DNA of 64,000 bases from NCBI GenBank assembly GCA_039933845.1, contig JBDTNH010000002.1:1411-65410 (forward strand). The letters are read 5' to 3'. Below, piece after piece: positions 1 through 64,000 of this stretch. Positions within the stretch are counted from its first letter, which is position 1, and the number at the start of each line of letters is the position of its first letter. A model generated the notes under the pieces. That model was not told the origin of the DNA and did no database searches. It worked only from the letters and a program-made list of their open reading frames with translations. The translations under genes and the position numbers were made by a program. The DNA comes from Gemmatimonadota bacterium. Lineage in GTDB: Bacteria; Gemmatimonadota; Gemmatimonadetes; Gemmatimonadales; GWC2-71-9.

Positions 1-251
1 GACGCCAGCAACTCGACCCGACCGGCACTGACATGGCGGCCGAGTCGATCGACCCACGCCGGAGCGTGAGCCTCGAGCCAATCGAGCAGTGGTCCCGAGA
101 CGTGGATCGCGACGGGCCACGTCTCGCCGCGCTCGAGGCCATCGAGTAACGGCCCGTACACGGCATCGAGGTGATCCCGGAAGACCGAGTCGAAGTTCCC
201 CACCGGTTGATGGAGATGAAGTCCGAAGCAGAAACGCACGCGGTTGGGCAT
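1..251 (-). CDS. glycoside hydrolase family 57 protein, N-terminal fragment (gene runs off the window start)
   Basis: Manual minus-strand translation from the ATG at 251: MPNRVRFCFGLHLHQPVGNFDSVFRDHLDAVYGPLLDGLERGETWPVAIHVSGPLLDWLEAHAPAW... The HLHQPVGNF N-terminus is GH57-like. The start overlaps the upstream stop (TGATG). It is absent from the ORF track because it is truncated. Confidence 0.6.
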   Translation of the reverse strand, partial: MPNRVRFCFGLHLHQPVGNFDSVFRDHLDAVYGPLLDGLERGETWPVAIHVSGPLLDWLEAHAPAWVDRLGRHVSAGRVELLA

Positions 252-2203
252 CAAGACTCCGGGATGGCGATGCCGAATCGGTCGGCGAGCTGGTCGCGCT
301 CTGAGTTGGCGGGCCAGGCAGCCAATCGCAGCCACGCATCTGTGGCAATGGCATCGGGGACGTCCTGCCCGCTCAGCAACCAGAGATCGAGCACCGCATG
401 CACGATCGTGGCGGTGCCGACGGGATCACCTTCGGTGCCGCGTTGCCAGGCGCCCGCAAGGATGCGCGGGAGCAGCGCAGGCAGTCCGCCGCCGAGCATC
501 GCCGTGGCATCGAGGTGACGCGTGCCGACGGCTGCCTCGAGCACCACCGGCAGCGCCAGCGAAAGGAGTCGTCGACAGAGGGGGGCCGGGATCTCTTCGA
601 GGAGAATCACCCCTGACCATCCACCCTCGCTGTCTTCCCGCACATGGATGCGTCGAGGAACCACGCCGAGGGTGATGAGTTCGGTTTGCCAGCGACGAGC
701 GCGACCACTGGTCCGGTGTGTGGTGACAATCGTGTCGCCGTCCACGAACCAGTCATGCGCCGGCATGGCACCCTCGAACGGCGCATGCGGCGCCAACTCG
801 CGGAGTGCCGCGATACCCGCAGCCATCGCCGGCACGGCACGCCGCCCGGGAAGAACATCCTGCTCCCAGATGGTCACACCGGTCCCATCAGTGTGATCGT
901 TGGCATGGGCCTCCGCCAGTGCTGTCCGGAGCGCCGCCTCGAGTGCCTCGGCATCGTCCACGGGAAGAAACTCAAGTGCGCGAGCGGCGTGACGGAGCAC
1001 GACACGCGGTTCGATCCTGGCGAGGTCGTCGAAGAACCACGCGCACGACGTGAACATCGCGAGCGCATGTCGTTCGGCCTCGAGCAACAGTCTCGCCGCG
1101 GGGGGGAGCGGACCAGCGCCATCGAGTCGGGGGCCTGCGATATTCCGGATCTCGTGGCGATTGCCGGCGTCGCGTGGCCATTCGCGCTCGACGACGGCAT
1201 CGAGGCCGAGCGACAGGACCTCGAGACCGGCGCGGAGCGGCGCCCGCCACGCTTGCGAGGTGTGGGGATCCATCCGGCAGCCGCAGTCGGCCTGCCACCG
1301 ATCGACGCCGTGCTCACAACTCCAGGCGCTTGGGCCGACGATGCCGGTCTGAACCGTCGGCTCGATGGTGACGAGCACCGCTTCGGCGCCAACCATGCGC
1401 GATGTGGGATCTGTGGCGAGGGCATCGATGACGCCGGCAATCGCCAGATCGCCAAACCGGTGATGGTGCCCGAATGTCTCTCCGTCAGTGGCGAGGGCGA
1501 TGACGTCGCGATCGATCGGTGCGCTGAGGCGAGTGGCGAACCGTTCGGCGTCCTGGAGCAACGCACCGAAGGCCACGTCGTGAGCCAGGACGCCGTCGTA
1601 CGCGAGAATGCGCATGTCATGGTCAGGGTGATCCCAGTGCACCGGAGCACCCGTGGGGTCGGTGGTCGCGACCTGACGGGGCGCCAGGATCGTCCCGCGG
1701 ATGCCCTCCTCGGCCAGGACCCCGAGAGTCTCCTCGTCGACCGCGGTCTCGGGGAGCCACATTGCGAACGGATCGCGACCGAACACTCGACGGAACTCAC
1801 GCATGCCCCAACGAATCTCGGTGCGTTTGTCGCGCCTGGAGGCCAGTGGCAGGATCACGTGATGGTAGGGATGCGCGATCGCCGTGCCGTGGCCGGTCCG
1901 TGCAATCGCGTCGCGATCACCCTCACGCATTGCGTCGAGTACATCTGTGGCATGCCGCTCGAGCCAGTGGACGAGTGTCGGGCCCACGTTGAACGACAGC
2001 CAGGCCCAGGCGTTGTGGACCCGCACGATCCGACCGTCGGCATCGAGCACGCGCGCCCGCGAGAGCGGTCGGTAACACTCGCGCGTGATCCGCGTGTTCC
2101 AATCGTGGTCGGGGAGTGCAGTTGGTTCCTCGGGGACCAGCTCCAGCCACGGCTCCTCACGGGGTGGCTGGTAGCAGTGCGCATGCACGACGATGCTCGG
2201 CAT
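251..2203 (-). CDS. GH57 family protein with DUF3536-type C-terminal region
   Basis: 650-aa ORF. The N-terminus MPSIVVHAHCYQPPREEPWLELV... is typical of GH57/DUF3536 proteins. It sits in the glycogen cluster, 6 nt after the upstream gene. Confidence 0.8.
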   Translation of the reverse strand: MPSIVVHAHCYQPPREEPWLELVPEEPTALPDHDWNTRITRECYRPLSRARVLDADGRIVRVHNAWAWLSFNVGPTLVHWLERHATDVLDAMREGDRDAIARTGHGTAIAHPYHHVILPLASRRDKRTEIRWGMREFRRVFGRDPFAMWLPETAVDEETLGVLAEEGIRGTILAPRQVATTDPTGAPVHWDHPDHDMRILAYDGVLAHDVAFGALLQDAERFATRLSAPIDRDVIALATDGETFGHHHRFGDLAIAGVIDALATDPTSRMVGAEAVLVTIEPTVQTGIVGPSAWSCEHGVDRWQADCGCRMDPHTSQAWRAPLRAGLEVLSLGLDAVVEREWPRDAGNRHEIRNIAGPRLDGAGPLPPAARLLLEAERHALAMFTSCAWFFDDLARIEPRVVLRHAARALEFLPVDDAEALEAALRTALAEAHANDHTDGTGVTIWEQDVLPGRRAVPAMAAGIAALRELAPHAPFEGAMPAHDWFVDGDTIVTTHRTSGRARRWQTELITLGVVPRRIHVREDSEGGWSGVILLEEIPAPLCRRLLSLALPVVLEAAVGTRHLDATAMLGGGLPALLPRILAGAWQRGTEGDPVGTATIVHAVLDLWLLSGQDVPDAIATDAWLRLAAWPANSERDQLADRFGIAIPES

Positions 2204-2209
2204 CGGGCC

Positions 2210-3856
2210 TTAGATGGCGGGAAGGTCGGACGCGGCGGCGAGCGCACCCAGCAGGGAGGGGAAGGGATCATCGACTCGCTTGTACTCGTCAGCGAGGTAG
2301 CGGGCGTGTGCCACATCGCCCCACCCCTCCATCGCGGGCAGCAATGCCTCAAGGGCGTCACAGTGCTCGACGAATCGCTTGGTCGCGTAGTCGTCCGCGG
2401 CGCCGGTCGAGATGATGAACTGCCAATCTGACGACTGCGCCAACAACAGTTCACGTGCAGCCTGCTCGACGATCGGCGCGAGATGTGTCTCCTCGACCGC
2501 GGTCGGGACAGCATTCCAGAACCGCTCCTCGAGTGGCCAGAGGCGTTCCCACGTCCACGCGGTCTCGTTGTTGAGCCACTTGGAGAAGTCGCCGTTGGCA
2601 CCCCACGAACCCGGCTCGAGTTCGATCACTGCGTCGGGCGGCTCGTCGGCCAGGAGTTCACTGCCAGTCGCGGGCGTGACATCGCCGGCCGCATCGAGTT
2701 GGGCGTAGAGATCGGCGAGGAAGTCGATCCCTTCGAACCACCAGTGACCAAACAATTCGGTGTCGAACGGTGCCACGATCGACGTGTCTGACTCGGTGGC
2801 CCGTGACGCGATCCGGTGCAGCACCTCGCGAAAGTGCCGTGCGTGCTGGGTGGCGGCCTCGCGGGCTGCGGCGGGGTCGTACGGCGCCTTGTCGCCGAGG
2901 TCAGCGGCGGGATCGGTCACCCGCCAGAGCTTGAGGCCACCGGGATAGCGGATCTTGTGGAACTCGAGGTAGCGTGAGTCACCCGGGTAGCCCCCGTGTC
3001 GACTCCACACCTTGGCGGTGGTCTCGGGATCCCGGATCACGACATCGACCGGGCGCGTGCGGGGCGGTCGGTGTCCGACCTCGAAGCTCCGGTAGGGCGA
3101 GACGTCGGCCTCGCTGTCGAGTGGACGCGTTGCCTCCGATTCGTAGAGCTCCCACGCGGCACCGGCGCGGGCAAGATGCGCGTCGACGACGAACCAGCGG
3201 AAACCGGCGTATCGCAGGTGCGTCTCCGTCCCTTCACGATGGGCCACTGCCGTGGCACTGTGCCATGGCTGCCACGGTCCGGCCGGACGATAGGCACACT
3301 CCGGCACCCAGCACCCTTTCGGAAGCACACCGAAATGCCGCAGATGTTCGGCGCGCCCAAGCAGCAGCTGGAATCGTATCGACTCGTCGCGCGCGAGCAG
3401 CGGGAGGAAGCCGTGTGTCGCCGCCGAGGAGATCAGTTCGATGCGGCCGTCCGCCGCATGATGGCGGAGCGTGGCGACCATATCGCGATCGATGCGCTGC
3501 CACAGCTCCTGCAGACGCGTGAGGTGGTCCTTCCAGAACGGCACCAACGGAATGAGCGCGTCGTCGCCGGTGCTCTTGAGTGAGGCTTCCGATTCCGCCA
3601 GCGTCTCGAAGCGTTGCGCGAAATACTCGTCGAGGTCGGTCTTGAAGGACGGATGCGCCAGTTGGGCGGCGAGGATCGGCGTGACACCCAGTGTCAGTGC
3701 GACTGGGGCACTCGCGCTCTCGGCGTGTTCAAGCCAGGCGAGGAGCGGGAGGTACGTATCGATCGCCGCCTCGGTCAACCAGTCGCTGCCATGCGGCCAC
3801 TTGCCGTGGTGCAATACCCACGGCATGTGCGAGTGCAGGATCAGGGTGAATCGCAT
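2210..3856 (-). CDS. GH57-type 1,4-alpha-glucan branching enzyme
   Basis: Within ORF 2210..4012, the homologous region starts at MRFTLILHSHMPWVLHHGKWPHGSDWLTEAAIDTYLPLL (ATG at 3856). That ATG shares one nt with the glgA stop (TGATG). The upstream 52 codons are Arg/Pro-rich shadow sequence. Confidence 0.8.
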   Translation of the reverse strand: MRFTLILHSHMPWVLHHGKWPHGSDWLTEAAIDTYLPLLAWLEHAESASAPVALTLGVTPILAAQLAHPSFKTDLDEYFAQRFETLAESEASLKSTGDDALIPLVPFWKDHLTRLQELWQRIDRDMVATLRHHAADGRIELISSAATHGFLPLLARDESIRFQLLLGRAEHLRHFGVLPKGCWVPECAYRPAGPWQPWHSATAVAHREGTETHLRYAGFRWFVVDAHLARAGAAWELYESEATRPLDSEADVSPYRSFEVGHRPPRTRPVDVVIRDPETTAKVWSRHGGYPGDSRYLEFHKIRYPGGLKLWRVTDPAADLGDKAPYDPAAAREAATQHARHFREVLHRIASRATESDTSIVAPFDTELFGHWWFEGIDFLADLYAQLDAAGDVTPATGSELLADEPPDAVIELEPGSWGANGDFSKWLNNETAWTWERLWPLEERFWNAVPTAVEETHLAPIVEQAARELLLAQSSDWQFIISTGAADDYATKRFVEHCDALEALLPAMEGWGDVAHARYLADEYKRVDDPFPSLLGALAAASDLPAI

Positions 3857-5352
3857 CAGGCGCCGACCAGTCCGGCGCGGCGGGCGATCGCCCGACTGTA
3901 GATGGTCGCATAGGTCTCGGCGACGCGGTCCCAGCCGAAGTCGCGCTGCATGCCGGCGTCCTGCATCTCGCGCCACTGCTCCGACGCGCCATGTTCGGTC
4001 AGCGCACGCCACATCCCGCCGGCGAGCGCGCGTTCGTCGTAGGCATCGAAGAGGAAACCGGTGATGCCGTCGTCAATCGTGTCGGCGAGACCACCGACGC
4101 GTCGTGCGACGGGAATCGTCCCGTAGCGCTGGGCCCGCATCTGGGTCAGGCCGCATGGCTCGTATTGCGAGGGCATCAGGAAGAGATCGGCGCCGGCCAT
4201 GAGCTGGTGCTCGAGCTCGTCGGAGAATGTCGTGTCGATGCCGATGCGGCCGGGCTCGGCATCGCGACGAGCCTTGATGGCCGACTCGAACTTCCGCTCG
4301 CCACTCCCCAGAAACACAAACTGTGCCGGCAGCGCGAAGAGGCTGGCATTGTCGACGACGAGGTCGAGCCCTTTCTGCGTCACCAACCGGCCGGCCAGTG
4401 CGATCACCGGAACATCGGTCCGCTCGGTGAGTCCGAATCGGCGTTGCAGATCGGTCTTGCACGCCGCCTTGCCGGTGAGGTGTCCCGGACCATAGTGTGC
4501 CGCGATATGCTCGTCACGGAGCGGGCTCCACTCCTCCTGGTCGATCCCGTTCAGGACCCCCGTGAACCGGTCGCCCATCCACGAGAAGACTTCCTGCAGG
4601 CCGAAGCCGCCGGCCGCCGTGCACAGCTCGGTGGAATGTTTCGGCGAGACGGTGGTGGCGATGTCGCAGTGGGTCAGGCCACCCTTGAGCAGGTTGGTCT
4701 GTCCGTGCCACTCGAGCTTGTCGTGATTGAACACGTCCCACGGGAGACCGATTTCCGGGATGATGTCCGAGCCGAAGTGGCCCTGATAGCCACCGTTGTG
4801 GACCGAGAGGACCACCGGGATCCGGTCGAACCACGGATCGCCCTTGAACCAGGTGCGCAGGTAGACCGGGGCGAGGGCGGCGTGCCAATCGTGGGCGTGC
4901 AACACCACCGGGCCGCTCGTGATCCGTGGCAGGAACGCGATCGCGGCCGCGGCGAAGGCGGCGAACCGAAAATGGTTGTCGGGGTAGTCCCCCCCCTCGC
5001 CGTAAATGCCGTCCCGATCAAACAGCCCGTCGTGCTGGATGAAGTAGCTCGGCGTGCCCGACGCGGGATCGCGGTCGTTCCAGAGCTGGAACGACTCACT
5101 GCGCGTCCCGAAGTGGAGCGTCATCGGCTCACCGACCGGGACCGCATCGCGGAGGTGCTTCCGGACAGTGCGGAAGAGCGGCATGATCGCAGCGGTCGGC
5201 CGACCACGGCCGTGCTGCAACCTGTGCAGTCCCCACGCGGCCTCGGCCAAGCCACCCGTCCGCGCGTACGGGTAGTATTCCGCGCTCAAGTGCACGATCG
5301 TTGGCGTCGAGCCATCGATGTCTGGAAGCGGAATGGGCGGTGGCGCGGGCAT
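3856..5352 (-). CDS. glgA: glycogen synthase (GT5)
   Basis: 498 aa. IVHLSAEYYPYARTGGLAEAAWGL N-terminal motif, and C-terminal FLMPSQYEPCGLTQM typical of GlgA. Confidence 0.9.
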   Translation of the reverse strand: MPAPPPIPLPDIDGSTPTIVHLSAEYYPYARTGGLAEAAWGLHRLQHGRGRPTAAIMPLFRTVRKHLRDAVPVGEPMTLHFGTRSESFQLWNDRDPASGTPSYFIQHDGLFDRDGIYGEGGDYPDNHFRFAAFAAAAIAFLPRITSGPVVLHAHDWHAALAPVYLRTWFKGDPWFDRIPVVLSVHNGGYQGHFGSDIIPEIGLPWDVFNHDKLEWHGQTNLLKGGLTHCDIATTVSPKHSTELCTAAGGFGLQEVFSWMGDRFTGVLNGIDQEEWSPLRDEHIAAHYGPGHLTGKAACKTDLQRRFGLTERTDVPVIALAGRLVTQKGLDLVVDNASLFALPAQFVFLGSGERKFESAIKARRDAEPGRIGIDTTFSDELEHQLMAGADLFLMPSQYEPCGLTQMRAQRYGTIPVARRVGGLADTIDDGITGFLFDAYDERALAGGMWRALTEHGASEQWREMQDAGMQRDFGWDRVAETYATIYSRAIARRAGLVGA

Positions 5353-5355
5353 CGG

Positions 5356-7533
5356 TCAGCCTGTCGGTGGATCGTCGGTGAAGGGGTCGCCCCTCAGGAT
5401 CGGCGCGTAGTACTGCCGAGCGTAGTCCTGGAGCATCCGCCGGGCCGCGAACTGCTTGCCGGCGACACGGATCGATTCCTTCATCCGCATCACCCAACCC
5501 TGTGGCACCCCATCCTCATCCCGATGATACCACATCGGGATCACTTCCTGCTCCAGGATTCGGTACAGCGCCTCGGCGTCCTCGGCGTCGACCGCATCGT
5601 CGGTCGTTGCCTCTGAACGCGGGATGGTCCAGCCGTTCCGCCCCGAGGCCCCCTCTTCCCACCAGCCATCGAGTGTTGAGAGGTGCGGGACGCCATTGAG
5701 CGCCGCCTTCATGCCACTCGTCCCACTCGCCTCCAGCGGCACCCGCGGGACGTTGAGCCAGAGGTCGACGCCCTGGACCAACAGGTGGGCCAGGTGCATG
5801 TCGTAATCCTCGAGGAAGGCCACACGCCCCTCGAACATCGGGTCCCGGGTGAAGTGGTGGATCGCCTGGAGCACTTCCTTGCCCGGAATGTCCTGCGGGT
5901 GCGCCTTGCCCGCCACGACGAGCTGCACCGGTTGCTGCTGATCGGTGAGCATGCGCTTGAGGCGCTCGGTATCACGGAACAGGAGGTCGGCGCGCTTGTA
6001 GGTTGCGAACCGACGTGCAAAACCGATGGTGAGAACGTTCGGGTCGAGCAGCGTGCCACTCGCCACGACCTGCGCGGCCTCGGTCCAGGTCTCGCACCAG
6101 CGTCGCCGCGCATCCTCGCGCACATGATGCAACAGCGCCTGCTTCAGCGTCTGGTGTTCCGACCAGAGCATGTGACTATCGAGCCCGAGCACGGCATCCC
6201 ACGTCTCCACGTCGTCACGACGCGTGACCCACCCGCGGCCAAGGTGCCGGTCGAGTAGCCGCTTGATGGGGTTGGCCATCCAGGTGGGCAGGTGCACGCC
6301 GTTGGTGACGGCACCGATCGGCACCGCTTCGGGGGCTCGGCCTTCCCAAAGGTCTCCCCAGATCTCGCGCGAGACGATGCCATGGCGTTGGGCGACACCG
6401 TTGACGTGACCGGCACAACGGATGGCGAGCACGGTCATGTGGAACTGATCGAGGCCGCGTGCCGCATGCACCCCAAGCGCGAGCACGCGATCGAGCCCGA
6501 TCTGGAAGCTGGTCAACCAGGTGGCGCCGGCGCACTCGATCACACTCTCGAGGTTGAAGTGGTCGTGACCCGCTGGTACCGGCGTGTGCGTGGTGAAAAG
6601 CGTCGTCCGGCGGATGTCGCTGACGGCCACATCGAAGTCGACGCCAGCCATCACACGCTGACGCATGCGTTCGAGCATCATGAATGCGGCGTGCCCCTCG
6701 TTGGCATGCCAGGCGCCGGGTGTCACGCCCAGCGCGGCGAGCACCTGCGTGCCGCCGACGCCGAGCACCCATTCCTGGCGGAGCCGCATCGGGAGGCCGC
6801 CGGAGTAGAGCTTGCTGGTGAGTCCGCGGTCCTCGGGGTCGTTCTCGTCGAGATCGGTATCGAGCAGGTAGATCGGTGCGCGTCCGACCGTCATCGTCCA
6901 GACCGCGATGTGCACCGGTCGGCCGAACGTCTCGAGTACCGTCACCCAGGGCGCGCCATCTGCGCTTGGGATCCGAACCAGCGGCGTGAGGATCGGGTTG
7001 ACCTCGTCGTCACCGTCCTCCTGCCAACCGATCGGACTCACCCGCTGATCGAAGTATCCCTTCTTGTAGAAGAGTCCCACGCCGACGAATGGCACGGCCA
7101 AGTCAGATGCCGTCTTGCAGTGATCGCCGGCGAGCACACCGAGACCGCCGGAGTAGATCGGGACCGAGGCGTGGAGACCGAATTCAGCGCAGAAGTACGC
7201 GACAGGACGGTCAGCATCGAGTTCCGGCCACTGATCACGAAACCAGCCGCCTTCGGTGGTTCGCTCAACGGTGAACCACGCCATGACCTCGTCGTAGTGC
7301 GCGAGGAAGTCGTTGTCATGGAGCAGTGCCTCGAGACGTTCCGGCGTGACGTCACGGAGCAATGCGATGGGGTTGTGGGCGGTCCGGCGCCAGATGACCG
7401 GATCGACGCGCCGGAAGATGGCTCGGGCCTGGCGGTGCCAGCTCCAGGCGAGATTGCAGGCAAGAGCGGCCAGTCCTTCGATCCGGGCAGGGAGGGCGGG
7501 GATCTTGGCGCGCTGAAGATCAAAAAGGTCCAT
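5356..7533 (-). CDS. glgP: alpha-glucan phosphorylase (GT35, GlgP family)
   Basis: 725 aa. LACNLAWSWH..., YFCAEFGLH..., EASGTSGMKAALNG (PLP-Lys region). Lies 3 nt upstream of glgA. Confidence 0.9.
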   Translation of the reverse strand: MDLFDLQRAKIPALPARIEGLAALACNLAWSWHRQARAIFRRVDPVIWRRTAHNPIALLRDVTPERLEALLHDNDFLAHYDEVMAWFTVERTTEGGWFRDQWPELDADRPVAYFCAEFGLHASVPIYSGGLGVLAGDHCKTASDLAVPFVGVGLFYKKGYFDQRVSPIGWQEDGDDEVNPILTPLVRIPSADGAPWVTVLETFGRPVHIAVWTMTVGRAPIYLLDTDLDENDPEDRGLTSKLYSGGLPMRLRQEWVLGVGGTQVLAALGVTPGAWHANEGHAAFMMLERMRQRVMAGVDFDVAVSDIRRTTLFTTHTPVPAGHDHFNLESVIECAGATWLTSFQIGLDRVLALGVHAARGLDQFHMTVLAIRCAGHVNGVAQRHGIVSREIWGDLWEGRAPEAVPIGAVTNGVHLPTWMANPIKRLLDRHLGRGWVTRRDDVETWDAVLGLDSHMLWSEHQTLKQALLHHVREDARRRWCETWTEAAQVVASGTLLDPNVLTIGFARRFATYKRADLLFRDTERLKRMLTDQQQPVQLVVAGKAHPQDIPGKEVLQAIHHFTRDPMFEGRVAFLEDYDMHLAHLLVQGVDLWLNVPRVPLEASGTSGMKAALNGVPHLSTLDGWWEEGASGRNGWTIPRSEATTDDAVDAEDAEALYRILEQEVIPMWYHRDEDGVPQGWVMRMKESIRVAGKQFAARRMLQDYARQYYAPILRGDPFTDDPPTG

Positions 7534-7644
7534 GCACCAAACCTAGTGGGGGCCGGCCTGGGCGTGTCTTCGATGGCCGGGTCGCTCGTCTTGACGTATG
7601 ATCCACCACCCCCGTGCCATCGTCCCTTTCTCACGGAGCCATCC

Positions 7645-7860
7645 ATGAAGCCACTCGCCATCTTCGGAATCCTGCTCATCCTCGCCGGCGGATGGGTCAC
7701 CATCAACGGCGGCTCATTCACCACCCGGGAGAACATCGTCGACATCGGCTCCGTCAAGATCTCTGCCGACAAGGAGCGGCCGATCCCGATGTGGGCTGGG
7801 ATCGGCGCAATCATCCTTGGTGCCGGGCTGGTCTTCAGCGGCATGAAGACGAAGAGCTGA
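7645..7860 (+). CDS. small two-TM membrane protein (hypothetical)
   Basis: Only the last 71 aa of ORF 6292..7860 look real: MKPLAIFGILLILAGGWVTINGG...WAGIGAIILGAGLVFSGMKTKS. ATG at 7645, two hydrophobic helices. The rest of that ORF is antisense to glgP. Confidence 0.55.
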   Translation: MKPLAIFGILLILAGGWVTINGGSFTTRENIVDIGSVKISADKERPIPMWAGIGAIILGAGLVFSGMKTKS

Positions 7861-7869
7861 GCTGTCGGA

Positions 7870-8352
7870 TCAGGTCTTGGAGGCCGAGTCCTCGGCGGCC
7901 TCCTTGGCCTCGTCAGCCGGTGTCTCATGCACGTTGGACAGCAGGGCACCGGTCATCGCGTCGATCTGGACCTCATCGATCCCCGACTTGCCGTTCGACT
8001 TGATGTCGTAGCTGTAGAGCAGCTTGCCGCCCTCACGCTCGAGCTCGAACGCCTCGACCATGCCGCCGGGTACTTGGGCGAGCGCCGTCTTCCGCGCAGC
8101 CGGCTCCGCGATCTTGGCTTCCTTGGCGAGCGCCTCGGGGCTTTCCTCGGCGCCCTCGTTTGCTTCGCCAGCCTCATTGGCCTCGCCCGCCTCACCGGCC
8201 TCAGTGCCGGCAGCCATCGTCGTCGTGCCGGCGCTCATCGCCCCTTCTGTTGCCTCGTCGGTCTCGGCGTCCTTGGCGCAGGCCGCGGCAGTAGCCCCGA
8301 CGGCCAAGGTCAGGATGAGGGCGCTCAACAGCTTTCGTGGTGTGGACATCAT
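7870..8352 (-). CDS. PepSY domain lipoprotein with acidic low-complexity linker
   Basis: Signal peptide plus lipobox (LAVGATAAAC). EAGEAGEANEAGEANEG linker. The C-terminal AFELEREGGKLLYSYDIK...IDAMTGALL is PepSY-like. Its start overlaps the RND stop (ATGA). Confidence 0.7.
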   Translation of the reverse strand: MMSTPRKLLSALILTLAVGATAAACAKDAETDEATEGAMSAGTTTMAAGTEAGEAGEANEAGEANEGAEESPEALAKEAKIAEPAARKTALAQVPGGMVEAFELEREGGKLLYSYDIKSNGKSGIDEVQIDAMTGALLSNVHETPADEAKEAAEDSASKT

Positions 8353-11300
8353 GGTGTGATACTCCTGTTGGGTGATGGTGCGTCCGCCGGACGACGGATG
8401 GTGTGAAACAACACGGGAACCAGGAACAGCGTGATGGGGGTCGAGAGTGCGAGCCCACCCAACACGGCAAGGGCGAGCGGGCGCTGCATGTCGCTGCCGG
8501 GGCCGAGGCCGAGGGCCAGGGGCAGCAGGCCAAACAGGGTGCAGAGGGTGGTCATGAGGATCGGCCTGAGGCGGACGCGTGCGGCGGCCTCAATCGCCAT
8601 TCGAATCGGGGCACCGGCACGCATCTCTGCATCGGCGAATTCAAGCAGAATGATGCCATTCTTGACCACGAGCCCGACGAGGAAGATCATCCCCATCACG
8701 CTCGAGACATTGAGCACGGTGCCGGTCAGCCACAGCGCCCCAAGCGCCCCACTCACCGACAGCGGCGCCGCGAGCAGGATGATCAGCGGCTCGACGAACG
8801 ATCGGAACTGCACGACCATTACCGCCACCACCGAGACGCCGGCGAGCAACAGGACGGCGAGCAGCGCACGAAACGCAGCCCGCTGGCCGGCGTCCTGTCC
8901 GGCAATCCGGACCTGGATGCCGTGAGGTGGTGGTGTCGCCGCAAGCACGGCGCGGACATCGGTCATGACGGCGCCGAGCGCGCGTCCGCCGAGGTCGCCG
9001 GTGAGCGTGAGCAGTTGTTGCTGATCCTCCCGTCGCAGCTCGCCGCGCACGAGTTCGGGCTGCATCGAGGCGAGTGCATTGAGCGGCAGGGCCGTCGCGC
9101 TGGCGGGCGCCAGAATCGGCAAGACGGCGAGTGCCGCCGGATCGAAGCGTACGGCGTCGGGGGCGCGGACGCGGATACCGATGGCCCGATCGTCAAGCAG
9201 GACCGCACCAGCCGGCACACCCATGAGCGCACCGCGCACTTGTTGCTCGACATCGCCGGGCGCGAGCCCCGCGCGCCGGATTGCGACGGCATCGACATTG
9301 AGCGCCATCTCCGCGGCGGGTTCACTCACGCCGCTGTACAGATCGACGAGTCCTTCGACCGGCTCGAGTTGCGTCGTCAAGCTGTCTGCGTACGCCTCGA
9401 GTGCATGCAGATCCGGGCCGAAGAGCTTCAGTTCCACCGGATTGTGGACACCGGCCAAATCATTGATGACATCGGTGAGGATCTGCACGAATTCGATCTG
9501 CAACTGCGGTGCGGCCGATTCGATTTGCTGCCGTACCCCATCAATCACAGCTGCGGTTGATCGGTCGCGCTGGTTCATCGGCCGAAGGCGCACGATGAAG
9601 TCGCCGGTGTTCTGGCCGGTGGCAAACAGTCCGAGCTCGGCGCCGGTCCGCCTGGAGAAGGCCTCGACTTCGGGCGTGTGCACCAGGATCTGTTCGACGA
9701 CGCGGAGTTGCCGATCGGTCTCGGGCAGTGCGGTTCCGCCGGGCGTGAAATAGTCGAGGACGAACGCCCCCTCGTCGATTTCGGGCAGGAATCCGGTCCC
9801 GACGGTGCGGTACATCAGTCCGGCCGCGATCAACAGTCCGAGGGCCACCAGCCACGCGAACCGAGGTCGGTCGAGGAGTCTGTCGAGCAAATGCGCATAC
9901 CGCGACGCGAGCGAGGTGTCCGAGGAGGGATCATCCAGCACCTCGACGGCAGGCGAACTGCGCAGATAGCTCGTGGCGAGCAACGGGATGATCGTGAACG
10001 CGAGGACCAGGGAGACCAGCACCGCGACCGAGAGGGTCAGTCCGAGTGTCCGGAAGAACTGTCCTTCGACACCGCCGAGCAGGCCGAGTGGCAGGAACAC
10101 CACGATGGTGGTGAGTGTCGACGTGGTCACGGGCCAGTGCAGCTCACGCACCGCATCGGCCACGGCTCGGAATCGATCGGGCGTTTGGCGAACATGGCGG
10201 ACGATGTTCTCGGTGACGACCACGGCGTCGTCGATCACCAGGCCGATCGCCACCGCCATGGCGCCGAGCGTCATCAGGTTGAACGACTGGCCGAGCAGTG
10301 CCATGACGAAGGTGGTGATCGCCATCGTGACGGGAATCACCGCCGCGGAGATCGCGGTGACTCGGATGTCGCGGAGGAAGGCCAGCAGCACCAGGACCGC
10401 GAGGACGGCCCCGACGAGCATCGCATCGCGTACCGAGCGAATCGCATCGCGAACCAGCATCGCCTGATCGTAGACCGGGACGAGTCGGACCCCGGGCGGC
10501 AACTCTGCTGCAAGGGTCCGGGCAGTGCCGGCGATACTGTCGGCGATCGCCAAGGTATTGCCACCGACCTGGCGGCTCACCGTGATGAACGCCGCGGGCG
10601 CGCCGCCACCGGTCACCAGCATCGTCCGGTCGGTGGTGCCGACCCGGACATCGGCGACGTCGCGCACCCGCAACACCGGTGAGATTGGCAGCGCCGCCAC
10701 ATCCTCGGCAGCGTGGACTTCTCGACCCCCGAGGAGCAGGTATTGACGGTACGAGGTCGGCAAGGGACCGAGCGCCGTGACGGTGCTTGCGCCCTTGATC
10801 GCCGCCGCCAAATCCTCCCATGTCATGCCGCGCGCCGCGAGGCGGACCGGGTCGGCGACGACTTCGATCTCCCGCTCCACACTACCCATCACGTCGACGC
10901 GTGCGACGCCGGGAACACGGGAGAAGAGTGGGCGCAATTGATACCGGGCGATGTCGAGCAGCTCAGCGGGATCGCCGCCCTCGAGATTGTACGAGAGAAT
11001 CGGGAAGAGTGATGGCGTCAGGCGCTCGACCTGCAGCGTGACCCCGGCGGGCAGGTCTCCCTGGATCTGATTGACCCGCGCCTGCACTTGCTGCAATGCG
11101 ACCGGCATGTCGGTGTTCGGCGCGAACGACACCGTGGTCTCGCTGCCACCGCGGATCGCGCGCGACTCGACGCGGTTCACGCCGGGCACGACGGTCACGG
11201 CCTCTTCGATCGGACGGGTCACTCCGAAGAGGACCTGCCGAACGCCCAGCGCCGATGCATCGACGACAACCGTGATCCGCGAGAATTCGAGCTCAGGGTA

Positions 11301-11417
11301 GATGGACGAAGGGGTGTGGAGCGCCGCCCAGATACCGGCGATGCTGAGCGCGGCCACGGCCAGATGGATCGCACGCCGCTGGCGGTGAAGCCATCCTGCT
11401 GCCGAGTCGTCGCTCAC
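8349..11417 (-). CDS. RND efflux transporter permease (AcrB/CzcA superfamily)
   Basis: 1022 aa with 12-TM architecture. TM4 motif AIGLVIDDAVVVTENI. GTG start overlaps the MFP stop (GTGA). Confidence 0.9.
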   Translation of the reverse strand: MSDDSAAGWLHRQRRAIHLAVAALSIAGIWAALHTPSSIYPELEFSRITVVVDASALGVRQVLFGVTRPIEEAVTVVPGVNRVESRAIRGGSETTVSFAPNTDMPVALQQVQARVNQIQGDLPAGVTLQVERLTPSLFPILSYNLEGGDPAELLDIARYQLRPLFSRVPGVARVDVMGSVEREIEVVADPVRLAARGMTWEDLAAAIKGASTVTALGPLPTSYRQYLLLGGREVHAAEDVAALPISPVLRVRDVADVRVGTTDRTMLVTGGGAPAAFITVSRQVGGNTLAIADSIAGTARTLAAELPPGVRLVPVYDQAMLVRDAIRSVRDAMLVGAVLAVLVLLAFLRDIRVTAISAAVIPVTMAITTFVMALLGQSFNLMTLGAMAVAIGLVIDDAVVVTENIVRHVRQTPDRFRAVADAVRELHWPVTTSTLTTIVVFLPLGLLGGVEGQFFRTLGLTLSVAVLVSLVLAFTIIPLLATSYLRSSPAVEVLDDPSSDTSLASRYAHLLDRLLDRPRFAWLVALGLLIAAGLMYRTVGTGFLPEIDEGAFVLDYFTPGGTALPETDRQLRVVEQILVHTPEVEAFSRRTGAELGLFATGQNTGDFIVRLRPMNQRDRSTAAVIDGVRQQIESAAPQLQIEFVQILTDVINDLAGVHNPVELKLFGPDLHALEAYADSLTTQLEPVEGLVDLYSGVSEPAAEMALNVDAVAIRRAGLAPGDVEQQVRGALMGVPAGAVLLDDRAIGIRVRAPDAVRFDPAALAVLPILAPASATALPLNALASMQPELVRGELRREDQQQLLTLTGDLGGRALGAVMTDVRAVLAATPPPHGIQVRIAGQDAGQRAAFRALLAVLLLAGVSVVAVMVVQFRSFVEPLIILLAAPLSVSGALGALWLTGTVLNVSSVMGMIFLVGLVVKNGIILLEFADAEMRAGAPIRMAIEAAARVRLRPILMTTLCTLFGLLPLALGLGPGSDMQRPLALAVLGGLALSTPITLFLVPVLFHTIRRPADAPSPNRSITP

Positions 11418-12457
11418 GGAGCGATGCCGACCGTCGTGCTGTCGACCATGCCGTAGGCGCCGGTGGTGACGACGCGTTCACCGCGCTCAAGCCCCTTCGC
11501 GATCGACGCGAACGCCGCGTTTCGGCCGACGACAGTTACGTCTCTGTGGAGCACCATGCCGTCCGCATCGACCACGTAGACGATGAAGCCGTCGCCTTCG
11601 GGGACGAGCGCCTCGATCGGGACGACGACCGCATCGGGCGTGTGTCCCGCAACGATCGCGGCCTGGACGGACTCGCCAAGTCGGAGAGACGGGTGACGAC
11701 CCGCAACCCGCAATCGGATGCGAACGGTTCCGCCCGTCGGATCGACCAACGGCGAGATCGTGAGAACCTCGCCGACACCGAGCGAATCACCATTGGTGGC
11801 TACACTCTGGAGGGTGGCCTGCATCCCTGGCCGCAATTGCCTCGCGACGTCCGGCGGTACATCCAGGACGATCTCGAGGTGATTCGGGTCGACGACCTCG
11901 ACCAGGACGGTGCCGGGATCGACGGTGGCACCGAGGATGGCGGTCATCGAAGCCACGATACCGGCAATCGGCGACCGCAATTCTGCCCGTTCTGCACTCA
12001 GGCGCGTGCCAACCGCGTCGGCGCGTGCCGCCGCGAGCTCGGCGGCGCGCTGCTCGACCTCGCGCTCTGCCACCAATCCGTCCTTCTCGAGGCGCACCGC
12101 CCGTTGCCACGCGGCCTCTGCGGCATCGAGGCGAGCGGTGGCACTCTGGAGCTGCGCCTGAAATGCGGGAAGGTCAAGGCTCACAAGCGGTGTACCCGCC
12201 TTGACGGCATCGCCTTGGCTCACATGAATCGCCGTGACCCGGCTCTGTGCTGGTGCCCCCAGACTCGCGAGGAATCCGTCGCGGGCCACCACCCGCCCCA
12301 ACGCCGTCACCGTAGTGACGAACGTATCAGTTCGCGCCATAGCGGTGGCGACGGTCGGGGGCACCAGTTCGGGGGGGGGCGCCGCATCGCCGCCGCAGGC
12401 CGAGCCGAGGAGGGCGAGGACAACGAGGGTCCATTGCGGTGCGATCGGACGGGTCAT
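11414..12457 (-). CDS. efflux RND periplasmic adaptor (MFP/HlyD family)
   Basis: 347 aa. Lipoprotein-like N-terminus (LLGSACGG), coiled-coil hairpin region, beta-barrel C-terminus. ATGA overlap with the TolC-like gene. Confidence 0.85.
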   Translation of the reverse strand: MTRPIAPQWTLVVLALLGSACGGDAAPPPELVPPTVATAMARTDTFVTTVTALGRVVARDGFLASLGAPAQSRVTAIHVSQGDAVKAGTPLVSLDLPAFQAQLQSATARLDAAEAAWQRAVRLEKDGLVAEREVEQRAAELAAARADAVGTRLSAERAELRSPIAGIVASMTAILGATVDPGTVLVEVVDPNHLEIVLDVPPDVARQLRPGMQATLQSVATNGDSLGVGEVLTISPLVDPTGGTVRIRLRVAGRHPSLRLGESVQAAIVAGHTPDAVVVPIEALVPEGDGFIVYVVDADGMVLHRDVTVVGRNAAFASIAKGLERGERVVTTGAYGMVDSTTVGIAP

Positions 12458-13713
12458 GGTGCCTCCGGGGCCAGGAGCCCCACGTGTTCCAGTACAACCG
12501 CCGCGATCATCGCATCGGCGAGATGGTGCGCCCGCATGACGCGGATCTCGCGTGCGATGCGTGCTGCCTCGAGGACCGCCGCCAATCCGGTCTCGCCTTC
12601 GCGATAGCCCTGGACTGCCATCTGCTCGAGGTCGTCGGCGGTGGTGAGCAGGGTGTCATCTCGCCCGAGCCGCTCCATCGCCGACGCGAATTGCTCGCGG
12701 TACAACACCAACTGGGCATCGAGCTCACGCCGCAACGTGGTCCGCACCGCACCCGCGCGGATCGCTTCCGCCTCGGCGATGGCGGTGGCGCCGCGGCCGC
12801 GGTTGAACAGTGGAATCGGAATGCTCACGCCGATGACCGGCAGCAGTTGATGGTTGGCCACGGCCGGGTCACCGAACTCGATGCCGGTGAGGAGTGAGGT
12901 GCCACTCCACCGAGTGTGACGCGCGCTCCGGATCGCCTCGTCGGCGGCGCGCGCGCTGGCGTCCGCGGCGAGAAGGTCGGCGTTCAGGCGACTCGGTGCC
13001 GGGACAACGGGTGCGGTGAGGGAATCGGTGAGCGTCCAGTGGATCACGCTCGTGGAATCGCCCGCCGCGCGTTGCAGTGCCAGCATCGCCGCCCGCAGGT
13101 CCAGGGAGTCGCCTGCGACCTGATCGCGTGACCGTGCCGCCGACAGTGCGGCGAGCGAGGCATCGAACCGACTGGTCTCCCCGGCTGCCAAGCCGGCACG
13201 CGACATCGCCGCCAACTGTTCGGCGGTCGTGGCGTCAGCCGCACTGGCTCGAGTGACCGCTTCGGCCTCAAGGGCCCGGAGATACAGGGTGTCGGCGGTC
13301 ATGGCCGCATTGATCTGTGCGGCACTCCAACCCAGGCGGAACGCCTCCGCGGAGGAGCGCGCGGCGCGGAGGCGGGAGCTCCGGATGCCTGGGAGATCGA
13401 TCGGCCAGGAGAGTTCGACGTGGTATTGGGGTGCCGACTTGGTCCACGAGGTGGCGAGCCCGGGATCGGCCCACAGCCCAGCATCCCGCACCAGAGCGGC
13501 ACCCAAGGCCGTATCAGCGGCCGCGACCTCAAGGGTAGGTCCACCGTCGGCGGCCATCGCGCGCGCGTCGAGGCGGGAGACCGGACGCGACGCCGATTGG
13601 GCGCCGAGACCGCCTGCAGCGACCATGGCGACGAGGAGGAAAAGGCCGGTCTGACGGGGAATCATGTCCGCGAACCATACCGTCATGACCTGACAGTGGG
13701 CTGACATCGCCAC
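12454..13713 (-). CDS. TolC-family outer membrane efflux protein
   Basis: 419 aa with a two-repeat alpha-helical/beta-barrel OMF pattern. The true start may be the internal MIPRQTGLFLLVAMVAAGG (about 13665). Confidence 0.8.
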   Translation of the reverse strand: MAMSAHCQVMTVWFADMIPRQTGLFLLVAMVAAGGLGAQSASRPVSRLDARAMAADGGPTLEVAAADTALGAALVRDAGLWADPGLATSWTKSAPQYHVELSWPIDLPGIRSSRLRAARSSAEAFRLGWSAAQINAAMTADTLYLRALEAEAVTRASAADATTAEQLAAMSRAGLAAGETSRFDASLAALSAARSRDQVAGDSLDLRAAMLALQRAAGDSTSVIHWTLTDSLTAPVVPAPSRLNADLLAADASARAADEAIRSARHTRWSGTSLLTGIEFGDPAVANHQLLPVIGVSIPIPLFNRGRGATAIAEAEAIRAGAVRTTLRRELDAQLVLYREQFASAMERLGRDDTLLTTADDLEQMAVQGYREGETGLAAVLEAARIAREIRVMRAHHLADAMIAAVVLEHVGLLAPEAP

Positions 13714-13716
13714 CGC

Positions 13717-15018
13717 CTAGTGTTGCGCCCGGGGACCCGAAGCTGCTGGCAGGATCAGGGTCGCCGTGGTCCCCACGGGGGTCGCGCCGGTCAGCTCGAT
13801 CCGTCCGCGGTGCGCGGTGGCGATCCATTGGGCGATCGAGAGACCAAGCCCCGCCCCAGGCTGCCGACCCTCACGGGGTGGGGCGGCCCCGCGGACGAAG
13901 CGATCGAAGACGCGGTCCCGATCGTCGAGGGAGATCCCGGGACCCGTATCCGTGATGGCGACGTACGCCTCACCCTCCATGACGCCCACCGCCACCGTGA
14001 TGGCCCCTCGGGGGGGGGTAAACTTGATGGCGTTGTCGAGCAGGATCATGATGGCCTGCCGGAGCAGGGCGGGATCCGCTTTGACATCGGCCTGCTCGAA
14101 GGTGGTGATCTCGAGGCTGAGCCCTGCCACCGTGGCGAGGGAGCGTGCGGCGCCACAGGAGTCGAGCACGAGGTCGTCGAGATGGCAGGCCACCGGCTCG
14201 ATCGGACGCTCGCCCGCATCGGCATGTGCCAACAACAGCAGGTCGCCCACGAGTCCACTCAGTCGCTCCGATTCGGCGGCGATGCCTTCGAGCGCCTCGC
14301 GGTAGGTCGCCGTGTCGCGCGGCTGGAGGAGTGCCACCTCTGCGCGGGTTCGGAGCACGGCGACGGGCGTGCGCAGTTCGTGGGCCGCGTCGGCCATGAA
14401 CTGGCGCATCCGGGAGATGCCGAGCTCGACCGGCTCCATCGAGCGGTCGACCAGGATGCGGCCGGCAAGCGCGACCAGCAAGAGTGCCACCAGCGCCGCA
14501 GCCCCGAAAGCCGTGATCAGGGAGGCGTACTGTTCCTCGAGTTCGACTTCGTCAGCGACCACCACGGCGATCCGATAAAGCTCACCGGAGACGACAAACG
14601 ACTCCGAGTGGATCCGGAGGGTGCGATCGTTGGTGACCTCGGTGGTCACATCCAGCGTCGCCCCTGCCGGGGTCCGGCGCGCCGCATCGACCACCCAGGG
14701 TTCGGCGTCGGTCGGCCTGATCGGCGCGCCATCGGCGCTCATCAGGTAGAGCGAACGATCGGGGATCCGGAGTTCGTCGAGGGCGTCGACTACGGTGCCG
14801 GTCGCCCCCGCCTCCAGATCACGAATCCGTGACGCGCGAATCACCTCGGCGGTGGCGCGGGCAAGCGAGGCATCGAGCTCGGCCTGAAACTGCTGGCGGA
14901 TGGTGAGAAACAGGCCCACGCCGAGCAGGCCGAGCATGAGCGCCATGGTGAGCAGGTACCAGCGGGTGAGCTGGCGTCGCGCGGTGCGGACCGCAGTTGA
15001 TCTGGGTATCGCGCTCAT
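13717..15018 (-). CDS. sensor histidine kinase (CusS/heavy-metal sensor-like)
   Basis: The real start is MSAIPRSTAVRT... (ATG at 15018, ATGA overlap with the regulator stop). Two TM segments, H-box FMADAAHELRTPVAVL, N/G boxes LLDNAIKFTP and GAGLGLSIA. The 178-codon N-terminal extension in the ORF track is Arg/Pro-rich shadow. Confidence 0.85.
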   Translation of the reverse strand: MSAIPRSTAVRTARRQLTRWYLLTMALMLGLLGVGLFLTIRQQFQAELDASLARATAEVIRASRIRDLEAGATGTVVDALDELRIPDRSLYLMSADGAPIRPTDAEPWVVDAARRTPAGATLDVTTEVTNDRTLRIHSESFVVSGELYRIAVVVADEVELEEQYASLITAFGAAALVALLLVALAGRILVDRSMEPVELGISRMRQFMADAAHELRTPVAVLRTRAEVALLQPRDTATYREALEGIAAESERLSGLVGDLLLLAHADAGERPIEPVACHLDDLVLDSCGAARSLATVAGLSLEITTFEQADVKADPALLRQAIMILLDNAIKFTPPRGAITVAVGVMEGEAYVAITDTGPGISLDDRDRVFDRFVRGAAPPREGRQPGAGLGLSIAQWIATAHRGRIELTGATPVGTTATLILPAASGPRAQH

Positions 15019-15683
15019 GTGCGCAACCGGTAGCCCGCACCGCGGATGGTCTCGAGCATCGGTTCGGCATCGTCGTCGTCGAGCTTCCTGCGAAGGCGTC
15101 GGACGAGGACATCGAGCACGTTGGTGAACGGATCGTGGTTCTCGTCCCAGACCGCGGCGGTGATGGTCGGGCGATCGACCAGCACACCCGCGCGGCGCGC
15201 GAGAATTTCGAGCAGTGCGAATTCCTTGATGGTGAGCTGGAGCTCGCGACCGGCGCGCACGGCCGAGCGCGCGACGAAATCGATCTCGAGATCGCCGACG
15301 GTGAGGAGGTCCGGCACGAGTGGTGTCGGGCGGCGCGCGAGGGCGCGAAGGCGTGCGACCAGTTCCGCGAAGGCGAATGGCTTGACGAGATAGTCGTCGG
15401 CGCCCGCGTCGAGGCCGGTCACCCGGTCCTGGATTGCATCGCGGGCGGTGAGCATGAGGATCGGAGTGGCATCGCCGGCCTGCCGAAGGCCGCGGCAGAG
15501 GTCGATCCCGGATCCGTCCGGGAGTGCCACGTCGAGGATCAACGCCTGCCACTGCCCCTCGATCGCGCGGCGATGCCCGTCGGCGCAGGTCGAAGCGTGT
15601 TCGGTGTGCAGGCCCTGCTCCCCCAAGCCGCGGAGCAGCGTCGCCGACAGGTGGGGGTCATCCTCGATCAGGAGGTACTTGAT
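15015..15683 (-). CDS. OmpR-family response regulator (CusR/CopR-like); start codon non-canonical or mutated
   Basis: Receiver plus winged-helix domains: ILDVALPDGSGIDL, YLVKPFAFAELVARLRALARR, GYRL. The receiver acidic pocket (KYLLIEDD) lies upstream of the only canonical start (TTG at 15626). The first plausible codon is ATC at 15683, with GGAG 6 nt upstream. Confidence 0.75.
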   Translation of the reverse strand: MKYLLIEDDPHLSATLLRGLGEQGLHTEHASTCADGHRRAIEGQWQALILDVALPDGSGIDLCRGLRQAGDATPILMLTARDAIQDRVTGLDAGADDYLVKPFAFAELVARLRALARRPTPLVPDLLTVGDLEIDFVARSAVRAGRELQLTIKEFALLEILARRAGVLVDRPTITAAVWDENHDPFTNVLDVLVRRLRRKLDDDDAEPMLETIRGAGYRLRT

Positions 15684-15712
15684 GCTCGACTCCGGCTAGC
15701 GGGAGCCCCAGC

Positions 15713-16114
15713 CTACTCCGGACGGACCGAGAACGGCAAGGTGCCGCGGATCACATGACCGTCGGCGCTCGCGGTGCGCCACGCGATCTGGTAGTTGCCG
15801 CCGGGGATCTCGTCCGTGATCTGGCTGATCAGGAGCGTCGAGTCCTTCGGGCTCAGCGTCACGGGGCCCAGCTCGACCTTGCCGGTCGGCCCGGTGAGCG
15901 TGATGCTTGAGAGGCGAGCGTTCGGGGCCTCGGAGAACCAGAGGCAGATCTGGGTCGGCGGGGATGCGAGGAGGGTGTCCGTGCCGGGCTGTGACTTGGT
16001 GAGCCGCAAATGCATGTCAGATGTCGACTCCGCCCGGTTGGGCACGACGACACTGATCAACAGGACCAGGCAGGCACTCGCGGCCAGGTGGGAAAGGGTC
16101 CGCCACATCAGCAT
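15713..16114 (-). CDS. copC: CopC-domain copper-binding periplasmic protein
   Basis: Tail of ORF 15713..16414: MLMWRTLSHLAASACLVLL... then HLRLTKSQPGTDTLL...ADGHVIRGTLPFSV (CopC fold signature). AAGGAG lies upstream of ATG 16114/16108. Confidence 0.75.
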   Translation of the reverse strand: MLMWRTLSHLAASACLVLLISVVVPNRAESTSDMHLRLTKSQPGTDTLLASPPTQICLWFSEAPNARLSSITLTGPTGKVELGPVTLSPKDSTLLISQITDEIPGGNYQIAWRTASADGHVIRGTLPFSVRPE

Positions 16115-16165
16115 TGCTCCTTCGAGAGACTCGGGACGACCGCATCCAAACCTATATTGGTCACC

Positions 16166-16627
16166 ATGAAACGGTTGCCAATACTCATGACGGTTCTGAC
16201 GCTCGCAAGTTGCACCAGCACCGATCCGATCGTCGACAGGATCCGGAATGTCGAGGTCTCGAGTGGCGATCTCACGGTGCGATCCGCCTACGCGCTGGTG
16301 CCGTTCAGCAACAGCCCGATGCCCGCCTACCTCTCGATCGAGAATCGTGGCAGCGAGCCCGACACGCTGCTCGCGGTGCAGGCCGGGGAGGGCTTTCCGG
16401 TTCCGAGCCTGCATGGAGCCGAGATGCAGCGCCTGGTGACGGTGGCCATCGGCGGGGGGGAATCAGTGGGATTTGCGCCAGGCGGTCGGCATATCATGTT
16501 CGAGCCGCCGCTGCCCGCAGTGTTTCGGGGGGATTCGTTGCAGCTCAGCCTCACCTTTGCCCGGGCGGGCACGGTGGTGATCCAGGCGTTCGTGATCGGG
16601 TACGACGAGGTGGACGCGGTGCGATGA
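16166..16627 (+). CDS. copper chaperone PCu(A)C (DUF461) lipoprotein
   Basis: MKRLPILMTVLTLASC lipobox. Contains YLSIENRG, LHGAEM and GGRHIMF (H-x-M copper site). Divergent from copC. Confidence 0.8.
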   Translation: MKRLPILMTVLTLASCTSTDPIVDRIRNVEVSSGDLTVRSAYALVPFSNSPMPAYLSIENRGSEPDTLLAVQAGEGFPVPSLHGAEMQRLVTVAIGGGESVGFAPGGRHIMFEPPLPAVFRGDSLQLSLTFARAGTVVIQAFVIGYDEVDAVR

Positions 16628-16674
16628 CCCGGGTGACCCCAGATCGGGGTCACCGGGTCGGTGCGGCGGCGTGC

Positions 16675-17058
16675 CTACGCGTCGTCGCTTCGGGCGGGGT
16701 TGCGGCGCAGCCGACGGCGACCGGTCTTCGTGAAGCCAAGGGACTTGGGATCCTTGCCCAGATTGCCCATGAACCACTCGACCGCCTCGAGCCCGTAGAC
16801 CGGCTGGATCACGCGGCTGTGCTTCTGGTAGGGCTTGCCACCGCGGAGGCCGACGGCCTCGAGCATGGCCCGGGCCTCCTGGGCCTCAGCCATCGAGCCG
16901 AGGGTGAGTCGCACCTCGTGCCCCTTCTTGTAGACATCGGTCCCGTATTCGCGCGCATCGGCACGTGACTGGGTCCGGACATAGCCACCGTCAACGAACA
17001 TGCGCCGCAACCGTGCGGCAGCCGTCCGCTTCGGGACGGTCGTGGTCTTCCGCGCCAT
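16675..17058 (-). CDS. hypothetical small basic protein
   Basis: Probable start MARKTTTVPKRTAAARLRR (ATG at 17058, GGAGGA 6 nt upstream). 127 aa with Lys/Arg-rich termini. No family recognised. Confidence 0.45.
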   Translation of the reverse strand: MARKTTTVPKRTAAARLRRMFVDGGYVRTQSRADAREYGTDVYKKGHEVRLTLGSMAEAQEARAMLEAVGLRGGKPYQKHSRVIQPVYGLEAVEWFMGNLGKDPKSLGFTKTGRRRLRRNPARSDDA

Positions 17059-17228
17059 TCCTGATCCTCCAGGCTCGTGTCCCCCCCCGCGAATCGGGGG
17101 GGTCAGGGAGGATAGCAGGGGGGGGATGGGGGCGCTAGGCCCGCCCACGGGTGGTCCAGCCCTCCGGGCTGGACAGCGCCCGGGCTCGGCGAAGAGGGCG
17201 GGTAAACCCGCCTTCCTCCAAAATATCA

Positions 17229-17375
17229 GAACCCTCCAGCCGCGGCGGTCACGCCGCGGGATCTCCGCGCCCCCATGAACCCTCCAGCCGCGGCGGTCAC
17301 GCCGCGGGATCTCCGCGTGTTCATCAATCGCCGTGATCTCCGTTGAGATCCCGCGGCCGGATGGCCGCGGCTGGA
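17229..17375. repeat. palindromic repeat family B (2 direct + 1 inverted copy)
   Basis: GAACCCTCCAGCCGCGGCGGTCACGCCGCGGGATCTCCGCG at 17229..17269 and again, identical, at 17277..17317. An inverted variant GAGATCCCGCGGCCGGATGGCCGCGGCTGGA is at 17345..17375. Each copy contains a CCGCGGC/GCCGCGG stem. Confidence 0.75.
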
Positions 17376-17388
17376 ATGACGACGATCC

Positions 17389-18810
17389 CTATTTCCTTTT
17401 CGCCGGCATGTTCCTGCCGCCCTGATGCAGCACGAGCCCGGTCACGGCGCCGCCGCTGTCAGAGCCGAATGAGAGCTGGGCATCCACCACCTTGTAGAAG
17501 AACTCGCCGACCGCTTCGGCGAATACCGGGTAGCTGGGCTGTCCGGTGATCTGCGCCATCAACTGACTCCCGTCGCGCGTGATCGTGATCGTCACACCCG
17601 GCTGAAGCTCGTACATACCGAGATACCGATCCAGCGCTTCCCCCGGCAGGGTGATCGCCGTCCGGAAGGTCGGGATCGGCACCGCGGCGTCGAGCAGGTG
17701 GACCCCGATCTCATCGACACTCTGGGAGGTATTGGTGAGCACCACGACGCCGAGCCCGCTGGCCTCGTCGTACCCAGTGAAGGAGCGATAGCCGCCGGTG
17801 CCGCCGTTGTGCCATACCACCGTGCGTCCCGACGGCGTGTGGATGCGATTCCATGCCAAGCCGATCTGCATCGCGGGTGAGCCCGCGTCATTCCGCCCCG
17901 CGTGGGTGAGCGCGAGCACGGGACCAAGCGGTGGCAGGGTCGAATCGGCGTTCGCGGCTATGTACGTGAGCATGTCGTTGATATCCGAACGCAGCGCGCC
18001 CGCACCGGCCAAAGCGGCGAAGTCCCAGTTGGCAATTGGACCGCCGTCGGCATCGTGCCCCGGCGCCAGGCGCTCCCGCATGCCGGGCCTCAGCGTGGCA
18101 GCGGTTTCGTGCATCCCAAGTGGTTGCAGGATCCGGGTCGTGACCAGTTCCTCGTAGCTCATGCCCGCCTTGTGGGCGAGTGCCAACCCCAGCAGCCCGA
18201 AGCCGAGATTGGAATACTCGTACTGCGCGCCGATGGCGCGGGGCAGGGTGTACGAGGCAAGAAAGCTGCGGAGGTTGTCCGCGGTGTAATCGGCGTAGGG
18301 GTTGGTCGAGTCCTTCGGTGCCAGGTTGCTCGGCAGGCGCGGCAACCCGGAGCGTTGCGTGGCCAGATCGAGCAGGGTGATCTGGCGGTCGCCTTGGCGC
18401 GGCACCGTAAAACTTTCGGGCAGGTACCGCGCGACCGGGTCATCGAGCGCGACCTCACCCTTGGCGACCATGTCGGCGAGTATGGCCGCGGTGAACGTCT
18501 TGGTGATCGAGCCGATCTCGAATTCGGTGCTGCCATCGAACGGCGTGACGCCGGCCTTGGGTCCGTACGCGACGATTTGCCGAGTCCCGTCTCGGGTGAC
18601 CAGGCCGACCGCGATGCCGCTGAAGTGTCCGGCATCCACCAGCGGCACGATGATCGATCGGATCGCCGCGTCGTTCGGCGGCGTCTGGGCCACGAGTGCG
18701 GGGCACGGGATCAGGGCGATCGTTGCGGCGGCGATCAGTCGGGCAGGTGCAACCATCGGTGACAACTCCGGTCGAATGCGATAGGACAATGACACGGGGA
18801 AGATACCCAT
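17389..18810 (-). CDS. serine hydrolase (class C beta-lactamase/PBP-like) with C-terminal extra domain
   Basis: SxxK motif GSITKTF, YSN-type motif (YEYSNLGF) and signal peptide. The alternative start MVAPARL is at 18756. Confidence 0.85.
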   Translation of the reverse strand: MGIFPVSLSYRIRPELSPMVAPARLIAAATIALIPCPALVAQTPPNDAAIRSIIVPLVDAGHFSGIAVGLVTRDGTRQIVAYGPKAGVTPFDGSTEFEIGSITKTFTAAILADMVAKGEVALDDPVARYLPESFTVPRQGDRQITLLDLATQRSGLPRLPSNLAPKDSTNPYADYTADNLRSFLASYTLPRAIGAQYEYSNLGFGLLGLALAHKAGMSYEELVTTRILQPLGMHETAATLRPGMRERLAPGHDADGGPIANWDFAALAGAGALRSDINDMLTYIAANADSTLPPLGPVLALTHAGRNDAGSPAMQIGLAWNRIHTPSGRTVVWHNGGTGGYRSFTGYDEASGLGVVVLTNTSQSVDEIGVHLLDAAVPIPTFRTAITLPGEALDRYLGMYELQPGVTITITRDGSQLMAQITGQPSYPVFAEAVGEFFYKVVDAQLSFGSDSGGAVTGLVLHQGGRNMPAKRK

Positions 18811-18813
18811 CGA

Positions 18814-19266
18814 TCAGCCGCCGAATTGCCGCAAATGGTGATCGACATGCTTGTACATGATGGTCGCCCACTCTACGGGAGTGAGCTTCCCGAAGAAGGC
18901 GTGCGGATGGGTCGTGCAGCCGCCGGGTCCGGCCGCGGCGAAGCGATCGATGAGCGCGCGCAGGCGATCGCGTTCGAACGTGAACTCGTGTTCATCGGCC
19001 ACCACCATGGACGGAACCGTCGGGGTGTTCCTTCGGAACGGCGAGTCATCGCCGAGCGCGAGGCGCTTGATCAGGCCACCGAAGAGGCGACCCATCATCA
19101 TGCGTGGCGGGTTCGTGACGCCCAGTGCCACATCGAATCCGAGCGAGCAGTGGGCAAGCGCCTGCGGCAGGGTCATCGTCCCCCACTCCCGCGTCTGCTC
19201 CGCGGTCATCCTCGCGAGACGGTCCTGCAGCTCGGACACTCGAGCGGAGTCGTACAGATGTTTCAT
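18814..19266 (-). CDS. DUF1569 (DinB-superfamily) protein
   Basis: MKHLYDSARVSELQDRL...HPHAFFGKLTPVEWATIMYKHVDHHLRQFGG matches the DUF1569 C-terminal signature. The start was chosen at the internal ATG 19266. Confidence 0.7.
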   Translation of the reverse strand: MKHLYDSARVSELQDRLARMTAEQTREWGTMTLPQALAHCSLGFDVALGVTNPPRMMMGRLFGGLIKRLALGDDSPFRRNTPTVPSMVVADEHEFTFERDRLRALIDRFAAAGPGGCTTHPHAFFGKLTPVEWATIMYKHVDHHLRQFGG

Positions 19267-19292
19267 GGTGTGCTCCAGGGAGGGCGGCGCTG

Positions 19293-19646
19293 CTAGTTGT
19301 CGGTCCACACCGCGAGCTCGTTGCTGCTCGGATCGGTGAAGTGGAGCCGCCGGCCACCGGGGAAGGCGAATGGCTCGCGGGTCACCGTGCCGCCCGACTT
19401 CCGGATTGCGGCGTCAATGGCCTCCAGGTCGGTGGCGTAGATCACCACCAGCGGTCCGCCTGGGCTGAATGTGGCGTCTCGATCGAAGCCTCCGTTCAGG
19501 CGCCCATCGGAGAAGCTGGTGTAGGTCGGGCCGTAATCGGTGAACTGCCAGCCGAAGACGCCGGTGTAAAACGCCTTGATGGCGTCGAGGTCAGTCGCAG
19601 CGAACTCGACGTAGTCGACGCGGCGATCGTGGTCGGATTGTGGCAC
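19293..19646 (-). CDS. VOC family (glyoxalase/bleomycin-resistance fold) protein
   Basis: VDYVEFAATDLDAIKAFYTGVFGWQFTDYGP... GTG at 19646 has GGAG 7 nt upstream. The longer ORF version would overlap the neighbouring gene. Confidence 0.75.
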   Translation of the reverse strand: MPQSDHDRRVDYVEFAATDLDAIKAFYTGVFGWQFTDYGPTYTSFSDGRLNGGFDRDATFSPGGPLVVIYATDLEAIDAAIRKSGGTVTREPFAFPGGRRLHFTDPSSNELAVWTDN

Positions 19647-19662
19647 GGTGGTGCTCCGTGGT

Positions 19663-20382
19663 TCAAGGCGTTGGTACAGGACTGCACGCTGCCAGCACAC
19701 CGTCGATCACTGCACGGACTCGCGAGTCGTTCATCATGAATGTATGTCGGACGGGCAACTCGGTGACGGGTTGGTCGGCGGCCTGGCGCGTCTCGTCGAC
19801 GGCCACGATGCTGTCGTTCGGGTCCTGGCCGAACGGACTCCATCGTCCGACCGGTCCGCCGGTACCGGCAATGATCGTGTGCGGAAGAGTGAGAGGTGGC
19901 AGTGCGGCGAGGAACGCGGGGTCGGCGAGCCGCTGACCGGCGTCGCCGTTGATGATGCGGTAGAGCCAATTGCGATGGAGTCGGCGTGCCAGCCGCGGTG
20001 GCTGGTTGGGCGGCCCGAGCATGACAAGGTGCTGTGGCAGGGTAGTGAGTCGCGGCTCGAGCGTGAGGGCCGCGCGGACGAGGACGCCACCGAGCGAGTG
20101 ACCGATCACGACGAGGGGCTGTGTCGCCCGCCCGAGTTCGTCCAGGTGGGTGTGCAGGCGTCGGACGATCTGGTCGACCGGTTGTGTCGTGGCGAAGTAG
20201 CCGAAGCTGTGTGTTTCGTGGCCGCTCCCTCGAAGGTGTCGGGCGAGCGACGCGAGTGAGCGCGGTGTGCGACCGAGTCCGTGGATCAGGAGGATGCGCG
20301 CCGAGCCGCGGCTGTCAGCCGAGCTGCCGCCGTCAGCCGAGCCGCGGCTGTCAAGCCGCGGTTTGATCCGCACCACACCCAT
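19663..20382 (-). CDS. alpha/beta hydrolase
   Basis: ILLIHGLG oxyanion region and GHSLGG nucleophile elbow. The N-terminus contains a hexapeptide repeat encoded by 18-bp tandem repeats. Confidence 0.75.
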   Translation of the reverse strand: MGVVRIKPRLDSRGSADGGSSADSRGSARILLIHGLGRTPRSLASLARHLRGSGHETHSFGYFATTQPVDQIVRRLHTHLDELGRATQPLVVIGHSLGGVLVRAALTLEPRLTTLPQHLVMLGPPNQPPRLARRLHRNWLYRIINGDAGQRLADPAFLAALPPLTLPHTIIAGTGGPVGRWSPFGQDPNDSIVAVDETRQAADQPVTELPVRHTFMMNDSRVRAVIDGVLAACSPVPTP

Positions 20383-20391
20383 CCCTTTGAC

Positions 20392-22053
20392 CTACCCCTC
20401 CACTCGGCTGCTCGTCACGTAGTACTGCCGCGCGACCGTCAGCTCGGCCCCGGCGGCACTCACCATCGGCATCGACTGCCACTGCTCGGTCGGCGCGATG
20501 CGCGTCGGGCTGCCGCTCCCAACCGTCACATCGACCGGCATGTTGAACCCGGGAATCGCATTGGTCCAGCGATAGGACAGCGTCCCGCCAACGATCTTGT
20601 ACTCGAGGTTCGGGATCTTGATCGTCTCCTGATACTGCACGAAGATCTTGCTCAGATCGACGCCGGTCGACGTGCTCATGTGGTCGCGGATCTGCTTCGC
20701 GGTGACCGTCTGGTGCCAGAACGTCTGGTTGAGCCCCCGAAGCGTGGCGAGCCAGGTCGTGTCGTTGGCGACGACGGCGCGCATGGTCATCAACATGTTG
20801 GCACCCTTGGGGTAGCGGTCCTGCGAGCGCGGCACATCCTGCACGCCATAGGTGCCGATGATCGGTGTGTCGTTCTTGATCATGCTGCTGCGGAGACCGG
20901 CCACATACGTATCCGCCGCGTCCTTCCCCTTTGTGCATTCCAGATAGAGCGCCTCCGCGTACATGCCGAAGCTTTCGTGGATCCACATGTCGGCGTGGTC
21001 CTTGGCGCTGATGTTGTTGCCGAACCACTCGTGCGCGCTCTCATGCACCACGATGTAGTCCCAGCCCAGCCCCTCACCTGTCTTCGAGAGATCGCGACCG
21101 AGGTAGCCGGGGAGATACTGGTTGCCATAGGCGATGCCGCTCTGGTGTTCCATGCCGAGGTAGGGGACCTCGATCAGCTTGTAGCCGTCCTCGTACCAGG
21201 GGTAGGGACCGAACCAGTGCTCGAAGCAGGCGAGCATCGTCTTGATCTCGGGGACGAGCGCCTCAGCCTTGGCGCGGTGCGAAGCCAGTGCCCAGAACTC
21301 GATCGTCAGGGGCCCCCGGGCGCCCAGGTAGCTGGCGCGGACCGGGATGTAGTTGGGGCTCGCGTTGATGGCGACGTTGTAGCTGTTGATCGGATTGGCG
21401 ACGAACCACTCGAAGGTCGTGGTGCCGTCGGCGTTGTGGGTCGTCGAGCGCAGGCGGCCGTTGGACACGTCCACCAGCGGGTCGGGCAGGGTGATGGCGA
21501 TCCGTTGGCTGTCGGGCTCGTCGGCGGAGAAATCCTTGAGTGGCCACCAGGTGCTGGCACCCGGCCCCTCGTTGGCCGATGCGAACCACGGGGCGCCGCT
21601 GCTATCGGTCGACCAGGTGAATGGGCCGGACCGGCGCCCAGGTGTTCCACTCCCCTCCCCGAATGTGCCGTGGTAGTAGACGGTGACGGTCTGGCGGGAG
21701 CCGAGCGGCTGCGGTGCCGCGAGGGTCACGAAGTAGGCGTTGCCATCGCGGCGATACGGCACGCGTTGGCCACTCTGCACCATGCTGTCGACGGCGAGTG
21801 GGGGTTGCAGGTCGATCTGCATCGGTGCGGCCGACGCAAGCACCGTGTAGGTGATGCCGTTGTGTCCGATGACACTGCCGTCGGTCGGGTTGACCCTGGC
21901 GTGCAGGTCATAGAAGGTGGCGTCCCACCATGCTCGGCCGGGGCCGTTCGATCCGCGCAGGGTATCGGCGTGGCCGAACACGCGCGGTGTCTGGGCGGCG
22001 GCAGTGGCGAGTGGGGCGGCGGCGAACGCGGCACCGAGTATCAGGAAGCGCAC
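20392..22053 (-). CDS. M1 family metallopeptidase (aminopeptidase N-like), secreted
   Basis: HESAHEWFGN (HExxH) plus a downstream WIHESF Glu. Signal peptide VRFLILGAAFAAAPLATAAAQ, starting from GTG 22053 with GGAG 7 nt upstream. Confidence 0.85.
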   Translation of the reverse strand: MRFLILGAAFAAAPLATAAAQTPRVFGHADTLRGSNGPGRAWWDATFYDLHARVNPTDGSVIGHNGITYTVLASAAPMQIDLQPPLAVDSMVQSGQRVPYRRDGNAYFVTLAAPQPLGSRQTVTVYYHGTFGEGSGTPGRRSGPFTWSTDSSGAPWFASANEGPGASTWWPLKDFSADEPDSQRIAITLPDPLVDVSNGRLRSTTHNADGTTTFEWFVANPINSYNVAINASPNYIPVRASYLGARGPLTIEFWALASHRAKAEALVPEIKTMLACFEHWFGPYPWYEDGYKLIEVPYLGMEHQSGIAYGNQYLPGYLGRDLSKTGEGLGWDYIVVHESAHEWFGNNISAKDHADMWIHESFGMYAEALYLECTKGKDAADTYVAGLRSSMIKNDTPIIGTYGVQDVPRSQDRYPKGANMLMTMRAVVANDTTWLATLRGLNQTFWHQTVTAKQIRDHMSTSTGVDLSKIFVQYQETIKIPNLEYKIVGGTLSYRWTNAIPGFNMPVDVTVGSGSPTRIAPTEQWQSMPMVSAAGAELTVARQYYVTSSRVEG

Positions 22054-22238
22054 CGGAGTGCTCCGAGTTGAGTGGAGTGAGGTGCAGGGAAGGATAATCC
22101 TTGGGCGCGACTGTCGGTCATGCCGAGCCGCCGGTTTAGCGACGAGCAGGTCGGGATGACGGGTCATTTGCTGGACTGGAAAATCGGCGCTACTCTCTCC
22201 GCCTCCCCGATGCCGACCTTCCCACCTGGAGCTCCTCG

Positions 22239-22802
22239 ATGACCCCGCTCGCCTCACTCTGGCTCCCGATCGTGCTGACCACCGTCTTCATCTTCCTTGC
22301 CAGTTCCATCATCCATATGGTGATGCCATGGCATAAGTCCGACTTCGCCAAGGTGCCCGACGAGGATGCCTTCAGGCGCGCGGTTGGCCCGCTGCACATC
22401 GCGCCGGGTGACTACATGACGCCGTACTGCACCTCTGGGAAGGACATGGCATCAGCGGAGTTCAAGACGAAGATCGCCGAGGGACCCGTGCTGTTCATGA
22501 CGGTACGGGCCAATGCGCAGCCGAGCATGGCGCCGATGTTCCTTGGCTGGACGCTTGCCATCCTGGCGGTGACAGCGATCGTGGCATGCTTGGCGGCCAC
22601 GGCACTGCCGGTTGGCACCGAGCATGGCGTTGTGTGGCATTTCACCGGACCGGCCGCCTTCCTCGCGTACGGATTCGCCAACTGGCCGGCGTCGATCTGG
22701 TATGGGCGTAAGTGGTCGACGGCCGTCAAGGGCACGCTCGACGCCTTGATCTATGCCGCGATCACCGCGCTGACGTTTGGGTATATGTGGCCGGGCGTGT
22801 GA
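22239..22802 (+). CDS. hypothetical integral membrane protein
   Basis: 187 aa with about 4 hydrophobic helices. GGAG lies 7 nt upstream of the ATG. No family recognised. Confidence 0.6.
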   Translation: MTPLASLWLPIVLTTVFIFLASSIIHMVMPWHKSDFAKVPDEDAFRRAVGPLHIAPGDYMTPYCTSGKDMASAEFKTKIAEGPVLFMTVRANAQPSMAPMFLGWTLAILAVTAIVACLAATALPVGTEHGVVWHFTGPAAFLAYGFANWPASIWYGRKWSTAVKGTLDALIYAAITALTFGYMWPGV

Positions 22803-22810
22803 AGAAGCTC

Positions 22811-22898
22811 TTAGGGGCGACCGTGAGGTCGCCCGGCACGGCGGACGAATGCCCGCGGTTCATTGGTCGCGCCGGGCGACCTCACGGTCGCCCCTAAA
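22811..22898. repeat. REPIN (inverted REP doublet, family A)
   Basis: TTAGGGGCGACCGTGAGGTCGCCCGGC (22811..22837) and its exact reverse complement (22871..22897), separated by 33 nt. Lies between convergent genes. Confidence 0.85.
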
Positions 22899-22918
22899 TT
22901 TGGTCGTGCTTCACGCAG

Positions 22919-24595
<1,677 letters not shown>

Positions 24596-24612
24596 GGGGG
24601 CTCAAGATAACG

Positions 24613-24757
24613 AGGCGCCCGTTGGCGCCCCCTTAGGCGCCCGTGTCAACGGGCGCTCTGGATGTATGCCCGACCATTTAGGCGCCCGTGTCAACGGGCG
24701 CTTCGGATGCCGTGCCACAGATCCAGAGCGCCAGCTGACGCAGGCGCCTAAATGAAC
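24613..24757. repeat. REP cluster, stem variant (family A2)
   Basis: TTAGGCGCCCGTGTCAACGGGCGCT at 24633..24657. TTTAGGCGCCCGTGTCAACGGGCGCT at 24677..24702. A degenerate inverted copy ending CCTAAATGAAC at 24725..24757. A GGCGCC-CGTT-GGCGCC hairpin at 24614..24629. Confidence 0.7.
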
Positions 24758-24780
24758 CTTGACATCTCCCCGCCGCGGCG

Positions 24781-24902
24781 CCATCGTTGAACCACAATCG
24801 ATGGAGTCCGTGGTCATTTGCCGCTGCTTGCAACCACGTTAAATAAATGCTAAAAACTGCGTATTTCGCCTGGCGGCCTTCATGTGCCGCTGGGCGTTTT
24901 GT
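24781..24902 (+). promoter_or_regulatory. structured 5' leader with intrinsic terminator upstream of metX-metB (candidate riboswitch/attenuator)
   Basis: Hairpin CCATCG..CGATGG (24781..24804). Stem GUGGU/ACCAC (24810..24837) whose loop CAUUU can pair with AAAUG in the A-rich tail AAAUAAAUGCUAAAAA. Then a 10-bp hairpin GCCUGGCGGC/GCCGCUGGGC (24868..24895) followed by GUUUUG, about 50 nt before the metX ATG. Confidence 0.4.
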
Positions 24903-24952
24903 CGTATCCGCTCGGCAGCCGTGGAGCATCATCCACACGCCGGAGGCGACCA

Positions 24953-25864
24953 ATGCCCGTCACGACTGCCGCACCACCCACGACATCCTGTACCTGGGAA
25001 CTCACCGGCCCACACCGCGCGCCACTGGTCGTGGCGCTCGGCGGGATCTCCGCCCATCGTCACGTGTGCCAGACGGAGAGCAACGCACAACCCGGTTGGT
25101 GGGACGGGCTGGTCGGTGCCGGCCTCGCACTGGATACGCGCCGGTTCCGAGTGCTTGGAATCGACTGGCACACCGGCGCTGAGACGGTCACGACCGGCGA
25201 TCAGGCCGACCAGCTCGCCGCGGTGCTCGACGAGCTTGGCGTCACTGCCGTCCACTCAATCGTCGGCGCTTCGTACGGCGGGATGGTGGCGCTCGCCTTC
25301 GCCGCACGCTACCCAGACCGGGTCGGTCGACTCACCGTCGTCGCCGCGGCCCACCAGACCCATCCGATGGCGACCGCGCACCGCGTCATCCAGCGACGGA
25401 TCATCCGGCTTGGGCTCGCCGCGGGTCTCCCCACCGAAGGAGTGGCCCTCGCCCGCGCGCTCGGCATGACAACCTATCGGACCGCCGAAGAGTTCGCTGC
25501 GAGATTCGAACCGACACGTGATTATGCGTCGGGTGCGTTCCCAATTGAGGGATACCTCGACCATGGCAGCCGTCGATTCGCGTCGACATGGGATCCGGAT
25601 CGCTACCTCACGCTCTCGGAGTCACTCGACCTGCACCGCGTCGATCCAGCAGCGATCACCGTTCCGCTCAACCTGCTCGGCTTCCACGAGGACACTCTGG
25701 TCCCAGTCTGGCAACTGGAGGAGCTGGCCGCGAAGTACGGTGGTCCGTGTCGACTCGAACTCGCGTCATCGATCTACGGGCATGACGGCTTCCTCAAGGA
25801 GGTCGCGGTGGTCGGTCGGTTCATTGGCCAGTCACTCGGAAGCGAGGTGCGTCATGCCGCGTAG
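24953..25864 (+). CDS. metX: homoserine O-acyltransferase (MetX family, short form)
   Basis: ATG at 24953 preceded by GGAGG. Contains GISAHRH, WWDGLVG, GASYGGMVALAFAARYP (nucleophile elbow) and a C-terminal HDGFL. Acyl donor (acetyl or succinyl) cannot be judged by eye. Confidence 0.8.
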   Translation: MPVTTAAPPTTSCTWELTGPHRAPLVVALGGISAHRHVCQTESNAQPGWWDGLVGAGLALDTRRFRVLGIDWHTGAETVTTGDQADQLAAVLDELGVTAVHSIVGASYGGMVALAFAARYPDRVGRLTVVAAAHQTHPMATAHRVIQRRIIRLGLAAGLPTEGVALARALGMTTYRTAEEFAARFEPTRDYASGAFPIEGYLDHGSRRFASTWDPDRYLTLSESLDLHRVDPAAITVPLNLLGFHEDTLVPVWQLEELAAKYGGPCRLELASSIYGHDGFLKEVAVVGRFIGQSLGSEVRHAA

Positions 25865-27101
25865 ACACCCTGTGACCGCCGCGGTTCGCGCCGGGATCTG
25901 CTCCGACCATGAACACGGCGCGGTGGTGCCACCGATCCATCTCTCGTCGACTTTCACGTTCGAGGGGTTCGGCATCAAGCGGCAATACGACTACACCCGC
26001 TCGGGCAATCCCACGCGCGATCAGCTGGGTGCCGCGATCGCGGAGCTTGAGGGTGCGAGCGGCGGTGTCATCACGAGTAGCGGTATGTCCGCGATCACCA
26101 CCGTGTTACAGCTGGTTCGTCCCGGTGACCTGATCCTTGCCACCCACGACTGCTATGGCGGGACCCATCGCCTGTTGACCCATCTCAGTCGGCGCGGATT
26201 GTTCGATGTGGAGTTCCGGGATCTTGGAAAGTGGGTTGAGGACGGGAACGTCGGAACGAGCGAGCGTCGGCCGCGGTTGGTCTGGATCGAGACACCCAGT
26301 AACCCGTTGCTCCGGATCACTGACATCGCCGCCGTCGCGGACAAGGCACATGCGCTCGGCGCGCTGGTGGTGGCCGACAACACCTTCCTCTCGCCGGCAT
26401 GGCAGCGGCCGCTCGATTACGGCGCCGACATTGTGGTGCACTCGACCACCAAATACCTCAACGGCCACAGCGACGTGGTTGGCGGCGCGGTCGTCGCGCG
26501 CGACGCCTCTCTCGTCGAGGAGCTCGGTTGGTGGGCGAACTGTCTCGGTGTGACCGGTGCACCGTTCGACAGTTACTTGACGCTGCGTGGCATTCGCACG
26601 CTGCACGCACGTGCGCGCATCCACGAAGAGAACGCCGTCGAGGTGGTCGCGGCACTCGGTGCGCATCCCGCGGTCGAGCGCGTCTGGTATCCGGGGCTCC
26701 GGAGCCATCCGGGCCACGAGATCGCGGTGCGGCAGCAACTTGGGTTCGGAGCGATGGTCTCGTTCGAGCTCCGGGGCGGGGAACGTGCTGTCCGGCAGTT
26801 CCTTGATGGCCTCAACTGTTTCACGCTGGCCGAATCGTTGGGTGGTGTTGAATCGTTGGTGGCGCATCCGGCCACCATGACCCACGCGGCCATGGACGCC
26901 GAGGCGCGGGCGTTCGCCGGCATCAGGGACACGGTGCTGCGGTTGTCGGTCGGGATTGAATCGGCCGAGGACCTGGTAGCGGATATCGAGGCGGGGTTGG
27001 GACGGGTGGATTGCTTAGGGGCGACCGTTTTAGGGGCGACGGTCACGTCGCCCGGCGCGACCAATGAACCGCTGCCGTCCATCTGCAATCCCGCATTTTA
27101 A
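25854..27101 (+). CDS. metB: cystathionine gamma-synthase-like PLP enzyme (Cys/Met metabolism family) with REP-encoded C-terminal tail
   Basis: MPRRHPVTAAVRAGI...HSTTKYLNGHSDVVGG (PLP-Lys). 11-nt overlap with metX. The last ~29 codons (from ~27013) are read straight through REP units. Confidence 0.85.
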   Translation: MPRRHPVTAAVRAGICSDHEHGAVVPPIHLSSTFTFEGFGIKRQYDYTRSGNPTRDQLGAAIAELEGASGGVITSSGMSAITTVLQLVRPGDLILATHDCYGGTHRLLTHLSRRGLFDVEFRDLGKWVEDGNVGTSERRPRLVWIETPSNPLLRITDIAAVADKAHALGALVVADNTFLSPAWQRPLDYGADIVVHSTTKYLNGHSDVVGGAVVARDASLVEELGWWANCLGVTGAPFDSYLTLRGIRTLHARARIHEENAVEVVAALGAHPAVERVWYPGLRSHPGHEIAVRQQLGFGAMVSFELRGGERAVRQFLDGLNCFTLAESLGGVESLVAHPATMTHAAMDAEARAFAGIRDTVLRLSVGIESAEDLVADIEAGLGRVDCLGATVLGATVTSPGATNEPLPSICNPAF

Positions 27102-27572
27102 GGGCGACCGTAAGGCCGCCCGGCGCTACCAATGAACGGCGGCCGTCCATCTGCAATCCCGCATTTTGGGAGCGGCCGTCTGGCCGCTCGGCGCGACCAA
27201 TGAACCGCAATCATCCAACGCCGACCAAATGACGGCGGCCCACCGGTAGCCGTGCCGAGCGGCCTGATGGCCGCTCCTAAATGCACGCGAGCGCCTTTAA
27301 GGAGCGACCGTAAGGTCGCTCGGCGCTACCAATGAACCGCTGCCGTCCACCTGTGATGCCGCATTTAGGCACGACCGTGAGGTCGTGCGGCGCTACCAAT
27401 GAAGGTCGCTTTTCGTGTGTGGATGTCTTACGGCCACTCATCACGGGTCGTGCCGGGCGACTTCACAGTCGCCCCTAAATGCAGCGGTCAATGGTCGTGC
27501 TGAGCGGCCTGACGGCCGCTCCTAAATGCATCGGTCATGGGTCTTGCCGGGCGACTTCACAGTCGCCCCTAA
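27014..27572. repeat. REP array, left flank of RAYT (family A)
   Basis: About 9 units of TTTAGG-[8-bp stem]-GTNA-[stem']-GGCGCGACCAATGAAC. Forward copies run from 27028. Inverted copies end in CCTAAA at ~27281, 27480 and 27524, and in CCTAAG at 27571. Confidence 0.85.
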
Positions 27573-28018
27573 GGCGAACGAAACGGATTGTCCCGGATGT
27601 ATGCCTCGGCCGTTGCCAAACGGCGCGGGCTGGTCAGGAACCGTACATCGAATCCCTTCTGCCACAGTCGCTCTTCTGGGCCGAGATCGCCACTTGCCCG
27701 AGCAAGTCGCGTGGCCTCCGCCTTGAATCCCCCGACGACGCGGGACAAGGCGCCGGCCCGACCTGGCGGCACCTCTGTCCAATGGAGAATCCCGTGGAAG
27801 TGGTCCGGCATCACGACGGAGACGCCAAGGCTGATCCACGGGCGATGGGTCGGGATCAATTCCCAAGCCGTCGCGACGATCTCCCCGATCGATGACACTG
27901 GTGATCCGGTCCGGTTGGTCGAAGCGAGGAGGCCATGCCGCCGGTACGTCACCGTGGTGATCAGGTGGTACGCCGGCGGGGCAGCTGACAGGATTTCATT
28001 GCGCGGTCGAATGGACAT
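27569..28018 (-). CDS. REP-associated tyrosine transposase (RAYT; IS200/IS605-type Y1 transposase fold)
   Basis: MSIRPRNEILSAAPPAYHLITTVTYRRHGLL... HUH motif VVMPDHFHGIL. Catalytic-Tyr motif AEAYIRDNPF. ATG at 28018. The TAG stop lies inside the flanking REP (CCTTAGGGGCGAC). Confidence 0.8.
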   Translation of the reverse strand: MSIRPRNEILSAAPPAYHLITTVTYRRHGLLASTNRTGSPVSSIGEIVATAWELIPTHRPWISLGVSVVMPDHFHGILHWTEVPPGRAGALSRVVGGFKAEATRLARASGDLGPEERLWQKGFDVRFLTSPRRLATAEAYIRDNPFRSP

Positions 28019-28094
28019 GTCGCACGAAACGCGGATCCCATTGATTCGCACCACCGATTCAATGCACGATTGGACGAAACGCCGCACGATCGCA

Positions 28095-28910
28095 CTTGGG
28101 GCGACGGTCACGTCGCCCCTCCCAACCCCCCACCGCACCATTTAGGCACGACCGTCAGGTCGTGCGGCGCGACCAATGAACCGCGGCCATCCAACGGTGA
28201 TCATGTAACCGCCGGACATCATGGGTGTTGCCGAGCGGCGTGACCGCCGCTCCTGAATGCATCGGTCACGGGTATTGCCGGGCGACTTCACAGTCGCCCC
28301 TAAATGCACGCGGGCATCCACCGGCGACCGTCAGGTCGCCCCCAAAATCCCCCCCGGCCCATTTAGGGGCGACCGTCAGGTCGCCCGGCGCGACCAATGA
28401 ACGGCGGCCATCCATCGTCGACCATGTGACGGCGGGACATCATGGGTATTGCCGGGCGACTTCACAGTCGCCCCTAAATGCAGGCGGCCACCTTAGGCAC
28501 GACCGTCAAGTCGTGCGGCGCGACCAATGAACCGCGGCCATCCAACGGTGATCATGTAACCGCCGGACATCATGGGTGTTGCCGAGCGGCGTGACCGCCG
28601 CTCCTGAATGCATCGGTCACGGGTATTGCCGGGCGACTTCACAGTCGCCCCTAAATGCACGCGGGCATCCACCGGCGACCGTCAGGTCGCCCCCAAAATC
28701 CCCCCCGGCCCATTTAGGGGCGACCGTCAGGTCGCCCGGCGCGACCAATGAACGGCGGCCATCCATGGTCGATCATGTGTCGGCCGGGCATCATGGGTTG
28801 TGCCGAGCGGCGTGACCGCCGCTCCTGAGGCAGTCGCCCATGAATGCAGGCAATTATCATTGGTTGTGCCGAGCGACCTGACGGTCGCTCCTAATACGGT
28901 CGTCCCTAAA
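28095..28910. repeat. REP array, right flank of RAYT, including a 351-bp tandem duplication
   Basis: More than 12 REP units in both orientations. Block 28142..28492 is repeated at 28493 onward with a 351-bp period. The first ~273 bp are near-identical. Confidence 0.85.
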
Positions 28911-28923
28911 GTGTGGAGGAACT

Positions 28924-30225
28924 GTGATTCCATGGATTCGACGGGCGACCATCCTGTCGCCCCTGATTATCGCCGCCTGCGCCCCCGCCGCGCCGGCGCG
29001 GCCAGACCTCGACACGATCGCGACCCGGTATGTCGTGCTCGCCCTGTCGATGGGTCGTCACGACCCGGCCTACGTCGATGCCTACTACGGTCCCGATTCG
29101 CTCAAGGCCCAGGCCAACGTCGAAAAGTTGTCGCTCGACGCCATCCGCGCCGCGGCCGACTCGCTGATCGCTCAACTCGGTGACAGCGTGCCGACCTACG
29201 ACGATTCGCTCGCCACGATGCGGCACCGCTACCTCCGGACCCAGCTCGGTTCGATGGTCGCGCGTGCTCAGATGCTGGCGGGCACCACGCTCACGTTTGA
29301 TCAAGAGGCGAAGGCGCTCTACGACGCGACACCGCCGCATCTTTCCGATGCGCACTTCGACTCGCTCCTGAATGCGCTCGACTCACTCGTGCCGGGCCGG
29401 GGACCACTCGCGACTCGGTATCAGGCGTTCCGGAAGCGCGTCGAGATCCCGACCACCCTGGTCGACACCGTCTTCAAGACCGCCATCGCCGCGTGTCGTG
29501 AGCGAACACTCGCACACATCACGCTTCCCGCCGGCGAGACGTTCGACCTCGAGTACGTCACCGGTACCTCGTGGAATGCCTACAACTGGTACAAGGGCAA
29601 TTCGCATTCGCTGATCCAGGTCAACACGGACTTCCCGATCGAGGTCGATCGCGCGATCGACCTCGCGTGCCATGAGGGATACCCGGGCCACCACGTCTAC
29701 AACGCGTCGCTCGAGACGGCGCTGGTGCGGGGCCGCGACTGGGTCGAATTCTCGGTCTACCCGCTCTTCTCGCCGCAGTCGCTCATCGCCGAAGGCAGCG
29801 CCAACTTCGGGATCGAGATGGCGTTCCCCGGCGACGAGCGCACCGCGTTCGAGCATGACGTGCTCTTTCCGCTCGCAGGTCTCGATGCGTCGCTCGCCGA
29901 GCAGAATGCCAAGATTCGGGCGATCAACACCGAGCTCAACTACGCCCGGAACGAAGTGGCCCGCCAGTACCTCGATGGCGGCATGGACAGCACCCAGGCG
30001 GTGGCCGCGATGGAGCGCTACTGGTTGCAGAGTCCGGCTGCAGGCGCCAAGACGCTCCAGTTCATCAAGGACTACCGGAGTTACGTGATCAACTACAACC
30101 TCGGCCGCGACCTCGTGGCCGATTGGGTGTCGCGTGAAGGTGGTACCGATCCGGCTGCGCGCTGGCGTGCCTTCGCGTCCCTGCTGGCCTCGCCACGGCT
30201 GCCGAGCGACCTCGCGGCACCCTGA
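28924..30225 (+). CDS. putative metallopeptidase-like lipoprotein (DUF885-like, HEGYPGHH motif)
   Basis: 433 aa. Lipobox LIIAAC and motif DLACHEGYPGHHVYN. GTG start with GGAGGA upstream. Confidence 0.5.
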   Translation: MIPWIRRATILSPLIIAACAPAAPARPDLDTIATRYVVLALSMGRHDPAYVDAYYGPDSLKAQANVEKLSLDAIRAAADSLIAQLGDSVPTYDDSLATMRHRYLRTQLGSMVARAQMLAGTTLTFDQEAKALYDATPPHLSDAHFDSLLNALDSLVPGRGPLATRYQAFRKRVEIPTTLVDTVFKTAIAACRERTLAHITLPAGETFDLEYVTGTSWNAYNWYKGNSHSLIQVNTDFPIEVDRAIDLACHEGYPGHHVYNASLETALVRGRDWVEFSVYPLFSPQSLIAEGSANFGIEMAFPGDERTAFEHDVLFPLAGLDASLAEQNAKIRAINTELNYARNEVARQYLDGGMDSTQAVAAMERYWLQSPAAGAKTLQFIKDYRSYVINYNLGRDLVADWVSREGGTDPAARWRAFASLLASPRLPSDLAAP

Positions 30226-30304
30226 GCGGGCCGGAGGCTATAATTGAGGGCTAGGCACCGCGCGTCGAGCGGTGCCGTGTGGCCTCTTGACCCAGGGAAC
30301 CATC

Positions 30305-31540
30305 ATGACTGCTCGCCACTTTCGCTCACTCGCGCTCGTTGCCGCCGTCGTCGTCGCCGGCTTGGCGATGCGACCGCACCCCGTCGCAACCTGCGACCCA
30401 GACAACGCTGGCCTCACCCTGCCTGCCGGCTTCTGCGCCACCCTGTTCGCCGAAGTCTCCGGTGCTCGTCACCTCGCGGTCTCGCCCGACGGCGTGGTCT
30501 TCGCGGGGAGCCGAGTTCGGGAGGGTGGCGGCGCGGTCGCGATGCGTGATGCCGATGGTGATGGCCATGCCGAGCAGGTGGCACGGTTTGGTCGAGGCAG
30601 CGGGACCGGGATCGGTGCGACCGCCGATGCGGTCTGGTTCGGCCTGGACGATCGGATCATTCGGTATCCGCGCTCGCGCGGTGAGCTGGCCCCGTCCGGC
30701 GACGGCACCGTGATCGTCTCCGGACTCCCGACCGGTGGGCACAGCGCGACGACGCTCACGCTCGGTCCTGATGGTGCGATGTACGTCGATCATGGTTCGC
30801 GCACCAACTCCTGCCAGGCGGAAGACCGGCAGGACCGCTCACCCGGCGTGCGTCCGTGTCCGGAACTCTCTGAGCGTGCCGGTATCTGGCGCTACGATGC
30901 GAATCGTGCCGGTCAGACACCGGCGAGTGGTGTGCACTGGGGCACGGGGTTTCGAAATGCGATGGCCATCGCCGTGCATCCGACCACCGGCCTGCTGTGG
31001 GGCGCCTCGCACGGCCGCGATCAGCTCGCGGCCAACTGGGGCTTCAGCAATGAGGCGAGTGCGGAGAAGCCGGCCGAGGAGTTCGGGCCGATCGCGAAGG
31101 GTGCGGATTTCGGCTGGCCCTACTGCTATTACGACGGTGAGCTGAAGGCGAAGGTGCAGGCGCCGGAGTACGGCGGCGACGGCAAGAAGATCGGCGAGTG
31201 CGGAGCCAAGACGCAGCCGGCGATCGCGTTCCCCGGACACTGGGCGCCGATGCAGGTGGCGTTCAATCCGCATGCCGCTCTCGGTGCGGCATATCAGAAC
31301 GGGGCGTTCCTCGCCTTCCATGGTTCATGGAATCGTGCGCCATTGCCGCAGGCCGGCTTCCGGGTCGTCTTCATGCCATTCAAGGACAACAAGCCCACGG
31401 GTGTCTATTCGACTTTCGCCGTCGGATCGACCGGTGAGACCTCGCTCCGGCCGAGTGGTGTTGCGGTGGGTCCCGATGGAGCGCTGTACATCGCGTCTGA
31501 CCAGAGCGGCAAGGTCTGGCGCATCACACGTACCAACTGA
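30305..31540 (+). CDS. PQQ-dependent sugar (sorbosone/glucose) dehydrogenase family protein, secreted
   Basis: MTARHFRSLALVAAVVVAG signal peptide. GFRNAMAIAVHPTTGLLWGASHGRD and GADFGWPYCY beta-propeller signatures. Confidence 0.7.
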   Translation: MTARHFRSLALVAAVVVAGLAMRPHPVATCDPDNAGLTLPAGFCATLFAEVSGARHLAVSPDGVVFAGSRVREGGGAVAMRDADGDGHAEQVARFGRGSGTGIGATADAVWFGLDDRIIRYPRSRGELAPSGDGTVIVSGLPTGGHSATTLTLGPDGAMYVDHGSRTNSCQAEDRQDRSPGVRPCPELSERAGIWRYDANRAGQTPASGVHWGTGFRNAMAIAVHPTTGLLWGASHGRDQLAANWGFSNEASAEKPAEEFGPIAKGADFGWPYCYYDGELKAKVQAPEYGGDGKKIGECGAKTQPAIAFPGHWAPMQVAFNPHAALGAAYQNGAFLAFHGSWNRAPLPQAGFRVVFMPFKDNKPTGVYSTFAVGSTGETSLRPSGVAVGPDGALYIASDQSGKVWRITRTN

Positions 31541-31549
31541 GGCAACACC

Positions 31550-32092
31550 ATGAAGCTGTTTCCACGAACACTGACGCTCGCCGCGGCCATCTGTGGTGTC
31601 ACGTCGATTTCCGCTGCACAGGGTCCGGCCGTGGGCGACATGGCCCCCGATTGGAAGTTGCCGATCTCGACCATGGCCGGCGTGGGTGATTCCCTCGCGC
31701 TCTCTTCGCTCCAGGGCAAGACGGTCGTCCTTGCCTTCTTCCCGAAGGCCCGGACCGGCGGCTGCACGATTCAGATGCGCGCCTACCGCGACCGATTCAA
31801 GGAGTTGTTCGGTGAGGGCGGCGATGTCGTCTTGATCGCGATCTCGAAGGACACCCCGGCTGAGTTGGCGAGCTGGGCGGCCGATGAGAAGTTCCCGTTC
31901 CGCTTCGCGGCCGACGTCGATGGGGCTGCCGGAACGGCGTATGGCACCCTCGCCGAGGGCCGCCAGTGGGAATCCAGGGTGCTCTTCGTGGTCGGGCCCA
32001 CCGGCAAGATCCAGACAGTGATGCGGCCGTTTCGGGAGATCGATCCGACCGCCTATGACGAGTTGAAGACGGCGGTCCGGGCCGCCAAGTGA
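31550..32092 (+). CDS. secreted peroxiredoxin (AhpC/TSA, Bcp-like)
   Basis: Signal peptide. GKTVVLAFFPKARTGGCTIQ (peroxidatic Cys context). Confidence 0.8.
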   Translation: MKLFPRTLTLAAAICGVTSISAAQGPAVGDMAPDWKLPISTMAGVGDSLALSSLQGKTVVLAFFPKARTGGCTIQMRAYRDRFKELFGEGGDVVLIAISKDTPAELASWAADEKFPFRFAADVDGAAGTAYGTLAEGRQWESRVLFVVGPTGKIQTVMRPFREIDPTAYDELKTAVRAAK

Positions 32093-32099
32093 CCATCGC

Positions 32100-32133
32100 G
32101 GGCCGTCGGGGTGCAACCTCGATGGCCCGTTTC
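32100..32133 (+). terminator. candidate intrinsic terminator after the peroxiredoxin gene
   Basis: GGGCCGTCG / CGATGGCCC 9-bp stem (one G-U pair) followed by GTTTCG. The T-tract is short. Confidence 0.35.
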
Positions 32134-32213
32134 GCGTAGCAGAGGGCTGGGCCGGGGTAGGCTCCAGTCCTCATGATTCCCCCAATCGATCCCACTTCCT
32201 CGGAGTTGACGCC

Positions 32214-34316
32214 GTGTCCTCTCGGATAGCCCGCCACGCCTCACCTGCCGCCCTCGTGCTCCTTCTAGGGGGCCTGGTTGTTTCGCTGCCTGCCCAGGAT
32301 CGCCTCAAGGAGATGCCGGGCTACGCCCGCTACACCGAGATGGCGCCCAAGATCGGTAGCGCGGTCACGCGCGGCCAGATCACCGCCGATTGGGCGGACG
32401 ACAGCAAGTCGTTCACCTACGCACTCAACGGCAAGCGCTACAGCTACGATGTCGGCAAGCGGCATGGGACCGAGGTCGCCATGCCCGAGTCGAATCGCGG
32501 CACGGGCAACCGCCGTGGCGCGGGTCCTGGCCGGGGACGGCAGGCCGCCGAAGCCTTCTCGCCCGATTCATCGAAGAAGGTGTTCTATCGCGACCGGAAC
32601 GTCTGGCTGAGCGCGGCCGATGGCAGCGGCGAACAGCCGTTGACCACCGATGGGAGCGAGGAGCGACGGATCAAGTACGGCACCGCGAGCTGGGTCTACG
32701 GCGAGGAGCTTCGCCAGACCAGCGCGATGTGGTGGTCGCCGGACGGCACCAAGGTCGCGTACTACCGGTTCGATGAGAGTCCGGTCAAGGACTACTTCCT
32801 CCAGATGGACCAGACCAAGCTGTACGACGACGTCGCGACCGAGGCCTATCCCAAGGCCGGTACCGACAATCCCATCGTCGATCTCTACGTCTACGACGTC
32901 GCCTCGGCGAAGACCACCAAGGTCGAGGTCCGGAACGGCAAGGCGTCGGCCGACAACGTCGTTGGCTACTACGTCTATGGCGTACGGTGGAGCCCGGACG
33001 GCAGCGAGCTGCTCTTCAATCGGACCAACCGTCGCCAGAACATCATGGAGTTCACCGCCTGCGCGCCGGCGACTGGTGCCTGCCGCGTGATCGTCCGTGA
33101 GTCGTGGCCGGCCTCGTGGACTGAGAACTCGCCGACCATCCGCTGGCTCGAGGATGGCAAGCGTTTCATCTGGGAGTCGGAGCGAACCGGCTTCAACAAC
33201 TACTACCTCTATGACATCAGCGGCAAGTTGCTGGCGACGCTGACCGATCATCCGTTCGAAGTCAACGGGATCGTCAAGGTCGACGAGCAGGCGAAGCAAC
33301 TCTGGTACTATGCCCGGAGCGGCGACAACTACATGAAGGTGCAGTTGCACCGCGTGGGACTCGACGGCAAGAACGATCGTCGCCTGACCGACCCGGCCTT
33401 CATGCACAGCGTCACACTGGCCCCCGACAACAAGACGTTCGTCGATGTCGCGCAGACGCATGACACGCCGCCGGTCAGCCGGCTCCTGGATGCGAGCGGC
33501 AAGGTCCTCGCCACCATCGCCGAGAGTGATGACAGCGGGGCCAAGGCACTCGGCCTCAAGCCGGTTGAGTTGTTCACTTACACGTCGGCGGACGGCAAGA
33601 CGCCGCTCCACGGCATGGTCAACTTCCCGTCCAATTTCGATCCGTCGAAGAAGTATCCGGTGATCTTCTCGGTGTACGGTGGTCCGGCGACGAACGGCGC
33701 GCGTGAGAACTACGCCACGCCACATCCGTATACGGAGTACGGCTTCCTGGTGGTGACGCTTGATACCCGCAGCGCGGCGGGTCGGGGCAAGCACTTCCTC
33801 GACGCGATCTACGAGAAGCTCGGCGTGCCCGAGATCGATGACATGGCTGCGGCCTCGAGGTATCTCGCCGCCCGGCCCTACGTCGACGGTACGCGGGTCG
33901 GAATCTTCGGCACCTCCTACGGCGGCTACTCGTCGGCGATGGCGCTGCTCCGGCACCCGGAGGCGTTCTCTGCCGCTTCGGCGTCCTCACCCGTGACCGC
34001 GTGGTATCACTACGACACGATCTACACCGAGCGCTACATGTACACGCCAGAGGCCAACAAGGCCGGCTATGAGGCGGGCGATGCGATGAACTACGCCAAG
34101 GACCTCAACGGCCGCCTCATGCTCTATTACGGCACCGCCGACGACAACGTCCATCCGAACAACATGATGCAGTTGATCCAGGCACTGCAGAAGGCCGGCA
34201 AGAGTTTCGAGGTGCAGGTTGGCCCGGATGCCGGTCACTCGGGCCTCAACTCGAGCAGGATGATGGAGTTCTTCATCGAGAACCTGGTGATGCGTCCGGC
34301 CAAGCTGACGAGCTGA
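32214..34316 (+). CDS. S9 family peptidase, dipeptidyl peptidase IV-like
   Basis: 700 aa with an N-terminal DPPIV beta-propeller. Catalytic Ser in GIFGTSYGGY, plus C-terminal Asp/His (YGTADDNVH, DAGHSG). Confidence 0.85.
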   Translation: MSSRIARHASPAALVLLLGGLVVSLPAQDRLKEMPGYARYTEMAPKIGSAVTRGQITADWADDSKSFTYALNGKRYSYDVGKRHGTEVAMPESNRGTGNRRGAGPGRGRQAAEAFSPDSSKKVFYRDRNVWLSAADGSGEQPLTTDGSEERRIKYGTASWVYGEELRQTSAMWWSPDGTKVAYYRFDESPVKDYFLQMDQTKLYDDVATEAYPKAGTDNPIVDLYVYDVASAKTTKVEVRNGKASADNVVGYYVYGVRWSPDGSELLFNRTNRRQNIMEFTACAPATGACRVIVRESWPASWTENSPTIRWLEDGKRFIWESERTGFNNYYLYDISGKLLATLTDHPFEVNGIVKVDEQAKQLWYYARSGDNYMKVQLHRVGLDGKNDRRLTDPAFMHSVTLAPDNKTFVDVAQTHDTPPVSRLLDASGKVLATIAESDDSGAKALGLKPVELFTYTSADGKTPLHGMVNFPSNFDPSKKYPVIFSVYGGPATNGARENYATPHPYTEYGFLVVTLDTRSAAGRGKHFLDAIYEKLGVPEIDDMAAASRYLAARPYVDGTRVGIFGTSYGGYSSAMALLRHPEAFSAASASSPVTAWYHYDTIYTERYMYTPEANKAGYEAGDAMNYAKDLNGRLMLYYGTADDNVHPNNMMQLIQALQKAGKSFEVQVGPDAGHSGLNSSRMMEFFIENLVMRPAKLTS

Positions 34317-34326
34317 GCACCGCTCG

Positions 34327-36966
34327 GTGATCCTTCGCTTCGTGAGTATCCTCTGCGCGCTGTCCGCCCTCCCTGTGGCGGGCAGCGCGCAAGGCGTTCG
34401 ACCCCCGTATCGTGACAGCACCCGAACGATCGAGGCGCGTGTCGCGGACCTGCTCGCGCGCATGACGCCGACCGAGAAGTTCTGGCAACTGTTCATGCTC
34501 CCGGGGAATCTCGACAATCCGGCGCACGACTACAGTCACGGCGTGTACGGGCTGCAAGTGGCGCCGACCGACAGCACGCCCGACGCAGCGGCACGCGACG
34601 CGGCACGCCTCAATCGCATCCAGCATCACTTCGTGGACTCGACCCGACTCGGTATCCCGTTCATCGCCTTTGAGGAGGCACTTCACGGGCTGACCCGGCC
34701 CGGCGCGACCACCTTTCCGCAGGCGATCGCCCTCGCGGCCACCTGGGACACCGCCCTCGTCGGGCGTGTGGCCACGGCGATCGCGCGCGAGACCGCGAGT
34801 CGCGGGATCCGCCAGGTGCTCTCACCGGTCGTGAATATCACGCGAGATGGACGCTGGGGTCGAACCGAAGAGACCTACGGCGAGGATGTACGCCTCGCGA
34901 GTGCGATGGCTCGCAGTTTCATCACGCCATTCGAGCGCGCCGGTGTGATCACCACCCCGAAACACTTCGTGGCCAACGTCGGCGAGGGTGGCCGCGATTC
35001 GTGGCCGATCGAGGTGAGCGAGCGCCAACTCCGTGAAGTGTGGTTCCCGCCATTCGAGGCCGCGGTCCGCGCCGGGGCACGATCGGTCATGACGGCCTAC
35101 AACTCGGTTGATGGCCTCCCAGCGTCGCAGAATCGTGCCTTGCTCACCGGTGTGCTGCGTGATCGATGGGGCTTCGAGGGGGTCGTGATCTCCGATGCCG
35201 CGGCGACGGCCGGCGCCACCGTGCTCCACCTCACCGAGGCGAGCATCGCCACCTCGGCGGCGCGGGCGCTCGATGCGGGCCTCGACGTGGTGTTCCAGTC
35301 CGGTTGGGACCAGCACACACCTTGGCTGCGAGCCTTCACCGATGGCACCGTGCCGGATTCCCTCATCGATCGCGCCGTGACCCGAGTACTGCGCACCAAG
35401 TTCAGAATGGGTCTCTTCGATGCCCCGTATGCCACGCCTGACAGCGCGGCGTATTGGAATGGGCGGCCGGAACATCTCGCACTCGCGCGCGAAGCCGCAG
35501 CCTCGGGCATGGTGCTGCTTCGGAATGAGAACGGAACACTGCCACTCGATCACTTCCACGGCACCCTCGCGGTGATCGGTTCGGACGCGCGCATTCTCCG
35601 GCTCGGCGGCTACAGCGGTCCCGGTGTGGCACCCGTCACCGTGCTCGAGGCCTTGCAGCGGCGACTCGGCGACGCTCGTGTGCGGGCCGCGGATGGGCCG
35701 GGTCGCACCGACAACACATGGCCGACTGTTCCGGCGACGGCGCTCTCGACTCTCGTTGGTGGACAGCAACATGCGGGGCTCCAGGGCGAGTACCACGCGG
35801 GCCAGCGTGTGACCGAGGCGCCGGTCGCATCGCGTGTGGATGCCACGGTGGATTTCCACTGGACGTTCAGTCCGCCCGTGCGTGGCGTACCTCGTGACTG
35901 GTTCGCGGTGCGCTGGTCGGGAACGCTGCGGATACCCGGAGGCTCTCCTCGCCGACTCGCGGTCGAGGGTGACGATGGTGTCAGGCTCTGGATCGATGAG
36001 CAACTCGTGATCGATCAATGGGAGCAGATCGGGTACGGGCTGCATCAGAGTGGCATCGTGCTCGAGCCGGGTAGCGAGCACGCCATTCGTCTCGAATTCC
36101 ACGAGTCGGTCGGCAACGGGGCGGTGCGGCTCGCCTGGCAGGGTGACGAGCCGGCGCAGATTGAACGCGGAATGCAATTGGCTGTCGACACTGCCGCGCA
36201 GAGTGATGCGATCCTGGTTGTTGCGGGACTCGAAGAGGGTGAGTTCCGCGATCGGGCATCGCTCGCGCTACCGGGCCATCAGGAGGAGGTGATCCGACGT
36301 CTCGCCGCGACTGGACGACCGGTGATCGTGGTGATCATCGGCGGCGCACCGGTCATCATGGACAGGTGGATCGACTCGGTCGCGGCCGTCGTGATGGCGT
36401 GGTACCCCGGCGAGGGCGGCGGAGAGGCGATCGCCGACGTGCTCCTCGGCGAGTCGGAGCCAGGCGGCCGTCTCCCGATCACCTTCCCGCGTGCGGAGGG
36501 GCAGCTCCCGCTCTATTACTCACACAAGCCGACCGGACGAGGCGACGACTACCTCGACCTGACCGGTCGGCCCGCGTTTCCATTCGGGTTCGGAATGGGG
36601 TATGCGACGTTCGCATATGAGCAGATGGAGCTCTCGCGCGACACGATCGGTGTATCCGATTCCGTGCGTGTGGTGGTCACCATCCGCAATACGAGCGCGC
36701 GTGGGGGTAGCGAGGTTGTCCAACTCTACCTGCACGACCTGCTGGCGACGGTGTCGCAACCGGTCAGCAGGTTGGCCGGCTTCCGGAAGATTCAACTGGC
36801 ACCGGGAGCGCGTGGCACGGTGGAGTTCATCCTCGGCCCGGACGAGCTGTCGATCCTCGACGAACAGCTGGCTCGGATCGTCGAACCAGGGGAGTTCCGG
36901 ATCGGCGTCGGCCCGTCGAGCCGCGATGCACGGCTCCGAGCGATCCTGACGGTTGTGCGACAGTAG
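34327..36966 (+). CDS. glycoside hydrolase family 3 beta-glucosidase with PA14 insert
   Basis: 879 aa. GIPFIAFEEALHG, ITRDGRWGRTEETYGED, GVVISDAAA (nucleophile Asp region), a PA14-like segment (GLQGEYH...VRLWIDEQ) and an Fn3-like C-terminus. Confidence 0.9.
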   Translation: MILRFVSILCALSALPVAGSAQGVRPPYRDSTRTIEARVADLLARMTPTEKFWQLFMLPGNLDNPAHDYSHGVYGLQVAPTDSTPDAAARDAARLNRIQHHFVDSTRLGIPFIAFEEALHGLTRPGATTFPQAIALAATWDTALVGRVATAIARETASRGIRQVLSPVVNITRDGRWGRTEETYGEDVRLASAMARSFITPFERAGVITTPKHFVANVGEGGRDSWPIEVSERQLREVWFPPFEAAVRAGARSVMTAYNSVDGLPASQNRALLTGVLRDRWGFEGVVISDAAATAGATVLHLTEASIATSAARALDAGLDVVFQSGWDQHTPWLRAFTDGTVPDSLIDRAVTRVLRTKFRMGLFDAPYATPDSAAYWNGRPEHLALAREAAASGMVLLRNENGTLPLDHFHGTLAVIGSDARILRLGGYSGPGVAPVTVLEALQRRLGDARVRAADGPGRTDNTWPTVPATALSTLVGGQQHAGLQGEYHAGQRVTEAPVASRVDATVDFHWTFSPPVRGVPRDWFAVRWSGTLRIPGGSPRRLAVEGDDGVRLWIDEQLVIDQWEQIGYGLHQSGIVLEPGSEHAIRLEFHESVGNGAVRLAWQGDEPAQIERGMQLAVDTAAQSDAILVVAGLEEGEFRDRASLALPGHQEEVIRRLAATGRPVIVVIIGGAPVIMDRWIDSVAAVVMAWYPGEGGGEAIADVLLGESEPGGRLPITFPRAEGQLPLYYSHKPTGRGDDYLDLTGRPAFPFGFGMGYATFAYEQMELSRDTIGVSDSVRVVVTIRNTSARGGSEVVQLYLHDLLATVSQPVSRLAGFRKIQLAPGARGTVEFILGPDELSILDEQLARIVEPGEFRIGVGPSSRDARLRAILTVVRQ

Positions 36967-36993
36967 CGCACGCGGCCGATCGTCGGGTCGCGC

Positions 36994-37473
36994 TCACTCG
37001 AGCGGCAGGTGCCCCACAAGCGCGGTCGGAGGCAGGGGGGCCACTCGCCGGATGCTCCACGCAATCCCTGCATCCGCCACGTTCGGTCGTTCGACCAGGT
37101 TGGCCTCCCGTGGGAAGCCGAGTGCCGGATCGAACGTGGCGGTGAAGTGGGCGTAGACGTCGGAGCCGTGCACGCCACGGAGCCGCTCGAATATTTGATC
37201 GATCGATTGCCACATCGTCCAGAGGTTCGGGGCGAGGACCGTGCTGTCCGACAGCCGCATGACTTCCGTCACGATGCCCCCGACAATGCGCACGCGGGAC
37301 CACTCGGCTACGTCGGGCGGGCAGAAGCACCCAATCCGAATGTCCATCTCATAGTCCGGAAAAGCGCGGGCATCCCAGCGAGCCTGGGCGGCTCGGAGAT
37401 CCCGCTCCTCAGGGAGGGTGGGTGAACTGCATCCCATGATCGTTATTGCGATGAGCAGAGCAGTGGTGCGCAT
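36994..37473 (-). CDS. hypothetical lipoprotein
   Basis: MRTTALLIAITIMGCSS lipobox, 159 aa. Convergent with the GH3 gene. No confident family assignment. Confidence 0.55.
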   Translation of the reverse strand: MRTTALLIAITIMGCSSPTLPEERDLRAAQARWDARAFPDYEMDIRIGCFCPPDVAEWSRVRIVGGIVTEVMRLSDSTVLAPNLWTMWQSIDQIFERLRGVHGSDVYAHFTATFDPALGFPREANLVERPNVADAGIAWSIRRVAPLPPTALVGHLPLE

Positions 37474-37568
37474 GAACAGCCGTCCGGGTCCGAGTCATCG
37501 GGTAGGAGGATCACCCTGAAGACGCCGTGGGCGCGAGAGAAGTCACACCTCGGTACCCTCGCCACGGG

Positions 37569-39389
37569 CTATTCCTCGAGCACCTGGGCGTCGAGCCGGT
37601 CCGGGAAGAGCAGGAGCTGCACCAGGGCGGCCAACGCCGCGACGCTGTGGAGCAACCAATACAGCGGTGCCAGTGGCGCGAGGAGGGCCAGGCCGTAGCG
37701 CCGATGGCGGAGCGACGTGAACAGGTGGATGGTTATCACGCTCGCGTAGCCCATGAGCAGCGACAACAGGGCAAGGTCAATGGCCCATATCGGATACCTG
37801 AGCGGCAGCACATTGAGGCCGACGGCGACCCAGAGCACCGTCAGTCCAGTCGCGATCGGCTGCATCAAGTGGCCCAACGGCGTGCCGGCGATCAAGAGCG
37901 CGAACCCCATGGTGCGTCGGGGTCCCAGTCGGCGCGTGAGTGCAATCGGATCGCGCAGGAACACCAACGTGGTCTGCATGTAGCCCTTGATCCATCGGGT
38001 CCGCTCCCGGAGCCAGGCGACGAGCGACGCGTGAATCACCACCGATGTCGAGCTGTTGATGGTACCCACCCGGTGACCGTGCATCGCGGCACGTACGCCG
38101 AGATCGGCATCTTCGGTGACGTTGAACGGATCCCAGCCGCCGAGTTCGCGGAGGACCTCCGTTCGGAAGTGGTTGCTGGTCCCGCCAATCGGGACGGGCA
38201 GCCGCCAGCGATCGAGGCCAGGGAGCAGGTGCTCGAGCCAGAAGAGCTGGTCGATGGTTGCGAATCGGCTGAGGAGCGTGTTGCGCGTATTCCGCGGACT
38301 TCGCGTCGCCTGCAGGCATGCCAGCCGACGGGGACCGCGCCGGAATGCCACGACGGCTTTCCGGAGCTGATCCGGTTCCGGGCGGTCGGCCGCGTCGAAC
38401 ACCACCACGAACTCGCCCTTGGCATAGAGCAGGCCGACGTTGCATGCCATCGGCTTGGTGTGGAGTTCCCCGGCCGGCACGACCAGTAGCCGGACATTGT
38501 CGGGTGGCGCAGCGGCCTTCGCAGCTGTGAGGCTCTCGAGATCCTCCTCATGGAAGAGGAGCATGATGTCAAGCTTGTCGACCGGGTATTCGAGACTCGC
38601 CAGCGATGCGAGAAGTTTCTCGACCTGCTCAGGCTCTTGGTCGAACGGCACCAGGATCGAGTAGGTCGGCATGCTGCGTTCGGTGAGCGCCGCAAGGCTC
38701 TCGGGGCTGACCGTGATTCTGGCGGAAGTCGGCGTCTCCGCCAACCCGATCAGCATCCGGAAGATCACCGCGGTGCCGAACGCCAGCGCGGCGACGACGG
38801 TGAGCAAGAGCATGGTCTTGATCGGCACGGTCCAGAGGCCGACCAGGACACCCGCGAGCAGGAGCACGATCAGGAGGTACTGGGTCGGGCTGAAATTCCG
38901 GAACGCACTCTCCTCGTGGTGGCGGAAGTAGAGTCCGTGGATCGAGGCATCGACCATTTGCCGGCGGTGGGCGATGCCAATGGCACGATCGATGTCCCAC
39001 TCCGTGGTGATCCGGATATCGTGCAGGCGGCCAGGATAGACGATGTCGAGCGTGTCGCGCAGCGTATGGCCCGGTTCCTCGCCCGAGGCAACCAACACCG
39101 TCTGCCCGTCGTCCGAGAGCGGGACAGCTCGGAGTGCGATGGTCGCATCAAGCGGGAAGCGTCGTGCGGCACTTGGCTTGACCATCTCGGGAGTCACCAT
39201 CACGAACGGTAGCTGCCACCGCTCTGCGAGGGCGCCGGCGATATCGACCCGTGTGACCATCCCGAGCGTCAGCACGACGCGACCGAGCCGCTCTCCCGTC
39301 CGGCGTTGCTGGACGAGCGCCTGCTCGAGCTGCTCCGGAGTGATCAAGCCACGCGTGAGCAGGATGTCGCCGATGCGAGGCGACGTCAC
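37569..39389 (-). CDS. membrane-embedded processive family-2 glycosyltransferase with N-terminal MshEN (T2SSE_N) c-di-GMP-binding module
   Basis: GTG start. aa 5-28 RIGDILLTRGLITPEQLEQALVQQ, a 5-aa spacer, and aa 34-57 RLGRVVLTLGMVTRVDIAGALAER match the tandem MshEN motif. GT2 motifs VFDAAD, TED and RTRWIKG (QxxRW-like). 2 + ~4 TM helices. Confidence 0.8.
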   Translation of the reverse strand: MTSPRIGDILLTRGLITPEQLEQALVQQRRTGERLGRVVLTLGMVTRVDIAGALAERWQLPFVMVTPEMVKPSAARRFPLDATIALRAVPLSDDGQTVLVASGEEPGHTLRDTLDIVYPGRLHDIRITTEWDIDRAIGIAHRRQMVDASIHGLYFRHHEESAFRNFSPTQYLLIVLLLAGVLVGLWTVPIKTMLLLTVVAALAFGTAVIFRMLIGLAETPTSARITVSPESLAALTERSMPTYSILVPFDQEPEQVEKLLASLASLEYPVDKLDIMLLFHEEDLESLTAAKAAAPPDNVRLLVVPAGELHTKPMACNVGLLYAKGEFVVVFDAADRPEPDQLRKAVVAFRRGPRRLACLQATRSPRNTRNTLLSRFATIDQLFWLEHLLPGLDRWRLPVPIGGTSNHFRTEVLRELGGWDPFNVTEDADLGVRAAMHGHRVGTINSSTSVVIHASLVAWLRERTRWIKGYMQTTLVFLRDPIALTRRLGPRRTMGFALLIAGTPLGHLMQPIATGLTVLWVAVGLNVLPLRYPIWAIDLALLSLLMGYASVITIHLFTSLRHRRYGLALLAPLAPLYWLLHSVAALAALVQLLLFPDRLDAQVLEE

Positions 39390-39587
39390 CGGCGCTCACC
39401 CCAGGGAGTCAACAGCCCGCGGGGACTTGGGGGAATGGACGTGACGAACGGCAGGATTCCTCCAGGGGTGCTCGGGTCATGCGCTGCGGTGACCGTCGGC
39501 GGGTCGCTCCGGGCGAGGAGCCTCCACTGCCACCGTCCTATCGGCTTCCAGTGCGAAGTCCGTGCCTCAGCCGGTTCCGGTACCGGC

Positions 39588-40865
39588 TCATGAACGGGCG
39601 AGAACGGCCTGGAGGTCCTTCATTGTCGGGTTGATGGTCACGGGGCGATTGGGTTTGGCGATCAGTGGTGGGGTACCGTGCATCCGCTCAATGATCCCCG
39701 GATCCTTGAGTAGGTGTCCGGTCAGGATCGCCACGACCCGGTCGCCCGCTGCAATGGTCCCGCTGGCCCTGAGGGCACGGGCGCCGGCCACCGAGGCCGC
39801 GCTGGCCGGTTCGGCGCCGATTCCGGCGGCGTCGACCTGGGCCTTTGCCTCCAGGATCGTTGCGTCGTCGAGGGAGAGGACCACACCATCGGTCGCCCGG
39901 ATGGCCCGGACGGCCCGGTGGTAGGACGCCGGCGCCCCGATCCTGATGGCGGTCGCCAGGGTCTCGGCGTGTACGGGGACGAGATGGTCGAACCCGCGAT
40001 CGAAGGCCGCCGCGAATGGCGCTGCCCCCTGGGCCTGGATTGCCGCAAGACGCGGTATCCGGGGGATCAGGCCCCAGGCGTGCGCCTCCTCGAGCGCCTT
40101 CCCGAAGGCGGCGGTATTACCGAGGTTGCCGGCGGGGAGGACAATCCACTCGGGCGGATCCCAATCCCACTGGCGCAGGAGCTCGAGGACGATCGTCTTC
40201 TGGCCCTCAAGTCGAAACGGATTGATCGAGTTGACCAGATAGATGCCAAGCGCGTGTCCGGCATCCTGCACGAGACTGAGGCAGGCATCGAAGTCTCCGC
40301 GCACCATCAGGGTTCGGGCACCGTAGGCGAGGGACTGGGCCAGCTTGCCGACGGCCACCTGCCCTTCGGGGACGAACACCAGCGGATCGAGCCCTGCCTG
40401 GGACGCATAGGCCGCCAGCGACGCCGAGGTGTTCCCGGTGGACGCGCACGCCACCGCGGTGGCTCCGGTCCGGCGCGCCTGGGTCATCGCGACGGTCATG
40501 CCGCGATCCTTGAACGATCCGGTTGGGTTGTAGCCTTCGTGCTTGACGTGGAAGCTCTCGATCCCGGTCCATGCCGAGAGGCGATCGCGCTGCATCACCG
40601 GGGTGTTGCCCTCGGGATGCGAGACGGCATCGGCCATGGCCGCGGGATGCACGATCGGACCGAATCGCCAGACGCCAGAGGCCGTGCGGGAGGGTCGGGC
40701 ACAGCAGGCATCGTCGAACAGGGCCCGAAGCTCCCCCCCCCGAACCCGGGGATCGTGGGCGACCGTGAGCAGGCCACCACAGGGACAGCGCACGGCCGCC
40801 GTGGTATCGGGGAGCTCACGGGCACATGCCTCGCATCGGACCACCACTGCACCGGTTCCGCTCAT
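39588..40865 (-). CDS. thrC: threonine synthase (with N-terminal Cys-rich zinc-ribbon-like segment)
   Basis: The real start is MSGTGAVVVRCEACARELPD (ATG at 40865, ATGA overlap with the thrB stop). PLP-Lys context NPTGSFKDRG. The upstream 95 codons are shadow sequence. Confidence 0.9.
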   Translation of the reverse strand: MSGTGAVVVRCEACARELPDTTAAVRCPCGGLLTVAHDPRVRGGELRALFDDACCARPSRTASGVWRFGPIVHPAAMADAVSHPEGNTPVMQRDRLSAWTGIESFHVKHEGYNPTGSFKDRGMTVAMTQARRTGATAVACASTGNTSASLAAYASQAGLDPLVFVPEGQVAVGKLAQSLAYGARTLMVRGDFDACLSLVQDAGHALGIYLVNSINPFRLEGQKTIVLELLRQWDWDPPEWIVLPAGNLGNTAAFGKALEEAHAWGLIPRIPRLAAIQAQGAAPFAAAFDRGFDHLVPVHAETLATAIRIGAPASYHRAVRAIRATDGVVLSLDDATILEAKAQVDAAGIGAEPASAASVAGARALRASGTIAAGDRVVAILTGHLLKDPGIIERMHGTPPLIAKPNRPVTINPTMKDLQAVLARS

Positions 40866-41785
40866 GACAGTCGGGCCCCTTCGTAGTCGACCTGCGTGAT
40901 GGTGGCGGTCGCCTCGAGTCCGGCGGACCGGTATGCCGCGGTCATCGCACGCGCCACGGCCGCCGCCGTGCCTGGATCGGCGGCAAGGGCGAACGCTGTG
41001 GGGCCCGCTCCGCTGATCGAACATCCCAGGGCACCCGCCCCGAGTGCGGCGTCGCGTGCGGCCAGGAACCCCGGGAGCAGCGGCGCCCGCGCCGGTTCGG
41101 CGATCTGGTCGTCGATCGCGCGACCGAAGAGCGCCAGGTCCCCGAGGCACGCACCGGCCACCATCGCCGCGATGTTGGCGGCCTGTTGAAGTGCCACGCC
41201 GCGTGGGACGCTCGCCGGCAGGACCGCCCGCGCATCGCGTGTCCGCATCCGCTGGGCCGGATGCACCAGCACCACTTGCAACTCCGGTGGCAGCGTGAGG
41301 CGGACCACATCGATCGGGTCGATTGCCCGGATCAGGATGAGCCCACCGAGCAGCGAGGGAGCGAGATTGTCGAGGTGACGCCCCGCCACGGTCGCCTCCG
41401 CCTCGAGGGCACAGGCGAGCAGTTGCTCGGTCGAGAGTCCCCCCCCCAATAGTGCGTCGGTGGCCACGGCACCGGCGATCGCCGACGCGGCACTGCCGCC
41501 TTGCCCCCCCGAGAGCGGCAGGCCCTTGGTCACCGACAACGCGAGGCCGCGCTGGTCGTCGAGCTGGCGACGGACCGCGGCCGCCGCGATCGCCGCCGTG
41601 TTGCTGGCCGGGTCGGTCGGGAGATCGGGATGGCCGGCGTCGAGGACCACGATGTCGGGACCCGAGCGGAAATCGGCGTGCACCGCGTCACCGGCACCTG
41701 CGACGGCAAGACCGAGGACATCGAGTCCCGGCCCGACATTGCCAATCGACCCTGGGGCGAATGCCACCACGCCGGTTCGGGTCAT
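40862..41785 (-). CDS. thrB: homoserine kinase
   Basis: APGSIGNVGPGLDVLG, GLPLSGGQGGSAAS (GHMP kinase motif II). Confidence 0.9.
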   Translation of the reverse strand: MTRTGVVAFAPGSIGNVGPGLDVLGLAVAGAGDAVHADFRSGPDIVVLDAGHPDLPTDPASNTAAIAAAAVRRQLDDQRGLALSVTKGLPLSGGQGGSAASAIAGAVATDALLGGGLSTEQLLACALEAEATVAGRHLDNLAPSLLGGLILIRAIDPIDVVRLTLPPELQVVLVHPAQRMRTRDARAVLPASVPRGVALQQAANIAAMVAGACLGDLALFGRAIDDQIAEPARAPLLPGFLAARDAALGAGALGCSISGAGPTAFALAADPGTAAAVARAMTAAYRSAGLEATATITQVDYEGARLS

Positions 41786-44289
41786 GCGCCGGTCAGGCTG
41801 AGCAGGTCGGCCAGCACGCCGGTCGCCGTGACCTCCGGCCCCGCACCGGGCCCCGTGATCACCAACGGATGCGCGTGGTACCGGTCCGAGGTGATCACCA
41901 ATCGATTGGACGGGCCGCGCAGCTGACCGAGCGGATGCTCACGCGCGATCTCGCGGAGGCCGACCTCGGTCTTGCTGGAGGTGACCGATGCGACATAGCG
42001 CAGTACTCGGCCCTTGTCGCGCGCCGCGGTCATGCGAGCCTGCCACCACGCGTCGTCGCGGGCCAGCGTCTTCCGCCACGCGGCCGGCGTGCCGCGTGCC
42101 GCGCCGCGCACCAGTGATTCGGTCGTGACGTCGCTGAGTTCGCGGTGCTGCCCGATCATCCGGGCAAGGATGAGGGCCTTTCGTGCGACGTCGATACCAT
42201 GCAGGTCATCGCGAGGATCGGGTTCGGTCATGCCGGCCGCTTCGGCCGCCAACACGGCCTCCGAGAAGCGGACGCCGTCCTCGAGATCGGTCAGCACCGC
42301 AGCCAGGGTGCCCGAGAGCACACCCTCGAGTCTGTGGATTCGGTCGCCAGTGCGGAGCAACTGGTCCACGGCAAGCACCAGCGGCAGTCCGGCACCGACG
42401 GTCGCTTCGTGACGCAGGCGTCCCCCGTGCGCGGCCAATGCGTCCTTGAGCGCAAGGTACTCGGCCCACGGTCCCGCGATCGGTCGCTTGTTGGCCAGCA
42501 CGACGTCGAAGCCGGCACGTGCCATCAGCGTGAGCAGCGCGGTGCTGTCGTCTGCGGTGAGGTCGACGACCGCTGGACGAATCAGGGCTTGCTGGGCCAG
42601 TGACGCGAGACTGTCTGCGGGTGCCCCGTACACGCCGCCTGGCAGGCTGGCAACCCCGCCCCCAGCAACCTTGCGTGCCACGATCGCTCGCAAGGCGCCC
42701 GGATCGAAGCCGGCCGTGTCCTGTACCATGCCGGTCCGATCGATCACGGCGACCACGCGCAGCATCCCGAACCGACTCGGCGCGGCCGCGAGCAGCTCCA
42801 GGGTCGCCCGTCCGATGGTGCCGGCGCCGAGCAGCACGACGTCCTTGCCGGTGCGCCGCCGCGGGCGTCCCCCCCCCTCTTTGCCGAGCTGGAAGGCGGC
42901 GTGGATCCGACGGAGGCCGGCCGGCACCGCCGTCGTGTCGACCACGATCGAGATGTTGTGTTCCGACGACCCCTGGGCGATGGCCACGACATTCACCTCG
43001 GCCAGCTCGAGCGCCTCGAACACCCGGGCGGCGATTCCGGGATGCCCCGCCATTTGGAGACCCACCACCGCTAGAATCGCCACCCCTCGCCGGGTGCGCA
43101 CCGCCTCGAGCTCACCATGGGCAATCTCCGCCCGGAATGCACGGTGCAGCACGTCGACCGCGTGCTCGGCGACCTCGTCAGGCACGGTGAAGTCGATCGT
43201 ATACTCGGACGACGCCTGCGCGATGAGCGAGACCGAGATGCCGGCCGACTGCAGCGCGCCGAAGGTGCGGGCCGACATCCCAGGCACACCCAAAATGCCC
43301 GACCCCGACACGGTGACCAGCGCCTGATCGCGAACTGCCGAGAGCGACCGAACCGGGGGCGGGGAACTCTCTCGTCGGGCACTGATTTCGGTGCCGGTCG
43401 CCGCGGGATCACCGAAGGGCCGCACACGGAGCGCCGTGCGTGTCCCTGCCAACGGCAACAGCGCACGTGGGTGCAGGACCTTCGCACCGTAGTAGGCGAG
43501 CTCGGCTGCCTCCGTGGGATGCACGAGTCCAAGCAGGCGCGCATCGGGGACGATCCGTGGGTCGGCGGTGAGCAGGCCGGGCACGTCCTTCCAGAGCGTC
43601 ACTTGTGGCGATGCCATCGCGCGACCGAGCGATGTCGCCGTGAGATCTGACCCGCCCCGGCCAAGCGTGGCGAGGCCGCCTCCTGGCGCACGGCCGAGGA
43701 ACCCCGGTACCACCGGGGTCACACCGCGCGCGAGCAGTGGCTCGAGCGTGGCGCGCGCCGCGCGCTTGGTGGCGTCCACGCTCGGTGCGGCACCCCCGTG
43801 GGGGCCATCGGTGATGATCACCGCGCCGGGGTCGATCGCTTCGGCCGGTTGGCCTGCTCGGCTGAGTGCACCGGCGAGGAGCATGGCACTCAATCGCTCG
43901 CCACGCGCCACCACATGGTCCCTGAGGCGCGGCGACGCTTCCCGCAACACGGCGAGCGCCCGAGCGAGTGCGACCAGTTCGTCGCTCATCTCGGTGATCG
44001 ACGCGTGGATTGGTGCCCGCCGTGCCGCCGGCAAGAGTGCCTCGAGAAAGCTCACATGACGCGTCCGGAACGCCTCGGCCCGTTCGACGGCACCGGCCTG
44101 GTCGCCCGACTCGGCCATGGCAATCAGTTCGAGGAGGGCGTCGGTGACCCCTGCGAGGGCGGAGACCACCACGATTCGGGGCGTCGGCTGCTCGGCGAGG
44201 ATCTTGGTGACGGCCAGCATGGACGCCGCATCCTTGAGCGCGGCACCCCCGAACTTGTGGATCGACGGACGCGCTGGTCGAGTGGCCAT
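41782..44289 (-). CDS. thrA: bifunctional aspartokinase / homoserine dehydrogenase
   Basis: 835 aa. IHKFGGAALKD aspartokinase N-terminus, ACT region, and a C-terminal homoserine dehydrogenase with VVLLGAGTIG Rossmann motif. Confidence 0.9.
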   Translation of the reverse strand: MATRPARPSIHKFGGAALKDAASMLAVTKILAEQPTPRIVVVSALAGVTDALLELIAMAESGDQAGAVERAEAFRTRHVSFLEALLPAARRAPIHASITEMSDELVALARALAVLREASPRLRDHVVARGERLSAMLLAGALSRAGQPAEAIDPGAVIITDGPHGGAAPSVDATKRAARATLEPLLARGVTPVVPGFLGRAPGGGLATLGRGGSDLTATSLGRAMASPQVTLWKDVPGLLTADPRIVPDARLLGLVHPTEAAELAYYGAKVLHPRALLPLAGTRTALRVRPFGDPAATGTEISARRESSPPPVRSLSAVRDQALVTVSGSGILGVPGMSARTFGALQSAGISVSLIAQASSEYTIDFTVPDEVAEHAVDVLHRAFRAEIAHGELEAVRTRRGVAILAVVGLQMAGHPGIAARVFEALELAEVNVVAIAQGSSEHNISIVVDTTAVPAGLRRIHAAFQLGKEGGGRPRRRTGKDVVLLGAGTIGRATLELLAAAPSRFGMLRVVAVIDRTGMVQDTAGFDPGALRAIVARKVAGGGVASLPGGVYGAPADSLASLAQQALIRPAVVDLTADDSTALLTLMARAGFDVVLANKRPIAGPWAEYLALKDALAAHGGRLRHEATVGAGLPLVLAVDQLLRTGDRIHRLEGVLSGTLAAVLTDLEDGVRFSEAVLAAEAAGMTEPDPRDDLHGIDVARKALILARMIGQHRELSDVTTESLVRGAARGTPAAWRKTLARDDAWWQARMTAARDKGRVLRYVASVTSSKTEVGLREIAREHPLGQLRGPSNRLVITSDRYHAHPLVITGPGAGPEVTATGVLADLLSLTGA

Positions 44290-44406
44290 GCGGCTACGCT
44301 ACCACGCCCCGCGTTGAAAGTCCAACCAATGCCCGGTAGCTTCGCAGGTGGCTCGGGCATGTGCCGGGGCCGCCCTTCCCTCCGATCATGTCAGGAGTTC
44401 CGGTCG

Positions 44407-45516
44407 ATGCGCATTGGTGTGCTCAAGGAAACCGCCCCCCGTGAGCGACGAGTCGCCCTCACCCCGGACGCCGCCCGACGCCTCATCAAGGCTGGCTCGA
44501 GTATCGTGGTCGAACGGGGTGCCGGCGAGGCCGCCTCGTTCCCCGATGCGCTCTACGAGGAGGCTGGTTGCACCATCGGTGACGCGACGGCGGCAGAGTC
44601 GGCCGAGGTCGTGGTCGCCGTGCAGGCGCCAGACCCCGCCCGATCGGCGCAACTCGCGCAGTCGGCCGTTCTGGTAGCGCTAATCGGCTCGAGCGGCCTC
44701 GCGTCACTGGATGTGCTCATCGAGCGTCGAATCACCGTGCTCGCATTGGAGCGGGTTCCTCGGATCACCAGAGCCCAGTCCATGGATGTGCTCTCATCGC
44801 AGGCAACGGTCGCGGGGTATCAGGCCGTGCTGATGGGGGCCAGCACCTTGCCGCGGTTCCTGCCGATGCTCACCACCGCTGCTGGCTCGATCGCGCCGGC
44901 CAAGGCCTTGATCCTTGGCGCTGGCGTCGCGGGACTTCAGGCGATCGCGACCGCGCGCCGACTCGGCGCCGTGGTCACCGGGTTCGATGTCCGGCCTGCC
45001 GCCGCGGAACAAGTGGCGTCGTTGGGCGCCAAGTTCCTGGCCCCCGAGGCTGTGGGGACGGACGCAGAGGCCAGCGGCGGCTATGCCAGGGAATTGGCCG
45101 ACGCCGCCCAACAGAAGGTGTTGGAAGCCATTGCCGGAGCGATCGACGCGATGGATCTCGTGATCGCGACGGCGGCCATTCCCGGTCGTCCGGCTCCGCT
45201 CCTTATCACGCGCGAGATGGTCGAATCGATGCGTCCCGGGTCGGTGATTGTCGATGTGTCGGCTGAGACGGGTGGCAACTGCGAGCTCACGGTGCCTGGC
45301 GAGACCGTGCGGCACGCCGGTGTCGCGATCGTCGGGCCGCTCAATCTGCCGAGCGCAATGCCGCAACACGCGTCTCAGATGTTCGGTCGCAATGTGCAGA
45401 CCCTCCTCGATCACCTCGCGCCGAAGGGCGAGCTGACGCTCGACCTCGACGACGAGATCACCGGCGCCATGTGCCTCGCGCACGCGGGCGCTCGCCGCCA
45501 GGAGCGTGGAACGTGA
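44407..45516 (+). CDS. pntAA: NAD(P) transhydrogenase subunit alpha part 1
   Basis: MRIGVLKETAPRERRVALTPDAARRLIKAG...ILGAGVAGLQAIATARRLGA. ATG at 44407 with AGGAG upstream. Confidence 0.9.
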   Translation: MRIGVLKETAPRERRVALTPDAARRLIKAGSSIVVERGAGEAASFPDALYEEAGCTIGDATAAESAEVVVAVQAPDPARSAQLAQSAVLVALIGSSGLASLDVLIERRITVLALERVPRITRAQSMDVLSSQATVAGYQAVLMGASTLPRFLPMLTTAAGSIAPAKALILGAGVAGLQAIATARRLGAVVTGFDVRPAAAEQVASLGAKFLAPEAVGTDAEASGGYARELADAAQQKVLEAIAGAIDAMDLVIATAAIPGRPAPLLITREMVESMRPGSVIVDVSAETGGNCELTVPGETVRHAGVAIVGPLNLPSAMPQHASQMFGRNVQTLLDHLAPKGELTLDLDDEITGAMCLAHAGARRQERGT

Positions 45517-45806
45517 GCGAAGGCATCATCGTCGGCATCGTCATCTTCACCCTCGCCACCTTCCTCGGCTTCGAACTGATCCAGCGTGTGCCGTCGACCC
45601 TGCACACGCCGCTCATGTCGGGATCCAACGCCATCAGCGGGATCACGATCGTCGGCGCGCTGATCGTTGCGGGGGGGGGATTCGGCTGGATCTCGACCGT
45701 GTTCGGGATCGGGGCCGTCGCCTTCGCGATGATGAACGTGGTCGGTGGGTACGCCGTCACCGATCGCATGCTCCGGATGTTCACGAAGGACGGGGGCGCC
45801 AAGTGA
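45513..45806 (+). CDS. pntAB: NAD(P) transhydrogenase subunit alpha part 2 (membrane)
   Basis: VSEGIIVGIVIFTLATFLGFELI...HTPLMSGSNAISGI. GTG overlaps the pntAA stop (GTGA). Confidence 0.85.
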   Translation: MSEGIIVGIVIFTLATFLGFELIQRVPSTLHTPLMSGSNAISGITIVGALIVAGGGFGWISTVFGIGAVAFAMMNVVGGYAVTDRMLRMFTKDGGAK

Positions 45807-47203
45807 TCCCGCACGCCATCGCGGAACTCGGATACCTCGTCGCCTCCGCCTGCTTCATCGTCGGACTCAAGCGTCTTGGCTCGCCGGCAACGGCACCCGC
45901 CGGCAATCGGCTCTCCGCCTGGGGGATGCTGATCGCGATCATCGTCACGCTGCTTGATGCGCAGGTTCTCAGTTGGTCGGCTATCGGCATCGGCATGGTG
46001 GTCGGCAGTGCGATCGGCCTCTGGATGGCGCGCACGGTGCAGATGACCTCGATGCCCCAGTTGGTGGCGCTGCTCAATGGCTTCGGAGGCGCGGCGTCGG
46101 TCTTGGTCGCAGGTGCAGAGTTCCTGCGGGCCGAGCTCCGTGGTGAGGCGATCCCGGTGGAGACCGGCGTCGTGATCCAGCTCTCGCTGCTCATCGGAGC
46201 CGTGACGTTCAGTGGCTCGATGATCGCCTGGGCCAAACTGCAGGAAGTGATGACCGGGCGCGCCATCACATGGTCTGGTCAGAAGTTCATGACGGCCGTG
46301 ATCGGCCTCGGCATCATCGGCCTGGGCGGTTGGCAAGTGAGCACGGTGGCGCCGCTCTCAATCGCCTTCTATCTGGTCATTGGGTTGTCCCTGCTGCTCG
46401 GAATCCTTTTGGTGATTCCGATCGGTGGGGCGGACATGCCGGTCGTGATCTCGCTCCTCAACAGCTATTCAGGTCTGGCCGCCGCGATGACCGGCTTCGT
46501 GATCAACAATCACGTGCTGATCGTGGCCGGCGCGCTCGTCGGTTCGAGTGGGATCATCTTGACGCGGATCATGTGCAAGGCGATGAACCGTTCGCTTGCC
46601 AACGTGCTCTTCGGGGCATTCGGGCAGGGAAGTCCCGCGGCTGCAGGCGGTGGGGCCAGTTCCGAGGGGCTCGTGGCGCGGAGTGTCAGCGTTGAGGATG
46701 CCGCAGTACAGCTCGCCTACGCCCAGCAGGTGATCATCGTCCCGGGCTATGGCCTCGCGGTGGCGCAGGCCCAGCACGCCGTCCGGGAGCTGGCCGACTT
46801 GATCGAGAAGAATGGTGGCACGGTGCGCTACGCGATCCATCCGGTCGCCGGACGGATGCCGGGTCACATGAACGTGCTGCTCGCCGAGGCCAACGTGCCA
46901 TACGAGAAGCTGGTGGACATGGAGGACATCAATCCGGCCTTCGAGGAGTGTGACGTCGCCCTGGTCATCGGGGCGAACGACGTGGTGAATCCCGCGGCCC
47001 GATCGGATCCCTCCAGTCCGATCTACGGGATGCCGATTCTCGATGTCGACAAGGCCCGGAGCGTTATCGTCATGAAGCGGGGGATGAACCCCGGATTCGC
47101 CGGGATCGAGAACGCCCTCTTCTTCCACCCCAGGACCGCCATGCTCTTTGGCGATGCCAAGGGCTCGCTCAACGCTCTAATCAGCGAGATCAAGACCCTC
47201 TAG
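45803..47203 (+). CDS. pntB: NAD(P) transhydrogenase subunit beta
   Basis: VIPHAIAELGYLVASACFIVGLKRL... and C-terminal PGYGLAVAQAQH...HPVAGRMPGHMNVLLAEA. GTGA overlap with pntAB. Confidence 0.9.
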   Translation: MIPHAIAELGYLVASACFIVGLKRLGSPATAPAGNRLSAWGMLIAIIVTLLDAQVLSWSAIGIGMVVGSAIGLWMARTVQMTSMPQLVALLNGFGGAASVLVAGAEFLRAELRGEAIPVETGVVIQLSLLIGAVTFSGSMIAWAKLQEVMTGRAITWSGQKFMTAVIGLGIIGLGGWQVSTVAPLSIAFYLVIGLSLLLGILLVIPIGGADMPVVISLLNSYSGLAAAMTGFVINNHVLIVAGALVGSSGIILTRIMCKAMNRSLANVLFGAFGQGSPAAAGGGASSEGLVARSVSVEDAAVQLAYAQQVIIVPGYGLAVAQAQHAVRELADLIEKNGGTVRYAIHPVAGRMPGHMNVLLAEANVPYEKLVDMEDINPAFEECDVALVIGANDVVNPAARSDPSSPIYGMPILDVDKARSVIVMKRGMNPGFAGIENALFFHPRTAMLFGDAKGSLNALISEIKTL

Positions 47204-47253
47204 GGCTGTGGTTTGTGACGTTTTTGCCCCCTTGGGCGTCCCCCTTCACGAAG

Positions 47254-47295
47254 GCGGCCCGGCCCCGGCAGCTGCCGCTTCCGGGGCCGGGCCGC
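47254..47295 (+). terminator. perfect 15-bp GC hairpin downstream of pntB (terminator-like, no U-tract)
   Basis: GCGGCCCGGCCCCGG - 12 nt loop - CCGGGGCCGGGCCGC, about 50 nt after the pntB stop. Followed only by TT. Confidence 0.4.
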
Positions 47296-47497
47296 TTGAC
47301 GGAACCGTTTCACGCTGCCATGCGTATATAGGATGATGTTTCACAGCGTGTTACGGTATGAATTGCCAGAGTCGGGTCCAGACGTTATTTTTGATGACTT
47401 TGGTTGAATTTGGTGAATCACGTGATTGTTTGCGCTGGCAGGGCCCGTCCGGTATGGGACGAGGCCTGGGGCCGGCGATCGATGCCGAGGAGTTGAT

Positions 47498-48391
47498 GTG
47501 ACCATTCGTGCCCGCGGGAAGCGGCGCTCCCTCCGTCCGGCCCAGATTGCCCGGGCTGTCGATGAGGGACGCGAGAGCCTCGACCTCTATCTTGACGAGA
47601 TCTCCCGGGTTCCACTCCTCAATCGTGAGGAGGAGATGGAGCTTGCCCGCAAGGCGTTCAAGGGCGACGTGCTGGCGCAGGAGCGGTTGGCGCGCCACAA
47701 CGTGCGGTTCGTCGTGTCGGTCGCCAAGAAGTTCCAGAACCGTGGCGTCCCCCTTGTCGACCTGATCGGCGAGGGCAACCTCGGCCTGATGACCGCGGCC
47801 AGGAAGTTCGATCCGGATCGTGGCGTCAAGTTCATCTCGTACGCCGTGTGGTGGATCCGTCAGGCCGTGCAGGCCGCGATTGCCAGGCACGGCCGTCCGG
47901 TTCGGGTGCCACTCAATCGGACCGCCGATTTGTCACGTCTCGGCAAGACGACGACCTACCTGAAGGAAAAGCTCGGCCGGATGCCCACCGTCGACGAACT
48001 CGCGCGGGCGACCGGGCTGACCGAGGAGGCGGTGCGGTCGCTCTCGAGCCTGAACACCGAGGCCGTGCGGCTCGACCACCCGACTCGCGAGGGCGATGGC
48101 AACGAGCGGATGGAGCGCTTCGCGCTCGCCGAGCAGGAAGGCACCGACGCCAACACGATGGCGAACTCGCAGAGCGCCGACATCGAGGCAGCCCTCGATT
48201 CGCTGCCACCGCGCGATGCCAAGGTGCTCCGGCTCTACTTCGGACTTGACGACGGACAGCCGCGCACGCTCGAGGAAATCGGTCGGATGATGGGCGTGAC
48301 GCGCGAGCGGATTCGTCAGCTGCGTGACCGCGCGCTGATTCGCCTCCGCGAGGGCGAGACAGGCGAACGGCTGAAGGATCTGGTCGCGTAG
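47498..48391 (+). CDS. sigma-70 family RNA polymerase sigma factor (RpoD/SigA-like, lacks region 1.1)
   Basis: GTG at 47498 with GAGGAG 5 nt upstream. Regions 1.2 (LDLYLDEISRVPLL), 2 (DLIGEGNLGLMTAARKFD, FISYAVWWIRQAV), 3, and 4.2 (TLEEIGRMMGVTRERIRQLRDRAL). Confidence 0.85.
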   Translation: MTIRARGKRRSLRPAQIARAVDEGRESLDLYLDEISRVPLLNREEEMELARKAFKGDVLAQERLARHNVRFVVSVAKKFQNRGVPLVDLIGEGNLGLMTAARKFDPDRGVKFISYAVWWIRQAVQAAIARHGRPVRVPLNRTADLSRLGKTTTYLKEKLGRMPTVDELARATGLTEEAVRSLSSLNTEAVRLDHPTREGDGNERMERFALAEQEGTDANTMANSQSADIEAALDSLPPRDAKVLRLYFGLDDGQPRTLEEIGRMMGVTRERIRQLRDRALIRLREGETGERLKDLVA

Positions 48392-48508
48392 AAACGAGAA
48401 GCGAGAAACGAGAAGCGAGAAGCGAGAAACGAGAGATATGAAGGCCGGCATCTGTGATCGATGTCGGCCTTCAGCGTTCTCTCGTTTCCCGTTTCTCGTT
48501 TCTCGTCT
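48391..48508. terminator. composite hairpin built from heptanucleotide repeats between convergent sigma and acnA genes
   Basis: (GAARCGA)x6 on the left arm, an inner 13-bp hairpin GAAGGCCGGCATC/GATGTCGGCCTTC, and a complementary (TCGTTTC-type)x4 right arm that abuts both stop codons. Confidence 0.6.
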
Positions 48509-51278
48509 ACTCGTTGAACAGCCGCAGCACCCGCTGCAGGATCCCACCGTGTGCCAGATACTCCAGGTCGACCGGTGAATTGAGCCGCACGGTTGCCTCG
48601 AACGTGATCGTCTTGCCGGTGTCGGGATTGTTGGCGGCGACGGTGACGGTGCCGCCGGGAGTGAGTCCGTTCGCGATCCCGGTGATGCTGATCACCTCGC
48701 GGCCGGTAAGGCCGAGACTCTGTGCGCTCTCGCCGGCCGGGAAGGCGAGCGGCAGGACGCCCATGCCGACGAGGTTCGAGCGGTGGATCCGCTCGTAGCT
48801 CTCCGCTATCACCGCTTTGACGCCCAGCAGGATGGTGCCCTTCGCGGCCCAGTCGCGTGACGACCCGCTGCCGTACTCCTTGCCGACGAGCAGCACGAGT
48901 GGCGTGCGGTTGGTGATGTAGCGCATCGCGGCGTCGTAAATGCTCGTCACCTCACCGGTGGGCAGATACTCGGTCCAGTTGCCCTCCTTGCCCGGCACGA
49001 GAAGGTTCTTGATCCGGACGTTGCCGAACGTGCCGCGCATCATCACCTCGTGATTGCCGCGACGGGAACCGAACGTGTTCCAATCCGGCTGCTCGACACC
49101 ATGCTCACGGAGATACACTGCGGCCGGGCCGTTCTTCGGGATCGCTCCGGCGGGAGAGATGTGGTCGGTGGTCACCGAATCGCCGAGCAGGGCGAGCACG
49201 CGGGCTCCATGGATGTCGGCAAGCGGCGCCGGCTCAGGTGCCAGATCCTGGAAGAACGGCGGATTCCGGACGTAGGTGGAATCCGGCGCCCAGTCGAAGC
49301 GCGACCCCTCTGGAACCTCAAGATCCTGCCACTCGGCGTCGCCCTCGAAGACGCTCGCGTATTGCTCCATGAACATCTCGGGGCCAAGGGCACGCGCCAG
49401 CGTGTCCTGGATCTCTCCCGGCGACGGCCAGATATCACGCAGGAACACCGGCTCGCCGTCATTCCCGATGCCGAGCGGCTCGGTCGTGATGTCGACGTTG
49501 ACCCGGCCGATGAGCGCGAATGCCACCACCAGCATGGGCGACATCAAGTAGTTGGCGCGAACGAGCGGGTGAACGCGTGCCTCGAAGTTGCGGTTGCCGG
49601 AGAGGACCGAGGCTGCGACCAAGGAGTGCGTCTCGATCGCCGTGGCGACCGGTTCCGGCAGCGGTCCGCTGTTGCCGATGCACGTGGTGCAGCCGTAGCC
49701 GACGGTCTGGAAGCCGAGCCCGTTGAGTTCCTTGGTGAGATCGGCCTTGTCGAGATACTCGGTGACCACGCGCGAACCCGGCGCCATCGAGGTCTTCACC
49801 CAAGGTCGTGACGTGAGTCCCCGGGCGAGCGCGTTGCGCGCCAGCAGGCCGGCGCCGACCATTACCGAGGGGTTCGAGGTGTTGGTGCACGAGGTGATCG
49901 CCGCGATCACGACGGATCCGTCGTGGATCTCGTGGGCCTCGCCGTTCATCTCGATCGGGTAGCAGGTCGTGCTCACGCTGGCCGCCGCAGTCACGGCGCC
50001 GCCTTCGTCCTTCCAGCGCTGCAAGGCTTCCTCCGCCTGACTGCGGCGGTCCGTCGGGACGGTCGGCTGCATCAGCTCAGGCAGAGTACTGGCAAAGCTG
50101 CGCCGCAGATCGGTCAGCGCGACGCGATCCTGCGGACGCTTGGGGCCCGCGACACTCGGCACGACGGTGGAGAGATCGAGCTCGAGGGTGCTGCTGAACA
50201 CCGGGTCTGGCGTGTCGGCGGTCCGGAAGAGCCGCTGAGCACGGCAGTATTTCTCGACCAGTTTCACCTGCTCGGGGTCACGTCCGGTGCGCTCGAGGTA
50301 CTTGATCGTCTCGGCGTCGACCGGGAAAAAGCCCATCGTCGCGCCATACTCGGGCGACATGTTCGCAATGGTCGCGCGGTCGGCTAGCGGCAGAGAAGCC
50401 AGGCCCGGACCGTAGAACTCGACGAATTTGTCGACCACGCCCGCGGCACGGAGCTGCTGCGTCAGGGTGAGGACCAGGTCGGTTGCGGTGCATCCGGCTG
50501 GCAACGTGCCGACGAGCCGCATCCCAACCACCCGAGGCGCCACCATGAAGTAGGGCTGGCCGAGCATCACGGCCTCCGCCTCGATTCCACCGACGCCCCA
50601 GCCCATCACGCCCAGACCGTTGATCATGGTGGTATGCGAGTCCGTCCCGACGAGGGTGTCCGGATATGCGGTCATCTCGCCATGCTGTTCACGGAGTTGA
50701 ATGCAGGGAGAGAGGTATTCCAGATTCACTTGGTGGACGATGCCGGTGCCCGGTGGCACGACGCGGAAGTCCTTGAAGGCGCGCTGCGCAAACTTGAGCA
50801 ATTGGTAGCGTTCGGCGTTGCGGCCGAACTCCATGGCGACGTTGAGCTTGAATGCCTCGGGCGTACCGTAGTAGTCGACCTGTACCGAGTGGTCGATCAC
50901 GAGGTCGCAGGGCACCACCGGGTTGATGCGGGCCGGGTCACCACCCATTTCAGCCATCGCGTCGCGCATGGCCGCGAGATCCACCACACACGGGACACCG
51001 GTGAAGTCCTGCAACACCACGCGGGCCGGCATGAAGGGGATCTCGTCGTGACCGGCGGATTCGGGTGTCCATGAGGCCAGGGAGCGGACATGGTCCTCGG
51101 TGACCACGCCACGCCCCACATGCCGAAGCATATTCTCGAGCAGCACCCTGATGGAGAAGGGGAGCCGGTCGAGCGTCGTGTGACCCTGACGCTCGAGGGC
51201 CTCGAGGCTGTGGATCGTCGCCTTGATGGCGCCGACGGAAAGCTGTTGGCGTGTGCCGAAGGGATCCGGATGGGTCAT
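48507..51278 (-). CDS. acnA: aconitate hydratase A
   Basis: 923 aa. Canonical AcnA/IRP motifs (DSHTTMINGLGV, ITSCTNTSNP, CTTCIGNSG). Confidence 0.95.
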   Translation of the reverse strand: MTHPDPFGTRQQLSVGAIKATIHSLEALERQGHTTLDRLPFSIRVLLENMLRHVGRGVVTEDHVRSLASWTPESAGHDEIPFMPARVVLQDFTGVPCVVDLAAMRDAMAEMGGDPARINPVVPCDLVIDHSVQVDYYGTPEAFKLNVAMEFGRNAERYQLLKFAQRAFKDFRVVPPGTGIVHQVNLEYLSPCIQLREQHGEMTAYPDTLVGTDSHTTMINGLGVMGWGVGGIEAEAVMLGQPYFMVAPRVVGMRLVGTLPAGCTATDLVLTLTQQLRAAGVVDKFVEFYGPGLASLPLADRATIANMSPEYGATMGFFPVDAETIKYLERTGRDPEQVKLVEKYCRAQRLFRTADTPDPVFSSTLELDLSTVVPSVAGPKRPQDRVALTDLRRSFASTLPELMQPTVPTDRRSQAEEALQRWKDEGGAVTAAASVSTTCYPIEMNGEAHEIHDGSVVIAAITSCTNTSNPSVMVGAGLLARNALARGLTSRPWVKTSMAPGSRVVTEYLDKADLTKELNGLGFQTVGYGCTTCIGNSGPLPEPVATAIETHSLVAASVLSGNRNFEARVHPLVRANYLMSPMLVVAFALIGRVNVDITTEPLGIGNDGEPVFLRDIWPSPGEIQDTLARALGPEMFMEQYASVFEGDAEWQDLEVPEGSRFDWAPDSTYVRNPPFFQDLAPEPAPLADIHGARVLALLGDSVTTDHISPAGAIPKNGPAAVYLREHGVEQPDWNTFGSRRGNHEVMMRGTFGNVRIKNLLVPGKEGNWTEYLPTGEVTSIYDAAMRYITNRTPLVLLVGKEYGSGSSRDWAAKGTILLGVKAVIAESYERIHRSNLVGMGVLPLAFPAGESAQSLGLTGREVISITGIANGLTPGGTVTVAANNPDTGKTITFEATVRLNSPVDLEYLAHGGILQRVLRLFNE

Positions 51279-51336
51279 GGTTCCTGCATCCTCGTTGGTA
51301 AGATGAGTGCATGTTCCAGCCCAAATCTAATAGCCC

Positions 51337-51672
51337 GTGGAGGGTGTCGTGGCGGTCCAACACGTTGTTCCCAAGGCAATCCGGCGCCTTGACGATCGGA
51401 TCGAGTTCCAGTGGTCGGTGGACCACGTGGGGGACTTCGCGGGCAGGTCGTTGCGACTGGCGTGTCCGTGTGCCGCCTGTATAGACGAGATGTCGGGACG
51501 CCCGCTGCTCGACCCGGCTTCTGTGCCGGACGATATCCGTGCCGACACCATCACCGCGGTGGGCGCGTACGGGATACGGGTTCGCTGGAGCGACGGACAC
51601 GCGACCGGGATCTACACCTATGCGATGATTCTGGGGCTGTGCCCCTGTCCAGCCTGCGCTGCAGCCAAATGA
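51337..51672 (+). CDS. DUF971 domain protein
   Basis: LRLACPCAACIDEMSG...YGIRVRWSDGHATGIYTY matches DUF971 (gamma-BBH-like N-terminal domain). The start may be GTG 51349 (GGAGG 5 nt upstream). Confidence 0.65.
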   Translation: MEGVVAVQHVVPKAIRRLDDRIEFQWSVDHVGDFAGRSLRLACPCAACIDEMSGRPLLDPASVPDDIRADTITAVGAYGIRVRWSDGHATGIYTYAMILGLCPCPACAAAK

Positions 51673-51758
51673 CCCAGCCCTTGGCTTGCCAGCCTTCGGG
51701 GACTACCGTTGGTGGTTTCCCGATCCATGCGTGACCATTTTGAACCCCCGGGCGGCCG

Positions 51759-52073
51759 ATGATCATCGGAAGGCGCTGGTGGATCCTCATCTGGTACGGC
51801 ATCCTGATCCTTGGGGTCGCGGGCTTGCTCGTCGCGATCAACTGGGGCCGCCAGGTCAAGTGGCGCAACATTGACGAGATCCTGCGCGGCATCGGGACGA
51901 TCGCCGTCTCGGTCGCGTTCATCATGCTGCTGGGCGGGACCGGCGGCGGTGGTGCTGCCCAGACGCTGCTCCTTGCCGCGCTGATCAGCTTCGTGCTGGC
52001 ATTCGTGGTGGGCCGGGAACACGAACAAGAAAAGAAGCGTTCCTCTTCCGACTCTCCACCGGACACGCAATGA
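51759..52073 (+). CDS. hypothetical small membrane protein
   Basis: 104 aa, 3 hydrophobic helices, charged C-terminal tail. Its stop overlaps the PIG-L start (ATGA). Confidence 0.5.
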   Translation: MIIGRRWWILIWYGILILGVAGLLVAINWGRQVKWRNIDEILRGIGTIAVSVAFIMLLGGTGGGGAAQTLLLAALISFVLAFVVGREHEQEKKRSSSDSPPDTQ

Positions 52074-54475
52074 CGCCACCGAATCTCACGCTGCCGCGGA
52101 TCCTCAGGGTCACCGCGGTCGTTTTGCTTGGGCTGTGCTCAGCCCCCATGCCTCTCCCGGCCCAATGGGTCGGGCCCGGCACGAGCGGCTCGGCCGCGCT
52201 CGATCAGGCACGGCGCTACCTCGCCGATGGCCGTCGCGTGCTGGTGATCGGGGCCCATCCGGACGACGAGGACACTGAGCTCATCACGATCCTCTCGCGG
52301 GGCAAGGGCATCGAGACCGCCTACCTCTCCCTCACGCGCGGCGAGGGCGGCCAGAACCTCATTGGCGGCGAGCTCGGGGCGGCGCTCGGGGTGCTGCGAA
52401 CCGAGGAACTGCTCGCGGCCCGCCGGATCGACGGCGCGCACCAGTTCTTCACCCGGGCCTACGACTTCGGATTCTCGAAGACCGCCACCGAAGCGTTCGC
52501 ATTCTGGCCGCACGACTCCCTCATCAAGGACGTCGTGCGGATCATCCGGCGGTTCAAGCCCGACGTGATCGTGTCGGTCTGGACGGGTACGCCGCTGGAT
52601 GGGCATGGGCATCACCAGGCGTCGGGAATCGTGGCGCGCGAGGCGTTCGATGCTGCGCAGGATGCGACTCGCTTCCCCGGGCTCACGCGTGACGAGGGCT
52701 TGGCCCCATGGCAACCGCGCAAGTTCTATCGTGACTACCGTGCCGAGGGCCCCGGGCAGAGCTTCGATGGCGGTGCCATCGACCCGGCAGTGGGCCAGTC
52801 GTTCCACCAGATCGCCGCTCGTTCCCGGTCGCAACATCGGTCGCAGGACATGGGGCAACTGCAGGATCCCGGGTCGAGCAGCCGACGGATCGTGCTCGAG
52901 GCCGTGTCGACAGGGCTCGATCTGGTGGCCGACACCAGCCTGTTCGCCGGCATCCCCCCCCGACGATTCGTCGGGACGAATCGGCAAGGGGAAGTGGCGA
53001 TCGGCGATGCCGGTGTGGTGCTCGATGCGTACGCCGATGACAGCGAGGTCGTACCGGGCCAGCTGGTCACGGTGACCTTGCTCGCCTGGAACACCGGCAC
53101 GGATACCGTGCGTTCCATCTTCGGTTGGGAAGCCACGGTGGGGTATGAGGACACCGGGAACGGCACGTGCCAGTGGCACTCCGTCCCTGTCGCACCCGGC
53201 GAGGTGTACCAATGTTCCGCGCAACTCCGCGTGCAGCGACAGGCGGTGATTGGTCAGCCCTCCTTCCTGGTCCAGCCGGTCGAGCGCGGGCAGTACCGAT
53301 TCACCGGAGATCCGGGCAACTGGGGAGAGCCATTCAATGTCCCACTCACCGCGCGATTCGAGGTGCGCGGGGCTCACGGATTGGCGGCCTGGGTCGCACG
53401 AGAGGTGACGGCGCGCTCGCTCGATCAAGGGTCGGGTGAAGTCCGCCTCCCCGTCACGATCGTCCCCCGCATCCTGATGCAGGTTGCCCCGGGCGAGCTG
53501 CTCTGGCGTACTTCGCTCGCGTCCCGCACCATTCGTGTCCAGGTGGAGCATCTCGCGCATGACTCGTCCGATGTGCTCGTCCGTCTGGCGGTGCCGGACG
53601 GCTGGGAGTCGCCGCCCGCAGTGCCGCTGCACTTCAGTCGCGAGGACGAACACCAAGCAGTGGAATTCGAGGTGATGCGTCCGGCCTCGGTCACCAGTGG
53701 CGAGGTGCGCTTCGGTGCCGAAGCGATCCTCGGCGGTGACACACTCCGGGTTGGTGGCCGCCGGATCGACTATCCGCACATTCGGCCGCACCTCCTCTTC
53801 CGCGTGGCCGATGCGAACGCAACCATCGCACCGGTCGCCTTCCCATCGGCACGTCGGATCGGCTACGTGCGTGGTGCGGCGGACGCGATTCCCGAGGCAC
53901 TGTCGGCGGCCGGCATTCCGTTCCGTTTGCTCGCCCCAGCGGAACTCGAGGGGCCGGCACTGGACTCCCTCGATGTCCTGGTGGTCGGGCCACGGGCCTA
54001 CGAGATTGATCCGGCGATCGGTCGTGCCAATCCTCGCCTCCTCGCGTTCGCCAAAGGGGGGGGGACATTGATCGTGCAATACCAGCAATATCAGTACGTG
54101 GCCGGTGGGTACGCGCCGTACCCGATCACCATCGGCCGACCGCACGATCGGATCACCGACGAACATTCGCCGGTTCGCTGGCTTCCCGGCTCCGAGGCGC
54201 TCGCCACCGGCCCCAATCGGATGACCCATGCGGATTGGGACGGGTGGGTGCAGGAGCGGGGGCTCTATTTCGCCGCGACCTGGGACGCGGCGTGGACCCC
54301 GATGCTCGAGATGGCGGATCCGGGCGAGTCGCCGATCCGTGGGGGCGTGCTCGTGGCTCGCTATGGCACGGGGACCGTGGTGTACACCGGTCTCTCGTTC
54401 TTCCGCGAACTGCCGGCTGCGGTGCCGGGCGCGTGGCGGCTGTTCGCCAACCTGTTGGCGATCGGGGCGCCGTGA
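52070..54475 (+). CDS. PIG-L/LmbE family deacetylase, large multidomain secreted form
   Basis: 801 aa with signal peptide. VLVIGAHPDDEDTE...SLTRGEGGQN zinc-deacetylase motif. The C-terminal ~200 aa are ThuA/GATase1-like (GGTLIVQYQQ). Confidence 0.8.
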   Translation: MTPPNLTLPRILRVTAVVLLGLCSAPMPLPAQWVGPGTSGSAALDQARRYLADGRRVLVIGAHPDDEDTELITILSRGKGIETAYLSLTRGEGGQNLIGGELGAALGVLRTEELLAARRIDGAHQFFTRAYDFGFSKTATEAFAFWPHDSLIKDVVRIIRRFKPDVIVSVWTGTPLDGHGHHQASGIVAREAFDAAQDATRFPGLTRDEGLAPWQPRKFYRDYRAEGPGQSFDGGAIDPAVGQSFHQIAARSRSQHRSQDMGQLQDPGSSSRRIVLEAVSTGLDLVADTSLFAGIPPRRFVGTNRQGEVAIGDAGVVLDAYADDSEVVPGQLVTVTLLAWNTGTDTVRSIFGWEATVGYEDTGNGTCQWHSVPVAPGEVYQCSAQLRVQRQAVIGQPSFLVQPVERGQYRFTGDPGNWGEPFNVPLTARFEVRGAHGLAAWVAREVTARSLDQGSGEVRLPVTIVPRILMQVAPGELLWRTSLASRTIRVQVEHLAHDSSDVLVRLAVPDGWESPPAVPLHFSREDEHQAVEFEVMRPASVTSGEVRFGAEAILGGDTLRVGGRRIDYPHIRPHLLFRVADANATIAPVAFPSARRIGYVRGAADAIPEALSAAGIPFRLLAPAELEGPALDSLDVLVVGPRAYEIDPAIGRANPRLLAFAKGGGTLIVQYQQYQYVAGGYAPYPITIGRPHDRITDEHSPVRWLPGSEALATGPNRMTHADWDGWVQERGLYFAATWDAAWTPMLEMADPGESPIRGGVLVARYGTGTVVYTGLSFFRELPAAVPGAWRLFANLLAIGAP

Positions 54476-54486
54476 GGGCTGTCGTG

Positions 54487-55530
54487 ATGCCGAGGACCGG
54501 GAAATGCCTGGGACGTGCACTCTCACTTCTCACGTCTCTCCTCGCACTGTCGTGTGCCGACGGTCGTGAGCCGCTCACGCTCTATTCCCCGCACGATCGG
54601 CCGTTGCTGGCGGCCGTCGAGGCGCGCTTCGAGGCCGCCCACCCCACGATCGACCTGCGCTGGCTCGACATGGGGAGTCAGGAGATCCTCGATCGGCTCC
54701 GCTTCGAAAATCCGAACCCGGTCGCCGACCTCTGGTTCGGTGGCCCGACGACGATCTTCGCGCGCGGGGTGGTCGAGGGGGTACTCGAACCCGTCGCGCC
54801 GAGTTGGGGGGGGGAGGTCGATCGCGCGGGTGTCGGCCCCGACGGGCGGTACTGGCCACTCTACCGCACCCCGGCGGTGATCGCCTTCAACCGCGACCTC
54901 GTGCCGCGGGCGGACGCGCCGACCGACTGGGACGAGGTGCTTGACCCGCGCTGGCGCGACCAGGTCCTGATCCGAGATCCGGTGGCGAGCGGCACGATGC
55001 GAGCGATCTGGGGCCTGATCCTGGTCCGGAGCATCCGCGCGACGGGAGACACCGCGGCGGGAATGGCGTGGCTCCGCCGCCTCGATGGCCAGACCCGCAC
55101 CTACGCGCTCAACCCTGCCATCCTCGACCAGAAGCTGGCTCGTGGCGAGGGGAGCATCACGCTCTGGGACCTGCCGGATGTTCTTATCGCTCAGTCGAAG
55201 GGGATGCCGTTCGACTACACCTTCCCGACCAGCGGCACGGTGGTGATCGATGACGCGATCGGCGTGGTGCGCGGCACCAAACATCGGCAGGCCGCCGAGG
55301 CGTTCCTCGAATTCATCGGCAGCCCAGGGATGCAGATCTATACCGCGGAGCATCACTGGCGTCTGCCAGCTCGGCACGACTTGCCGCTCGATTCCGTCCC
55401 GGCGTGGGTCGCGGATGTCGAGCAGCGGATGGTGACGGCACCGATGGACTGGTCGATGCTCGCCATTAACGGGACCGCGTGGATGCGCTACTGGGATCAG
55501 CGCGTGCGTGGCACGGGAAAGGGGAGCTGA
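54487..55530 (+). CDS. ABC transporter substrate-binding lipoprotein (Fe3+/polyamine-type, cluster D fold)
   Basis: MPRTGKCLGRALSLLTSLLALSC lipobox. LTLYSPHDRPLL, ADLWFGG. Confidence 0.8.
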   Translation: MPRTGKCLGRALSLLTSLLALSCADGREPLTLYSPHDRPLLAAVEARFEAAHPTIDLRWLDMGSQEILDRLRFENPNPVADLWFGGPTTIFARGVVEGVLEPVAPSWGGEVDRAGVGPDGRYWPLYRTPAVIAFNRDLVPRADAPTDWDEVLDPRWRDQVLIRDPVASGTMRAIWGLILVRSIRATGDTAAGMAWLRRLDGQTRTYALNPAILDQKLARGEGSITLWDLPDVLIAQSKGMPFDYTFPTSGTVVIDDAIGVVRGTKHRQAAEAFLEFIGSPGMQIYTAEHHWRLPARHDLPLDSVPAWVADVEQRMVTAPMDWSMLAINGTAWMRYWDQRVRGTGKGS

Positions 55531-56573
55531 TGGATACGGTGATCGTGGAGCATGTCGCCAAGCGATTCGATGAGACGGCGGTCGTCCGCGATGTCTCGCT
55601 CACGGTCGCGGAGGGCGAAGTGATGGCCCTGCTTGGACCGAGCGGCAGCGGCAAGACCACGATGCTCCGCTTGATCGCGGGTTTCGAGAGCCCCGATGCG
55701 GGGCGCATCCTGCTCTCGGGACGGGATGTCACGGGCGTGAGTGCGGTGGATCGTCGCTGCGGGATGGTGTTCCAGCACTACGCGCTCTTCCCGCACTTGA
55801 GCGTTGGTGAGAACGTGGCGTATGGTCTCGCGGGCCGCCAGATGGACGGCGCAGCGAGGATGGCACGCGTCAGCGAGGCGTTGGCGCTCGTGGATCTCAC
55901 GGGATACGCATCGCGGGCTGTGACGGCACTCTCCGGCGGGCAGCAGCAGCGGGTCGCACTGGCCCGGGCCCTGGCGCCGGAACCGGCGGTTCTGCTGCTC
56001 GACGAACCGCTCAGCAATCTCGACCCGTCGCTTCGCGAGCGGACCCGGCGCGAACTTCGGGAACTCGTGCGACGCATCGGGATCACGACGATCCTCGTCA
56101 CGCACGAACAGGAGGAAGCCTTCGAGCTCGCCGATCGCGTGGCACTCCTGCTGAACGGCGTGCTCGAGCAAGTCGGTTCGCCCGAGGACCTCTACGGCCA
56201 TCCTGCGACGCCCGCTGTCGCCGGCTTCATTGGCCGCGTGATGGCGGTGCCGGGGACCGTGGTGTCGATCACTGAGGGTGAGGCGGTGGTGCGAGCGCTC
56301 GGTACCACGTTGGGCGCCACGGCTCGCGGACTTGAGGTCGGGGCCAAGGTCGATCTGCTGCTCCGTCCGGAAGCGCTGGTCATCGATCCCGCGGGCACGA
56401 TTGCTGGTGTGGTGGAGCATCGACGGTTTGTCGGTGCCCGCGACCTGCTCCTGGTTCGGTGCGGTGAACTCGACCTCGAGGTGCTCGCCGATCCGATGAG
56501 CGCGGCTGTGGGCTCCCCGGTGCACCTGTCGCCGAGCGGGGTCGGGGCCCATGCGTTTGGCACGGGCACGTGA
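55530..56573 (+). CDS. ABC transporter ATP-binding protein (PotA/FbpC-like)
   Basis: Walker A GPSGSGKTT, signature LSGGQQQRVALARAL, Walker B LLLDEP, and a C-terminal TOBE-like domain. 1-nt overlap with the SBP stop. Confidence 0.9.
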   Translation: MDTVIVEHVAKRFDETAVVRDVSLTVAEGEVMALLGPSGSGKTTMLRLIAGFESPDAGRILLSGRDVTGVSAVDRRCGMVFQHYALFPHLSVGENVAYGLAGRQMDGAARMARVSEALALVDLTGYASRAVTALSGGQQQRVALARALAPEPAVLLLDEPLSNLDPSLRERTRRELRELVRRIGITTILVTHEQEEAFELADRVALLLNGVLEQVGSPEDLYGHPATPAVAGFIGRVMAVPGTVVSITEGEAVVRALGTTLGATARGLEVGAKVDLLLRPEALVIDPAGTIAGVVEHRRFVGARDLLLVRCGELDLEVLADPMSAAVGSPVHLSPSGVGAHAFGTGT

Positions 56574-58222
56574 CCCGTAGCTGGCGTGGCTATGGGGCCG
56601 CGCTCCTGCTGCTCATCCTTGGCTGGTTGGTGCTCGAGCCGCTCCTGCTCGTGGCCCTCGATGCCATCCGCGGGAGCGATGGCTGGACACTCGACGCAGT
56701 GCGTGCATTTGTTCGGGAACCGAATGAGTGGCGAGCGGCGTGGAACTCGCTCTGGATCGCGCTCGCGAGCGTGGTGCTCGCGGGGACACTCGGGACCGCC
56801 CTCGCGTTGCTGACTCGCCTGGTCCATTTCCCGGGACGGGCGCTGCTGGGGGCGTTGCTCGCGCTGCCGGCCGTGCTCCCCCCCCTGGTCGGCGTGGTCG
56901 CGTTCCTCTTTCTCTATGGCGAGAGTGGTGTCCTTGCGCGTGCGGTGATGGCGCTCACTGGCGCCACCGAGGCGCCGTGGCGGTTCGAGGGTGCGGGCGC
57001 CATCCTCCTGATCCATGCGACGACGATGTACGTCTACCCGTACCTGCTGGTGCGGGGGGCGCTGGCGTCGTTCGACCCCGCATTGCTCGAGGCCGCCGCC
57101 GCGCTGGGCGCCTCCCGCTGGCGTGCCATTCGGACGGTGGTCGTGCCGTTGTTACGCCCGGCGATCGGCAACGGTGCGCTCCTCGTGGCGCTCTCGTCGC
57201 TCGCGTCCTTCTCGGCGCCGTATGTCTTCGGGGGGGGATTCCGTGTGCTGCCGACTCAACTCATCAGCACGCGCCTCAACGGCGACATCGCCATTGCCAT
57301 GGTGGAGACCCTGGCCCTGGTGGTGTTGGCCCTCGTGGCGGTCGTGCTCGCCTCGCGCCTCGGTGGTCCGGGCGTGCGGGGGGCAGGGAAGGGGCTCGCA
57401 CCGGCGCCAAGTCGGCACCGGAGCGCCTTCACGCTGCCATCAATGGCCGTGGCGCTCGGCGCGACCGGATGGTTGCTCCTGCCGCATCTGGCGCTGCTGA
57501 TGGTCTCGTTCGTCCCGGTCGGCGCGTGGACCACCAGCGCCTTGCCCGCGGCCTGGACGCTCACCAACTATGTCGTGCTGGTGGCCGAACCCTCGCGCTG
57601 GCAACCCTTCGCCACGTCGCTCTGGATGGCCACGCTCGCCGCCGCGGGCGCGGCACTGTTCGCCGTGCTCGTGGCGCTGGCCGCGCGAGACCCCCGGCGA
57701 CGATTGTCGCGCTGGCTCGAGGCGTTCCTCGCCTTGCCATGGGCAGTCCCAGGGACCGTGTATGCGATTGCACTCGCCACAATGTTTGCCCGGCACCAGC
57801 CACTCACCGGCCGGATCATCCTGATCGGCACACTCTGGCTGCTGCCGCTGGCCTATCTGGTGCGCGCATTGCCGATTGTCGGACGGGCGGTGGTGAGCGC
57901 GATCCGGGGGCTCGATCCGGCGCTTGACGAGGCGGCGGCCTCGCTCGGCGCCAGGCCGTGGCGCGTGCTCTGGACGATCACGCTCCCCCTGCTCGGACCG
58001 GCGCTCGCCGGGGCCACCGCACTGGCGTTCGTCACCGGCCTGGGCGACTTCATGACGTCGGTGATTCTCTACACCTACGACACCCGCCCCGTCTCGCTCG
58101 AGATCCTCGGCGCGATTCGGCAGGGTGAAATTGGCGTGGCCGCGGCGTATGGCGTCGTGCTGGCGCTGATCAGCGCCGGGGCGTTCCTGCTGGCCGAGCG
58201 CGGCCGGAGCCGCTCGGCATGA
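56570..58222 (+). CDS. ABC transporter permease, fused double-domain (FbpB-like)
   Basis: 550 aa, two BPD_transp_1 repeats (EAAAALGASRWRAIRTVVVP and EAAASLGARPWRVLWTITLP). GTGA overlap. Confidence 0.85.
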   Translation: MTRSWRGYGAALLLLILGWLVLEPLLLVALDAIRGSDGWTLDAVRAFVREPNEWRAAWNSLWIALASVVLAGTLGTALALLTRLVHFPGRALLGALLALPAVLPPLVGVVAFLFLYGESGVLARAVMALTGATEAPWRFEGAGAILLIHATTMYVYPYLLVRGALASFDPALLEAAAALGASRWRAIRTVVVPLLRPAIGNGALLVALSSLASFSAPYVFGGGFRVLPTQLISTRLNGDIAIAMVETLALVVLALVAVVLASRLGGPGVRGAGKGLAPAPSRHRSAFTLPSMAVALGATGWLLLPHLALLMVSFVPVGAWTTSALPAAWTLTNYVVLVAEPSRWQPFATSLWMATLAAAGAALFAVLVALAARDPRRRLSRWLEAFLALPWAVPGTVYAIALATMFARHQPLTGRIILIGTLWLLPLAYLVRALPIVGRAVVSAIRGLDPALDEAAASLGARPWRVLWTITLPLLGPALAGATALAFVTGLGDFMTSVILYTYDTRPVSLEILGAIRQGEIGVAAAYGVVLALISAGAFLLAERGRSRSA

Positions 58223-59430
58223 CCGAGCTTTCCCCCCCCTCGAAACGCGACCAGTTCCGGCAGTTGAGCGTCCTCATCGCCGTCTCGTTCATCGACATGC
58301 TCGGCTTCTTCCTGATCCTGCCGATCTTGCCGTTCTACGCCCTGGACTTTCACGCGTCTCCCGAGACCATCGGCTGGTTGATCGCCTCGTTCTCGATCGC
58401 CCAGCTGGTGGCCGCACCCCTCTGGGGCCGGCTCTCGGATCGGATCGGACGGCGTCCCGTCCTGTTGATCTCGCTCTTCGCCTCCTCGCTCGCGTTCCTG
58501 GTGTTCGGGCTCGCGAATGCCCTCTGGTTGCTCTTCGTGTCGCGATTGATCCAGGGCGCCGGGGGGGGGACGACCGGTGTCACCCATGCCTACATCAGTG
58601 ACACCGTCGGACCCGACGATCGAGCACGGGCACTCGGATGGTTGTCCGCTGCGACGGCCGCGGGGGTCATGGTGGGCCCTGCCATTGGATCGGCCGCCAC
58701 CGCGCTCGGACGCTCGGCGCCGGGGCTGATCGCGAGTGCCCTCTGTCTCTGCAACGTCCTCGCGGCGTGGCGTTGGTTGCCGGAGTCGCGACGGGCCGAC
58801 ATCGCCCCGCCACGCCGCCGCCCGGTCTGGCATGCGGCATGGGAAGTGATTCGCTCGCCGCGGGGTGCGGCGCCGCGGCTCGTGCTGATCTACGGTGTCG
58901 GGATGCTCGCCTTCTCGCTTGTGACCAGCGTCCTGGCACTCTGGCTTGAGGCGAAGTTTGCGGTGACCGAGGCCACCATCGGGTACTTCTTCGTCTATAC
59001 CGGGTTACTCTCGCTTGTCATGCGGTCGCTCCTGCTCGGCCCGGCCATCGATCGTCTGGGCGAGGTCGGCGCGATGCGGTTGGGCACGGTGGTGCTGGCG
59101 ACCGGGTTGCTGCTCTACCCCGTGGCACCGAACCTCTGGGTGCTCGCCGTCATCATCCCGCTGATCCCGATCGGCACGGCCCTGCTCTTTCCGGCCACCA
59201 CTTCGCTCCTGTCGAAGGCCGCGGTCCCCGGTGAGCTCGGCACCACCATGGGGGTGGCGCAGACCTTTGCTGGCGTCTCCCGGGTCGTGGCACCGATCGT
59301 GGGGACCATTGCATTCCAACGTCTCGGGGTGGACGCCCCGTTCCTGATCGGCGGTCTGGTGGTGTCGGGGGTCGGCATGGTCGCGTTCCGGTACATTCGG
59401 GCCGCCCGGCCGGTGCCGCGGGTGCCATGA
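58219..59430 (+). CDS. MFS transporter
   Basis: 403 aa, 12 TM. GRLSDRIGRRPVLL motif A. ATGA overlap with the permease. Confidence 0.85.
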   Translation: MTELSPPSKRDQFRQLSVLIAVSFIDMLGFFLILPILPFYALDFHASPETIGWLIASFSIAQLVAAPLWGRLSDRIGRRPVLLISLFASSLAFLVFGLANALWLLFVSRLIQGAGGGTTGVTHAYISDTVGPDDRARALGWLSAATAAGVMVGPAIGSAATALGRSAPGLIASALCLCNVLAAWRWLPESRRADIAPPRRRPVWHAAWEVIRSPRGAAPRLVLIYGVGMLAFSLVTSVLALWLEAKFAVTEATIGYFFVYTGLLSLVMRSLLLGPAIDRLGEVGAMRLGTVVLATGLLLYPVAPNLWVLAVIIPLIPIGTALLFPATTSLLSKAAVPGELGTTMGVAQTFAGVSRVVAPIVGTIAFQRLGVDAPFLIGGLVVSGVGMVAFRYIRAARPVPRVP

Positions 59431-61172
59431 CACCTGACTCACGTTATCATCTTCGGATGTTCAGGACTCCCCTTCCCCCCGATAGCGGTGGGCTCGCTTC
59501 CGCCTCCTGGGACGATATCGCTGGCTGGTACGAAGACCTTGCCACGGCCGAACTCACCGAGACGAGTCGGGCGGAATGGCTCGCGTCGTGGTCGCGGCTC
59601 GATGAGCTCGTCACGGAGGCCGCATCTCTCGCGATGATCGCCTACACCTCGGATACCGCGGACACCGCGAAGGGAAAGGCTCACCTCCGGTTCTCCACCG
59701 AGATCCTTCCGAGGCTCGAGGAGAAGGAGGTGGCGCTCGCGCGCCGCTTCGTGGCGATCGGCACCGATGATCCAGATCTGGCGACGGTCCTCCGTCGGTT
59801 TCGGACCGCGATCGACCTGTTCCGGGAAGCAAACGTCCCGCTTGTCGCCGAGGCAGAGGGTCTCGCGGCGAAGTATCAACAGGTTAGCGGTGGCATGACG
59901 GCGGAGTGGCAAGGCGAACGTGTTCCGCTGCCGAGACTCTCGCCCTTCCTGAAGTCGACGGACCGCGACACTCGCGAGGCGGCGTGGCGTGCCGGGGTTG
60001 CCCCGTATGTCGAGGCGCGCGCGGAACTGGCCGGCGTCTTCGATCGGATGGTCGAACTCCGGCAGCGGATGGCCCGGAACGCGGGCTTCACCGACTACCG
60101 CGACTACATCTTCGTGGCCAAGGGGCGGTTCGACTACACACCGGCCGACACCGAACGTTTGCACGCGGCCATCGAGGAGAAGGTGGTACCAGCGGTCGAG
60201 CGGGTCCTCGTCCAGCGGCGGGAGCGACTGGACCTGCTCGTGCTCCGTCCCTGGGACACGGCCGTGGATCCCTGGCGGGTCGATGCGGCGAAGCCCTACC
60301 GTGACATTGACGAGCTCAAGACTCAGGCGGCCAGGATCTTCACGGAGATCGAGCCAACCCTCGGGTCGCAGTTCCGCCTGATGATGACCGAAGGCCTGCT
60401 CGACCTCGAGTCACGGCCCGGCAAGGCGCCCGGTGGCTATTGCGACACGCTGCATGCACGTGGGCGACCGTTTGTCTTCATGAACGCCGCGGGCATCCCC
60501 GAGGATGTCATGACCCTGATGCATGAGGCCGGCCATTGCTTCCACGCCTTCGCGTCACACGAGCGGCCACTCATCTGGCAACGGCATCCCGGTGCCGAGT
60601 CGGCGGAACTCGCCTCGATGTCGATGGAACTGCTGGCGAGCCCGTTTCTGGTGCGACCGACGGGTTATTACGCCGAGGCTGATGCCGTCTCGGCGCGGCT
60701 GGAGCATCTCGAGGATCTGCTCGTCGCTCTTGCCCATATCGCGTCGGTCGATGCGTTCCAGTCGTGGATCTACACCGATCCGTCGGGGTCCGATGCCGTG
60801 GCTCGGGACGAGGCCTGGCTCCGGATTCGCGGGCGGTTCGAGCAGGGGATCGATTGGGAAGGACTCCGCGTGGAGCGGGTGGCTCGGTGGTATCGCCAGC
60901 TCCACATCTTCCTGTACCCGTTTTACTACATCGAGTACGCCATCGCCCAGATCGGCGCCCTCCAGGTCTGGCGGAACACCCGCCAGGATCCGGTCAAGGC
61001 GGTCGCGGCGTATCGGCGGTTCCTCGCGCTCGGTGCGACCAGGCCACTGCCGGAGCTGTACCGCGCCGCTGGCGTCGATCTCTCCTTTGAGGCGGACATG
61101 CTCGGTGATCTGGTGACGATGGTGGAGGAGGAGATGGAGATGCTCAGGGGGGAACTGCAGAGCCTGACCTGA
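59427..61172 (+). CDS. M3 family oligoendopeptidase (PepF-like)
   Basis: HEAGHCFH zinc motif with downstream E. 581 aa. ATGA overlap with the MFS gene. Confidence 0.85.
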   Translation: MTPDSRYHLRMFRTPLPPDSGGLASASWDDIAGWYEDLATAELTETSRAEWLASWSRLDELVTEAASLAMIAYTSDTADTAKGKAHLRFSTEILPRLEEKEVALARRFVAIGTDDPDLATVLRRFRTAIDLFREANVPLVAEAEGLAAKYQQVSGGMTAEWQGERVPLPRLSPFLKSTDRDTREAAWRAGVAPYVEARAELAGVFDRMVELRQRMARNAGFTDYRDYIFVAKGRFDYTPADTERLHAAIEEKVVPAVERVLVQRRERLDLLVLRPWDTAVDPWRVDAAKPYRDIDELKTQAARIFTEIEPTLGSQFRLMMTEGLLDLESRPGKAPGGYCDTLHARGRPFVFMNAAGIPEDVMTLMHEAGHCFHAFASHERPLIWQRHPGAESAELASMSMELLASPFLVRPTGYYAEADAVSARLEHLEDLLVALAHIASVDAFQSWIYTDPSGSDAVARDEAWLRIRGRFEQGIDWEGLRVERVARWYRQLHIFLYPFYYIEYAIAQIGALQVWRNTRQDPVKAVAAYRRFLALGATRPLPELYRAAGVDLSFEADMLGDLVTMVEEEMEMLRGELQSLT

Positions 61173-61267
61173 GGGGGGTGCATTGCGCCGACAGCATGGG
61201 CGGCCCAGATTGCCCTCCGACCGGGCGGCCGAATGGGCCCCCGGCATGACCCGACGATGGAGCGTGG

Positions 61268-61486
61268 ATGGCGAAGGAAGAAGGCATCGAGATGGAAGGC
61301 GTCGTGCAGGAGGTCCTGCCCGACCGCAACTACCGCGTGCTCCTCGAGAATGGACACACCATCCTGGCCTATGCCGCCGGGAAGATGTCCAAGTTCAAGA
61401 TTCGGGTGCTCGAGGGCGACCGGGTCAGTGTGGTGCTCTCGCCCTACGACCTCACTCGCGGTCGAGTCGTCTACCGCCACAAGTAG
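61268..61486 (+). CDS. infA: translation initiation factor IF-1
   Basis: 72 aa: [72 protein letters not shown]. Confidence 0.95.
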
Positions 61487-61511
61487 CACCCCACGATGGG
61501 TTTGAGCTGAC

Positions 61512-61547
61512 CGGCCCCGGCGATGCCCTGCATCGCCGGGGCCGTTT
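61512..61547 (+). terminator. intrinsic terminator after infA
   Basis: CGGCCCCGGCGATG - CCCTG - CATCGCCGGGGCCG (14-bp stem) followed by TTT. Confidence 0.55.
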
Positions 61548-61606
61548 CATGAGCCGCTGCCGTGGCGCTCAGGAGGCCAGACGGCGTGCACGAGGCCCGA
61601 GGGGTC

Positions 61607-63355
61607 TCACGCGCCGAGCAGTCGTGCGGCGAGGCGCGCGAGTTCACCACCTGGTCGCCGCAACCCTTTCTGGACCGCCTCCTCAATGGCGCTCCGGAAT
61701 TCTCCAGCGGAGGCGTAGCGCGCATGGACATCATTGCGTAGGGCACGGGCGAGCACCGCGGACAATGCCTCGCTCACGTCAGGGCGTTCCTCCGCAAGAT
61801 CGGGCACGACATCGGTGGTCTGCTTCGCGAGGACCTGTGCCGGTGTCGCGCCGGGAAAGGGGACCCGACCAAGTAGCGCGTAGCACGCCACCGCTGCGAG
61901 CGAGTAGAGATCGGTCCGCTGATCGACCTGCTCGCCGAGCAGTTGCTCCGGCGACGCAAACTGTGGTGTCCCGCTCTGCGAGGTGGCCCCCCCGAACCGT
62001 CCTTCCCCGCGCAGGGCCAGTGCCAATCCGAAATCGGTGATGCGGAGTGAGCCATCCCGCTCGAGCAACATGTTCTCCGGCTTGATGTCGCGGTGCACCA
62101 GCCCGAGGGCGTGCGCGTGTCCGAGCGCCGAGAGCGCCTCGCGCAGAATGCGAAGCACCGCGTCGACCGAGAGCGGTCCGTCACGCTCGACGAGTTGGGC
62201 GATGTTCGGCCCGTCGACGATCTCCATCGTGTACCACAGCAGCCCAGACCGGCCGGCGATGTCATAGATGTTGACGATGTTGCTGTGGTTCAGGCGCGCC
62301 GCAAGCTGGGCCTCGCGTCGGAAACGCTCCACCACGCCGGCATCAGCGGTCAGGTGCGGGTGCAGGATCTTGAGCGCGACCTCCCGCTCGAGGTGCAGGT
62401 CGCGCACGCGGTAGACGCGCCCGAAGCCGCCCTGCCCGAGCGGAGAGAGCAGTTCGTAGTCATCCCCCAGGGCACGTCGGAGGCGGGCCTCCCAGTGCTT
62501 GCCGTCGGATTGCTGGACCGACAGGGCAGGGAGCGTGACCTGCGGCGACTCGTACTCGCCGGCGTCACTCGTGAACTCTTCGAGCATCTCCGCCGCCGTC
62601 AGGTAGCGGTCCTCGGGGTCAGGCTTGAGCGCCCGCAAGATGACACGTTCCAGGGCGACGGGCACGACCGGGCGGATGCGCGAGGGTGCCAGCAGGTGAC
62701 GGGTATCGAGGGGGGGGCGAGTGGCGGTGATCGCGAAGTACAGGATCGCCGCGACGGTGTAGATATCGCTGGTCGGGTCACCTGGCTCCCCCCCCCGTAT
62801 CTCGGGGGCGAGGTACTCCAGTCCCGTGGGGTGTTCGGTGGCCGGAATGTCCGGCAGGGTGTGGTTGCAGAAGCGCAGGTCGGTGACGGTGCCGCGTCCC
62901 GTGGCGGTCAGCAGCAGGGACGCGGGCACGATGCGCCGCACGATGATGCCGTGGGCGTGCGCATGCTCCAACGCCGTGAGCAGGTCACGAGCCAGGACAT
63001 GGACGGCGGGCACTGGTCGCGGGCCGCGCTGCACCGCCTCCTCGAGACTCTCGCCAAGGATCCAGTTGCCGATACGGTACGCCACATCACCAATCACGCC
63101 GGCTTCGTAGAGATGCCGGATGGCTGGATGGTCCAATCGACCGAGGGCTTCGGCTTCCTTGAGGAACCATGGCCGGAGCACCGGCTCCGACTCCACATTC
63201 ACCCGGAGCGAGACGGTGCGGCGGACCAACTTGTCCCACGCCTGGAAGAGGAGGCGCTCGTGCGAGACGGCGGCCACGTGGACCAACCGGAAGCGCTCGC
63301 CAAGCGTCTGCTCGACCTGGGCGATCGTGGCTGGGTCCGGACTGATGGCCGACAT
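61607..63355 (-). CDS. tandem pseudokinase-kinase Ser/Thr protein kinase (Hanks type), cytoplasmic
   Basis: Start MSAISPDP (ATG at 63355). The N-terminal domain lacks a G-loop and has VSLRV, VRR (for HRD) and DLR (for DFG), but keeps APE. The C-terminal domain has GQGGFGRVY, VALK, HRDIKPEN, DFG and SPE. Confidence 0.8.
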   Translation of the reverse strand: MSAISPDPATIAQVEQTLGERFRLVHVAAVSHERLLFQAWDKLVRRTVSLRVNVESEPVLRPWFLKEAEALGRLDHPAIRHLYEAGVIGDVAYRIGNWILGESLEEAVQRGPRPVPAVHVLARDLLTALEHAHAHGIIVRRIVPASLLLTATGRGTVTDLRFCNHTLPDIPATEHPTGLEYLAPEIRGGEPGDPTSDIYTVAAILYFAITATRPPLDTRHLLAPSRIRPVVPVALERVILRALKPDPEDRYLTAAEMLEEFTSDAGEYESPQVTLPALSVQQSDGKHWEARLRRALGDDYELLSPLGQGGFGRVYRVRDLHLEREVALKILHPHLTADAGVVERFRREAQLAARLNHSNIVNIYDIAGRSGLLWYTMEIVDGPNIAQLVERDGPLSVDAVLRILREALSALGHAHALGLVHRDIKPENMLLERDGSLRITDFGLALALRGEGRFGGATSQSGTPQFASPEQLLGEQVDQRTDLYSLAAVACYALLGRVPFPGATPAQVLAKQTTDVVPDLAEERPDVSEALSAVLARALRNDVHARYASAGEFRSAIEEAVQKGLRRPGGELARLAARLLGA

Positions 63356-63368
63356 GCTCACAAGATAG

Positions 63369-63974
63369 TCAGCGCTCGCGCGCCAGCATGCGGAGCTCGC
63401 CCGCGAGTTGCCCGAGTTCGTGGTGCAGGGTGGTTGACGGCCAGTCGTCGCGGCGACCCAGCGCGAGATGGAGATCCTCATACCAGTCAATCGCCTCGCG
63501 CCCGCCGCCCCGCCCCTGCAGGTCGAGGTACTCGGGGCCGAGTCGCCGCAACAACGAGATCGCGCTGCCACAGGCATGCACTTCGACGGCACAGCGAATG
63601 TCGAGGGCACGGGGGTCCGAGACCGCCACCTGACCCAGCAAGTCACGGCGGCGATAACGCCATGGGATGTCCATCCCGTGCTGACTGCGCAGTGGCAGGG
63701 CCGCATCGGCGGCCACGCCCGCGGCGACGACGCCGAATCGCTCGCTGACCGCCACCATCGTGACGTCGCGCCGATCGGCCTGGGTGGCCTCGAGCAGGTG
63801 ATGCAGCAAACCAGCCAGGATGGTCGTCTCGTCGACCCCATGTCGAGCGAGAATGATCGCAACACTGTACGGCTGGGCCAGAAAGGGGAGCGCGTCGCCG
63901 ACTGGCGCCAGCGGATGGTAGTGCTTGGCGAGATAGGTCAGTGCATGGGCGATGCGATCGCTGTAGCCGAGCAT
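63369..63974 (-). CDS. HD-superfamily protein resembling small alarmone hydrolases, with degenerate metal-binding motif
   Basis: 201 aa. ...PFLAQPYSVAIILARHGVDETTILAGLLHHLLEAT... aligns by eye to the Rel/SpoT hydrolase core (EPYIxHP...LLHDxxEDT), with H->Q, HD->HH and ED->EA. GAGGAG upstream. Lies 13 nt upstream of the kinase. Confidence 0.55.
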   Translation of the reverse strand: MLGYSDRIAHALTYLAKHYHPLAPVGDALPFLAQPYSVAIILARHGVDETTILAGLLHHLLEATQADRRDVTMVAVSERFGVVAAGVAADAALPLRSQHGMDIPWRYRRRDLLGQVAVSDPRALDIRCAVEVHACGSAISLLRRLGPEYLDLQGRGGGREAIDWYEDLHLALGRRDDWPSTTLHHELGQLAGELRMLARER

Positions 63975-64000
63975 GAGCTCCTCAGGGAATGCCGAGCGAC

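Follow-up and report, generated by a model that had tools for sequence, protein, structure and literature searches.

Among the non-autonomous mobile DNAs of bacteria, REP/RAYT systems are to our knowledge the commonest, and the experimental work on them that we are aware of comes from E. coli and Pseudomonas. The RayT of E. coli K-12, also known as YafM or TnpA-REP (PDB 4ER8) and belonging to Bertels group 2 (Quentin subclass 2.2), is reportedly encoded amid y and z REPs and BIMEs. This arrangement, with RayT between flanking y/z REPs and BIMEs, has been described as the E. coli REPtron (Ton-Hoang 2012; Messing 2012, PMC3479197). Bioinformatic surveys have already recorded such systems in several phyla other than Proteobacteria (PMC3733652, PMC6006769), and full-text searching of a literature library returned no paper linking REP/RAYT with Gemmatimonadota.

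The locus described here lies in a 64-kb stretch of DNA, referred to below as the window, from a soil Gemmatimonadales bacterium, and it extends the REP/RAYT system to Gemmatimonadota. An earlier note, made from the letters of the window, had stressed its unusual, non-proteobacterial lineage. This holds in that we found no description from Gemmatimonadota, but the case is less exceptional given the other phyla already catalogued (PMC3733652, PMC6006769).

The RAYT gene and its predicted protein

27569..28018, minus strand: RAYT gene, 149 aa; HUH His73/His75, W119-Q120, Tyr140 in YIRDNP

The Y1 motifs that the earlier note had assigned to this open reading frame, namely VVMPDHFHGIL (HUH), AEAYIRDNP (catalytic Tyr) and the N-terminal YHLITTVTYRRH, were all present in its translation. 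A profile match, which the same note had proposed looking for, was obtained with both Pfam Y1_Tnp (PF01797; E=4e-4, 20.9 bits versus a curated cut-off of 23) and NCBIfam REP_Tyr_transpos (NF047646 equivalog; E=1e-10, 41.7 bits versus a curated cut-off of 80), neither cut-off being reached. Because it scores below these thresholds, the 149-aa protein does not count as an "equivalog" of the curated RayT set. A phmmer search against PDB sequences returned spurious designed-TIM matches only, and a 6-sequence profile reached ISDra2 TnpA at E=0.14 only. The family-level homology to RAYTs rests on profile-profile and structural evidence.

Aligning an 18-member family alignment with E. coli RayT by hhalign gave a probability of 96.6% (E=5.9e-10), with the HUH, WQ and Y-x3-NP motifs in register: His73/His75 of MPDHFH align to E. 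coli H59/H61, W119-Q120 to W94-Q95, and Y140-I-R-D-N144-P145 to Y115...N119-P. The 18-member alignment shows no variation at His73, His75, K99, W119 or Y140 and very little at N144/P145; in a 65-sequence alignment, H75, Y140 and N144/P145 are invariant and H73 nearly invariant. The AlphaFold (AF2) model had a pLDDT of 87.7 and a pTM of 0.83, and its best 30 Foldseek matches in the PDB (E<1e-4) were all IS200/IS605-family or TnpA-REP proteins, the lowest rmsd among the top matches being that to E. coli TnpA-REP 4ER8 (2.7 Å, TMq 0.63). The misaligned catalytic His/Tyr that the earlier note had considered was thus not observed, and the predicted fold matches Y1 transposases only. The Y-x3-N-P motif is the signature of class 2 (TnpA-REP) enzymes (PMC6006769), and judged by this motif the protein clearly falls into class 2. 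JGI annotates many homologues as "REP element-mobilizing transposase RayT". In practical terms, the protein is missed at curated Pfam/NCBIfam cut-offs, and close homologues are unnamed or called only "transposase".

The gene was found once in the window and once in each fetched locus, a count taken from fragments rather than a closed genome and based on one 64-kb window plus a fragmented MAG of a different species (∼88% nucleotide identity); no second copy was detected in any sequence examined (window and fetched loci). Its neighbours are the same in three genomes, with a Cys_Met_Meta_PP gene on one side and a 431-433-aa protein on the other, at 75-91% amino-acid identity. Over the three orthologues, dN/dS of RAYT was 0.10-0.15 with dS up to about 1.2, which indicates purifying selection. 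All three have intact catalytic residues and the same end point, and members of the wider family are 150-170 aa long. A single syntenic copy in these sequences, with low dN/dS, would fit a domesticated gene rather than an IS.

REP units in the nest and beyond

In the REP unit, TTAG is followed by the two arms of an 8-bp stem around a GTNA loop and then by GGC. The unit had previously been given as TTAGG plus 8 bp, but the G after TTAG is already the first base of the 8-bp stem; likewise, the tail GGCGCGACCAATGAAC, taken earlier as unit-wide, is carried by only about half of the copies, the rest ending in GGCA[AC]... The pattern TTAGGNNCGRCNGTNANGYCGNNCRGC matched 15 times in the window, versus 0.00 expected from 100 shuffles. 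TTAG sits where canonical REPs have their guide tetranucleotide GT[AG]G (PMC6006769, PMC3479197), in agreement with the earlier equation of TTAG with the GTAG of E. coli REPs. It heads 76 of 91 copies and TCAG another 9, with GTAG in none; the hairpin foot departs from the 5' GT[AG]G of canonical REPs. Relatives at 29-40% identity (L043, L046) carry GTAG/GTAA-headed hairpins.

The repeat is predicted to form a hairpin, and covariation supports this: five of the eight pairs show changes on both sides (score 0.421 versus 0.115 in shuffles), and 98.6% of stem cells are paired, compared with 27-47% when the partner is slid. Folded as single-stranded DNA, REP hairpins gave z-scores of -3.6 to -9.3. 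Around the gene, the repeats are arranged as follows.

27015..27572, both strands: left REP array, on the 3' side of the RAYT gene
27030-27053, 27098-27121, 27166-27189, 27298-27321, 27365-27388, plus strand: left-array copies (head to 3' arm)
27257-27280, 27455-27478, 27502-27525, 27549-27572, minus strand: left-array copies (head to 3' arm)
27015-27028: truncated REP copy in the left array
28095..28911, both strands: right REP array, on the 5' side of the RAYT gene
28142-28165, 28363-28386, 28493-28516, 28714-28737, plus strand: right-array copies
28233-28256, 28280-28303, 28454-28477, 28584-28607, 28631-28654, 28805-28828, 28871-28894, minus strand: right-array copies
28095-28118, 28322-28341, 28673-28692: degenerate or head-less hairpins in the right array
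28895-28911: partial REP copy in the right array
28142..28792, plus strand: 351-bp tandem duplication in the right array (28142-28441 and 28493-28792), 98% identical

Some 22 well-formed and several degenerate copies fill 27015-28911 on both strands. Between these positions, nhmmer with a model built from nine copies found about 25 copies, again on both strands, while a strict scan for hairpins with an 8-bp stem, a loop of GTNA and a head resembling TTAG returned 20 (9 on the plus and 11 on the minus strand), the degenerate copies at 28095-28118, 28322-28341 and 28673-28692 coming in addition. These counts are in line with the more than 20 copies, in both orientations, that had been counted by eye. 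Each 351-bp duplicate contains two full plus-strand REPs, two to three minus-strand REPs and one head-less hairpin; the duplication is recent, and part of the REP count stems from it. The nest of one orthologous locus (L002) likewise contains tandem duplications, with 52-bp and 93-bp periods, and the nests of the window and the MAG differ by a 207-bp indel that comprises REPs only.

The heads nearest the gene, at 27569-27572 (minus strand) and 28142-28145 (plus strand), both face it, as had been noticed before, and each of the three orthologous loci (window, L001 and L002) has gene-facing heads on either side. In mixed-orientation clusters, plus-strand copies precede minus-strand copies in nine cases out of nine, so that the heads point outward, as in REPIN/BIME modules. 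The RAYT stop codon TAG (27569-27571 on the plus strand, read on the minus strand) is the TAG of the adjoining REP head, and the upstream Cys_Met_Meta_PP gene likewise ends on the TAA of a REP head (27098-27101). REPs also lengthen annotated ORFs, for example that of the met gene at this locus. The nest was searched for the consensus of sigma-70 promoters and of T-run terminators, and neither turned up. Outside the nest, the window contains two further sites.

22811..22897: dispersed 91-nt REPIN, two inverted REPs of the nest's family, heads outward, between convergent genes
24633..24750: REP sub-family of the same architecture with another stem, TTAG-GCGCCCGT-GTCA-ACGGGCGC, copies at 24633-24656 and 24678-24701 (plus strand)

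As single-stranded DNA, the REPIN is predicted to fold into one long hairpin (-45.1 kcal/mol, z = -9.3), and the orthologous site of the MAG carries a REPIN with compensatory stem changes. The sub-family site includes a degenerate inverted partner ending in CTAA at ∼24750 and has one unit more in the window than in the MAG. In this Gemmatimonadales MAG, LS6_sbin.69, we detected 47 exact matches and at least 58 nhmmer copies, in 25 loci; 49 of the 58 copies are intergenic although coding DNA makes up 83% of the sequence (p about 1e-28). The unit is therefore not confined to the RAYT locus, contrary to the local duplication array that the earlier note had named as the refuting alternative. In 29 cases a REP head lies 0-36 nt downstream of a co-directional stop codon, and in 7 of these the head itself is the stop codon of the upstream gene, RAYT and the neighbouring met gene included.

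Logan contigs of four soil/rhizosphere runs (∼3-5x, fragmented coverage) are broken at REPs and continue into unrelated sequence, in keeping with the existence of other copies; at this coverage the four runs yielded no usable insertion polymorphism. Several MAG contigs end in REPs as well, the repeats breaking short-read assemblies. Intergenic regions of a JGI relative are too diverged to align for a comparison of occupied and empty sites. Scanning metagenome contigs for the REP pattern gave 15 single matches, none of which folds into a hairpin, and matches in genome contigs other than LS6 formed no hairpin either; we regard both sets as chance or coding. Viral contigs gave 0 matches. For the long REPIN hairpins, Rfam returned nothing but sub-threshold miRNA-precursor look-alikes. 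A CRISPR-like or plain tandem-array reading is ruled out by irregular spacing, mixed orientations and dispersed copies.

Interpretation of the locus

We conclude that the locus is very probably a REPtron, in which a single-copy, vertically inherited RAYT (TnpA-REP, Y1 HUH) resides within arrays of cognate REPs and REPINs. Direct support comes from the enzyme's fold and motifs, purifying selection, synteny, the covarying hairpin, dispersal with intergenic bias in a relative, and heads that face the gene. REP turnover, as seen in the 207-bp indel, the differing unit number at 24633-24750 and the 351-bp duplication, also speaks for this reading. An autonomous IS200/IS605-family IS, with a mobile transposase gene between its own left-end and right-end hairpins, would share the Y1 HUH fold common to IS608 and ISDra2 and would place hairpins at both gene ends, as observed. 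It is nevertheless largely refuted and, in our estimate, highly improbable: the Tyr motif is the Y-x3-N-P of class 2 (TnpA-REP), as opposed to Y-x3-Q in IS200 (PMC6006769), the flanks contain no tnpB-like ORF, the flanking hairpins are multiple and inverted instead of one direct pair, and the gene occupies the same chromosomal position in three genomes despite the dS reached between them. The lack of a second gene copy in the sequences examined and of the REP pattern in viral contigs argues in the same direction. We also disfavour, and consider most improbable of all, a decayed relic in which a truncated, inactive RAYT pseudogene lies amid fossil repeats. The protein is indeed short, it ends 5 residues past the NP motif, and a REP head supplies its stop codon; however, the low dN/dS and intact catalytic residues of all three orthologues, which share the same end within a family not much longer, speak against decay, as do a model that folds confidently as a complete Y1 domain and the finding that E. 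coli TnpA-REP cut after G152 is more active, not less (PMC3479197).

The hairpins could alternatively be host regulatory elements that stabilise mRNA 3' ends, resemble terminators or modulate translation and that spread through duplication and recombination, with RAYT retained for another host function and no longer moving REPs. The 29 heads shortly after co-directional stops lie where 3' mRNA hairpins would be expected, tandem duplications occur in the nests (the 351-bp one of the window and the two periods in L002), and RAYTs have been argued to behave like housekeeping genes (PMC5581495). We still consider this improbable, since tandem duplication alone cannot account for at least 25 unlinked loci with conserved head and tail, no T-run terminators were detected in the nest region, and strict heads-outward doublets together with the co-location of gene and repeats in three genomes fit an enzyme-substrate pair. 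A host role of inserted copies would, moreover, be compatible with RAYT-driven spread.

As a REPtron, the locus is a new lineage of a known system, its variants being the TTAG head, bulge-less stems, altered guide-contact residues and the lack of an autoinhibitory tail at the C-terminus. If it works like its E. coli homologue TnpA-REP, a monomeric enzyme would bind the REP hairpin extruded on single-stranded DNA, reading the 5' tetranucleotide (TTAG) and the foot of the 8-bp stem; a metal bound by His73/His75 together with Tyr140 would then cut and rejoin the single strand, and REPs or their inverted doublets (REPINs) would be mobilised into DNA between genes, in most cases right behind a stop codon. 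By the same analogy, the enzyme probably binds and cleaves the TTAG hairpin, and transposition may be ongoing, with the nest as an active REPIN source. Counting against the REPtron reading, the protein scores below both curated profile cut-offs, the head is TTAG and not the canonical GT[AG]G, and tandem duplication in the nest needs no transposase. Also on that side, E. coli TnpA-REP needs a stem bulge to bind (PMC3479197), and the REP stems here are perfect.

In the tail-less RAYT clade, the signature W-x3-[FY]-D-V-R-[FVL]-L-x replaces the canonical guide-contact block W-Q-R-G-Y-x-[DE]-[RH]-I-I-R. We tentatively suggest, as a conjecture more likely wrong than right, that this clade was re-specified from GTAG to TTAG and that the stop codon within TTAG may lead the system to insert, or to persist, preferentially at stop codons of this 66% GC genome. 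If so, the guide/target specificity of a Y1 enzyme would be tied to gene-end targeting, and the GTAG-type and TTAG-type relatives within one order would form a natural pair for mapping how the tetranucleotide is read. The locus is a compact example, with a 149-aa tail-less enzyme, a perfect 8-bp hairpin and a one-base guide variant, and is convenient for testing tetranucleotide reading and the build-up of REPs right after stop codons. There are practical consequences as well, in that the repeats break short-read assemblies and extend annotated ORFs.

Comparison with known systems

Like the E. coli REPtron, the locus combines a Y1 HUH fold (2.7 Å to 4ER8), with HUH, WQ and Y-x3-NP in register, what appears to be a single chromosomal gene between inverted REPs, a tetranucleotide 5' of the hairpin foot (with T2-A3-G4 common to both), and one repeat family dispersed in intergenic DNA. 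The two proteins, however, are only 18-19% identical, and the one described here lacks the ∼40-residue C-terminal autoinhibitory tail (E161 region) of TnpA-REP. The REPs differ as well, with the head TTAG here and GTAG there, and with a perfect 8-bp stem and conserved GTNA loop here in place of a long imperfect stem with an essential bulge. Among the GTAG-recognition residues listed by Quentin et al. (PMC6006769), E. coli E100 and R104 correspond to Val125 and Thr129.

The catalytic fold and chemistry are also those of IS200/IS605 TnpA (IS608, ISDra2; PDB 2VJV, 2XM3), as is recognition of a single-stranded hairpin with a 5' guide tetranucleotide. In contrast, those ISs are multi-copy and autonomous, function as dimers whose Tyr helix works in trans, and have a Y-x3-Q motif and direct end hairpins, often paired with tnpB, instead of Y-x3-NP and inverted arrays. 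Precedents for REPtron-like loci outside Proteobacteria, with hairpins of high copy number and a non-GTAG foot, are class 3 TnpA-Y1 of Acidobacteria/Planctomycetes, whose hairpins have a "CnGA" foot, and subclass 2.6, whose hairpins are atypical (Quentin 2018, PMC6006769). Class 3, however, is set apart by its own core profile and by Y-x4-Q where our protein has the class 2 Y-x3-NP.

Compared at motif level only (DHFH / WQ / YIRDNP, 149 aa), the nearest subclasses appear to be 2.5 and 2.7. The RAYTs of Pseudomonas and Xanthomonas (Bertels & Rainey 2011, PMC3116915; Bertels group 3 / Quentin subclass 2.5) differ in having YI[VI]ANP as their Y motif, against YIRDNP here, in the canonical GT[AG]G heads of their REPs (PMC6006769), and in belonging to Gammaproteobacteria rather than Gemmatimonadota. 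They nevertheless share with the present system an HuH motif DH[LF]H together with the WQ motif, a similar length (median 151 aa there, 149 aa here), short REPs arranged as inverted doublets (REPINs), and probably vertical inheritance, with synteny.

A divergent RAYT, probably a resident gene

The Y1 transposase claimed in the earlier note is encoded within REP arrays (the nest, 27015-28911):

27569..28018 (-), RAYT gene, 149-aa ORF: MSIRPRNEILSAAPPAYHLITTVTYRRHGLL...VVMPDHFHGILHW...ERLWQKGFDVRFL...AEAYIRDNPFRSP

Consistent with this claim, the protein matched Pfam Y1_Tnp (20.9 bits, E=4e-4; cut-off 23) and the NCBIfam profile "REP-associated tyrosine transposase" (41.7 bits, E=1e-10; cut-off 80), in both cases under the curated cut-offs. 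A PDB sequence search with the 149-aa protein recovered no homologue. With its AlphaFold2 model (pLDDT 87.7, pTM 0.83; 65 homologues as input), the best 30 Foldseek matches in the PDB were all IS200/IS605-family transposases or TnpA-REP, and the lowest rmsd among the top matches (2.7 Å over 134 columns) was to 4ER8, E. coli TnpA-REP with bound REP hairpin. Across 18 aligned short relatives (33-91% identity), His73, His75, Lys99, Trp119 and Tyr140 were invariant and Asn144/Pro145 nearly so. Comparison of this alignment with E. coli K-12 RayT (from NC_000913) by hhalign gave 96.6% probability (E=5.9e-10) and placed the HUH, WQ and Y-x3-NP motifs in register (MPDHFH/LPEHMH, LWQ/IWQ and YIRDNP/YIYINP), so that the catalytic His and Tyr align as expected. 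We conclude that the protein is a divergent member of the RAYT-type Y1 HUH enzymes. The HuH, WQ and Y-x3-NP set is the signature of class 2 (TnpA-REP), and Y-x3-Q that of IS200 (PMC6006769); judged by sequence motifs, the protein studied here (HuH with F, WQ, Y-x3-NP) carries the class 2 rather than the IS200 signature. By motifs and length alone, Quentin subclasses 2.5 and 2.7 are nearest (PMC6006769). A small-profile search of 1.84 billion representative proteins returned 21,820 clusters at E<=1e-3, only one of which is the protein's own clade. Many family-profile relatives carry the JGI name "REP element-mobilizing transposase RayT", and those in Gemmatimonadales MAGs are annotated just "transposase".

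Exact-sequence look-up identified orthologues in the MAG "Gemmatimonadales bacterium LS6_sbin.69" (GCA_038258395.1; contig L001; 90% identical) and on JGI metagenome contig L002 (75% identical). In the window and on both contigs, the RAYT gene is flanked by a Cys_Met_Meta_PP gene (the met gene) and the gene of a 431-433-aa protein. The dN/dS values of the three orthologue pairs were 0.105, 0.143 and 0.146 (Nei-Gojobori; dS <= about 1.2), and tblastn found no second RAYT copy in the window or any fetched locus. We conclude that RAYT probably behaves as a resident gene, not an insertion sequence. In each of the three orthologues, NPFRS lies no more than a few residues from the end, and the short C terminus is therefore native to the clade. 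GC3 of the gene was 0.72-0.74 in all three, below the 0.80-0.88 of typical genes of the genome, making its codon usage mildly atypical.

A dispersed family of REP hairpins

On both flanks of the RAYT gene, nearly all DNA of the nest is built from a single short unit, present in either orientation. The more than 20 copies claimed previously were indeed present: an nhmmer model built from nine copies found about 25, and a strict scan (TTAG-like head, 8-bp stem with <=1 mismatch, [GA]TN[AT] loop) found 9 (+) and 11 (-), plus degenerate copies. The degenerate pattern TTAGGNNCGRCNGTNANGYCGNNCRGC occurred 15 times in the window (66.5% GC), compared to 0.00 expected from shuffles. Of the unit proposed in the earlier note, TTTAGG-stem-GTNA-stem', the GTNA hairpin was retained, the whole being better described as 5'-TTAG-[8-bp stem, first base G]-GTNA-[stem']-GGC..., continued by GCGACCAATGAA(C) in about half of the copies and A[AC]... 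in the rest. The head was TTAG in 76 and TCAG in 9 of 91 copies, and the loop was GTCA, GTGA or GTAA in 84/91.

Stem arms, each found with its complement, include GGGCGACC, GCACGACC, GCGCGACC, GATCGACC, GAGCGACC, GGTCGACC, GAGCGGCC and GGGCGGCC. When 62 distinct copies were compared (window, MAG and L002), five of the eight stem pairs had changed on both sides, and the covariation score was 0.421 versus 0.115 +/- 0.014 in shuffles; C12, G13, C15 / G22, C24, G25 were invariant in the copy alignment (A4). Paired cells amounted to 98.6%, a value inflated by pre-selection of copies at <=1 stem mismatch (which leaves pair-type counts unaffected), and to 27-47% after sliding the 3' partner.

Repeat features outside and within the nest
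22811-22897: REPIN of two inverted REPs, heads outward, between convergent genes, outside the nest
28142-28441: tandem duplication in the right array, 351-bp segment, 98% identity
17240-17370 and 20342-20361; MAG L003, L016, L020, L023, L036: third hairpin family

Folded as ssDNA, the REPIN gives one long hairpin (-45.1 kcal/mol, z = -9.3). It lies downstream of the ABC-F gene and reads GGGCGACC/GGTCGCCC in the window and GCACGACC/GGTCGTGC at the orthologous MAG site, a doubly compensated difference; the JGI relative has no REP at this site. Scanning 185,579 species-representative genomes yielded 47 exact pattern matches, the meaningful ones all in the LS6_sbin.69 MAG (about 25 loci, distributed over about 23 contigs), where nhmmer found 58 copies. 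This genome-wide census describes another species (about 88% identical in nucleotide sequence), with an assembly often broken at these repeats, and its counts are lower bounds. MAG contigs L009, L016, L028, L031 and L032 start or end inside REP clusters (short-read assembly). Intergenic copies in the MAG numbered 49/58 (p about 1e-28) with a crude, GC3-based gene caller that called 83% coding, and the majority of "in-ORF" calls lay at over-extended ORF starts. Viral contigs contained zero pattern matches. Singleton matches in other taxa and JGI metagenomes were rejected, as the hairpin was not formed. With the REPIN and the MAG copies, the repeat is a true hairpin family and is dispersed; it is not confined to the locus, the outcome by which the earlier note's reading would have been refuted.

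Further hairpins were observed in the window. A sub-family at 24633-24750, TTAG-GCGCCCGT-GTCA-ACGGGCGC, has a head and loop identical to those of the main family and differs at 4/8 stem positions, with two tandem units in the window versus one in the MAG (45-nt indel). The third dispersed family, (C)CAG-CCGCGGCG-GTCA-CGCCGCGG-GATCTC, is like the main REP in its 8-bp stem and GTCA loop but differs in stem sequence, head and tail. Since it resembles the CCCGCCGCC-ATCA-GGCGGCGGG-GATCTC hairpins beside a 45%-identical RAYT, P0159, in locus L042, a second RAYT/REP pair may exist elsewhere in the genome. A degenerate REP-like hairpin at 28941-28966 (-), TCAG-GGGCGACA-GGAT-GGTCGCCC, falls within codons 1-15 of the downstream 433-aa gene, in the signal-peptide region; it represents either REP-derived 5' coding sequence or a match by chance.

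Nest architecture and placement at gene ends

The REP order in the window is +++-++--- / gene / +--+-+--+--. In dispersed clusters of mixed orientation, + copies preceded - copies in 9/9 (p about 0.002), and the TTAG heads therefore point outward. Nests are strings of such heads-outward modules; because the RAYT gene sits between two of them, the closest heads on its two flanks both point toward it, as claimed for the window and observed also in L001 and L002. Copy number is partly local, owing to the 351-bp tandem duplication. A 207-bp REP-only indel (27286-27492) separates relatives' nests, and the L002 nest has tandem periods of 52 and 93 bp; given these differences among relatives, nests turn over by duplication and gain/loss.

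For 29 REP heads, a co-directional ORF with typical GC3 ended nearby. Its stop codon preceded the head by 5-36 nt in 22 cases and was the head's own TAG/TAA in 7 (spacing versus uniform spread, p about 1e-5).

Head-supplied stop codons
Window: 27099-27101 (met gene), 27569-27571 (RAYT gene itself)
MAG: L022 6129-6131, L023 1014-1016, L025 about 5732, L029 about 1681, L036 3294-3296

One explanation of this placement could be that T-TAG-like sequence, seldom found in a 66% GC genome other than at gene ends, is preferred as a target. Alternatively, it could reflect survival of those insertions that restore a stop at once. The last 30 or so residues of the annotated met gene product ("LGATVLGATVTSPGATNEPLPSICNPAF") are encoded by REP DNA. 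A SAM-II/SAM_alpha riboswitch match at 24800-24874 (+) (39 bits versus an Rfam gathering score of 36) immediately precedes the genes for an abhydrolase (metX-like, 24884-25864) and Cys_Met_Meta_PP, which suggests a putative SAM-regulated methionine operon with its end inside the nest.

Proposed head recognition and relation to known systems

E. coli TnpA-REP is a monomer that cuts and rejoins ssDNA; its ligands are the REP hairpin and the 5' GTAG, the latter bound base-specifically. Within this GTAG, A3 and G4 face the active site, and pairing of these two bases with the cleavage-site CT was proposed (PMC3479197). TTAG keeps T2-A3-G4, with position 1 alone changed. By analogy, the enzyme described here would catalyze the same ssDNA cleavage and rejoining, with His73, His75 and Asn144 probably holding the metal and Tyr140 acting as nucleophile. 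Its C terminus corresponds to about position 124 of E. coli RayT. The protein therefore lacks the C-terminal tail, which in E. coli sits in the active site and, when deleted, leaves a more active enzyme (PMC3479197). The E. coli enzyme requires a bulge, but the stems here are short and perfect; specificity may instead reside in the GTNA loop and in those stem positions that are invariant.

The residues listed for GTAG recognition are W94, Q95, E/D100, H/R101 and R104 (Quentin et al., PMC6006769). The block aligned to W94...R104 reads W-Q-K-G-F-D-V-R-F-L-T in the clade of our protein (with P0001-3, P0010, P0032, P0052 and P0159) and W-Q-R-G-Y-x-D-R-I-I-R in more distant relatives, and GTAG/GTAA-headed hairpins flank two canonical-type relatives (loci L043 and L046). 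Altered contact residues and an altered head seem to go together, but this is no more than suggestive; P0159 carries the same protein signature, yet its flanking hairpins differ.

Gemmatimonad* is not mentioned in two surveys (PMC3733652, PMC6006769), "TTAG" is absent from the former, and our full-text library search found no paper that links RAYTs, REPINs or repetitive extragenic palindromes to Gemmatimon*. REP/RAYT systems have already been catalogued in Cyanobacteria, the PVC group, Chloroflexi, Bacteroidetes and Acidobacteria (PMC3733652, PMC6006769), and non-GTAG feet have a precedent in the CnGA of class 3 (PMC6006769). The locus is very probably a REPtron as in Ton-Hoang 2012, Messing 2012 and Quentin 2018, and its doublets are REPINs as defined by Bertels & Rainey. 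The kind of system is known, with some features variant here.
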